The notes below the pieces were generated by a model. It made no database searches and was not told the DNA's origin. It saw only the letters and a program-made list of their open reading frames with translations. This document shows, piece by piece, positions 1-64,000 of a stretch of 64,000 nucleotides of DNA (the first letter of the stretch is position 1; every line of letters begins with the position of its first letter). A program made the translations under genes and the position numbers. The DNA is from Octopus vulgaris (Eukaryota). The stretch lies in assembly GCA_951406725.2 (NCBI GenBank), contig OX597827.1:31744001-31808000 (forward strand), written 5' to 3'.

Positions 1-605
1 TTTTGCATTATTCTATTATATTGAATATACTATATTGAATTAAGTAATTTACTGGCGTGCTACACTGTATTGTATTATATTATGCTGTATTTTATGTGGT
101 ATTTTCCATCTACTATGTATTGTGAATAGCAGAATGCACATATTCTTTTATTGGTATTATTATTAATAATAATATATATTAATAGTTTTTTGTAATGTAA
201 TACAATGAACTCTGGACTTTGTATATGTACACTTTGGATGTGGATATATATTTATGTATATTCTAGTATATAGATTTGATTGACTGTAACCTTATGTGTA
301 TGTATATTATTATGTATATACTTATATATATGTATATGTAGGTAATACTCTTATCTACAGGCTGAAACAGCTGTAAGATCCATTTTATATGTATTGTTCT
401 TATGGTATTATTTTACTTATTGATGTGTACTGTTTTATTCTGTTTGATCTGGATGTTCCTAAATAATTAGTTAATAAATTATATGAATTGGTATTATCTA
501 GTAGTTGATGATTGGAAGAAATCTATTCCTCCATTTTCTTATTTTACACACATATATATATATATATATATAAATTGATCAAAATAAAACATATGCGAAG
601 GATTC

Positions 606-647
<42 letters not shown>

Positions 648-922
648 CAGCAGCATATTGAAGCGTATGTATATAGAAAAATATAAAAATGTGAGCATAA
701 AGATATAAAGAGATATAAAGGGGTATAAAGAATATAAAGAATATAAAGAATATATATATATATATATATATATACATTACATATATATGTATATACATTA
801 AATATATATATATATATATATATAGGAAAAAAATCTATATACCATATAGATTTCTGGTGCATCCAAGTTAAGTACCATATTCATGTGAATTCAACAGAAC
901 TCACTTGAATCTTAATTGCTTG

Positions 923-969
<47 letters not shown>

Positions 970-990
970 TATACATATATATATATATAT

Positions 991-1451
991 ATTTAGTGAG
1001 GGAAGAAATGGAGCTGAACGAAGATTTTACAAAATTCCTTTTTATTATTTTCTACATATGTTTCAAAGGCTGCAAAGTCCCTAATTCGGATTGAATAAGG
1101 AGACCATTTTGCAGCTTTCTCTTCAGGAAAAACCAGGAACTTAAATCTCCAACAAAATGCGCAGCAAGCTTTTTCGACAAACGCTCTCTAGGAGCCCATG
1201 GTATGAATGACTTTGCAGCCTTTGAAACATATGTAGAAAATAATAAAAAGGAATTTTGTAAAATCTTCGTTCAGCTCCATTTCTTCCCTCACTAAATATA
1301 TAAAACTTCAAATTTCCGCACTAAGGCACGGTTTTGAGAGCCCATGGTCGTAACCTCAACCGTGATTTTTCTGTTGGGATTTTTGCTACCCAGGTATCGG
1401 TTATAATTTGAATAATCCGTAACAAGATAATTCATTTATCCATTTCAATAA

Positions 1452-1452
<1 letters not shown>
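991..1452. mobile_element. Penelope-like fold-back element (inverted pseudo-LTR plus tail) in (TA)n
   Basis: 991-1079 is the exact reverse complement of 1209-1297. It contains a hammerhead motif and is flanked by TA repeats. Confidence 0.75.
1048..1131 (-). ncRNA. Type I hammerhead ribozyme, intact core
   Basis: Minus strand: UUUUC-CUGAAGA-[gaaagcugcaaa...uuugcagccuuu]-GAAA-CAUAUG-UA-GAAAA. Stem I is 5 bp, stem III is palindromic (ACAUAUGU), cleavage triplet GUA. Confidence 0.8.
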
Positions 1453-1482
<30 letters not shown>

Positions 1483-1946
1483 GTTAAACCAAACATGAAA
1501 ACACAAAGAGAAAACACAACACAAGGACGTGGAACAAGTACAGTATTATTGGACGCTCAGGAAAGAAGGAAAGGAGGGTTTAACGTTTTGAGCGGAGCTC
1601 TTCATCAGAAACATAGGAAAAGGAAAGATCCAAAGAAGGGAAGACGGAGGAAAAAAAAATCGCCAACGGTACACATGCGGTCACATTTTGAATGCAAATT
1701 TTTTTCTAAAAAATCGCAGTGGCGCATGAGAGGCGTGAAGCAGAGTCCCCTACTGAGGAGAGAGCGCTCGGCAGCGGAAAGGGGGTGGGTGGGGGTTATA
1801 GTGACAACAGTGCGAGGGAACAAGGTGGTGGGATGAGTGGGATTAGGAAGAGGGGGTGCAGAGGTGTGGGGAGGAGGGTTGGAATTGTTGGGTGATGTTG
1901 GGTAGGGGTGGGAAAGTCAGGGTGGGGTGTGTGGGTCTGCAGAGGG

Positions 1947-1947
<1 letters not shown>
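1483..1947 (-). mobile_element. Penelope-like deletion derivative: ORF N-terminal fragment plus pseudo-LTR with minimal hammerhead
   Basis: LSAAERSLLSRGLCFTP is the PLE N-terminal motif (L-S-x-x-E-x-x-x-L-x-x-G-L-x-F-x-P). Hammerhead-like GUUU-CUGAUGA-A-GAGC-ucc-GCUC-(A)AAA-CG-UU-AAAC at 1578-1612 (G12 mutated). Confidence 0.75.
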
Positions 1948-1979
<32 letters not shown>

Positions 1980-2099
1980 TACATATATATACATATACAT
2001 ATATATACATACATACATACACACATACATACATACATATATATATATATATACACACACATATATATACATATATACCTATACATATATATATACTTA

Positions 2100-2147
<48 letters not shown>

Positions 2148-2148
<1 letters not shown>

Positions 2149-2692
2149 TAGCTTAAAAGCTGTTCTATCAGGGGGCGGTTTTAAGCTTAGTATATAGCTT
2201 CCTGAATGGGAAGATCTGCAAACAGATCACTAATTTGTTTGAGAGAATTTGTTGCAATTGCTTCCTCCAGAGTCATATCCCAATGAGGATCATATTCATC
2301 GCAAAAAAATCATGTAAAAAAAAATCACTGAAAATAATCACAGTAATAAAAGAATAGATATACAAAATTTCAGGATTGCAGGTCTGGATTCGGTCCAGAA
2401 TGTTTTTCATTTACTCACAGTGTTGTCCCTTGGATTATAAAAATTGTTATCATACAAAACAATTTGTCACAAAAAGTTACATAAAAGAATCACCAAAAAC
2501 AATCACAGTAATGAAAACTTGGGGATCTAAACTTTCAGGATTATGGGTCCTGATTCGGCTCATAATGTTTTTAATTTACTCACAGTGTCAGCCTGATTCC
2601 AAAATGGTATGATATGTTGGGCTATGGCCTCTAAGAGTAAAGTTGGGAAAGTGTGACACACTGACATGCACATATATTTTATTATATTATAG
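2148..2692 (-). mobile_element. Probable non-autonomous Helitron
   Basis: The minus strand begins ctataatataataaaa and ends with a GC-rich imperfect hairpin then CTAG. It has an internal duplication (tttactcacagtgt). Confidence 0.5.
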
Positions 2693-2853
2693 TATTATAT
2701 TAAGGCGGCAAGCTGGTAGAATCGTTAGCACGCCGGGTGAAATGCTTAGAGGTATTTTGTCTACTGTTAGGTTTTAAGTTCGAATTCCGACAAGGTTGAC
2801 TTTGCCTTTTATCCTCTCGGAGGTTGATAAAATTAGTATCAGTTATGTACTGG

Positions 2854-3752
2854 TCATCGGCGTGTGACAATCACAGTTGTTGATGAAAAGTAGGTTCCCT
2901 TTGAAAATACTGATAAGGCACAGAAAGTGTGTCTATGGCCAGCTGGAGGAGGTGTCCTCCTGGGGCTACAAACTACAGTAGCATCCACCCTCAGGGGTTA
3001 GCCATATTTAAATGGCAAATATGCGTCACGATGTGTTGTAGCTACTGTTTATAACTCGCTCTGAGATTTATTATTGCTTGTTTACACGTTTTCGATATCA
3101 GTGTCTATCGATACTGGAAAAAGGTTTAAGTATTTGTGAAGGGAACCAACTTCTCATTGACAACCATGATTGGGACGAGTACAGCTGTCGGCTGGGTCTA
3201 TGATTAAGATGACACCGCCAACTGGACTCTCGAAGGAAGGTGAGGCATGTTTTCACTGCACGGTTGCAGTAATAAAAGAATGCATGTGGCGTACAAGAAT
3301 GGAAGGAGTCGCAATAGGATCCTTTGTCTCAGGCCCCGGCTTGCTCACTTACTTCAGATATCATCTGAAGAGCAAAATGGGGCTGGAAAAGAAGATCTTA
3401 CCACGAGGTGTGTATGAAAAAAGATGGAAGGACGTGGCAAAAAAAGGTGGGTGCCAGAAACCCAGCTTAACTATTGGATGGAGGAGAGGAAAGAAAAGCT
3501 GCGGGGCCTTATAGGTTGCCGGGGTTTAAAATATCGGTAAGATCACAAGTTAATGTAATGTTGTAATGTTCTATTAAGTCAATGCAAAGGACCATTTAAA
3601 TTTTGTATAAGGAATAATCCATATATTATGGAAAATTTTTAATCGAACCACTTAACTGTTTTTTGTATGTATGTCCTGTATTGTCCTTCTATGTAATGAT
3701 TTTCTAATCGTAATAAAGAAATTCATCGACAACCATGATTGTTACTCGTCTA
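2854..3752. mobile_element. Non-autonomous TIR element (MITE-like) whose right TIR is split by the LINE insertion
   Basis: 2861-2911 (cgtgtgacaatcacagttgttgatgaaaagtaggttcccttt..aatact) is an imperfect reverse complement of 3129-3172 plus 3742-3748. Confidence 0.65.
3173..3722 (+). mobile_element. 5'-truncated Tx1-like LINE 3' end flanked by a 19-bp TSD
   Basis: ORF 3170-3514 (GRVQLSAGSMIKMTPP...VAVIKECMWRTR) is homologous to the ORF2 tails at 11440 and 12334. AATAAA lies near the end. TSD tcatYgacaaccatgattg at 3154-3172 and 3723-3741. Confidence 0.8.
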
Positions 3753-3969
3753 GGGACCCCTCTTTCATCTGCGTTTTGAGAATTTTGCTGCCTTTTTGTT
3801 GAGTGAGTTCGTATTTTTTGTTCGTCGTTGTTTGTGTTACTCGTGAATTGAACAGTTGTCCGTTGTGTAACAGTAATTTTCGCCCTACGGGGCGGAAAAT
3901 TCTGTGTTTAAACATTGACATTACCTTCGAGGTAATTTTTTTGAAACATTTGTTCTCATAATTTGAGAA

Positions 3970-5401
3970 ATGGAGTTCGACTTGGTGTCGAGGAGTGACT
4001 TTCCCGTGATGGGAAAAGGTGAACAAAAGGATACCGAAGTCAAAAAACAGTCTTTTTCGGCCGCAGTGGGCGGAACCGTAACGGATGTAGAATTCAAGAT
4101 TGAACAGTTATTCGAATACCGGAACTTGGTAAAAACGGAAGGCAATGAAATTAAACTGGTACCGCCGCAAGCGAAGGTACAGGAAATAAAGGCAAAGACA
4201 GTTGTATACAAAGTTTATAGCAACAAAGAAAAAAAAATAATGGATGTCAAGAACGAGATAGTAGAAAAGTGCTTGTCTTCGGTGTGGAACAAAATTCGCC
4301 ACGTTGTTCGAGGTGCTCGCAGCGCTACCGTTGAAGCACATTCCGACTCGGCTGATGTGGCAAGAGAGGTGTCATCAATGACCTTGAAAAATGAGGATAT
4401 CATGTTGCTACCTTCGTATATGGGAAAAAGAACAGCCAAACTACATGTAGAGGATATACCAAGAGGGTATGATATAATGTGGGTAGCAGCGGCAGTCCTG
4501 CACAACGTAGAGCGGGAAGTTTCAATTCTGCAGATGAGAAGGAATGAGGAGGTGCACTGGAAAGGACAAGCGCTAGAACTCCTCGTTCAAGCAGAAAATA
4601 AGATACTAGAAAACTTACCCGATAGGGTATTTAATGAGGAGGGAACTTCAATGAGAGTGTCAGTGGAGGGGCGCAGACCTAGGTGCTTCAAATGTGGCGA
4701 AAAGGGTCACGTCCGCTCAAACTGCATAAAAAAAAAAATCAACGAAGCCCCTCCTCAAAGTGCTTCAAACACTGAAAAAGAAAAGGTGGAAAAAGAACCC
4801 AAGACTGCGACAAGGAAAGGAACCGAAACGGAAGATGAAAATGAACAGATGGAATATACACAGGTGACACACAAAAGATAAAAGATAACACCCTGGACTC
4901 CCCTCCCCAAACAAAGAAAAAATCAGCAAACACCGCAGAGATACAAACAAAACAAATTCCCCAGCCCTACCCCCACGGCACTGTATTCATTGGAACACAG
5001 TTCGCCAAGCCCCTCCCCATAAAACAAGATTTGAAAAAATTGATTAAAAAAATGAAAAGATTATAGCATTTGACGAGAAGAACGATAGGGTGTACAAGTA
5101 TTTCAAATTTTCAAAATTTAAACTATTCAGTAAGTCTACAGACACAAAATCAACCACTCGCTTTGCAAAAATAAAGGAAGACGAGTGGAAGGAAAAAACA
5201 CTACAAGAACATTTAAAGAATAATCTCATCAGAGATGTAACGAATGAAATACTGGAGGGTAAACTCATTATAACCCCGGCAACCACACCTACTCAGAGCC
5301 CGATGGCAACGCCGGTTAAGAGCCCTGCAGCTACGACCACAAGGGAGGAAGAAGGGGAAGCAGGCAGATTTAAACTGTCATGCTCTCTGTCCCAACCGTA
5401 A
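3970..5401 (+). mobile_element. Tx1/L1-like LINE ORF1 (gag-like, zinc knuckle), distal part frameshifted
   Basis: 303-aa ORF with CFKCGEKGHVRSNC (CX2CX4HX4C) preceded by EGRRPR. Broken frames continue to about 5401, directly upstream of an APE start. Confidence 0.85.
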
Positions 5402-5428
5402 GCTTATTTATTTTTTCTCTCTCCGACA

Positions 5429-5568
5429 ATGGCAAAGCTGGGTTGTGTGAATGTGCGGGGATGGGGTCGAAATGGAAACAAATTTGTTTCCTGAACGACC
5501 TCACGACACACGGAGTGGACGTAGCTATTGTAACTGAGTCCAAGATGAACGGGGCCCCATTTTCTCCC
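5429..5568 (+). pseudogene. N-terminus of LINE ORF2 (APE endonuclease), truncated
   Basis: MAKLGCVNVRG / MGSKWKQICFLNDLTTHGVDVAIVTESK (1-nt frameshift) matches the APE motifs N-x-R-G and D-(I/V)-x-x-x-x-E-(T/S)-K. Confidence 0.8.
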
Positions 5569-6095
5569 TAACCCTAGATTTGTTTATTTTTGTAAATTTT
5601 TTTACCAAAAATCCCCGTTTTCAGATACGGAGGTTCCGGAAAATTGCCAAAAATCAGCATTGGGAAATTCTCCCCTCCCCAACTTCTTCAATTTTGACTT
5701 TTTTCTCCAACACTAACCTTAAAACCCTAACCCTAACACCGTAAGTATAGAAATGTTTTGAAATTATTGTCCGAATCACGATGTCCGTATTTTTCCGCAT
5801 ATTTATAAAAAAAAAAAAATTCTTAAAAAAAATTTTACAAAGATTTTTAGAAATTTTTTTCACAATCATAATCTCCGTATTTTTCCGCATATTTTGAAAA
5901 AAAAATAAATTGTGAAAAAAGTTTAAAATGAAGGAAATGGGGGTGGGGTGGTAATTTAGATATGTCGATTTTTGCCAATTTTTTTTGCAGATTCGTATTC
6001 TCCGTAGCCGAAAAGGAGGGTGCAGGGGTTCGAAATTTTTTTTTTTTTTAAGTGTGGTTTTTGCGGGTGGGAGGACGGGCGGAAGTCTTGCCATT
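5569..6095. mobile_element. Unclassified repeat that truncates the Tx1 ORF2
   Basis: Abrupt end of the APE frame. Internal duplication tccgtatttttccgcatattt and short ccctaa motifs. Confidence 0.4.
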
Positions 6096-6345
6096 ATTTC
6101 TCGTTCTCACTATGAGCCGTATTTTGCAGTTTTGTTAGACGTTGCAGTGTTGATGACGCACTCTGATTTTGGAGATGTTATTCTTGGGATAAAAATATAC
6201 TTACCAAATCCCATTTACATGATGGAGCTGTGCGCGGCAGGCACACGTTAAATACCTGTTATCAGACAAAATTGCTGGGAAAACCAGCGGAGTGTTCATA
6301 CCCATGCTTGAGCGAAATCCTTAGACAATATTTCTCGTTGCCATT

Positions 6346-6525
6346 AAGGGCGGCGAGGTGGCAGAAACGTTAGCACGCCGGGCGAAATGCGTAGCCGTAT
6401 TTCGTCTGCCGTTACGTTCTGAGTTCAAATTCCGCCGAGGTCGACTTTGCCTTTCATATTTTCGGGTTCGATTAAATAAGTACTCTTTGAGCACTGGGTC
6501 GATGTAATCGACTTAGCTTCTCCCC
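6346..6525 (+). mobile_element. tRNA-derived SINE family A (representative). Other copies at about 2703, 7460, 7665, 15245-15750, 20150, 24740, 28650-29100, 51240, 54910, 57640-58150.
   Basis: ggcggcgag.tggcagaaacgttagc (A box), gagttcaaattcc (B box) and core ctttgcctttcatcctttcggggtcgat..aagtac. Confidence 0.85.
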
Positions 6526-6689
6526 AGAAGTTTCCTGCAAGATAATTTCCCCCCACACCGGGAGATCACGTGCAGAACGATATACAATAAAATGCATATA
6601 TAATGTAATCATTAGATATATATTAAATATATAATAGTAATAATATAATGCGAAAACATCGTGCTGCAATAGTCGATAAAATTTGAAAA

Positions 6690-6870
6690 ATTGGTTGGGA
6701 AGGTAAAATATGCCCCATTCATAAAGGAGGTAGCAGAGCGGAAGCCAAGAACTATAGACCTATCTCTCTGACCTTCCATGAAGTGAAACCAAGTAGCAAC
6801 ACCAAATGGCGGTGCCCCAGCATGGCCACAGCTCATAAGCTGAAACTAGAATCAATCAATCAATCAATCA
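6690..6870 (+). mobile_element. Short 3' end of the same CR1-like LINE with (AATC)n tail
   Basis: gtagcaacaccaaatggcggtgccccagcatggccacagctcataagctgaaactaga matches the reverse complement of 22960-23020. Confidence 0.7.
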
Positions 6871-7080
6871 AAATCCCTGATTTAAACAATAAGCCAATAT
6901 TTCACAATTTCTCAGTAGATAGTACCTGCAGTGGGCATTAGTAAAAGAGCACTGTAGCAAGAAGGATAGTGTAGCTGCCACAGAGTAAAAACAAAAAAAA
7001 CTTTATTTATTTACAGAATAATTGTATTTCTATCAATATTATTAGCTAAATCAAAGAGGGGCGGCGAGCTGACAGAGTCG

Positions 7081-7305
7081 GGCGTAGTGGTTAAGAGCGC
7101 TGGCTACTAACCCCAAGATTCCGAGTTCGATTCCAAGCAGTGACCTGAACAATAATAATAACATTGAAAAATATCTTAGGAATGAGAACCCAGGTTTGAA
7201 ATGCCCTCAAGACACCTGATGAAGGCTGGAGGGTATATCAGCCGAAATGTTGTGTTAACAACAAACAAGATGAGAACAAATATCCGTCGAATGTAAATAA
7301 TGAAC
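7081..7305 (+). mobile_element. tRNA-derived SINE-like element carrying a minimal hammerhead ribozyme
   Basis: A box (ggcgtagtggttaag), anticodon-like arm (gg-ctactaa-cc), B box (gagttcgattcc), then GACAC-CUGAUGA-A-GGCUG..CAGCC-GAAA-UG-UU-GUGUU at 7211-7256. Confidence 0.75.
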
Positions 7306-7852
7306 AACAATAATACTAATAAAGATAATACTTAAAAAAAAAAAACTTCACCACGTGCCACATACTGGAGAAGGCTCTCAGTAATAACAGTGTAGCAAAA
7401 CGGTGGTGCATCAGCATGGCCGCAGCTCTGAGCTGAAACTACAAACAAAACAAAAATCTCGGATGAAATGCCTCGCAGCATTTTGGTTTTATGTTCAAAG
7501 TTCAAATTCTGCCGAGGCTGATTTTGCTTTTCATCCTTTCGGGGTCGATAAAATAAGTAACAGTTGAGCACTGGCGGTCGATATAATCGACTTAGCTCCT
7601 CTCCACGAACTTGCTGGCCTCGTGTCAAAATTTGAAACTAATATTATAAATTAAAGCAAAGAGGATCGGCAAGATGGCAGAATCGTTAGTGCGTCGGATG
7701 AAATGCCGTTAAGCATTTTGTCCGACTAGCTAACGATTTTGCCAGCTCGTCTTTCCGTTCTGAGTTCAAATTCTATCGAAGTCGATTTTGTCTTTCATCT
7801 TTTACGGGACCAATAAAACAGATATCAACCTGAGCACTGAAATCAATTTAAA

Positions 7853-8215
7853 CAGGAGTGGCTGTGTGGTAAGTAGCTGGCTTACGAACCACATGGTTCC
7901 GGGTTCAATCCCATTGCGTGGCACCTTGGGCAAGTATCTTCGGGCCGACCAAAGCTTTGTGAGTGGATTTGGTAGACAGAAACTGAAAGAAGCCCGTCGC
8001 ATGTAATGTAATGTAATGTAATGTATGTATGTATGTATGTATGAGTTTCTGTGTCTGTCCCCAGACAACCGATGCTGCTTTGTTTACGTCCCCGTAACTT
8101 AGCGGTTCGGCAAGAGACCGATTAGAATAAGTACTAGGCTTACAAAGAATAAGTCCTGGGGGCGATTTGCTCGACTAAAGGCGGTGCTCCAGCATGGCCA
8201 CAGTCAAATAAAAGA
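7853..8215 (+). mobile_element. tRNA-derived SINE family B (representative). Other copies at about 9297, 10095, 13500, 17985, 20415, 22512, 26343, 29490, 37240, 38025, 46655, 49690, 52565, 53100.
   Basis: tggctgtgtggtaag (A box), gggttcaatccc (B box), ccttgggcaagt core, internal microsatellite and tail ggcggtgctccagcatggccacagtc. Confidence 0.88.
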
Positions 8216-9231
8216 GTAACTAACCCGTTCCCATCAAAGGTACAGACCTTGAGCCTATAATAGAAAACATCAAAATTAAATCAAAATGTTTTACAGTATA
8301 GAAACCACTTGAAATTACTAAGTAATAAACTCAGTCTCTGAGTTAACTCAGTTAACTCGAAGAAAACCACAGCAATAACTTCTTAACTAGCATCGTAAAA
8401 GGCGAAGAGTAAACGCCTAAACCTCAAGGTATTGTTTTTATGAAAACGTCCCCGTTTTCCAGACTGTAAAATACGAGGATCAATTTTTCTCTTTGATAAT
8501 TAGTTCCATGACCTTGCTGATATATAAAGTCAGAAATAGAAGCAAAGAGAGAGATGGAGATAGGGCCGTAAATTTTAGCACCTGTTCTACTTCCCACCTT
8601 ATGGGTAAAATGTACCGTGCCCTGTTTTAGCATTTGGTTAACCTTTTAAATATCCAAAACATTCGCCTTTTTTTTTTTCCGGTGGTGACTGCACCAAAAA
8701 AAAGGTAAATTCAAAAAAAATTTATTATATTTATAGAAAGAAGGCTGTCGAGGAAGCCTCGGTTGAAAACCGCTAGATTCGATGTAAACGCTGATTTGGG
8801 GGTGGGGGAGAAATGTGAGTAACCCTTAGGAGTGATCTCAAAGCAATCACTCCTGAAGGAAGTGATTGCTTTTTTTTTTTTTTTCTTCAGAACTGTCAGA
8901 AAAAATATCATGGTCTGTTGTTGTAGTTAAGCCTATTTCATCCATTCCAGATATTTGCATCGCCGAGACATTTCGTGTATCGGGGATGAAATTACCTCGC
9001 AAGGAAACGACCAGTATGTTTAATACGCGATGGTCACTTCAAATAAACACACACACACACACACGTGCAAGTACAGACACGAATACACGTATATACACTT
9101 ACAGACATGCTCACACACGCACGCATATACATCACGCGCACACACACACACGAAGTTAAAAAACACTGTCCAGCTTACAAGCTCATTAGGCTGAAGCTTA
9201 TCCTGGTTTCGAAGACATTCAGACTATGTGA

Positions 9232-9263
<32 letters not shown>

Positions 9264-9781
9264 CACATATAGGCACATGAGAGGATGTGTGATAAGTACT
9301 TATTTCAGTCATTTGACTGTGGCCAATCTGGAGCACCGCCTTTTAGTCGAACAAATCGACCCCAGAATTTATTCTTTGTATGCCTAGTACTTATTCTATC
9401 CACCTCTTTTGCCGAACCGCTAAGTTACGAGGACGTAAACACACCAGCGTCGGTTGTCAAGCGATTGTTGGGGAACGCATGCACACACACGTGCATGAGT
9501 GGATGTGTCATTAGGATTCAGCAAAAATTTGCTTCACCACTTACCGAAATTTAGAAAGAGCCGTTAAAACTACTATTTTTTCACTACCATAAGAAAATCT
9601 ACCAAACAGTAATACTCAACAACTCACGCAGGTAAAGAGAAAAAAAATAACGAATCCACCCAGCTTTGATTAACTGCATACACGTTTCGGAGTTAGAGAG
9701 ATGTGAAAAATGTAAAATCATATTTCTACTTTCCCATTATCCTCTTCAGGACAGTAATTCCAGATTTTAAATTTCTGTTGA

Positions 9782-10089
9782 TTTCAAAGAGACAACACCT
9801 TCTTTCGAAGGCTCGTAACAGGTGATGAAACATGAGTTCATCATTATGAACCGGAATCAAAGAGACAGTCAATAGAATGGCGCCACTCTACGTCACCACC
9901 ATCGAAAAAGTTCAAGACGCAAAAGTCAACTAGAAAAATCATGGCGACTGTCTTTTGGGATGCTCAGGGTGTCATTCTGGTCAATTTCTTGCAAAAAGGA
10001 AAAACAATAACCACAAATAAGCTTCATTTTGATGAATGATACATGTTCCTGTTCTATACAAAATGGCATTACTTTTTGACTCACCCTCG
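9782..10089 (+). mobile_element. Internally deleted mariner transposase relic with 3' TIR
   Basis: RRLVTGDET*VHHYEPESKRQSIEWRH...KIMATVFWDAQGVILVNFLQKGKTI, then the TIR-like end ttactttttgactcaccctcg. Confidence 0.88.
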
Positions 10090-10259
10090 TGTAAATATAT
10101 ACGACGGGCTTCTTTCAGTTTCCGTCTACCAAATCCACTCACAAGGCTTTGGTCGGCCCAAGGCTATAGTAGAAGACACTTGCTCAAGGTGCCACGCAGT
10201 GGGACTGAACCCAGAACCATGTGGTTGTTAAGCAACATACCTATTAACACAGCTACTCC

Positions 10260-10309
<50 letters not shown>

Positions 10310-10449
10310 TTTATTATATGGATTGATAAGAACCGAAGTACATCTGTTCGTAGGGGGCCAGAAGTGGGTAGATGCGATGACAGGTCCTGCTGAAATAAAT
10401 AAATTTGAATACATCAAGTGTTAGTAAGATACCGTGGATATACAAGAAC

Positions 10450-10649
10450 CAAATCTGGCATGAATGCCAAGCAATACAGCATGTCGTTCCCAAATTTCTG
10501 GCAGAGTGAATTGCGTCATGGTGCTGTTTTTCTCACAGACGGTGCCCAACTGACCCTAGTATACTGTGTAGTCGACAAAATCTAAAACGAACAACAAGCA
10601 TGCGTGAAATAGAAAATATAGAATGGCGACAATTTACCCATCGCACCCT
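10450..10649 (-). mobile_element. Tc1/mariner-type 5' end fragment
   Basis: Terminus cagggtgcgatgggtaaattgtcgcc (minus), followed by [24 protein letters not shown]. Confidence 0.5.
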
Positions 10650-10663
10650 GTGTGTGTATGTAT

Positions 10664-10699
<36 letters not shown>

Positions 10700-10728
10700 G
10701 TATAATATATAATATACATATATATAGG

Positions 10729-10778
<50 letters not shown>

Positions 10779-10863
10779 CATATATATACACACACATATA
10801 TGTATTTATACATATATTATATGTACATATATAGATACATACATACATTCGTGTGTGTATATT

Positions 10864-10907
<44 letters not shown>

Positions 10908-10998
10908 CATACGTTTGTAAATGTGTGTATGCGTGTGTATATATATATATATATAGATATATACACACAAATACACACACACATATATATACATATGC

Positions 10999-11030
<32 letters not shown>

Positions 11031-11439
11031 ACACACACAAACATGCATACATATACACATCTGTATGTATATGCACACTTGTGTGTTCATACATAAATGG
11101 CATATATACATACACACATCCATAATTCCAAACATACATGCATACATTGCACTCCACATACACACACCTGTTCGTGTACATAGTATGTTGACGATGTAAC
11201 CCTTAATCTACCAAGAAGCTACTTGAAAATGTCGCCAGTGTCACATATCTAATGCGGTCATTGAATATTTGATCAATGGTTGCCCTGAAATGTCATCAAG
11301 ATATTATTACGTCTCAATACAACGTAACATTGTTGCCAAAACAATATAAAATGCCACTCACAGAAAACAATTCCTTGCACAGACATCATGTCTGTCTCTT
11401 TGTTTGTCTATCTATCTGTCTGTCTGTCATCTATCTATA

Positions 11440-12220
11440 TCCGGGCTCAAACTTGTGAAATTTCAATTCCACCAAGGGACGTTCTATAAAAGATTAGTGG
11501 AGGGAAGGTGTGATGATGTTCTTGGGGAGACTCTGTGCGTCAATGGAGAATACCTCTTCAAGACCTCTTCCGATCCAGGACCTATGGACAATTTCCAGAG
11601 ATCCTTGGCCTGGCAGTGCTATCGGGAAGCATTGCCCGTTCGAGATAGGTCTACAGACACGGTTCAAAAAATCCGGACCACCCTGCCCAAGATGCGGTCG
11701 GAACAACGAATCCGTTCTGCACGCACTCGTGCAATGTCCAAATATTTCAGATCTCCGTGGGCCTATGTCGAACGGCTGTTGTCACGTGTGGGATAAGTCC
11801 GGTTGTCAGCCGCATCTATCATAAATATTGCCCCGCCACCTTCCTTTAACCGGGAAAGCAAGGCAGTTTTCATTGTACTGGTGGCAATGGTGAAAGAATG
11901 CAATGTGTATGGTGGAGTTGTTTGAAAGGTTTAGAGACTAATACTGTCCTCTGTGGCCAACCTCTCATCAACTTTTTCAACTGTTACTTGAAAAGGAAGG
12001 TGTGAATAGAGAGGGAAGTTTTGTCTAATGAAAAATTTAACAAAATGATGGGTGAATGTAGCACGGATGGTACACATGAATGACGGAACCACCTTGAGCA
12101 TTAACCTTCAAAAGAAAAAGAGAAAGAGCGCTTGGCTCTCATGTTTTTCTTTTCCGTCGTTACCGTGGTTTTTTATGTAGGTTTTTCTTTCTACGGATAA
12201 CCCTAGTCAATATTTTCGAT
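11440..12220 (+). mobile_element. Tx1-like LINE ORF2 C-terminal fragment (zf-RVT CCHC), degenerate
   Basis: AWQCYREALPVRDR...CPRCGRNNESVLHALVQCP...WAYVERLLSRVG. It is embedded in (ATCT/ATCC)n. Confidence 0.8.
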
Positions 12221-12297
12221 CCATCCGTCCGTCCATCCATCCATCCATCCATCCATCATCCATCCATCCATCCATCCATCCATCCATCCATCCATCC

Positions 12298-12333
<36 letters not shown>

Positions 12334-13451
12334 CCGCTTTTTGTGGAAGAGAAGCGTTCCGATGGTTAGACGATCCATTTGCTGTCAACATCCGCTAAAT
12401 GGAGGGCTGGGTATGCCGTGGTTGATGATGCGCAGGCATGCGCTGAGACTGCGACATCACCAGCATTTCATTGACGACGTTGAACAGGTGTGGTCGCCGT
12501 TTGTGAAAGGCGCTTTTTTGCAGCTCGTCTCTTTGACCGAGCTGCAACCATAGATCAAGCGGAAACAGAGGCTGAGCGAATGGCACCACGAGTGTCGCTA
12601 TTCTCTCGAGCAGTTCTGCTATCCGGGTTCAAACTTGCGTAATTTCAATTCCACCAAGGCGTTCCATAGAGGGCTAGTGGAGGGGAGGTCCAACGACGTT
12701 CTTGAGGAGACTCTGGGCGTCGACAAGAGATACTTGACTCGCCTATTCAAGACCACTTTCGGGCCTGAACCTATGGTCAATTTCTAGAGATCCCTGGCCT
12801 GGCAGTGCTATCGGGGAACATTGCCCGTTCAAGAAAAGACCTACAGACATGGATCAAGAAACAATGAACCGACCTGCCCGAGATGCGGTCGGAACAACGA
12901 ATCCGTTCTGCACTCACTCATGCAATGTCCACATATTTCAGAGCTCTGAACCTATGTCAAACGGCTGCTGTCGCGTGTGGGACAAGTCTAGTTGTCAGCC
13001 GAGTCTATCGTAAATATTGCCCCGCCACCTTCCTTTAACCGGGAAGACAAGGCAGTTTTCATCGTACTGGTGGCTATGGTGAAAAAATTTGTCTGAAAGG
13101 TTTAATAAAAGGTGGGTGAATGTAGCAAAAATGGTACGCATGAATGACAGAACCACTTTGAGCATGAACCTATAAAACAAAAAGAGAGAAGGCGCTTTGC
13201 TCCCTTATTTTTTTCTTTTTCCCGAGGTTACCGTGGTTTTCTTGTAGGTTTTTCTCTCCACGGATAACTCTAATCAGTGTTATATTTTCTTCCACTTTTG
13301 GAAATTTAAATTGTTAAAAACGACATCTTGTTATTTACTTGTGTACATGACCCAAAACGTTTTTCGATCCCTATTGACCGGTTTCGAAAAGAAAAATTCT
13401 ACATTATATGTGTCTCCTCTGTGTTCGACCCTGCGTGGCTAAATAAAAAAA
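12334..13451 (+). mobile_element. Second, longer Tx1-like ORF2 3' fragment of the same family with poly-A end
   Basis: [26 protein letters not shown] (GGLG motif), then sequence paralleling 11440-12220. It ends aataaaaaaaa before (ATCT/ATCC)n. Confidence 0.82.
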
Positions 13452-13666
13452 ATCTATCTGTCCATCCATCCATCCATCCATGTAAATATATTGTTTTATT
13501 CTTTTACTTGTTTCAGCCATTTGGCTGCGGCCATGCTGGAGCACTGCCTTTAGTCGAGCAAACTTATTCTTTGTAAGCCTAGTACTTATTCTATCGGTCT
13601 CTTTTGCCGAACCGCTAAGTTACGGGGACGTAAACACACCAGCAACGATTGTCAAGTGATGGGAAT

Positions 13667-13697
<31 letters not shown>

Positions 13698-13892
13698 TCC
13701 TACGGGCTTCTTTCAGTTTCCGTCTACCAAATCCACTCACAAGGCTTTGGTCGACTCGAGACTATAGCAGAAGACACTTGCTTAAGATGCCACACAGTGG
13801 GTTGATCCCGGAACCATGTGGTTGGGAAGCAAGCTACTTACCACACAGCCACTTCTGCGCCTGTATGTATGTATGTATGTATGTATGTATCT

Positions 13893-14150
13893 ATGCATAC
13901 CTTTCAATGCCGTGTATGCCATAAGGTCTGCAAATCTAACGGAGGTCTCAAAAGACATTTTAAGATCCACAAAGATCAGAACTTAGCTGCAGCTCTTGAT
14001 GGTTCAAATCAGATATGCAATCTATGTGGGTGTCTTTTCAATACATTGTCTGGTTTAAAAAGCCACGCAAGACGCCATGATGGATCTAAAGTGTAGGTAC
14101 AAGAGGTGGTCAGACTCTGCATAAGGAGTACGTATAGTACCATGTATGTA
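13893..14150 (+). mobile_element. 3' end of a LINE (probably RTE clade) encoding two C2H2 zinc fingers
   Basis: FQCRVCHKVCKSNGGLKRHFKIH and ICNLCGCLFNTLSGLKSHARRH, then a stop, a short UTR and an atgt tail. It lies in (ATGT)n, lacks TGEKP linkers and has no clear splice acceptor. Confidence 0.6.
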
Positions 14151-15818
14151 TAGTACAACTCCCTAACCACTAGATCACGTGCCTTCACTAGATCGTTGTT
14201 TCGATTCTCAGACCACGATCTTTTCCCAGATGGCTTGGTAGAGTTGTCGGTTTAGTTGCTGACGGCTTAACCACGCGACAGATTCTACTGTGTTACATTT
14301 TTCATTCCCCCAGGAGGTCGTCGTACACAGGTGTCCTCCAACAGCCGAGACTCCTCTCCAAACGTCAAAGCGAAATGCCGTGATGAAATGCCGAAAACAT
14401 CTTTCAATGATGACAATCATAATTTTGTCTCTTTCAACAACACAAAGACACAATCTCTGCTCATATCAAGCAAGCAATCTTATAGCTCATCTTCCCTAAT
14501 TTGTTCTACATTTATAGAACGAAAACCTTCAAAGACGCTAGCCCTTATTCTGTCCGTTTATATCCGCTCAAAACTTCATTACCTATTCGTAACTTATAGC
14601 AAAAGACAATTATTCAGATTTTCTTAATTCTTTCATACAGTTCATCAAATATCTCTTTATAGAGCAACAATCAAATTCAAATATGAAAATCGTACCTATA
14701 GATGCTAAAAAAAAAAAGTATTGCGCAAGCAGAAAATATCAATTCTATTTCTTGGTGAATAATTAACACCATTACGGATATAACCAGGAAATTTTATTAC
14801 TCAGTGAAAGGGTTAATGGTACACCGAAGGTGACTGGTATAGTTAAAGAATTTATTTACAAGTTTAACAAAGAAGCGTAAGGAACCCATCACGACATCAG
14901 AAAATTTGGTGTCAAAGAGTAGAGACATTAAATTGAAATCTGCTCAAGAAAAAGTAGTCTTGATGGCAAATTTTATTGAAAGTAAGCTTCGTAAGTTAGC
15001 ATTATTCGCGAATGCTTGCGAAGGATATGATGAAGAGCAAAATGAACTTTGCTCACTGAGCTGTAGGAGTTACCAGGAAGTCGATTATTATGTCTCCTTG
15101 TGTGAGGTGAAGAAAACTATAAGGATTTTTAGTGAAAGAAAAAAAAAGGAACAAGTCCTGAGTTCTGACACCATATCTAGACCTTCTTGGTCTTATTTTC
15201 AAGATGAAGTGATTTGTTAGCGTTTATTCACCGCTGCGTTTAATTTATTTCTGTTCTAGGCAAAAGGCCCGAAATTTTAAGGGAGGGGCCCAGTCGATTA
15301 AATCGACTCCAGTACACAACTGCTACTTAATTTATCGACCCCGAAAGGATGAAAGGCAAAGTCAAACTCGGCAAAGTTGAACTCAGAACGTAAAGACAGA
15401 CGAAATACCTATTTCTTTACTGCCCACAAGGGGCTACACACAGAGGGGACAAACAAGGACAGACAAACGGATTATATCGACCTAAGTGCGTAACTGGTAC
15501 TTATTTAATCGACCCCGAAAGGATGAAAGGCAAAGTTGACCTCGGCGGAATTTGAACTCAGAACGTAGCGGCAGACGAAATACCGCTTAGCATTTCGCCC
15601 GGCGTGCTAGCGTTTCTGCCAGCTCGCCGCCTTAAAAATGAATGAAAGGCAAAGTCGACCTCAGCAAGAGTTTGAACTCAGAACATAGAGATGGAGAAAA
15701 TGCTGCTAAATATTTTGTCTGGTGTGCTAACCATTCTGCTAGCTCGCCGCCTTACCGCTGCGTTATATTGTGCACAAAAAAGCGTTTACAGGTATAATGC
15801 TATTACTGATGCTATCTG

Positions 15819-15852
<34 letters not shown>

Positions 15853-15895
15853 AATTTACAAATGTGTGTGTGTGAGTATACGCGCGCACACACGC

Positions 15896-16004
<109 letters not shown>

Positions 16005-16922
16005 GGTGGATGTATGTGTGTGATTATACATGCTCGTGCGCGCACATACACATTCACAGTTGTGATGCATTTCAAATAAGGCAACAAAAAACAAATGGGC
16101 CATCAATAAAGATTGATAGGGAAGAGCTTTCGGTAAAAATGAAGACAGCACCGATGGATCTACTGGATATTCACAAGTCTAATCCTTTAATAAGATGTTA
16201 GATGATCCTTTATTATCGTGTGATTTTTCCGTCATTATCTCCTTGCTTTTTTCCCTTCCGTATTTTCTCGTCATAAATTTGTCCTCATTTTCCTGTACGC
16301 CTGTACTTATGCTGTTCTAATTAGATTGTAGGTACTGTTAGAATGAGCGATATTCTGTTAGGTGTCGAAATTGCGATGACTTCTGATAATGAAAACCAAT
16401 GAAAGGATCAGATCCATTGGCGTTTTTTTCACTTTTCCCCACCCAAAAATTCTCTGCTCCGTCTGTTTTGCTTTATGCTGCTTTTGTCCTTTGCAAGAAG
16501 TGTGTGTGTGTGTTCGTGTGCGTGCGTGTTTGTGTTTGTGTGTATGGGCGTGTGTGTGCGCGCACGTGTGTATGTAGGTGTAAGCTTATGTTTGCCTGTG
16601 CGTGCCTGTGTTTACACATTTATGTATATATGTGCGTGTGTGCACGTATATGTATGTGTATGCATGTGTACATGTTTGCCTATGCGTGTTTGTGCGTATT
16701 TGTTTGTGTTTTTGTATGTGTTTGCGTGAGCACATCTGCGCGTGTATTTGCCTATGCTTGTTTGCCTGTTTGTGTTCGTTTGTTTGTGTGTATGTTTATG
16801 TGTGCGTGTGTGCGCGTGTGCTTATAGGTATGTGTGTGCTTGTGCGTGCGTGTGTGTGCTTGTGTGTTTATACATTTATGTGCGTGTGTATATTTGTGAG
16901 TGTTTGTGTGTGTGAGTGTAAA

Positions 16923-16955
<33 letters not shown>

Positions 16956-17010
16956 TTGCGTGTGCACGTATCTGCTTGTGTATTTGCCTATACTCTTTTG
17001 CGTGTGTATT

Positions 17011-17061
<51 letters not shown>

Positions 17062-17420
17062 TTCTACGAGCGAACGATTACAGGCAGTCGAAAGACAATA
17101 ATTAATAAGTCGATGGCAAGTAGGGAGGTCTCGGGTATTTGAGTGTTCCGTGACAGGCGGAAAGCAACAAACTAACAAATATGGTTGCCATCGGCGTCGG
17201 CACAAGTATTTCTATTTAACGGCAGCAGCTGGAAGTATTTTTATCCTCCAGTTCATTTCACCAACTCCGCTGCTGTACTAAACGATATATAAAAGTAAGG
17301 GTTAACAGCGTGTCACTGGGACAAGATCATCGGACGGACAGGAAATAAGGGAGACGATGACGATGGCGACAGCAACGACCAAAGGCAATAAATTTTTAAT
17401 GTGTGTGTTATACGTGTGTG

Positions 17421-17516
<96 letters not shown>

Positions 17517-17704
17517 TGCAGCTGTCACTTCTGTCGGAGAAATACATTTGTTTCTTGACAATATTCGATTTGGCATGCTTTTAATATTTATGATGTAGGA
17601 TATTGAATCAGTTCGTATACGAGTGTGTGGTGTGTGTTGTGGTTATGTGGTGTGTGTGTGTATGTTTGGCACCCATAAACAATATATATGTGCACATGCA
17701 CATC

Positions 17705-17745
<41 letters not shown>

Positions 17746-17890
17746 ACGCACGCATAAGTACATATGTTTATATACTTATATATGTATGTATAGATAGATA
17801 GATAGATAGATAGCTAGATAGCTATGGATATATATATATACAGATGTATTTATATATATATAATATGTATGCATATATATATATATGTAT

Positions 17891-17928
<38 letters not shown>

Positions 17929-17940
17929 GTATATGTATGC

Positions 17941-17986
<46 letters not shown>

Positions 17987-18561
17987 GAGCAGGTGTGGCT
18001 GTGTGGTAAGTAGCTTGCTTACCAACCACATGGTTCAGGATTCAGTCCCACTGCGTGGCACCTTGGACGTCTTCTATTATAGCCTCGAGCTGACTAAAGC
18101 CTTGTGAGTAGATTTGGTTGACGGAAACTGAAAGAAGCCTGTCGTAAATATATGTGTGAGTGTGTTTGTGTCTGTGTTTGTCCCCCCCACCCTCGCTTGA
18201 CAACCGATGCTGGTATGTTTACGTCCCCGTCACGAAGCGGTTCGGCAAAAGAAACTGATAAAATAAGTACTAGTCTTACAAAGAATAAGTCCTAGGGTTG
18301 ATATGTTCGACTAAAGGTGGTGCTCCAGTATGGCTGCAGTCAAATGGCTGAAGCAAATAAAAGAATAAAAGATAGATAGATATGAATATATATTATGTAT
18401 GTATAAACCTAAAGTAATGCAAACGTGGGCATAACTTCTTTATTTTATTCTGACATAGGCTATTCAATTGCGTATATAGGTAGAGTAACACTGACCCTAT
18501 AGCACTTCTTTTCCTATTCTTCTTCATTGCAGGCAAATAATGGGTTCCAAAAAATTCATGC

Positions 18562-18845
18562 AAAGCCTAGCCAGGCTCATGGGCCTGGTTTCCCAGTTTC
18601 TGTGGCATATGTCCCCACCAGCTGGACAGTGACACACTCGCAGCATTACCCAAGAAACAGGGAGAAAGAGTGAGAGAAATTGGGGTGAATGGAGATGCCA
18701 ACAGGGGTCTCCCCCCCTGCCGGAGCACTGCGTGGAGCTTTAAGATGTTTTTGCTCAATAAACACACACAATGCCAGGTCTGGGAATTGAAACTGCAATT
18801 CTCCAACCATGAGTCCCCTGAACCACTGGGCCATTGCACCTCCAC
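18562..18845 (-). mobile_element. Third tRNA-derived SINE family; tail fragment also at 24447-24520
   Basis: Minus head tggaggtgcaatggcccagtggttcagg...gtttcaattccc and tail cccatgagcctggctaggcttt. Confidence 0.6.
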
Positions 18846-21800
18846 ATTTTAACCATTAATAACTCAATAATATTTTTAAGTTCCTTTATAGAATTAAGAA
18901 TTTTAAATACAAGCATAGATGTAGCTTATCAGAATCAGTAATATTTTCTAGTCATGAATTTAATAACAAAAATAAATGATGCTTGTTTTACTGAAAGCCC
19001 CTTTTTTTCACAACATGGATAATTAAATTTAAATCATAGGCATATGACAAAAATTCTTATAGGTTTCTGTTGCGATCTTTGAGAATAGAACATATGATGA
19101 TGTCATCTAAATCTACAAATAGGCAGATTTAAGGTCATTCAAACGTGAGAATAAAAATATTCGTGACAAAAATCTCGCACTTTATTTATGAAAACACGAC
19201 AGTGTTCATTAGGCCAAACACGTGAGTGGCTTGTATGCTGATTGGTCCAATTGTCCCAAGGCCGATCACCAGTGGAAGGGTGGCCCTTATGACTTGTCAG
19301 TGACAGTTTGTTTGACTTGTAGGCATTCGGGATGCCAACATTGCTAAAATATGAATGTTGTGATACAGATTAACTGCAATGACAGGTATGCAAAAAGCAT
19401 TAAAAAGGTGATAAACCAGAATCAAAGATCAAATCAATGCTTGTGTTGATTTTTGTTCTCCTTCTGCTAAACACAATAGCAATGAAGATTCTCAACAAGA
19501 ATCTGCTCCGATCCCCTTTTTCTCTAATAGTTTAATCCCTTCTCCTTGGCATGAAGACTAACCTCCTATCTCCCCCAGGCTTCATAGTCATGTGAGCTTT
19601 GCATGGTGACAAAAGTGAACAATGGCGGCAATGTATTACAGAATACGAGGACCCTGTTCATGCTGATTGGGAAGTGGTTGGCTTTAGGGAGGACGTCCAG
19701 CTGTTGAAAGCATGCCAAAGTAGATACTGGTGCATGATCCCGTCCTTGGACTCATCAGATCCTTTCAAAGCCAACCAACCCACCCATGCCAGCATGGAAG
19801 GCAAGCATTAAATGATGATGATGATGACGACGACAACCTGAGTTCTTCACTGTGAATTATTGTATTCTATGATGCCTTCTTTGTGTAGGTAAAATTTTTT
19901 TGTTTTGTTTGAAATTGTAGTCATCTTCAGAGTAACTTTGAATCAATCGGGCAACAGATTGGGCATTTAGATTTAAATTAGTAAAAGATATAAAAGATGA
20001 CATCTTCAGGGAAACAAAAATTTGACAATGCTACAGGTGCTAACATATTTGATCCTAACCCACCTGAAAGTATCTTTAGTTCTAAGATAGAAATTTCCCT
20101 GTTTTAACATCAAAATTTCAGGTTCATTTATTCTCCATGCACTGGTTTAACAATCCTTTCTACTATAGGCACAAACCCTGAAATTTTGGGGAAGGGAAAT
20201 AGTCAATTACATCAGCCTAACTGTTTCACTGGTACTTAATTTATCAACCCCAAACGGACGAAAGGTGAAGTTGACCTCAATGGAATTTGAACTCAGAATG
20301 TAGCAACAGTCAAAATACCACTAAGCATTTTGCCCTGCATCCTAACAACTCTGCCAGCTTTGCTGCCTGGGTTTAATAACGACAAAGTTATTTTAATAAA
20401 TTCTTTGTTATTTAATCTTTTACTTGTTTTAGTCATATGACTGTGGCCATGCTAGAGCACCACCTTGAAGTGTTTCAGTTGAACAGATCGTTTACCCCAG
20501 GACTTATTTTATTTAAAGCCTGGTAATTCTGTTGGTCTCTTTTGTCAAACCACTAAGTTATGGGGACATACCTACGATACACCAACACTTTGGTTGTCAA
20601 GTGGTGATGAGGGCACAAACAGAGACACAGAGACAGATATATACATATATATATGACGGGCTTCTTTCATGTTTCCATCTACCAAATCCACTCACAAGGC
20701 TTTGGTTGGCCTGAGGCTATAGTAGAAGGCACTTGCCCAAGGTGCCACACAGTGGGACTGAACCCAGAGCCATGTGGTTGTGGAAACAAGCTTCATACAT
20801 ACATGGCCACACCCACACCCATTACATAAAGATGGATGAAATATTGATAAGCATTTTCATCCAATGTGCTAATGATTCTGCTAATGATTCTGCTTGCTCA
20901 CAGCTTTTCCAAAATTAATCAAAATTGTAAATTTTAAATAAACTCATTAAACGATGATGGGATTCTATAACAAAATTGTTTCCACAAAAGAATGTTTTGT
21001 CATGATATGTACACACTGCAAGCATAACATCTCAACTGAGTCTGTGAAAGGTTGATGGTTGTACAAATGCTAGATATATCTCGTATCAATGAACTTCACA
21101 TATTCCCATTAAAAATTTGGGAACAAAGCATTGGTTGATTCCACACAGGATATGTTGCTTCTGAACGGTTTAATGACTTAAAGATATACACACATTTTAT
21201 TCAAGCTAGCAATACTGTCTTGGATACGAAACTGTCAGCACTTCCACAAATAGACACTAACCAAATTTTACATTGATTGATGGTTAATTATCAATATTAA
21301 CGAGCGCACAAAACAAAGGATAAGTTGTAATAAAGCATTTAAGAGGAACTTAAAGACGTAAGCTGGTGAAATTAATGCATCAGAGGACAAATGGCTCAGC
21401 ACACCACATTTAAGGGAGAAAGGCGTTTTCGTCAACGCCATGATGCATTACATACCAGCATTTATAGAACAACAATCATAGACCCAATAATATATTAACA
21501 ATAACAGTAACAATATAGAAATTAATTATGCACTAAAAAGCCTGCATAAATTCATGCTATATCTCTAGCTGAATAGTAAATCTTTTTTTACAATGCATGA
21601 GAGCTGTCACTCTGGTAACAATTGTAAACCATTATTGCCAGCTCGATGTAACTGTGAAAAAAACTTAGTTGGACTGTGTTGTTGTACCATACGGCAAATA
21701 TGGTAGAGAGTTAGCTCTGTTCAGAAAATTAATTAATTTATTTGAGTTAATCACCAATGAAGTAGTATTTATGCAAATTAAATTAACTGATAGAGTAAAT

Positions 21801-22889
21801 GAGCTACATTTAGTGTTTATATATAGCTATTTCGTATATTAGATATATCAGCAAATCAAAAGGTATTTTTTCTCTGATGAAAATCAATTTGAAACTAAAT
21901 CACAATTTTGAGGTCAGCCAGATATTTTCACTTTTCTGTCCACAGAGGAAAAGAAAAGGCATTTATTTAGAATTGCCACAATACAGTGATGACCTGAGAG
22001 TGTTGTGTGCACAAGGTTTGAAATATATACATACAGTTAACTGTGTGTATATATACTTGTATCACAACACATAGATATATCTAATAATACAACATCCTTC
22101 TAGATACAAAATTGAGGGGGTTGTGGAGACAGCAGTATTCTTCCTGTTTCTGTATTCCACAGGCATTCTATTTACCCAATAAACAAAATGCGAACCATAC
22201 TCATGTGAACGGATCATGGGAAGTAGAAGGACATGGAGAAATCTTTGACTCTTACTACCAACCTGTCCAAGACAGCCCCTCATTATAGGATACAGATTTA
22301 ATGAGAAATATATATTAGCAACAGGGGAAGTATTAATACAAAGTGGTAATATTTATCCCCTCTTAAATGTGAATGTTCTGTCAGAACAATCTAGACTGTG
22401 GAAAATACATCATGAGAGAAAGCATGGGAGAACTTCATATTATCATCTGAGTTTCTTTCATAGTATCTGCAGCAGTATAGTTTGTTCTAACAGAACATCC
22501 ACATTTAAGTGTAGGACAGGCTGTGTGGTAAGTAGCTTGCTTACCAACCACATGGTTCTGGATTCAGTCTCACTGTATGGCACCTTGGGCAAGTGTCTTT
22601 TGCTATAGCCTTGGGTCAACCAAAGCCTTGTGAGTGGATTTGGCTAGACAGAAACTGAAAGAAGCCCATTGTATAACGCCATGTTGGATCGTTATTCCCT
22701 ACACGCAATTTTTTTCTCTCCTTGTTTCTCTCCGTTTTCTTTTCTGTGTATCTTTCTGTTGAAGAGCGTAGGCTCGAAAATGGTGTAAAAGACTTGTTTT
22801 ATTTCTATTCCTGAGCGCCATACTAATACATTATTTGTTTGTACTCCACCTGCCTTCGTCTTTTTGTTTATTTTATGTAAACCTTCCCG

Positions 22890-22928
<39 letters not shown>

Positions 22929-22949
22929 TTTTATATCATTTTCCTTTTA

Positions 22950-23655
22950 TATATTTTATCTAGTTTCAGCTCACGAGCTGTGGCCATGCTGGGGCATTGC
23001 CATTTGGTGTTGCTACATGATTTTACTTCACGAATGCTTTTTAGCAATTGACATTTGGTGCATGAGAGAGTTTGATGCAGCTGCCCTCATCTGCACCTCC
23101 TGTCGTGAAGTTGGTTCATCTGGGACACCTGACAGGAAGAGGCCCAGCTTTATTTATAAAAGACATCTGCATCCACCCCATGCAGGTCTCTCAGGTCCTT
23201 CGGGAGGATATTGAAGAGCTGTGGACCTCTGAAGCCCAGGCTATAACTGTATCTTGTCCCACATCTTGATGGTAAATTTGGAGTCCTTGGCACTATGCAG
23301 TGGCGCCCAGTTCTAGTATTTGTGTAACTCTCGATGCCAAAGTTTGGGACAAGTCCTTCTAGGATCTTCCAGATGTATATTATGGCATATCTTTCTCGCC
23401 TACGCTCTAAGGAATAGAGTCTTAATTATCTTGAGTCTTTCCCATATAGCTTATATGCTGCACAGATGTATCTTCTTTGTGTAGCTTATGTTGAATTGCC
23501 TCAAGTTCTGTGATTAATTTGACACTGGTTGGTGACCATAGCTGAGAGCAATAGTCAAAGTGGCTAAGGACAAGTGTCCTCCAGAGGACCATCATGGTTT
23601 CCTGGTCTCTTGTTCTAAAAGCTCTAAGAATCCATCTGGTCAGCCGCCTACATTT
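22950..23655 (-). mobile_element. CR1-like LINE 3' fragment
   Basis: CRRLTRWILRAFRTRDQETMMVLWRTLVLSHFDYCSQLWSP..LEAIQ is typical of the post-RT region. The 3' end is gccccagcatggccacagctcgtgagctgaaacta. Confidence 0.75.
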
Positions 23656-23687
23656 CATATATATACATATAATAATAATAATAATAA

Positions 23688-24374
23688 ATATAAAGAATAT
23701 AAAGCAAGACATGACAGAGTCGGCCATATGTATTTACACTGAACAATATGTCAGCATTATGAAATCAAAACCGCTGACAAATGGTATAAACACCATCCTG
23801 AAGCTGTGACTGAGGGAGAAAATGTGTCGATTCTGTGGGACTTTACCGTACATACCGACAAAACAATAAAAACTAATAAACCAGATATTATCATAAAAGA
23901 TTAGACAAAAAGGATGTGTTTGTTAATTGACATGAGTGTCCCTTGCGATCACAATATAGCGGCAAAAGAATTTGTATATATATATATTAGTATATATATA
24001 AGGACTTGCTAACGGAAATTGAATATATATGTGGCATCTCAAGGTGACAACAGTACCAGTGATTGTGGGATCTCTAGGAATGATAAAAAGGTACTGAAAC
24101 CTATTTGAAAATGATACCATGTATGCTTACCATCCCTACAGGAAATGCAAAAGATCGTGTCGACTGGAACGGCTCATGTACTGAGAAGAGTATTATCGAT
24201 GTGAAAACAACATCCATTCATGAATTTATTTATTTATTAATTTTTTAAATACATATTTTACCTGTGATATATATGCGTGTGTAATCTGGGAATGCATAGA
24301 ATGAGCTTCTCTGCTCTAGGTGTACGGGAAAACACTTGGCAAGAAACAGAAGAAAATTTGAAGAAAGAAGGAAA

Positions 24375-24375
<1 letters not shown>
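23688..24375 (+). mobile_element. R4/Dong-like LINE 3' fragment (restriction-like endonuclease) in (AAT)n
   Basis: YKARHDRVG...KWYKHHPEAVTEGENVSILWDFTVHTDKTIKTNKPDIII...LLIDMSVP...VPVIVGSLG gives the RHD and PD-(D/E)xK motifs. It is flanked by AAT repeats. Confidence 0.85.
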
Positions 24376-24426
<51 letters not shown>

Positions 24427-26580
24427 TATATATATGTGCCCTATTAAAAGCCTAGCCAGGCTCATGGGCCTGGTTTCCCGATTTCAATGGCGTATGTGTT
24501 CCCCAGCTGGACAGGACACCAGTTTATGTCCCTGTAACTTAGCAGTTCAGCAAAAGAGACTGATAGAAATAAGTACTAGGCTTACAAAGAATAAGTTCTG
24601 GGGTTGATTTGTTTGACTAAAGGCAGTGCTCCAAATGACTGAAACAAATAAAAGAGTATAAAAGTAAATCTAATATTAAAAATTTTCATCAAAATTTCAT
24701 GTATATATATATGTTCCAAACAGCAGTCGAATAATGGGTTCAAATTATATGGCACAAGGCCAGCAATTATGGGAAGAGGGTACATCAATTAAATCAACCT
24801 CAGTGCTCAACTGGTAGTAATTTTATTGACCCCAGAAGGATGAAAGACAAAGTTTATCTTGGTAGAGTTTGAACTCAGAACATGAAGACTGATGAAAGGC
24901 TACTAAGCATTTTGCCTGACATGCTAACAATTATGCCAATTTGCTGCCTATTAAACAGCAGTTTGATAATGCCAGAGTTATTTTACTAAATTTTTCATCA
25001 TTTTCTAATTATTGAAGCAAAAACAGAAATATAGTAACAAAAAAGTCAATGAGAAAATCAAGCAAAAGATTGAAATGCCAAGTTTCAAAACAGGACTTGT
25101 TTAAAAAAAAAACACAAAAATATATATACCCCAGGAATATATATATGTATCAAATATATATGTTTATATATGTATCTTCTTCAGATGAAAATCAATCCTC
25201 AACCCTCAGAATATCTTCTATGATGGCATCAGCGAGGGCTCAAAAAACAAAGGGAAACCATGATTATATAAAGAGAGGATTATCTGAAGTGCTATTTGAA
25301 AATCTGTAACATCAGCTCAACTTCTTGTGAGGTCTTTGCAAATGAGAGAACAGGGTAACAGGATGAAGGAAATGAGAAGGGAAAAATTCTATTAAAAACA
25401 TTTTAAAAATTAGTGAGGAGGAGGAGAGTAAAATGCAAAAGAAAACAGAACTTGATAATAAATCTAAACTCGACATATCCAGAATGTTTCCTGCAGGGGT
25501 GGCCGTAGTTGCAGATGTTCACATGGAATTGGTTTCATTCACCATCATAATTGTTGTTCTAGATGCTATATATGACCACCACAATGACGACCACCACCAC
25601 CACTGTTGTCATCATCATCGTTGTCATCATTATCGACATTGGCATTGTTACTGCCAGCATCATCATCATCATCATCGTTGTTGTTGTCACCATGCATCAT
25701 ACCAACAACACCAATAATAACCTATGATATCACCACCACCACCACCATACTGTCATCACCACCCTACTACTGTCATCCTCATCGTCATCATCATCATCGT
25801 TGTCCTCCTCCTCCTCATCATCATCATCAATACCACTATCACTACCACTTCTATTATCATTGTCATTACCATCACCTACAATGCTGACAATAAACTTATG
25901 GCCACCACCCAGGCTTATTCAGAAGGGATTGCATAGGACCATTCCCATCCTGCCACCCTGTCCACTTTAACCCTAACCCTTTGTACTGCCAGCCATCACT
26001 CACTCTGTTCTGAGCTACTTCTCTAGACATCCATCACCTACTTTCGCCTTTATCTCATCGCACACCCTTTGACTATATACTACCAACCTGTCCAAGACAG
26101 CCCCTCATTATAGGATACAGATTTAATGAGAAATATATATTAGCAACAGGGGAAGTATTAATACAAAGTGTATGTAATATTTATATCTATATATATGATA
26201 TGTTCTGTCAGAACATATCTAGACTGTGGAAAATACATCATGAGAGAAAGCATGGGAGAATCTCTCATATTATCATCTGAGAGTTTCTTTCATAGTATCT
26301 GCAGCAGTATAGTTTGTTCTAACAGAACATATATGTATAAGTGGGACAGGCTCTGTGGTAAGTAGCTTGCTTACCAACCACATGGTTCTGGGTTCAGTCT
26401 CACTGTATGGCACCTTGGGCAAGTGTCTTTTGTTATAGCCTTGGGTCAACCAAAGCCTTGTGAGTGGATTTGGCAGACAGAAACTGAAAGAAGCCCATAT
26501 GTATAACGCCATGTTGGATCGTTATTCCCTACACGCAATTTTTTCTCTCCTTGTTTCTCTCCGTGTTTCTTTTCTGTGTA

Positions 26581-26618
26581 TCTTTCTGTTGAAGAGCGTA
26601 GGCTCGAAACGTAAAAGA
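26581..26618 (+). ncRNA. Minimal hammerhead-like motif with variant core (CUGUUGA); damaged duplicate at 22751-22792
   Basis: UCUUU-CUGUUGA-A-GAGC-guag-GCUC-GAAA-CG-UA-AAAGA within a pyrimidine-rich PLE-like pseudo-LTR. Confidence 0.65.
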
Positions 26619-26724
26619 CTTGTTTTATTTCTATTCCTGAGCGCCATACTAATACATTATTTGTTTGTACTCCACCTGCCTTCGTCTTTTGTATATATTT
26701 TCGTACATATATATATATATATAT

Positions 26725-28546
26725 ATCATCATCATCATCATCATCATCATCATTTAGCGTCCGTTTTCCATGCTAGCATGGGTTGGACAGTTCTGCTGGG
26801 GTCTGTGAAGCCAGAAGGCTTCATCAGGCCCAGTCAAATCTGGCAGTGTTTCTACGGCTGGATGCCCTTCCTAACGCCAACCACTCCGTGAGTGTAGTGG
26901 GTGCTTTTTACGTGCCACCCGCACTGGTGCCAGACAGAGCTGGCAAACGGCCACGAACAAATGGTGCTTTTTATGTGCCACCGGCACGAGGGCCAGGCGA
27001 GGCTGGCAACGGACACGAAACGGGGCGGTGCTGGCAACGGTCGCGAAACGGAAAGTTCTCTTACATGCCACCGGCACTGGTAACACATCTGCAATTTCCA
27101 TTGATCGATTTCCATTGATCGATTTCGATTCTGATCCTCACTTGCCTCAATGGGTCTTCACAAGCAGAGTTTCGACATGCCACCGGCACTGGTAGCACAT
27201 CCGCAATTTCCATTGATCGATTTCGATTCTGATCCTCACTTGCCTCAACACGTCTTCACAAGTAGAGTTTTGTGTCCCAAGAAGGGAAGGTATGCATACG
27301 TAGGCTGGCTCCATCCCATGTAGAAGGCCACGGGTTGTGGACTCACTTGTCCTGCCGGGTCTTCTCGCGCACAGCACACTTCCAGAGGTCTCGGTCTCTA
27401 GTCATTTCCTCAGTGAGACCTAAAGTTCGAAGGTCGTGCTTCACCACCTCGTCCCAGGTTTTCCTGGGTCTGCCTCTTCCACAGGTTCCCTCAACCGCTA
27501 GGGTGTGGCACTTTTTCACACAACTATCTTCATCCATTCTCGCCACATGACCATACCAGCGCAAACGTCTCTCTTGCACACCACAACTGATGCTTCTTAG
27601 GTCCAGCTTTTCTCTCAAGGTACTTACACTCTGCCGAGTGTGAGCACTGACATTACACATCCATCGGAGCATACTGGCTTCATTTCTAGTGAGCTTACGC
27701 ATATCCTCAGCAGTCACGGCCCATGTTTCACTGCCATGTAGCATGGCTGTTCGTACACACGCATCATACAGTCTGCCTTTCACTCTGTGCGAGAGGCCTT
27801 TTGTCACCAGCAGAGGTAAGAGCTCTCTGAACTTTGCCCAAGCTATTCTTACTCTAGCAGTTACACTTTCAGCACACCCGCCCCCGCTGCTGACTTGGTC
27901 ACCTAGGTAACGGAAACTATCAACTATTTCTAGTTTTTCTCCCTGGAAAGTGACAGAAGTTGGTCTCAGAGCATTTTCAGTGTTTATTGTTCCTGAGCAT
28001 CTGCCACATACAAAAACCATCTTCCTAGTTAGCCTTCCTTTGACATTGCTGCATCTCTTATGTGTCCATAGCTTACACTTGGTGCATCTTATAGAGTTTC
28101 TACCTACACCTTTTCTACAGATCGAGCAGGGCCATCTACCTGAAGGTGTTTGTGATTTGTCAACCTTCCTACTGATTACGACTTTGGTTTTAGCTAGATT
28201 GACTCTGAGGCCCTTCGATTCTAATCCTTGTTTCCACACCTGAAACTTCTCCTCCAGTTCTGATAGCGACTCAGCAATTAGAGCAAGGTCATCAGCATAG
28301 AGGAGCTCCCAAGGGCATCCTGTCTTGAATTCCTCCGTTATTGCCTGGAGGACTATGATAAATAGGAGGGGGCTGAGTACTGAGCCTTGGTGGACCCCTA
28401 CCTCTACCCGGAATTCTTCACTGTACTCATTTCCAACCCTCACCCTACTAGCGGCGTCCCTATACATGGCCCGCACAGCTCTCACTAACCATTCATCTAT
28501 CCCTAGTTTTCCTCATTGCCCACCAGATAAGGGATCGGGGACCCTG
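26725..28546 (-). mobile_element. Second copy of the same RTE LINE, cut off by the assembly gap
   Basis: ORF 27343-28485 is near-identical in protein to 34041-35756 (YADD, PHD-like Cys cluster, RWYGHV). It has the same 3' UTR repeats and a (cat)n tail on the + strand. Confidence 0.92.
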
Positions 28547-28646
28547 NNNNNNNNNNNNNNNNNNNNNNNNNNNNNNNNNNNNNNNNNNNNNNNNNNNNNN
28601 NNNNNNNNNNNNNNNNNNNNNNNNNNNNNNNNNNNNNNNNNNNNNN
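28547..28646. other. Assembly gap (100 N)
   Basis: Run of N. Confidence 1.
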
Positions 28647-29982
28647 ACTCAGAGCACAAAGACAGACGAAATACCGCTAGGCATTTCGCTCGGGGTGCTA
28701 ACGTTTCTTATTTCTTTATTATCCACAAGGGGCTAAACATAGAGGGAACAAACAAGGACAGATAAAGGGATTAAATCGATTACATCGACCCCAGTGCGTA
28801 GTTGGTACTTAATTTATCGACCCCGGAAGGATGAAAGGCAAAGTCGACCTCGGCGGAATTTGAACTCAGAACATAAAGACAGACGAAATACCTATTTCTT
28901 TACTACCCACAAGGGGCTTAACACAGAAAGGACAAACAAGGACAGACAAACGGATTAAGTCGATTATATCGACCCCAGTGCATAACTAGTACTTATTTAA
29001 TCGACCCCGAAAGGATGAAAGGCAAAGTCTTCTTCGGCGGAATTTGAACTCAGAACGTAAGGTACTTCGCCCGGCGTGCTAACGATTCTGCCAGCTCGCC
29101 ACCCCCAGTTTCTATATAATGGCACCAGCAGAACTGATTAAGTAAATGATACAGGGAATTATCTGGCTGGTCGCCTAAATAACGTCAACATGGCATTAAT
29201 CCAAGTGGATGGTGTAACAATTCGTTATGACCACAAGACGAGGAGGAGCAACCGGATGTTTATGATGTTATTACAAATTAGTTCGAAATCATTTGGTTCA
29301 AGACTCATATATGTCGTCAAAGTTAAAGTACCAGCTTGGAGACCGATTGAATAGGATCAAATAACATTCTTGGCTGCCATGAAGATGTTTTAATCTAAGC
29401 GATCATACTTGTACAAATAGACAGACAGACGGGGCCACACTTACTCAAACATACTAATAAAATATATACACATATGTCTATGTGGTAAGAAGGCACAGGC
29501 GTGGCTGTGTGGTTAGAGCCTTGCTCCCAACCACATGGTACCGGGTTCGGTCCCACTACGTGGCACCTGGAGCAAATGTCTTCTACTATAGCCTTGGGCC
29601 GACCAAAGCCTTGTGAGTGGGTAAAGTAAATGGAAACTGAAAGAAACCCATCGTTTAAGAGTGTGTGTGTGCGCGCGCGTCTGCTATCGCTTGACAACCG
29701 TAACAGAGCCGATAGAATAAGTACTGGGCTTACAAAGAATAAGTCCTGGGGTTCATTTCTTCGATTAAAAATCTTGGTATTGCTCCAGTATGGTCGCAGT
29801 TAGATGACTGAAACAGACCCCAAACACTGTCGACCCGAGGCCTCTTTAAAATATGGAGGGAGAAAAACCTCGTTTTTAAGGGTAAAATCTAGGCAGATAG
29901 GCACGCGCGCGCGCACACACACATCGTTTGTAGAAATACATAAATCCGGAGAAGTACACTCTAAGATGTAGAGCAGTTAAGT

Positions 29983-30808
29983 TATAGAGGGGTAGGCCAG
30001 TTTATGGGTTTATAAACCTGCTCATAACGGGTTTAGCCTTACGTTGTATATTCAGACCCCAAACACTGTTAACCTGAGGCCTCTATAAAATATGGAGGAA
30101 GAAAAACCTCGTTTTTAAGGGTAAAACCTTAGGTGATTATCTCCCTTCACTATTGTCCATCGGTTTTCGGCCGCTCTGCCATCTTGCGGTCACCAAAGCA
30201 CCACGAAGGTAAACGATTGTCTCCCTTCGGCCTTGGCTATTAGTTTCTGGCTGTGGTGTCGCCTGGAAAAGAGATAAGTGACATTGCTGGCCAGCTATTT
30301 CTTGCAATTACGAGACGAAGATATTCCATACTCACTCACATGGAAAATACCCGAGAATCCAAGCCCCTACATCAACGGGACCAAATGGTGCAAGTTATGC
30401 ATTGCCGAACGCATGAGGACCCTTAAAGATTCACTCATGCCAGGAAGTATTCTGAACTCTAGCACAGAGATTTTCGGACCATGCCTGCATTTTAGAAAAC
30501 TCCAGCTGGCTTTTTAGAATCCGCATGGCAGCACTACAGCCAAAGACCAATAGCCAAGATTGAAGAGAGACAATCGTTTACCTTTGTAATGCTTTGGTGA
30601 CCACAAGTTGGCAGTGTGGCTGAAGACCGATGGACAATAGCAAAGGGAGATAATTACCTAGGGTTTTACCCTTAAAAATAGGTTGTTCCCCACTCCATAT
30701 TTTAAAGAGGTGTCAGGCCAGCTGTGTTTACGGTCTGAAAATAAGCCATAAGGCTAAACCCATTATGAGTGAGAAACCCAGGGTAACCCCATAAACCAGC
30801 CTACCCTG

Positions 30809-30813
<5 letters not shown>
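29983..30813. mobile_element. Penelope-like GIY-YIG C-terminal remnant between roughly 280-bp inverted arms
   Basis: ORF 30278-30517 LASYFLQLRD..YSLTWKI...PYINGTKWCKLCIAE...ILNSSTEIFGPCLH matches the PLE endonuclease tail (W-x-I...PY...C-x-L-C-x-x-E...LN...E...C-x-H). Arms are 29983-30265 and 30524-30813, with an extra partial arm at 29814-29893. Confidence 0.75.
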
Positions 30814-30852
<39 letters not shown>

Positions 30853-30857
30853 ACCTC

Positions 30858-31065
30858 AAAATGTGACCTCGTGTGTACCGTTGACGATTTTTTTCCCTCT
30901 GTCTTCCCTTCTCTGGATCCTTCCTTCTCCTATGTTTCCGACGAAGAGCTCCACTCGAAACGTTAAACCCTCCTTTTTTCCTTCTTTCCCGAGCGTCCGA
31001 TACTATATTTGTTCCACGTCCTCGCGTTGTTGTGTTTTTTTGTGTTTTCTTGTTTGGATTGACTT
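30858..31065 (+). mobile_element. Pseudo-LTR of the same PLE family as 1483-1690 with variant hammerhead (30934-30968)
   Basis: Near reverse complement of 1483-1690. It reads gttt-CCGACGA-a-gagctccactc-GAAA-cg-TT-aaac. Confidence 0.7.
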
Positions 31066-31126
<61 letters not shown>

Positions 31127-31154
31127 ATATATACACACACACATATATATGCAT

Positions 31155-31187
<33 letters not shown>

Positions 31188-31410
31188 GTTTAACGTCCGT
31201 TTTCCGCGCTAGCACGGGTTGGACGGTTTCGACCGGGGTCTGGGGAGCTCGGGACTGCCCCAGGCTCCAATCTAGTCTGGCAGTGTTTCTACAGCTGGAT
31301 GCCCTTCCTAACGCCAACCACTCCGCGAGTGTAGTGGGTGTTTTTTACGTGCCACCTGCACAGGTGCCAGAGGGGTCTGGCATCGGCCACGCTCGGATGG
31401 TGCTTTTTAT
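31155..31410 (-). mobile_element. Short 3'-UTR-only copy of the RTE LINE. Others at about 19650, 38230, 41690, 43400, 50680, 53625.
   Basis: ggatgcccttcctaacgccaaccactcc plus (cat)n tail, matching 26725-26920 and the reverse complement of 36095-36232. Confidence 0.8.
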
Positions 31411-31664
31411 GTGGGGGGTGGTGGTGCAGAAATATAGGGGAGCACCAGTGGGGAGGGGTGGTTCAGAGAAATGATGACAGGTTCTAGGCAAGTAGAACGT
31501 AGGATATCGAGAGAGGGGTAATGCATGGTGAAATAGCGTATTGAAGAGGGGGTTCGAAGAGTAGACACCTATAATGGTGGTGGGAGAAGCGACATCCGGT
31601 ATAGATGGAGCAAAATATAGAGATATCCGGTATTGGTGGTGGGGGTGGGCAGGGCGGGTGCACC

Positions 31665-32404
31665 GCGAAGATACGAAGTTTGATTTTAGACGAATGAAGA
31701 TAGATAGATAGAGAAATTTGATAAATAGTTAGACAGATAGAGAAACATAAATAAATGGTAACCGAAGTGAAAATTAAGCATTCAACTTATCTGCACTCAG
31801 GACTACAGCTTGTAGATGAATGAGAGAGTGAGAGAGAGAGAGAGAGAGAGAACATATGTGTATTAGAGGGGACATACTTCAAGATGGCGCGAAGATACGA
31901 AGTTTGATTTTAGACGAATGAAGATAGATAGATAGAGAAATTAGATAGATAGAGAAATTTGATAAATAGTTAGACAGATAGAGAAACATAAATAAATGGT
32001 AACCGAAGTGAAAATTAAGCATTCAACTTATCTGCACTCAGGACTACAGCTTGTAGATGAATGAGAGAGTGAGAGAGAGAGAGAGAGAGAGAACATATGT
32101 GTATTAGAGGGGACATACTTCAAGATGGCGCGAAGATACGAAGTTTGATTTGTAGATAGAATAGATAGATAGATAGATAGAGAAATTAGATAGATAGAGA
32201 AATTTGATAAATAGTTAGACAGATAGAGAAACATAAATAAATGGTAACCGAAGTGAAAATTAAGCATTCAACTTATCTGCACTCAGGACTACAGCTTGTA
32301 GATGAATGAGAGAGTGAGAGAGAGAGAGAGAGAGAACATATGTGTATTAGAGGGGACATACTTCAAGATGGCGCGAAGATACGAAGTTTGATTTTAGACG
32401 AATG

Positions 32405-32448
<44 letters not shown>

Positions 32449-32502
32449 GAAATTAGATAGATAGAGAAATTTGATAAATAGTTAGACAGATAGAGAAACA
32501 TA
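31665..32502. repeat. Tandem array of about 225-243 bp units (3.5 copies)
   Basis: gcgaagatacgaagtttgattt recurs at about 31665, 31890, 32130 and 32373. Confidence 0.9.
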
Positions 32503-32574
32503 AGAGGGAGTATCCGGTGTAGATGGTGAGAACAGTGTTCACCGGTATTGGTGGTGGGGGTGGGAGGGCGGGCG

Positions 32575-32873
32575 CACCGCGCATTGGGAGAAGATGAGGT
32601 TTTAGGCGGCAGAAAGAAGACAGGATTGAGATGAAATGCTTTGCGGTGGTGTGAATAAGTTTTTGTGAGTGAAAGTTTTTGTGAGTGAAAGTTTTTATGC
32701 TTCAGCTAGCATTTGAGACGAAAGACAACGATAACGCTATTAGATGGGGATACAATAATAATAAGGCTTGCAAAAACAATGAAAAGAGGAAACAGGTCGG
32801 GAACTTAGCTGATGTTTTTCATCCTGCGGTATTGGCTAAGCCTGTGGAAGCGAGTGAAGGTGAGATATATACC

Positions 32874-32918
<45 letters not shown>

Positions 32919-32947
32919 TGAAAACAGAGGGAGAACCGACACCACAT

Positions 32948-32996
<49 letters not shown>

Positions 32997-33019
32997 CAGA
33001 GGGAGAACCGACACCACAT

Positions 33020-33056
<37 letters not shown>

Positions 33057-33306
33057 GTGACACCGCGCATTGGGAGAAGATGAGGTTTTAGGCGGCAGAA
33101 AGAAGACAGGATTGAGATGAAATGCTTTGCGGTGGTGTGAATAAGTTTTTGTGAGTGAAAGTTTTTGTGAGTGAAAGTTTTTATGCTTCAGCTAGCATTT
33201 GAGACGAAAGACAACGATAACGCTATTAGATGGGGATACAATAATAATAAGGCTTGCAAAAACAATGAAAAGAGGAAACAGGTCGGGAACTTAGCTGATG
33301 TTTTTC
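32575..33306. repeat. Direct duplication of about 245 bp (32575-32819 and 33061-33305)
   Basis: Identical text caccgcgcattgggagaagatgagg...ttagctgatgttttt. Confidence 0.9.
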
Positions 33307-33805
33307 TGAACCACTACAATATAAGACTGTCATTTTTGCTTCTCATTCGGACTCCCTGATATTTTCGCATGATTGTACCCTAAATCTCTCCACAAAACTG
33401 GATTACGAACTATAAGGACATACACAAATTTTGTAAGTTCAAGACTTTTTCATCAGATCTCCAAAAAATCGAACTTATCTGCGATTCTTGTAAATTTCAA
33501 TAACAATCTGTTCCTCTACACGATATGACAGTCACTATGTTTTTACTCAGACTTTCCTCTACATGATGTGGCAGTCACTTTGCCTCTTACTCGGATTTTC
33601 AGAAATTTTGCATGACTGTATCCGAAAACTTCTTCATACAACTTGATCAAATATTCAATATGAGCTATATGTAGACATGCATAAATTCTATAGGTTTAAA
33701 ACCTTTCATCGGATCTCCATGAATCGAACTTTCTTCAATGCAGTTAATCTTACAACCTCTTTTGTATCTACCCCTTTTGATGTTTGGGAATTCTCTGATA
33801 TTTTT

Positions 33806-33889
33806 TCGGCTGACGAGTACGAGCCATCTGTATTCACTGCATTTTTTGTAGCTTATTAAAGATGTCCTCGTACGAAACGATCGTACCGA
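33806..33889 (+). ncRNA. Type I hammerhead ribozyme, intact core
   Basis: UCGG-CUGACGA-GUACGAG...CUCGUAC-GAAA-CGAUCG-UA-CCGA. Stem II is 7 bp with a CAUCU/AGAUG extension, stem III is the palindrome ACGAUCGU, predicted cut after 33885. Confidence 0.88.
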
Positions 33890-33917
33890 GATTTTAATCC
33901 ATTCTTGTTGCTTTTTT

Positions 33918-33953
<36 letters not shown>

Positions 33954-33956
33954 AAT

Positions 33957-36232
33957 AAAGAGAGTCTGCCGAATATCGACCCAACAGATGGACCAGCAAT
34001 CCGAGTTGACAGTTCCTTAGTAGTTAAGGCAATTACAAGCATGAAAACAGGGAAAGCCCCAGGCCCATCAGGAATTGCTGCAGAGATGCTCAAAATATCT
34101 GGTAGTGTCGGCTATGGCCTAGTCACCCGTATAGTTAACCAGGTGATACACGAAGGAGTCAATCCCAATGACTGGTGTAGCAGCATAATAGTCAACTGCT
34201 ACAAAGGTAAAGGTGACGCCCTAGATACAAATAACTACAGGGGTATCAAGCTGCTGGATCAGGTAATGAAGGTTACGGAGAGGATTATAGCCCAACTAAT
34301 TAGAGAGAGAGTTAGCTTAGATGAGATGCAGTTTGGGTTCGTGCCAGGGAAAAGTACTACTGATGCTATATTCCTGGTAAGACAGCTGCAGGAGAAATAC
34401 CTAGCTAAAGATAAGCCCCTGTACCTGGCTTTTGTTGACATGGAGAAAGCCTTTGACAGGGTCCCCCGATCCCTTATCTGGTGGTCAATGAGGAAACTAG
34501 GGATAGATAAATGGTTAGTGAGAACTGTGCGAGCCATGTACAGAGACGCTGCTAGTAAGGTGAGGGTTGGCAACGAGTACAGTGAAGAATTCCGGGTAGA
34601 CGTTGGTGTCCACCAAGGTTCAGTCCTCAGTCCCCTCCTATTTATCATAGTCCTCCAGGCAATAACGGAGGAATTCAAGACAGGATGCCCCTGGGAGCTC
34701 CTCTATGCTGATGACCTCGCTCTAATTGCTGAGTCACTATCAGAACTGGAGGAGAAGTTTCAGGTGTGGAAGCAAGGTTTAGAATCGAAGGGCCTTAGAA
34801 TCAACCTAGCCAAAAGCAAAGTCCTAATAAGTAGGAAGGTAGACCAATCACAAACGCCTTCAGGTAGATGGCCCTGCTCGATCTGTAAAAAAGGTGTAGG
34901 TAGAAACTCTATAAGGTGCACCAAGTGTAAGCTATGGACACATAAGAGGTGCAGCAATGTCAAAGGAAGGCTAACTAAGAAAATAGTTTTTGTCTGTGGC
35001 AGATGCTCAGGAGCAATGAACGCTGAAAATGTGCAGAGACCAACTTCTACCACGTTCCAGGGAGAAAAACTAGAAGTAGTTGATAGCTTCCGCTACCTAG
35101 GTGACCAAATCAGTAACGGGGGTGGGTGTGCTGTAAGTGTAACTGCTAGAGTAAGAATTGCCTGGGCAAAGTTTAGAGAGCTCTTACCCCTGCTGGTGAC
35201 AAAAGGCCTCTCGCTCAGAGTAAAAGGCAGACTGTATGATGCATGTGTACGTACAGCCATGCTACATGGTAGTGAAACATGGGCTGTGACTGCTGAGGAT
35301 ATGCGTAAGCTCGCAAGAAATGAAGCCAGTATGCTCCGATGGATGTGTAATGTCAGTGTTCATACTCGACAGAGTGTAAGTACCTTAAGAGAAAAGTTGG
35401 ACCTAAGAAGCATCAGTTGTGGTGTGCAAGAGAGACGTTTGCGCTGGTATGGTCATGTGACGAGAATGGCTGAAGATAGTTGTGTGCAAAAGTGCCACAC
35501 CCTAGCAGTTGAGGGAACCTGTGGAAGAGGTAGACCCAGGAAAACCTGGGACGAGGTGGTGAAGCATGAACTTCAAACTTTAGGTCTCACCAAGGAAATG
35601 ACTAGAGACCGACACTATGGAAGTATGCTGTGCATGAGAAGACCCGGCAGGACTAGTGAGACCATAACCCGTGGCCTCTACCTGGTATGTAGCCAGTCGA
35701 CTTATACATACCTTTCCTTCTTGGGACACAAAACTCCACTTGTGAAGACCCGTTGAGGCAAGTGAAAATCAAAATCAAAATCAAAATCAAACCAAATCAA
35801 ATCAGATATCAGAAAGCAGAACCAAAATCGAAGTCGATCAACATCAATGGAAATTGCCGCCCCGACTGGCTTCCGTGCCGGTGGCACGTAAAAAGCACCA
35901 TCCATTCATGGCCGTTGCCAGCCTCGCCTGGCCCCCGTGCTGGTGGCACATAAAAAGCACCATCCGATTGTGGCCATTGCCAGCCTCGCCTGGCCCCCGT
36001 GCCGGTGGCACGTAAAAGCACCATCCGTTCGTGGCCGTTTGCCAGCCCCGTCTGGCACCTGAGCGGGTTGCCCGTAAAAAGCACCGTCTACACTCACGGA
36101 GTGGTTGGCGTTAGGAAGGGCATCCAGCCGTAGAATAACTGCCAGATTAGACTGGGCCTGATGCCTGATGCTAGCATTGAAAGCGGACGCTAAATGATGA
36201 TGACGATGATGATGATGATGATGATGATGATG
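33957..36232 (+). mobile_element. 5'-truncated RTE-clade LINE: RT domain, internal PHD-like finger, 3' UTR with tandem repeats and (TGA)n tail
   Basis: ORF 34041-35756 has KAPGPSG, NYRGIKLL, QFGF, FVDMEKAFDRV, GVHQGSVLSP, YADD, FRYLG and RRLRWYGHV...RGRPRKTW. Comparison with the second copy shows a frameshift near 35610. The 3' region ends in gacgctaaa(tga)n. Confidence 0.92.
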
Positions 36233-36441
36233 ATATATTTATATAGATATATATATATACAATTACATATAAGAGAGAGGGTACGTATGCTGCAATATAT
36301 ATATGTATAAAAAATACAACCTGGGACAAGAACGCAAAACATTTTGATGACAACTGAAGATTGAAGGCTTCGAATGTCGCGTCCGTGTTTTTTGTGTCGT
36401 CATAAAAATGTTTTGTGTTCTTGTCCCAGTTTGTATTTTTT

Positions 36442-36489
<48 letters not shown>

Positions 36490-36529
36490 ATATATACATA
36501 CATACATTATATATATATAGAGGGCCAAA

Positions 36530-36913
36530 GGTACTTTTTGGTTATCACACCGGCATTAAAAAATTGTCATTAAAAAATTGGTTTCTCTCCCCACTAAAAA
36601 ATAAAGTTAACATGGCGACAAGAGATTGGATTAAAAGGGTTGGATCCTTTTGATTCAGTACTTCAACACATTGTTGACTTTTGGCTTCCTCGATAGGAAT
36701 GGTAGGATTGGTTATAAAAATGTTATCAGATTCAAAACGATGTTTCTTTTTCTCACTTTTCCTGTTTATTAATTTTCTCAATTTTCTTTTCGTTTTATTG
36801 AGGGTTAAACAATTTACTTTAGTTAAGGGAGATGACCAAAAGTGCCGATATTTCTTGTAAAACGGGAAGAGATAACCCAATTTTTTAATGGGGGTGAGAT
36901 AACCAAAAAGTAC
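36530..36913. mobile_element. TIR element (MITE)
   Basis: gtactttttggttatcacacc..cattaaaaaattg / caattttttaatg..ggtgagataaccaaaaagtac. Confidence 0.75.
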
Positions 36914-37448
36914 TGGGCTGAATTTAGGCTGGTTGAGTCATCTGGCACATTTTCTTGAGAACTTCTAATTGTTAATTCTTACCTGTACTGACCTGATGAA
37001 AACTTTTTTTTTGCATTATATAACACTGCTGTTCATCAATAAAAATGCAGGTAAAACAGTTGTAAAGAACTGCAATCTATCTGTTGTTATTTACTCACAC
37101 ACACACACACAGAGGCACACCATTTATTTTCTGGTAACTATTGGTTCTGCCCCTCTAATCTGGATAAATCACAAAGAGGAACTTAAAACACCCTTCACTG
37201 ATAGTCTAGTTTATGGCACAGCCACAGTTGGTGTTACTATTTTACATGTTTCAGTCATTTGACTGTGGCCATGCTGGGGCATCGCCTTTAGTCAAGCAAA
37301 TTGACTCCAGGACTTGTTCTTTGTAAGCCTAGTACTTATTCTATCAGTCTCTTTTATCGAACCGCTAAGTTACTGGGACATAAACACATCAGCATTGGTT
37401 GTCAACCGATGTTGGCGGGGACAAACAGACACACAAACACACACACAC

Positions 37449-37491
<43 letters not shown>

Positions 37492-38185
37492 ATGGGCTTC
37501 TTTCAGTTTCCGTCTACCAAATCCACTCACAAGGCTTTGGTCAGCCCGAGGCTATAGTAGAAGACACATGTCCAAGGTGCCATGCAGTAGGACTGAACCT
37601 GGAACCATGTGGTTGGTAAGCAAGCTACTTACCACACAGCCACTCCTGCACCTAATGTTGTGCATTAATTATTAGGCTGTTGTTAGTAGTGATACCAAAA
37701 TTTTGAGAAATTCTCTGCGTACTTGGTGTGAAGTCAATCTAAGGTATGACTTCTACAGGTAGAAAACCTGAAGGTGTTAATGTTAACATCAGACATAAAC
37801 ATCAATCCATATCAGAGTAGATCAGATGGTGTGGGTGTGGCACATGTGCTGTTGCAGTGCTTTCAGGTGACCTGTCTAGCAGAGTCTTGGGTGGTCCCCA
37901 TCTCTGCGAGATAACTCCTCATGTGCTGCAACTATGGGACATATGGTCAACTGACACAAGCCGTCAACCTGGCCAGATCCTCAGTGAACTGAACACAGTA
38001 AACAGATAAAACAAAACTTTTCATGGGTGCAGACATGGCTGTGTGGTAGGAGGTTTTCTTCCCAATCAGATGATTCTGGGTTCAGTCCCACTGCATGGAA
38101 CTTTGGGCAATTGTCTTCTACTATAGCCTTGGGCCAGCCAAAGCCTTGTGGGTGGATTTGGTAGACAGAAACTGAAAGAAGCCCA

Positions 38186-38229
<44 letters not shown>

Positions 38230-38952
38230 CATCATCATCACCATCATTGTCATTTAACATCCGCTTTCCATGCTGGCATGAGTTGACAGTTTGACTGAGG
38301 ACTGGTGAGCAGAAGACTGCACCAGGCTCCAATGTGATCTGGCAAAGTTTCAACAGCTGGATGCTCTTCCTAACACCCACCAACTCTGAGAGTGTAGTGG
38401 GTGCTTTTATGTGCCACCAACATGAGGGCCAATCAGGTGGTACTGGCAATGACCACGCTCAAAATGTGTTTTTTACGTGCCACCTGCACAGGAGCCAGTC
38501 TGGCAACACTGGCAATGACCACACTCGAATGTTGTTATTTACGTGCTGCTGTGCCAGTAAGGTGACGCTGGCACATGTATATATATGTGTATATATCTGT
38601 GCATGTGTCTGTTTTTGTCCCCCACCACCACTTGACGGTAGGTGTTGGTGTGTTTATGTCCCTGTAACTTTGCAGTTCAACAAGAGAGATTGATAGAATA
38701 AGTATCAGGCTTAAAGAAGTCCTGGGGTTGATATATTTGACTAAAAGTTCTTTGAGGTGGTGCCTTAAAATGGCTGCAGTCTAACAACTGAAATAAGAAC
38801 AAGATAAAACATAAATGATGGCACTTAGAATGAATAATTTGTTGGTTAGACATGTGTTACATTATCATTAAGTAAGGCTTGTCTGGCAAAATGGTTAAAT
38901 TGTCAAGACTTTGGAGCCCAGAATATTGAAAAACCAGTGGTGTACTTGCATA

Positions 38953-39178
38953 TGAGGTGGCTGCTAACTTTGGCTAAAAGTTCTTGGCTTTGGGTAAACG
39001 AAAATACAGGAGGATCAGTTAATTATGATTTTATTCAACATTTCCCCCCCTCAAATTCACACGCTTATTGCAGCAGTCTTTTAGTTTTTTAAGCCCTGTA
39101 AAAGAACTCGGAGGGTTGGGCCTCCAAAAAGGCCTTTCGTGATACCCTTAAAGCCAGGAACTTTACAACACTCCCTTG
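38953..39178. mobile_element. Mariner-like MITE, degenerate
   Basis: aaagttcttggcttt / aaagccaggaacttt inverted ends, followed by TA. Confidence 0.55.
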
Positions 39179-39416
39179 TATTATATCATAGAAAGCTAAT
39201 TAATAAGTGAATAAATAAATGAAAACAACAAACAATCCAAAAAGGTTTAGGAAACTTTTAATGGTAATTCTTTATAAACAGTTTCCAGAGATTGTAGGGA
39301 ATTATATAATTAAAGAATCTAAAATATCTGTGTGTAATTATGTGCGTGTGTGCGAGATCTAGTCTTGGGTTCATAATGTTCTTTTATGCTGATTCAGTAT
39401 AAGAAAATATACTTAG

Positions 39417-39462
<46 letters not shown>

Positions 39463-39648
39463 AATGTGAAATTTGGCAGACACGATTGCAGATATTTGAC
39501 CCTTGTTCAGTGATAATAGAGAAATATATCCATATATGTGTATATATATAACTGTGTACATATATGTGTGTTTATATGTCATTTCATGTGTGTGTATGCA
39601 CACACACACACATGCACACATAAAAGTACATATACACATGTACATGTG

Positions 39649-39711
<63 letters not shown>

Positions 39712-39818
39712 GTGCATATGTATATGTATTTTTATGTGTGTGTGTATACACACACATGAAATGACATATAAACACACACACACATATATATATGTATATA
39801 TGTATATATATATGTATG

Positions 39819-39904
<86 letters not shown>

Positions 39905-40203
39905 TGGCCACCATGGAATGACTAAAATCTGTGGTTGATTTTTAAATATACACATGTATATATATGTGTATATATGTATATATATATATATATAGCAACT
40001 CTAAAAGGAATATAGACAGTAACTGCTCGACAACATAAGGGACTAAAGCCATCTGAATATGGCTAGGGACAGGGCAGGGTGGTGGGGTGTTACTGTTGCA
40101 TTTGCAAACATCGACGTCACAGAAAGGCTCGACATGTCGATTTCTGTGATATGTGTATATAAATGTATACCACCCTGCCTGTCCTATATTCAGTGGCTGG
40201 TCC

Positions 40204-40251
<48 letters not shown>

Positions 40252-41639
40252 AATGGCCACCATGGAATGACTAAAATCTGTGGTTGATTTTTAAATATAC
40301 ACATGTGTATATGTATATATGTATATATGTATATATATATATATATATATATAGATAGATAAATATACATATATACATATATAAAAATACATATACATAT
40401 ATAAAAACACATATACATATACACACATATATATATATATATGTATGTATATGTATGTGTTTTTATATATGTATATGTATTTTTATGTATATATATATAT
40501 ATATATATATACATATACATACTTACATACACATATACATATACATACAGCATTCATATATACATACACACACTCATGTATATGAATACACACATATGAG
40601 TGTATATGTCTGTGTATGCATATGTCAAGCTACAGTAAATGTGGCTGAATCTAGTTGCCATATAATCAACATCCACAACAAGAACAACAACAACAACAAT
40701 AATAATAATACTAATAATAATAATGATAATGATAATAGAATTAGAGGAAAAAACAGAGGTAGTTGGTAAAAGAACAATGAAACAAAATAAACCAAAAATG
40801 TGGCTACCCCCAGTCTTGTTGAAATGGTAATGGAAATTGGTCGCTGGGAATCGCAGCACAAAGAAATCACACAAGAAATCCAAATATTTTTTGAATTGTT
40901 TTTTTTTTACCATTCCATTACTTTGAATCAACTGGTCTAAAGTGGAATTTGGTTTTGAGAATCAATGGAAAAGGGTCAAATATCTCTCTAGAGTACTGAC
41001 TCTAATAGCAGAAGTCAGTTTGGTTGCTAGACGACAAAAATGTTTTAGCAAATTTGGTAAAAGTTTAAGAGAAAAATAATGGCATTATTAATAGTAAATT
41101 ATTTTCAAAAAAAGCAAAATTGACGAAGATTAATTAACAGGTTTAGGTCATGCTTTTGGTTTTTGAATTTTGATTTTTGATTTTTGATTTTTTTTGTTTT
41201 TTTTTTGTTTTTGGAGGGGTATATTTATTTATTTGAAAGAAAAGTAAATAAATAATTTCAAAAAATATCAAACACAGAGAAAAAAAAATCAGAAAAAAAT
41301 ACACTAGAAATAAATTAAGATACAACAACATAATTATCAAGAAATAATTTATATTTATAGATAAGTTTAGAATGAAAGAGAAAAAAATAAGCCATGACAG
41401 ATTTTTGATTGTATGGAAGAACAAAAGGGATGAAAAATGTATTGCTATTACAGCAAGGTTGCAGAAAGGTTTTTAAGAAGGAAAAGGAGATACATTTGTA
41501 TGGGACGATTGAGAAGCTAAAAAGTGTGTGTCTTGGATCAGTGGTAAAGAATATATGTTCAGAAAGATGGGGAGGAAAGAGAAATGGGAATGGCCACCAT
41601 GGAATGACTAAAATCTGTGGTTGATTTTTAAATATACAC

Positions 41640-41691
<52 letters not shown>

Positions 41692-41983
41692 CATCATCAT
41701 CATCATCATCGTTTAATGTCCGCTTTCCATGCTAGCATGGGTTGGACGATTTTGACTGAAGGTTGGCGAACCAGATGGCTGCACCAGGCCTCAATCTTGA
41801 TTTGGCAGAGTTTCTACAGCTGGATGCCCTTCCTAATGCCAACCACTCTGAGAGTGTTGTGGGTGCTTTTCACATACCACTGGCACAGGGGCCTGTCAGG
41901 CGGTACTGGCAATGACCTTGCTCGAATCCTTTTACGCATGCCACCAGCACAGGTGCCAGTAAAGCAACTTTGGTATATATATG

Positions 41984-42019
<36 letters not shown>

Positions 42020-42026
42020 TATATAC

Positions 42027-42087
<61 letters not shown>

Positions 42088-42342
42088 TGCGCACATACAT
42101 CATATCTAATTAAGTATGTGCGTGTGTGAATATGTCTCTCTCTATATATGTATATATATAAAAATTAATGTATATATATATATTTTATATTGAAAGGGTT
42201 AAAATCCAAGGACTGTCTTCTTGAAACACATTTGCTTATTCCAGTATTCCAAAGTCATATGTGTATGTTGTATTCGTGTGAGGTATGCATCAGAGTTGAA
42301 AATTCTGGAAAAAATTTCTAAAGCAGAACACTGAAAAAAATT

Positions 42343-42572
42343 TTTGCCATTATTTATTCGCCATTACACATGTTTCATTTGCTAATAGGGGTTAATAAAA
42401 TTGTACATGTAGGAGAAAACATGTAAGATATTTCCTATTAGAAATTTTTCAGACAGAGAATCAAACAATAATATGATAGGAGATGTTTTACATGTTTTTC
42501 CTACATGTACAATTTTGTAACTCTTGTTAGCAGAAGAAACATGTGTAATGGTGAATATATAATACCAAAAAA
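42343..42572. mobile_element. PLE-like fold-back with decayed hammerhead (42361-42456, minus)
   Basis: Inverted arms ccattacacatgtttc / gaaacatgtgtaatgg. The minus strand reads cugu-CUGAAAA-auuucuaauagg...ccuauuagcaaau-GAAA-caugug-UA-augg. Confidence 0.6.
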
Positions 42573-42598
42573 TGTTATCTAATCTTCTCTTTTGATAT

Positions 42599-42648
<50 letters not shown>

Positions 42649-42777
42649 CTATATATATACATGCATACATACATAATTATATGATATTATATATACATAT
42701 AAGTATATATTATATATGCACATACATATATATATGCATACAAATGTATGCATTATTATATGATATATATGTATGTG

Positions 42778-42845
<68 letters not shown>

Positions 42846-42909
42846 TGTGTGTATGTGTGTGTGTGTGTATGTATATTTATAAATATATGTATATATATAT
42901 CTATATCTA

Positions 42910-42996
<87 letters not shown>

Positions 42997-43579
42997 TATA
43001 ATTATATGCACACACATACACACATGCACACACACACATATATATTTATATATATGAGAAATTATGATTTACTCACCAGTAACAGTTGTAGATCTAACTA
43101 TACAGCCAAGATATACCAAATATATATGTATGTATATGTGCATATGTATGTATTTATGTATGTATATATTTATCGGATATATGATTTCAGGTACACTGAA
43201 TGTTCATGCTGACCCCTGCTCACCACCTTCTCCTGTCTCAATATCCAGCTGGTTCAGCCATGACTCTCTTCTATTTGTAAGACATCTGCGGTTATCCCTC
43301 AATCCTACTTTAGCCGCTCAACATCTGGCATAATGCCATCTCCTCCCAAAACTATTCTCCTACCCAGTCAAGGTGTTTTGTTTTGCAAGTTACATTGTAA
43401 CCTTATGAGAACAGGTGTTACAGGAAAGCCACCCAGTGTACTCATTAGGAAGAGTATCCAGCTGTAGAAAGCATGACAAAACAGACAACAGAGCTCAACA
43501 CTGGCTTTTAGCTTTCCATATATTGTTGAACTACTAGATGCATGCCAGCATGGAAAATGGATATTAAATGATGATGAGG

Positions 43580-43626
<47 letters not shown>

Positions 43627-43857
43627 ATGACTCTCCTGTCGTTAGACAATGTATGAGGTTTCGGCAATTTCTTGCCAGACAACCACACAAATGATTTGTT
43701 TATAGTGACCAAATGTTTGTGTACACTCCCTCCGTCAAATTGACATTACCTGTACAGGTGTACCATATGCCACATGTCAGATGAAAAATGATCAATGATC
43801 ACAGAGCAACATAAAAGGATGTGCTTTACTCAAGAACACAATGCAACACCCACTCTA

Positions 43858-44085
43858 TTATTGTGTCTAGGGAGAGTCATTCTTCTTTAGTACCTTATTA
43901 TTTAACAGACTCACCAGTTCAATTTCCACTCAAATGATAAATATGTAAATGAGTGGAAATCGAACTGTTGTGTGTGTTAAATAATAAGGCAATAAAAGCA
44001 AATGACTCTCCCCAGACACAATAAAATATGCTTTAACACACGAATTCACATAAAGAATCTTACAAGCCAAATACAAAAAGGAAAT
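43858..44085. repeat. Older, shorter fold-back of the same family as 50331-50651
   Basis: Shares gagagtcatt...gtaccttattatttaaca and the tail aacacacgaa.tcac/tataaagaatctt, but turns back at a different point. Confidence 0.8.
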
Positions 44086-44112
44086 ATATCTATATCTATA
44101 TCTATATCTAAA

Positions 44113-44186
<74 letters not shown>

Positions 44187-44470
44187 TAAATATATGGCAC
44201 AACGAAGTACCGATATTTACTGGAAATTCACGGGCTATTCTTTACTGGAAAGCAATACTCTCATATTGCATTACTATTTTTATATATATATATATATATA
44301 TATTCATCATCATTTAGTGTCTGTTGTCTATGCTGGCATATGATCTATGCACACATGCTCACACACGTACATATTTCTATATTTATGATAAAATGCTAAA
44401 ATAAATTATATATATAAATGTAAACCCATGTAGGTTTATGTCCTGATTTTGTAAATATCCAGAAATACAC

Positions 44471-44895
44471 GTGAACATATCAATGTTCAATAACAGAATG
44501 GTAGCAGAGGTGGCTATTAAGTGGTAAAAAGAAAGAAAAATAAATATCTTCCTTTCTTTTTATCACTTAATAGTCACCTCTGCTACCATTCTGTTATTGA
44601 ACATTGATATGCTCACCTAAGTACTGCTACATGATCAGAAAGTTGAACTGTGAACTTTTATGCTTCTTTTTTCTTCTCCTTCTTCATTTCCTTATTCCTT
44701 TATTCCTATCCTCTATGTCATCATTTCATTAATCTATATCCTTCTCATTTTACCTATTTGTCTCCAATGACAGAATATCCAATACTCTGGGATATCCCAG
44801 AAACAGCTGTAAGACTTTGAATATTTTTTCCAATAATAATAATGTATATGACTTGAGATGTTTGCTTTGCCTTAAAGCTTGTTGTCCTCTTTAAC
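44471..44895 (+). mobile_element. PLE-like fold-back (44471-44616) followed by decayed hammerhead (44760-44815)
   Basis: Hairpin arms of about 65 bp. gtct-CCAATGA-...-GAAA-cagctg-TA-agac. Confidence 0.6.
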
Positions 44896-44912
44896 ATTTA
44901 TATATATATATA

Positions 44913-45136
44913 CAGGGTGGCTCAAAGTAGGTTTACAGCTATTCAACTATCTCTTTCACATTCATATATTAACAGTTTAGATTCTAATTATGAAAAAATA
45001 TGAAACCATTATTCTTTGCTAATTTAGTTAATTTTGACAAGCTCCCTTTTCAGTTTGTAAGATAGAAATTTAAATGTTTTAAAAGAAATTTAAAGTGCCT
45101 ACGTGATAACAGTAAACCTACTTTTGGGCCACCCTG
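44913..45136. mobile_element. Tc1/mariner MITE
   Basis: TIRs cagggtggctcaaagtaggtttac / gtaaacctacttttgggccaccctg in TA context. A solo TIR is at about 46598-46632. Confidence 0.8.
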
Positions 45137-45266
45137 AATATATATATATACAAATACATACAAACATATGTACACAACCATGTGTATATATACATATATA
45201 TAAATTTATGTATAAAAACACACACACACACATATATGCATGCACATACAAACATATATACACAAC

Positions 45267-45304
<38 letters not shown>

Positions 45305-45364
45305 TTATGTATAAAAACACGCACATATATACATACATACACATACAAACATATATACACAACC

Positions 45365-45395
<31 letters not shown>

Positions 45396-45718
45396 TTTTA
45401 AAAGTTATCTATACAGATTTTCTATAGAAACTGGAGCCACCACTGGAAATTATGATGCTTCATATATGAATCTATCAACGTAAACAATCCAATCAAACAC
45501 ATAAAAGAAAGTAATGGGTATGTCAGCCAATTTCAAGAGATTCTGTTCCTTCTTCAGTGCCTTATCAAATCCATTTACCATCCAAGAAGTCATTGCTTAA
45601 ATAGCCACCAAATATAGCGATGCACAAACACACAGGCAGACATATGTATAGAAACACACACACACATGTATATATACAGAAACATACATACATGTATACA
45701 TATGTGTATCTCTATCTA

Positions 45719-45750
<32 letters not shown>

Positions 45751-45788
45751 CATACACACGAACATACATATATATATATACATGCATC

Positions 45789-45826
<38 letters not shown>

Positions 45827-46005
45827 AATCTATGTATCTATCTATCTATATACATACACACACACAAACATGCATGCATATATATATATATGCATGTATC
45901 TATGTCTATATATGTATATATGTATGTATGTATATATGTGTGTGTATATACACACACACATACATATATACATACATGTATATTTGTCTATGTATTTATT
46001 ATCTA

Positions 46006-46075
<70 letters not shown>

Positions 46076-46803
46076 CCTATCTCTGTGTGTGTGTGTGTGT
46101 GTGTATGATACACACATATATACAGTCATGTAGACATGAAAATTGCATAATAAATGTGTGAGAACAGATAAAAATAAAGAAGCAAGGAGCAATGAATGCA
46201 TTGGGGCTGGGGTTAAGGGGGCACAACATAACCAAAAATCTCAGTGGAATGAAGGATAGCATATGTCGACTGGGTCAGATGTTTCCAAACAGAATTTCTG
46301 ATGGGGGGAAGATGCTCTGCACCTGTAAAAGCCTAAGGAATGTGGGATGAGACAGATTGTTATGAAATGCATATGTATGTGTATGCACATGTGTATGAGT
46401 TATGTGTGTGTGTATGTGTTTGTGCATGTGTTTGTGTGTGTGCGTGTATGTGTGTATGAGAGAGTGTGTGTGTGTGCGCATATATAGAAAATCATATCAT
46501 TTGATAACATATATATACTTAAAAATATATATTACATGTATACATGTATATAAAATACACACATACATGTGTACATATATATATATATATATATACATAG
46601 AAGGTGGCCTAAAAGTAGGTTTACAGTTATCATGTAGGCATTTTAAATTTCTTTTATGTGGCTGTGTGGTAAGTAGCATGCTTATCAACCACATGGTTCC
46701 GGGTTCAGTCCCACTGCGTGCCACCTTGGGCAAGTATCTTCTACTATAGCCTCAGAACAACCAAAGCCTTGTCAGTGGATTTGGTAGACAGAAACTGTAT
46801 GTA

Positions 46804-46853
<50 letters not shown>

Positions 46854-47318
46854 CGTGTGTGTGTGTGTGTGTGTATGTATGTTTGTGTGCCTGTGTTTGT
46901 CCCCCCAACATTGCTTGACAACCGATGCTGGTGTGTTTACGTCCCTGTAACTTAGCGGTTCGGCAAAAGAGATTGATAGAATAAGTACCAGGCTTACAAA
47001 GAATAAGTCCTGGGGTCAATTTGCTCAACTAAAGGCGGTGCTCCAGCATGGCCACAGTCAAATGACTGAAACAAGTAAAAGAGTGAAAGAGAGTAAAAGA
47101 GTATTTGTATATGTACATATATGCAACTGCATATATAGATGTAAAGATATGAAATGTTACATATTATGGAGCTTTCTTTTACTGGAAAGTAATACATTTG
47201 TATTGCAATACTTATTTTTCATTGAAAACTTTTTCACTGTTCTCGTTCTGTTAATGACTAAGCATTCAGGCGAGTGCACAGGCATTGATGTGGCAACATT
47301 TGAAATATTGTCTAGGTA

Positions 47319-47391
47319 AATGCAGCTGATGAAGACTGATCAAATCTATATTGACAAACGCATTTGAAGAGTCAGAAACCGGTCCTGCATT
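47319..47391 (+). ncRNA. Type I hammerhead ribozyme, intact core
   Basis: AAUGCAG-CUGAUGA-a-GACU..UCAAAU...AUUUGA..AGUC-a-GAAA-CCG-GUC-CUGCAUU. Stem I is 7 bp, palindrome ACCGGU, GUC triplet, predicted cut after 47384. Confidence 0.88.
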
Positions 47392-47686
47392 ATCTGATTC
47401 GAGGTTGTTGATTTATCGAATGTTCTTCCTAGAGGTAAGACAAATTTTTCATTTTGTTGCACTCACACGCCTTTGCCAGTATATACGCAGTGAAAATTTG
47501 TATCAGTCATATTTGTATCGACTGCTATTTCCTGTAAATATTGGTGGCTTGTTGTACTACTCATCTGTATATGTATATATATATATACATATGCATATAT
47601 CTGTGTGTGTGTATACACATATATGTGTATGAATGTATGTATATATATACACACATACACATGTATGTATATGCAATTTTTTGTAT

Positions 47687-47749
<63 letters not shown>

Positions 47750-48090
47750 TGCTTATCAAAAGAAAAAAAATCAAAGGTCCTTCCTGTGCCAAAGGCAAAT
47801 AAGGACAGTTTCATGGATTTTGTAATGTATGCATTGTCCTGGGTATGGGTAGGAACCAGACCATTGCAAGTTGTGCATTTTTGCCAGCTGAGTGAAATGG
47901 GACAATGTGAAATGAAGTGTCTTTACTGAAGAACACAATGCATCACTCAGTCCAAGAATTGAAACCACAATCATAAGCGGAAGAACATGTCTGCAACACC
48001 TTAACCACTAAAACACGTAGCTTAATGGGTATATATATAGATATATATATATGGGCGCATGTGAGTATCTTATTTATATCCTTTCGTATG

Positions 48091-48150
48091 TTCTACTGAA
48101 GAGGAAAGAATCTTTTATGAGATCAATTCCGAAATTGATTCAATATAGAA
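48091..48150 (+). ncRNA. Type I hammerhead ribozyme, intact core with foldable stem III
   Basis: UUCUA-CUGAAGA-GGAA...UUCC-GAAA-UUGAUUCAA-UA-UAGAA. AUA triplet, predicted cut after 48145. Confidence 0.85.
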
Positions 48151-48392
48151 ATAATGAACTTTTTAAAAAAATTCCATCGACCGGCTTCCTCGATTTCAGT
48201 TCTTCGTGTTTTTTCTGTAGCGGGTAAATAATATGTGGAAATTGACGATTTAAAAGTCTGTTATCAGCGTTTTGGCATTGAAATAATTTTCTTTAGCCCT
48301 CATTATAAGTTGTTTATAATTTTAACTGTAAATGCTGCCACATTTTTCGATGGAATTTTTTTTCTGTAAAAATACTTCATCCTATATTAGTA

Positions 48393-48778
<386 letters not shown>

Positions 48779-48813
48779 AAAAAAAAATGTATACTGTGCA
48801 TATATATTTTTAT

Positions 48814-48848
<35 letters not shown>

Positions 48849-48882
48849 GAGATAAAACATATGTGTACAAAGCATACACATG

Positions 48883-48935
<53 letters not shown>

Positions 48936-48940
<5 letters not shown>

Positions 48941-49610
48941 GAGATAAAACCACTATTAAGCAAATCAAACAGTGAAAATCATAAGCCAATACATAGAAAT
49001 AAAATTAATTAAAATAATATAAAATATAAATATAAAAATATAAAATTCCAAAATTAAAATTCAAAAAATTATTTAAACTTATAAGTTTAAAAAAAAAATA
49101 TATATATATAAATATATTTTTATTATTATTATTATATTATTTATTTTATTTTATTTTATTTATTTATTTTATTATTTTATTTATTTATTTATTTTATTTT
49201 ACTTATTTATTTTATTTTATAAGTATTAAAAGTTTAATATCTTATATTAAACTTTTAATACTTTTTGATAGTTATATAATTTACAAAAAAAAATAAAGAA
49301 AAAAATATTAAAAAAAAAAAATAATATATATATATATTTTAAAAAAAAACTTATAAGTTTAAATTATTTAAATAATTTTTAAAATTTTAACTTTAATTTA
49401 AATATTTTAATTTGGAATTTTATATTTTTTATATTTTATATTTTTTTAATTAATTTTATTTCTATGTATTGGCTTATGATTTTCACTGTTTGATTTGCCT
49501 AATAGTGGTTTTTATCTCTAATTTAATATAATATATATTTATACTATAAAATTAGATTTAATCCTAAATCTAATTTTTCCCTGTAAGTTTGGATTTACTC
49601 CCTAATATTA
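48936..49610. repeat. AT-rich fold-back element plus tail in (TA)n
   Basis: aattagagataaaaccactattaagcaaatcaaacagtgaaaatcataagccaatacatagaaa is inverted at 49455-49523. Confidence 0.8.
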
Positions 49611-49614
49611 TTAT

Positions 49615-49657
<43 letters not shown>

Positions 49658-50078
49658 CACACACACACATATGTATATATATATTCTTTTATTCTTTTAC
49701 TTGCTTCAGTCATCTGACTGCGGCCATGCTGGAGCACCACCTTTAGTCAAACAATTCGATCCCAGGATTTTTTTTTGTAAGCCTAGCACTTATTCTATCA
49801 GTATCTTTTGCCGAACTGCCAAGTTACAGGAACATAAACACACCAACATCGGTTGTCAAGGGATGGTGGGGGGACAAACAGACACACAAACACACACATA
49901 TATAGATATATACATACGATGGGCTTCTTTCAGTTTCCGTCTACAAAATCCACTTACAAGGCTTTGGTCAGCTGAAGGCTATATAGTAGAAGACACTTGC
50001 CCAAGGTGCCATGAAGTGGACTGAACCCAGAACCATGTGGTTAGTAAGCAAGCTACTTACCACACAGCCACTCCTCCA

Positions 50079-50123
<45 letters not shown>

Positions 50124-50300
50124 GAAAAAATTCTGCACAACAGTTTGTGAGAATATTTTCAGCTTTAATATCTGAGCACTCTCTATTTCCACCTTGTCTT
50201 GCATTTGTGTGTGTGTGTACTGTACATCTAGGTTTGATAAGTGCCAATGCATAAAACTCTTGATGCTTGTGTCACTCATTGCTTCTGCTAAATATTAATG

Positions 50301-50330
<30 letters not shown>

Positions 50331-50335
<5 letters not shown>

Positions 50336-50651
50336 TGTTATGTCTGGGGAGAGTCATTCTCTTTTAGTACCTTATTATTTAACACACTCACTGGTAAAAT
50401 TTCCACTTATTTCGTCTTTTTTTTTCCTAAAATTTCGTTGCATCTTGCAACCTTTTCAATAGTCAACACTATTGAAAAGGTTGCAAGACGCAACGAAAAT
50501 TTTAGGAAAAAAAAAAGACGAAATAAGTGGAAATTTTACCAGTGAGTGTGTTAAATAATAAGGTACTAAAAGAGAATGACTCTCCCCAGACACAACAGTA
50601 TATGCTTCAACACACGAACTCATATAAAGAATCTTGCAAACCAAATCCAAA
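50331..50651. repeat. Near-perfect palindrome (arms about 133 bp, loop caac at 50464-50467) plus one-sided tail, in (TA)n
   Basis: Direct reading. Same family as 43858-44085. Confidence 0.9.
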
Positions 50652-50924
50652 TATATATATATATATATATATATTGCCACTTAAAAGCACCTAGTCCACA
50701 CTGTAAAGTGGTTGGCATTTGGAAGGGCATCCAGCTGTAAAAACCTTGCCAAAACTGACTTCGCCTGTGCTTGTGCCACATAAAAAGCACAGTCCACTCT
50801 GCTGAGTGGTTGGTGTTAGGAAGGCATTTGTACTACACAGACATTTGTACAACAGAGCCAAAGGTAGTTTCAGACAGGTTGGCATCAAATGGGTTAAGAA
50901 TTGTTTCTCCATTATATATTCTAA

Positions 50925-51148
50925 CCCTTTTGTTACCATATTTCTGTTGAGATGCTCTGTGTTTCTTTCAATTAATTTTAAATATAACAAAGAATTTAGT
51001 AAAATAACCTAGTTATCATTCAGCTAGTGTTAGGAACATAAAATTGTGACTAAGGTTTGGTGGAAGATTTTAATTCAAAACTTATGAAAACAAGACATTT
51101 GTACTACAGGGCCAAAAGCGAATTTCAGATGGGTTGGTACCAAAAGGG
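50925..51148. mobile_element. piggyBac-type MITE, with an adjacent partial copy at 50830-50897
   Basis: cccttttgttacc ... ggtaccaaaaggg with TTAA-like flanks (ctaa/ttat). Confidence 0.65.
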
Positions 51149-51449
51149 TTATGCTATAGGGATTTTAATGATTGTTTCAACTAATCCTTACACTTAAGGA
51201 TGGGTCTTTCTTTCCCATGGAATTCCTTCCACTAATAATAATCCTTTCTTCTACAGGGATAAATAAGGCCAGCAATTCTGAGGGGAGGGGGAAGTCAATT
51301 TAATTAACCCCATTACTTTACTGGTACTTATTTGATCAACATTGTAAAAAGGAAAGACAAGTTTGACTTGGTATAAGAAGAAATGCCACCAAGAAATTTG
51401 TCCAACATGGTAATGGATTTGCTAGTTCACTGCTTTATTAACAATAATA

Positions 51450-51820
51450 AAAGCACTCAGAGAGCGCAAACCTCCACCAAGGCAGCACTAATGTTCTCTC
51501 AATGATTAGCCAGAGATGAGTTTTAAAATGAAAATATCTGAAATAAACTCAACTGCTCTCACAAATGAGAAAACTAAAAATGAACCCAACTGCTTTCAAA
51601 AATTAAGTAAAAGAAACAAGAAAAATAATCCAGAATCCTTTGTCCTGTACTGGATCGATCCCGAAATCTAATCAGTTTGTACCAGTCATGAGGCCAAATA
51701 TCCTTGAAAGTTTCATCAGAATCAATCCAGCGGTTCTTGAGAGATCTTGTCCACAGACAAACAAACAAACAAACAAACACAACTGAAACTAATACTTCCG
51801 CCTTCGCTAAGGTGGAACTA
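51450..51820. mobile_element. Helentron/DINE-like non-autonomous element; second copy at 57291-57612
   Basis: cctccaccaagg subterminal motif, (aaac)n and a terminal hairpin ttccgcctt..aaggtggaa. Both copies lie in (AAT)n. Confidence 0.55.
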
Positions 51821-52439
51821 ATAATAATAATAATAATAATACTAATATTTCTTAATAATTTTGGCACAAGGCCAGCACTTTTACTCACCTTACACATGAA
51901 GGGGTCCTCTGAGGCACCTAATCACCATTATTTATCTCTTTGTAGCTCCTAACCATTCTAACCTTCTCTTTTAAACACAAGCAGCCATGTAGCCCCTCCT
52001 CTTCAACAGGAACCTCAACTCTCCCATTTTCCCTTATTCTTTATTGCCTCATCTCAAAGTATAGAACTGCATTCCACTCCCATGTTTCATAGTTCTAGTC
52101 TTGTGAGCAGCATGGCAACCTCATTAGTGCTGGTGCCAAGGAAAATCACCTGCTACACACTGTAAAGGACATCCAGCAGATACTGCAGCTCTAAGCACTT
52201 CTTGAACCCAACAGACCCTTTCAATCCACATCACTCAAGACAGCCTCGACATTAAATGATGATGGATATGCAACCATTTACTGGTTGCATAGCTATGACT
52301 TTTTACACATTCCATCTGTTAATTATGAACATTATGATTATTGCATAATTCCAAGCTTCCAGAAACAGCTGTTGAGTTAAAAAACTAAGCATTCTTTTCT
52401 CAGTGTCCTGTATTTTCTATGCTCTATGTAAATTTATTT

Positions 52440-52479
<40 letters not shown>

Positions 52480-54150
52480 GCATACACACACACATATGTA
52501 TGTATATATGTACATATATATATATTTTTTGTTTTCAAACCTATATGCCTTTGTATATTCTTTTATCCTTTTACTTGTTTCATTCACATTTGACCGGGGC
52601 CATGCTGGAGCACCACCTTAAGGTGTTTTAGTTGAAAAGAACGACTCGAAGACTTATTCTTTGTAAGCCTATACGATGGGCTTCTTTCAGTTTCTGTTTA
52701 TCAAATCCATTCACAAGGCTTTGGTCAGCCTAAGGCTACAGTATAAGCCACTTGCCTAAGGTGCCACGCAGTGGGACTGAACCTGGAACGATGTGGTTGG
52801 GAAGCAAGCTTCTTACCACACAGCCACACCTGAACATTCCGATCACCATTATCCTCATTCAATGTCCTCTTTTCCATGGCTGCATACATCAGACAGAGCT
52901 TGCTGATGCAGTTTTTTTATGGCCTTTTTCACCATCGATCCTCACTTGTTTCCAATTGACTTAACAGTTTCCATAGCAAGACACGTTTAACCATGTAAAA
53001 CTGGAAATAAACAACACTGCTTGTATGATGGTCAGACTTGTTTACAACCACTGTGCAATGAATAGACAAGGGTGCACCGGCAAGCACACACACACACACA
53101 CATATATGAGAAAGGATTCAGTTTCCATACATCAAATTCACTCACAGGACCATGGTCAGCCTGGAGAGATATAGTAGAAGACACTTGTGCAAGCTGCTGT
53201 GAAGTGGGACTGAACTCAAGACCACAGAGTTGGGAAGCAAACCTCTCAATACAACAGTGACACCTACACCTATCTATACACACACACACACACACACACA
53301 GACATATATATGTATATGCATGAATATTTTAGAGGCTCTGAGAAAACTACAAGGTGATGCACCATCACTCAGCTCTGATTGCATTGCATCTGATAGAAAA
53401 AAACTGCTGTAAGCCAATGCAGTTGATTACATGAATCCTGTTCTCTTGTCCTTTCTTTAATTTCATATTATGCTCTGTACTTGCCTAATGCTTTATTCTA
53501 AAGTGTATGTGCATTGAATTCTATCAGCAAGTTATTAGTAGCATTACACATAAGTGAAATCTTAAAACACACACACACACAGAGCCACACCTATATGTAC
53601 ACACCACACACATTCATAGAGAAATACATCATCATCATCATCACCATTTAATGTCTGTTGTCCATGCTGGCATGGGTTGGATAGTTTGAGCAGGGCTGGC
53701 CAGCTGGAAAGCTGCATCAAACTCCAGTCCCTTTTGGCATGGTTTCTACGGCTGGATGCCCTTCTTAACACCAACCACTCCAAGAGTGTAACGGGTGCTT
53801 TTTATGTGACTCCGGCACAGGTGCCATTTGCATGACAGGTCTTCTCAAGCATGACACAGTACCAATGGACTTTTTTTCTCCATGAGGCCCAATGCTCGAA
53901 GCATGGAATAATTCCAAACAGTCTCAGTCTTTGTCTCTGTGAAGCCCAATGTATCTCTCTATCTCTCTATCTATATTCTCATCCAAGATAGAGATGGGAA
54001 CCAATATTCTATGTGGAAGGCTTGATAATTGTTGAGATAATTGTTGGCATAACGCCAAAAGGTCTCGGTCTCTGCCTTTGTGAGATCCAATATATCTATC
54101 TATCTATCTATCTATCCATCTATCTATTTATATCTTTATATATATATCTA

Positions 54151-54277
<127 letters not shown>

Positions 54278-54460
54278 ATATATATATATATATATATATA
54301 CATTCTCATCCAAGATGAAGATGAGAACCAACATTCCGTATGGAAGGCTTGATAATTGTTAAGAGACTTCTCTTTGCATGAAACCATTGGTAGCCTCTGT
54401 TAACCCACAAATAAAAAATATTTATCCAGTGATGCACTGCTGACCACTCACTGTCACTGT

Positions 54461-54516
<56 letters not shown>

Positions 54517-54825
54517 CACAAACAGAGATGGTGAAGTTTCACACCAGTTGTTTACAGTGTGTCTACATTATGATGGTATGGAGAAAGAAAAAAAAGAAGG
54601 AAAACAAACAAGCAAACAAATAAAAACTGTTCAAAGTATTTTGTCCATTTCTTACAAGACTCAACTTCATTCAATGAGAATCGATGTCTGTGGGGAATAG
54701 AAACCAATTTCTAATGCCAAGATCATGAATTAAGGAATTCCACAGAATTATTGCTTTGCACTGCAACATTGGCAATAATGATAATAACTATATCAATAAC
54801 AAAAACAAGGATAATAATAATAATG

Positions 54826-54885
<60 letters not shown>

Positions 54886-55158
54886 GTAATAATAATAATA
54901 GTAATAATAATAATCCTTTCTACTAATGGCACAAGGCCTGAAATTTGTTGGGAGGGAACAGGTTGACTACATCAACCCTGGTGTTTCAGTGGTACTTAAT
55001 TTATTGACCTTGAAAAAATGAAAAAGTTGACTTTGGTGGAATTTGAACTCAGGACATAAAGACGGATGAAATACCACTAAGCATTTTGCCCAGTGGGCTA
55101 ACAATTCTGCCAGCTCGCCACCTTAACAACAACAACAGCAAAAACAATAATAGTAATG

Positions 55159-55189
<31 letters not shown>

Positions 55190-55224
55190 TAATAATAATA
55201 ATAATAATAATAATGATAATAATC

Positions 55225-55668
55225 ATTGGAAACTGGACATAGTCTTAATTGAGAAAGAAAACAAAAGAATAGGAAGCCAGACATAGTCTTAATTGAGAAA
55301 GAAAACAAACTATGCTGGATCATAGATATAGCATGCCCAGCTGACAACAAGGTATGCAATAAGGAAGAAAGAAAAGTCGATACATATGACAGGTTAGCTT
55401 GGGAAGTTAAGCAGTTGTGGTCGATGAAAAAGGTAGCAGTAGTACCAATAATTATCGGATCCCTCAGAACAGTGAGCAAAAATCACGAGAAGTACATGGA
55501 ACAAATAGGGGCTGCAATATGAGTAGGGCACTTGCAGAAAACAGCACTGCTTAGAACCGCTTCAATACTCCGGAAGGTGCTTGAAAAATAAGAGGTGTTA
55601 CCTTAGTTCACTGGTAGTGAACAGCTGACACTGTTGTACATCTCCAGCATTAGAAGCAGTGCCAAGGC
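55225..55668 (+). mobile_element. R4/Dong-like LINE RLE fragment in (AAT)n
   Basis: PDIVLIEKENKLCWIIDIACPADNKVCNKEERKVDTYDRLAWEVKQLW...VVPIIIG...LQKTALL..ASILRKVL*. Confidence 0.85.
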
Positions 55669-55730
<62 letters not shown>

Positions 55731-55731
55731 C

Positions 55732-55776
<45 letters not shown>

Positions 55777-56503
55777 TATTATTATTATTATTATTATTAT
55801 AATTATATTCATGGGGCACAATTTTTGTTACACTGGTGAAAGAAGGGTACAGTTGATTATATCATTGACAAAACTGAACAGGGTTGTATTTTTTTGACCA
55901 ATGAAGGTTGCAAACTGAAAGTAATAACATTATTAATTTTATTCTTTCACATGTTTCAGCCCTAAGGATGTGGCCATGCTGCGGAAAACTAGCAATATAT
56001 ATGTTTGTATACACAAATGTAAGGACACAAATGTAAGGATCCACATGCACATGCACACACACGCACACACAAATGTAGAGATCCATATATGTGTACACAC
56101 ACACATGTGTGTGTTTATGGGTATGTATATGTGTATATATATGTGTACATATATATATACGTATATATATATGAGTGTATATATATATGTGTGTGTGTGT
56201 GTGTATATATATTTGCTATAAACATACTCATGCACACATTGATGTCTAATATAAACTAATATATACATATTTTTACATATTTTTATTATATGTGCATCAT
56301 ATATCTATGGTATATATTATATATCATGTATGTATGATATCAATGACATCATATGCGTACAATAAAATATATACTATCATGCACATTATGCACACACATG
56401 TATATAATGCATAATGTATATTATGTGTATGTATATTTACATAAATACATACATACATATACATACATATACATACATATATATATATATATATATGTTA
56501 CCC

Positions 56504-56581
<78 letters not shown>

Positions 56582-56912
56582 GTATATATATTTATGGGTA
56601 ACATTTATTTTGTGTCCACTGAACAAATGCATGTGAAAACAGCCAATAGAGCTAACAAGCCCAATTTGGCACGGCAGCGAGTATTGAATGTTGATATAGA
56701 GTTCAACAGTATCTGACAATCATTCTAGGTTTATGGAGTTGCTGAATGTTATACTGAAGTATAACAGTATTTAATAATGCTAACACACACATATATATTA
56801 ACTAAAATTACATGTGTTTTAAGTTTTGGTAGAAAAAACACATTGATGTGCAAAGGAAATTCTTGTTGATTTATGGCCAAGTTTGTAAAACAGAAAGGAA
56901 ATAAGAATAACG

Positions 56913-56956
<44 letters not shown>

Positions 56957-56963
56957 GATGATG

Positions 56964-57042
<79 letters not shown>

Positions 57043-57148
57043 TGATAATAATAATAATGTTAGTAATAATAATAATAATGATAATAATAATGATAATAAT
57101 AATAATGATAATAATAATGATAATAATAATAATTTAATAATAATAATA

Positions 57149-57192
<44 letters not shown>

Positions 57193-57241
57193 AATAATGA
57201 TAATAATAATAATAGTAATAATAATAATAGTAATAATAATA

Positions 57242-57290
<49 letters not shown>

Positions 57291-59360
57291 GAGAGTACAA
57301 ATCTCCACTGAAGCAACACTAAAGTCCCTTCAACGATTAGCCAGAGATGATTTTTAAAATGAGAATATCTGAAATAAACTCAACTACTCTCACAAATGAG
57401 AATACTAAAAATGAACCCGACTGCTCTCAAAAATTAAGTAAAAAATTGGTAAAATAATCCAGAATCCTTGTCAGGTACTGGATTGATCCCAAAATCTAAT
57501 CAGTTTGTGTCAGTCACGAGGCCAAACATCTCTGAAAGATTTATCTGAATCTATCCAGCAGTTCTTGAGATATCTTGTCTATGGACAAACAAACAAACGC
57601 TGAGGCGGAGGTAATAATAATAATAATAATTAATATAATGGTTTTAAATTTTGTCACAAAGCCAGCAATTTCAGGGGGAGTGGGTAAGTCGATTGCACTG
57701 ACTCCAATGCTTAAGTGATGCTTTTGTCATTGACCCTGAAGGGAAGTAAGCAAGTTGGTCCTCGGTGGCATTTGAACTCAGAACCCTTTTGGCCAATACA
57801 CTAACAATTCTACCAGCTTGCCGCCTTAATAATAATTATTTCTATTATAGGGACAATAACTGAAATTTGGTGGGTGCCCAGTTGATTACATTGATCCTCA
57901 GTATGTAACTGGTACTTATTTTCTTGACCGTGGAAGAATGAAAAGCAAAGTTGACCTCAGCAGGATTTGAACTCAGAACATAAAGACAGATGAACTGTCA
58001 GTATGAATTCTGTCCAGGGTGTTAATGATACTTCCAGCTTGCCACCTTGATAATAATAATATAATTCTTTCAAATTTTGGTTAGTAATTTTGAGAGGAGG
58101 GGCATGTTGATTACATTGATCCCAGTATTTGACTGCTACTTAGTTTTATATATATGAGGAAGCCAGAATGGTTTTGGCTAGAATGGTGTTTATTATTTTT
58201 GATTATAGGTTTACATGATCAGAACTAACCTGCTGACTGGAAAATAATAATACAGTAGACAGAAAAAAGGTTTGAGAAAGAAAAAGGTGATATGTGTGTG
58301 GGTAGGTTGGAGGTGTGCAAGTAGAAAGAAAGTTGTTGTGCTTAGGGAGAGTAAGAGATTTATGTCAATATAGGAAAATCAAGAGGAAGTGGTTCAGTGG
58401 AGCAGCAGAGAGAAAATTTGGTTATACAGAAGGATAGGGTGATCAATGTAAAATGTCAGTAGAGAGGGACAACAAAAGATGGATATCAAATAAAGTGATC
58501 CCAAGTAGTGAGAAAGATAACTGATATCACAAAAAAAGATGATAGAATATGTAATTCAGCAATTTTTTTTAATTACAGCAGCAGAATACTGTAGGTAGAC
58601 AAATGGAGCTGACCAAAACTCTATTTTCTATAAACCACAACAGTTGAGGTGCAGGGTGTCATTACTGCTCTCACCTATACGATACAATCCATGCAATGAA
58701 GCTTTGGAAATGGTAATATTTCATTGTCAAAAATTAGCATGATACCCTGACTGTTTTAACAAAAGGACCACTGTGTGTTTAGGGTTTGAAGAAAAGTTCT
58801 GGTCATTAACATAATTGATAAACAATAATTAACTGTCTGAAAATCTTGACTTTATCTGTTCAGAGAATATAACCTGCTTTTGGCTGAAAGGATGGAAAGA
58901 AAACCACAGAACTTGCATCGTTCCAATTACCTTTTTTTCTTTCAAAGTGGTATCATTGAAATTCTCAGTAAATGCAGTTCTTTTGGTAAAAGATAATTTA
59001 TTCCTACAATGCATCTTGGATGTGAATGGATATAGACAGAAGAAGAAGAATCCTTATAAAATGATTTAAACTAACCTTTCAGCCCACCATTTTTGTACTA
59101 GAAAGAAGGCAGGGCTGATCTCTTCAAGAATATACATATAATTAATTTTGTCTATTTAAATTCAAGTTTTTTTTTACAGAAATTTAAGTAACAACATCTT
59201 TATTATTTCATTTAAAAAAATGGGGATAATCAATTGACATTGTTACCAAAACGTTGTTTAGGAGTTAAGGATGTGGGAAAAAGGCTGCAGAAACAGCTGT
59301 AAGCTAATGAAGTTAATTATGAATTCCTGTTCCCCCATAATTTATATATGTATATATATA

Positions 59361-59477
<117 letters not shown>

Positions 59478-60068
59478 GTATATGTATGTATGTATGTATG
59501 TATATGATATATGTTTGAAAAAATTTTTGAACAATGCAGATGAGAAATTAGGCAAAATATGTAAAGTGATGTCGATATGTAGAAAAAACAAACAGGAAAG
59601 ATATTGTATTAGCATACATATGTTGTTTAATATTTCAGGATACATTCCCATGTTCAAATAAAACAAAGAAAATAATCAAAGAGCTTGGAGACATGTGCTG
59701 GTACTGGTCGGTTATTTTAGTTTGTCTGTGTGTGTGCATACATGCATGCATGCATGTATGCACACACATGCATACATGCATGCATGTATATATGTAAAAC
59801 AATTTTGTGATCCTGAAATGGCAATTATTTAATAAATTTTTATATTGGAATTTATTGCATTTTCTAATAGATAACAACAATGATGATAGGAGAGCATGAT
59901 GGGAATTTTCAACACTATCAGACTATCACAATTTTTTTTTTTTTGGTTTTGGTGGGGGAGAAGTATGGGGAACAGGAGTGGTGTTAGATTAATACTATTA
60001 CTTGGCTGGAAACATTTTACTGAGCTGGATGGATGACAGACAAAATAAACTGAATAATAATAATAATG

Positions 60069-60139
<71 letters not shown>

Positions 60140-60175
60140 TAATAATAATAATAATCATGATAATAATAATAATAA

Positions 60176-60439
60176 TATACAGACTTGTGAACAGATGCCG
60201 AAAGAATGTGTAATATGAAAACAAAAGTGATACAAATTGTGATTGGAACTCTTGGGTCAGTGATGAAAAGCCTTCAGAAACACTTTGACGCAGTTGGTGT
60301 ATCTGTCCCAGCATTATGACATTGCAAAAGACAACACTTTTGGGAACAGAAAATATCCTGTTGAAAGTATTGCCTAATTGAAGTTATACAACTTGATAAA
60401 CCATCTAACGTTAACATGATCATCACTGTGCAGATGAAG

Positions 60440-60483
<44 letters not shown>

Positions 60484-60803
60484 ATAATAATAATAATAAT
60501 AGCAAAAGGGGCTGATTGCTACCTAGCTCAGATACCAGGAAACCCCAAAATGGCAGAAATTCAAAAGATAGTGCTCGTGGGAACTGCCCATATCCTACGT
60601 AAAATACTGTCTATATAATCTCAAATTTTAAAACAAAACACATAATTTTCTTATGGTTTCTTAAACATTTTCTAGAATAAGACTATGTACAAAACCAAAT
60701 ATACGGCACCCTATTCATAACACCAATACTAACTTTTCTCTTGAGGTCTCTGGGTGAGACTTGGAGTCAACTTGTACAAATGCAAAGCAAAAGTCAAGCA
60801 TAA
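60176..60803 (+). mobile_element. Two adjacent short R4/Dong-like LINE 3' ends in AAT/AGT repeats
   Basis: VIQIVIGTLG...LQKTTLLGTENILLKVL* (60176-60440) and YLAQIPGNPKMAEIQKIVLVGTAHILRKILSI* (60501-60803). Confidence 0.75.
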
Positions 60804-60845
<42 letters not shown>

Positions 60846-61360
60846 TCATAATCATAAAAATAATAATAAATAATCATAATAATAATCTAATGTATGAAAT
60901 TTATGGGGGGAAAACAGTTCATTACATGAATTCCTGTACTTCAGTTGTACTCTGTTCTAGAGTCTGTAGAAGGGTGAATGGCAAGAAAGTCAACATTACT
61001 ATGGGTTGCAACTGTAATATGAAGGGACTTGTTGAATAATATTTGGCATTTTATTTGATGCTAACATTAACTCTATGATCCAATGTTTGTGAATTAGCAC
61101 TTAATATTAGATAGAGGGTGGCGGTGGGAGGAAAAGAGTTGGGGGTGAATGGTCGTTAGTTGAAAATTGTAGTAATAAATATTTTGAACATAGGCACAAA
61201 GCCTTTAAAGGCAGATATTGTAAGATATATTGTAAGGTGGACAGAAAAATAAATGATAAAATATATTTTTCTCTTAGGTTATTAAATATGTGTGAAGATG
61301 TGTGTGCGTGAGAGCGAGTGTGTGTGTATACATACATGTATGTGTATGTGTGTGTGTATG

Positions 61361-61396
<36 letters not shown>

Positions 61397-62164
61397 GCAT
61401 GGTTGCAGCTCTCAACTTGAAACTAATAAAAAAAATACACACACACACACATATGTAAATGTACATAAACATGTATATATACTTAGACACGTATATGTAT
61501 ATTTAATTGTACACACACACACACACATATATATGTACATACATACAAGTATATGTACATACATACATGTAAACATATATATATATACGTATATGTTTGG
61601 TTATATATCTGTGCATTTGTGCGCATGTATGTATATCTGAATCAATATATATGTAAATATATACACACATTTATGTAAATATATGTGTATCTATATATAT
61701 GTATATATATATATGCCTACACACATTTATGCAAATATGTGTGTATCTATCTATATATTTCTATATGTTCAGTATCTTTTAACCATTTTGATTGTAGCAG
61801 AAAAGTGCAGTGAAACACAACATACATGAGCAATGTAATGAAAAATGTTAAATGATTAGAAAACAATAATAACCAGCGTCAAAAAACAGAACATCTACTG
61901 AAGAAAACATCACGGACATGCACACACAAACACACGCACATTTATATTGACCTTATATATATATAGACAAACAAAATACATACTCTGTGTGTGCATGTGT
62001 GCGTGTGTGTTAGACAAAGATGAAGATATCAGTTACAACACAAGTTTAATTTTGGTAACAATTGTTTCTGTAGCATTCTACATTAAATCACATTTAGAAT
62101 TATGTGTGAAAAATTAAACAACATCATATATATATGTATGTATATATATTATATACATACATAC

Positions 62165-62201
<37 letters not shown>

Positions 62202-62264
62202 TACATACACATATACACATATATATATATACATACATACATATATATATGTATATATGTATAT

Positions 62265-62295
<31 letters not shown>

Positions 62296-62305
62296 TGTAT
62301 GTATG

Positions 62306-62361
<56 letters not shown>

Positions 62362-62567
62362 TATATATGTGCATATACATGTAAGTATATATGTTTATAT
62401 ATGCAGGTATATATAGGTATATATATATATATATATATATATACGAGTATATATATGCATATACATGTAAGTATATATGTTTATATATGCAGGTATATAT
62501 ATATATATATATATATATGAGTATATATATGCATATACATGTAAGTATATATGTTTATATATGCAGG

Positions 62568-62668
<101 letters not shown>

Positions 62669-62673
62669 TTTTA

Positions 62674-62870
<197 letters not shown>

Positions 62871-62921
62871 ATGTATAGATATAAGTACCTATATAAGTAT
62901 ATATAGATATGTATGTGTGTG

Positions 62922-62976
<55 letters not shown>

Positions 62977-63688
62977 TATAGATATATATACATGCACACG
63001 TATATGACAAACGCATGAATGTGCCACTTACGCACACACACACACATGCACACATATGGATACACTAGATACAAACATTAAGATAACGGTGAAATTAACA
63101 GAAGCAGGAATTTTATAACAATAATATAAATGACAATAGTCTTGTGATGTCGTGTTGCTGTGGTAACGGTGAGGTGGGGGTGGCAGTCGAGGTCGATAGT
63201 AGTGGCGACAGTGGTGGGTTGTGGTGGTGGTGGTGGGGGGGCGGTAGCAGTCATAGTCGTAGTAGTTGTAGGGGGTGATGGTAGTAGTGGTGGTGGTGGT
63301 AGTAGTAGTAGTAGTTGTTGTGGTGGTAACTGTAGTTTGTATTTTGTCGTAGTACTCTTATCAGTAGTATGAGTCTTGTATTTGTTGCTGTTGTTGTTGG
63401 TGGCGTTCATGTAGTAGTAGTAGTAGTAGTAGGAGGAGGAGCAGCAGCAGAAATGGCCATGTTGGAGGTGTAGTAGTAGTAGTGGTAGTGGTAGTAGTAA
63501 GAGAGAATTAGTAGAGGTGGTATTCGTGAGGGTGGGGTGGGGGATTTGTTTGTGGGGGGTGGGAGCACGGCATATTGTGATGGGTGTTGTCGTGGTGGTT
63601 GTGTTGGTGGTGGATGTGGAGGTGGTAGTTGGTGATGGTGTCGGGGTGGTGAGAGTGGTGAAGATTGTTACAGGTGATCCAAATAAGC

Positions 63689-63782
<94 letters not shown>

Positions 63783-63798
63783 TTTAGTTGAGAATTCT

Positions 63799-63983
63799 TT
63801 AGTAAGTGCCACACTTTCGAATGTTGAATTCAACTATCATTTCGAGCATATTTTCCAGAACATTCCTCATCTTTGTCTCATCGACAGCACAGGTTATATG
63901 TGTATAGATGTTCTTCTTGTTGGGTTTCTTCTCCAGAAACTTGTCCTTGATATACTCCTGGCACTGTTCAGGACTGTTGTCTC
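63799..63983 (-). CDS. Final coding exon of a divergent heterotrimeric G-protein alpha subunit (Gi/o-like C-terminus); upstream exons lie beyond the window
   Basis: Manual translation after acceptor ttctatttgattcgcag: (G)DNSPEQCQEYIKDKFLEKKPNKKNIYTHITCAVDETKMRNVLENMLEMIVEFNIRKCGTY*. It contains IYTH-x-TCAxD (G5 box) and aligns without gaps to the G-alpha-i alpha5 helix, ending C-G-x-aromatic. Confidence 0.9.
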
Positions 63984-64000
63984 CTGCGAATCAAATAGAA

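Follow-up and report, generated by a model that had tools for sequence, protein, structure and literature searches.

An octopus G-alpha-VI gene: structure, class membership and changes in the alpha5 helix

The window, the whole 64,000-nt stretch of Octopus vulgaris DNA that was analysed, carries near its end the last exon of a G-alpha gene that is intact, spliced and single-copy. Judged by its sequence, the gene is a member of a known, poorly characterised class referred to as G-alpha-VI, Gc or G-alpha-a, and the rewritten alpha5 helix reported in a first-pass annotation of the exon is mostly an old trait of that class. The product is probably a receptor-activated GTP switch in which alpha5 has been repacked rather than loosened.

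Exon, gene and surrounding window

The segment at window 63799..63983 on the minus strand corresponds to exactly one exon of 185 nt, phase 1, which ends in TAA and is preceded by an AG acceptor at 63985-63984. It matched positions 283-333 of the Pfam G-alpha model (E 1e-9) as well as solved Gi/Gt chains (E ~1e-7), a similarity far past chance by these scores. The splice acceptor and both matches bore out the first-pass assignment of the segment as the last exon of a G-alpha. From TCAVD to the C-terminus the exon aligned without gaps to Gi3 and to the last exon of the octopus genome's own Gi. Gi1 residue numbers were assigned by counting back from the C-terminus, Gi1 having 354 residues, and all six substitutions reported earlier (T329E, N331K, V332M, F336L, L348I and L353T) were present in this alignment. 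A DNA search of the octopus genome with the exon returned one match, the window itself, and the public records P0001, P0004 and P0006 already annotate the exon. The features of the gene are as follows.

G000:C14:31851343-31851226, minus strand: exon 1
G000:C14:31846910-31846726, minus strand: exon 2
G000:C14:31838146-31837881, minus strand: exon 3
G000:C14:31814741-31814613, minus strand: exon 4
G000:C14:31813007-31812878, minus strand: exon 5
G000:C14:31810384-31810231, minus strand: exon 6
Window 63984..64000, minus strand: 3' end of the 2,247-nt intron 6, including the AG acceptor
Window 63799..63983, minus strand: exon 7 of the G-alpha-VI gene (last coding exon; alpha4, beta6, TCAVD loop and alpha5), codons 328-388 plus TAA
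Window 63802..63894, minus strand: TCAVD loop and alpha5 helix, residues 358-388, equal to Gi1 324-354 by alignment (modelled helix 363-385), with the key residues E363 (T329 site), M366 (V332), L370 (F336) and C385 (-4)

The full gene spans G000:C14:31851343-31807799 (minus strand), 43.5 kb running past the end of the window. Its seven exons have GT-AG borders and give 1,167 nt and 388 codons without an internal stop; the six upstream exons, whose recovery had been proposed as a check, were all found intact past the window. The joined product was identical to P0006 (XP_029654428.1, Octopus sinensis) at 388/388 positions. In records named Octopus vulgaris the product is broken at the 23-kb third intron into two proteins, an N-half (P0003) and a C-half (P0001).

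Half or more of the words from the exon region occurred in 19 of 24 sequencing runs. These runs were presumed to be RNA, and the spliced joint itself is the evidence. When reads were compared over exons 4-5 in four runs from four studies, one contig in each (4/4) skipped the 1,605-nt intron between exons 4 and 5, and the loose contig ends matched the last bases of exon 3 on one side and the first bases of exon 6 on the other. Transcript support was thus obtained, exons 3-4-5-6 being spliced in 4/4 runs compared, which indicates that the split annotation is wrong and that a single transcription unit covers the gene. Contig X1 had 383 nt left after exon 5, where 339 are needed, and was therefore long enough to include the exon 6-7 joint. 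The intact 388-codon frame together with splicing ruled out a pseudogene.

In one contig from one of the four runs, an A>G change on the coding strand was seen at G000:C14:31814649 (L067:8649; exon 4, codon 221), converting CAA to CGA beside switch I (Q221R); it is either an allele or A-to-I editing. Elsewhere in the window, 100 N in a row at 28547-28646 probably mark an assembly gap. Two opposed retroelement frames, at 33852-35756 (plus strand) and 27343-28512 (minus strand), were also found, each with a reverse transcriptase and, after it, a weak PHD-finger match. An open frame of 304 residues at 3967-4881 (plus strand) contains a CCHC zinc knuckle and is likely gag-like.

Class membership and relatives

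Seven G-alpha loci were found in the octopus genome: this gene, G12, Gs, Go, Gi, Gq and Gv. The identity of the Gi, Go and Gq loci was supported by named neighbours in a 40-row tree, and three others we take to be Gs, G12 and Gv from their motifs. The Gv-labelled locus is separate, lies on C25 and has a TTAT loop, the octopus G-alpha-VI protein having TCAV. The Gq gene contains two similar tandem exons for the alpha4-beta6 region (L055:4703-4974, on G000:C18), which suggests alternative exons.

The careful tree (40 rows, LG+G4; midpoint roots only) set 16 rows including the octopus gene apart from s, i, o, q, 12 and v at 100/100. This group contained Acropora Gc (AFZ78087.1 = P0378, 'alpha c G protein'), a Nematostella member, Lymnaea G-alpha-a, amphioxus and the hemichordates Glandiceps and Ptychodera (P0039, P0126), and inside it cnidarians, deuterostomes and spiralians branched in species order. 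A quick 71-row tree with a midpoint root gave the same group with 33 rows (SH-aLRT 100). The best non-cephalopod relatives, at ~40-51% identity, were gastropods, bivalves, a chiton, annelids, a nemertean, brachiopods, amphioxus, the two hemichordates and anthozoans; no ecdysozoan or vertebrate names were found among the matches falling in the G-alpha-VI group. The octopus protein was 33-35% identical to Gi/Go/Gq versus 42-45% to Gc and G-alpha-a.

The idea of a lineage-specific G-alpha did not hold, as the octopus gene falls at 100/100 in an ancient class with anthozoans, other spiralians, amphioxus and hemichordates. The phylogeny called for in the first-pass annotation placed the protein outside Gi/o/q/s/12/v, but with an already described class. 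What stood was the view of a real, divergent and functional-looking G-alpha exon, in agreement with the intact spliced gene and its tree placement. A cephalopod-specific gene was ruled out by orthologues from cnidarians to deuterostomes in the 100/100 group.

Proteins from Amoebidium and Pigoraptor (P0045, P0204) grouped with the class to the exclusion of every other row, at 100/98. They carry different subsets of the class traits, G202A, R205K and E245D in one and M332 and V336 in the other, and both retain R242, T329 and T182; the subsets hint at a pre-animal origin of the class. The Terebratalia protein P0040, named 'G protein subunit alpha 12a', fell in G-alpha-VI and not with G12. Misleading names (Gi2-like, Go-like, G11-like, 'G12a') and one split octopus annotation mean that an entire G-protein pathway can be overlooked in work on cephalopod signalling.

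The name G-alpha-VI comes from a 2023 preprint (bioRxiv 10.1101/2023.09.14.557824, partial text), which gives anthozoans, spiralians and a single amphioxus as members and treats coral Gc as the same class. This membership is as in the present trees, and the probe primers given there encode SGKSTF and VVFFAS, both found in Nematostella P0135. In the preprint amphioxus is the only deuterostome, whereas two hemichordates were also found here, and the P-loop is given as GXGESGKS, whereas Glu43 was absent from all 48 class rows aligned below. Since Octopus bimaculoides is among its searched taxa, the orthologue may already be in its supplementary tree. A divergent holozoan G-alpha family including Nematostella, Lottia and other holozoans (PMC3971589, partial text) is probably the same class, matched by description.

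Compared with G-alpha-i/o, the octopus protein has the same fold, catalytic residues, C-terminal CGx(F/Y) and, by approximate exon borders, intron positions. In contrast, it is ~34% identical, lacks Gly2, E43, R242, E207 and T182 and has another alpha5 core, and its gene lacks the codon-54 intron of G-alpha-i/o, as does octopus Gq. A closer relative, G protein alpha-a of Lymnaea stagnalis, was reportedly described in 1995 as an atypical neuronal G-alpha. That protein (CAA87631.1 = P0022) is 45% identical, lies on the molluscan branch and shares the helical-domain insert and the alpha5 pattern, but it ends in RSKNY without the -4 Cys and has Val329. Acropora palmata Gc (42% identity, E 4e-107) likewise has M332/L336 and no Gly2, and coral Gc is described as being without N-terminal lipid sites (PMC3515558, partial text). 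Unlike the octopus protein, Gc keeps T329 and D150 and lacks the helical insert, Cys3 and the -4 Cys.

Conserved core and residue changes

The octopus protein matched PF00503 with 343 bits against a cut-off of 48.8, and the Ras-like domain, the inserted helical domain and alphaN were all present, as were the motifs GxxxxGKST, R214, T217, DxxGQ, NKED and TCA. No nucleotide-binding or catalytic residue is lost (K46, S47, T48, R178, T181, D200, G203, Q204, NKxD and TCA in Gi1 numbering). The predicted structure was a complete G-alpha (pLDDT 82) that overlaid over its full length on solved Gi heterotrimers (TM 0.73). The insert at residues ~116-150, encoded by exon 3 (G000:C14:31837881-31838146), is disordered in the model; the region 113-155 is 95% identical to Argonauta and contains RRLS, a possible candidate basic-kinase site. 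A [RK]R-x-[ST] motif in residues 95-190 was seen in 16 of 29 mostly molluscan rows, a count made without a chance control.

Identity of the octopus protein was 98.5% to the O. bimaculoides C-half, 88% to Argonauta, 72% to a cephalopod-type cluster and 45% to the chiton orthologue; for comparison, octopus Gq was 94% identical to squid Gq and 83% to chiton Gq. By these identities the G-alpha-VI protein is evolving faster than Gq, yet conserved.

Residue changes were counted in 48 class rows (34 spiralian, 3 deuterostome and 11 cnidarian) and 16 outgroup rows, the 48 being related cluster representatives and not independent draws. The amphioxus isoform P0038, the partial Nematostella P0139, P0197 and the truncated P0054 were excluded. 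Met332 was found in 47/48 class rows and Phe336 in none (Leu 36, Ile 8, Val 3, one gap). Asn331, Glu43, Arg242 and Glu207 were likewise absent (0/48 each). E245D was universal (48/48), R205K occurred in 36/48, and Thr182 and Cys214 persisted in 2/48 and 1/48 rows, respectively, the octopus protein having T182I. All 37 bilaterian class rows had G202A. No class row had an N-terminal MG myristoylation start (0/48), the octopus protein starting with MSC. Four residues of switch I/II near G-beta differed (I184V, F199I, H213P and C214F). The alphaN contacts I19, D20 and L23 were kept, and G203 and R208 were invariant.

Other changes were confined to smaller groups. Thr329 remained in 2/34 spiralian rows versus 14/14 cnidarian and deuterostome rows, Asp150 was absent from spiralians (0/34), and spiralian rows carry a ~30-residue helical-domain insert. 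The -4 Cys (3/48) and Cys3 (octopus and two others) were found in cephalopod-type rows only, and Glu329 only in the octopus protein and Argonauta. The -2 residue was Leu in 13/48 class rows, and the last four residues, which are read by the receptor, were freely variable across the class.

Accordingly, the changes described in the first-pass annotation as a rewritten alpha5 helix are real but for the most part not novel to octopus, M332 (47/48) and the loss of F336 (Phe in 0/48) being class-wide. The -4 Cys and -3 Gly are indeed present; the -4 Cys can hardly be called kept when it occurs in 3/48 rows. Because only three cephalopod-type rows have it, this Cys was probably gained rather than retained, and the Gi-like CG ending would be a late convergence. 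Within the searches made, the hemichordate members, the class-wide Gly-Arg-Asp triad with the loss of E43 and R242, and the further changes layered on these in spiralians and in cephalopods may be new. G-alpha-VI is a natural test of residues held universal for G-protein activation (E43, R242, E245 and F336).

Activation of the octopus product

Mutation of F336 in Gi1 speeds spontaneous GDP release (review PMC5207459, partial text), and this is the basis of the earlier suggestion that the octopus protein exchanges nucleotide rapidly. In the octopus protein, F336L is accompanied by V332M, I49F and F196Y. The alpha5 pocket volume, summed over six positions, was 1061 in both the octopus protein and Go, and group means were 1042-1065 versus 1061; this is a rough test. 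A conserved volume together with these accompanying changes suggests repacking. The larger M332, F49 and Y196 would occupy the room vacated by F336L, so that the change would be unlike cavity-making Ala mutants.

The class is nearly unstudied, and one qualitative assay was found. Coral Gc yielded a product protected by GTP-gamma-S when acropsin 1 was present in the light, but not in the dark (PMC3515558, partial text); the dark control belongs to a qualitative protease assay with 100 uM GDP versus 10 uM GTP-gamma-S. By analogy, this need for opsin and light argues against self-activation in the class. Repacking and the light dependence in coral together are why receptor-dependent activation is ranked first here. 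However, T329 and D150 are both retained in coral Gc but lost in spiralians, so the result may not transfer to octopus. The four differing switch I/II residues near G-beta and the low identity to Gc (42%) also tell against the ranking. Neither kinetic rates nor an effector for G-alpha-VI, nor any cephalopod study of it, was found in the literature covered, which lay outside subscription journals and bioRxiv supplements.

Under receptor-dependent activation, the octopus protein would use its conserved alphaN and switch II surface to bind GDP and G-beta-gamma, and a GPCR, possibly a non-visual opsin as with coral Gc, would engage the class-specific alpha5 tail and trigger GDP release. Loss of the E43-R178/R242 clamp, with that of T329 and D150 in spiralians, might raise basal exchange moderately while leaving it receptor-dependent, a rise to which we give a roughly even chance. 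T182I likely blunts ordinary RGS proteins, Thr182 being central to RGS binding (PMC3386157, partial text), and signals would then decay slowly. Cys3 is a possible cephalopod palmitoylation site that could substitute for the lipid anchors absent in the class. The unusual receptor set proposed earlier is plausible. Rapid exchange, the other proposal, is weakened by the class-wide alpha5 repacking and the coral dark control, less so for spiralians: loss of E43 and R242, Asp in place of E245 and the spiralian loss of T329 and D150 leave room for a faster basal rate.

An unlikely alternative is that spiralian G-alpha-VI loses GDP spontaneously, as plant G-alpha does, and is controlled by a GAP, a GDI or phosphorylation instead of a receptor. 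In simulations GDP can leave only once the contact between E43 and R178 has broken (PMC3400569, partial text); with Glu43 at 0/48 this contact cannot form in G-alpha-VI, and Arg242 is likewise at 0/48. The scarcity of T329 in spiralians (2/34 versus 14/14 elsewhere), the absence of Asp150 (0/34), the ~30-residue insert and the free variation of the receptor-read last four residues point the same way. Against this stand the opsin and light dependence of coral Gc (PMC3515558, partial text), the conserved pocket volume and the occurrence of Met at 332 or 336 in outgroup fungal G-alphas. Moreover, loss of T182 would take away the RGS brake used by the Arabidopsis self-activator; grasses, though, show that both can occur together. 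The specific version, in which self-activation follows from the E43/R242 loss, the Gly-Arg-Asp triad, the T329/D150 loss and a disordered insert with a putative basic-kinase site, is similarly doubtful. If it were true, molluscs and annelids would have a plant-like, receptor-independent G-protein pathway, and the spiralian form offers a direct test case for an animal G-alpha running without a receptor.

It is very unlikely that the protein binds GTP and, through a rewired switch II/III, releases G-beta-gamma poorly and serves as a sink or scaffold. A network of E43, R242, R205 and E245 has been proposed to release G-beta-gamma in all G-alphas (bioRxiv 10.1101/2020.11.15.383679, partial text), and it is altered class-wide (E245D 48/48, R205K 36/48, E207 0/48). 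On the other hand, G203 and R208 are invariant, Asp retains the charge, most Glu substitutions were only intermediate in yeast (same preprint, partial text), and activated Gc takes a protease-resistant active shape (PMC3515558, partial text).

Finally, a fast-evolving cephalopod Gi/Go offshoot or a pseudogene is extremely improbable: the best solved-structure matches are Gi, the protein ends in CGxY as Go does and database names read Gi2-like, Go-like or G11-like, but the gene is intact and spliced in a genome with its own Gi and Go, orthologues range from cnidarians to deuterostomes, identity is 34-35% to Gi/Go versus 42-45% to Gc/G-alpha-a, and placement in the 40-row tree refuted the offshoot.
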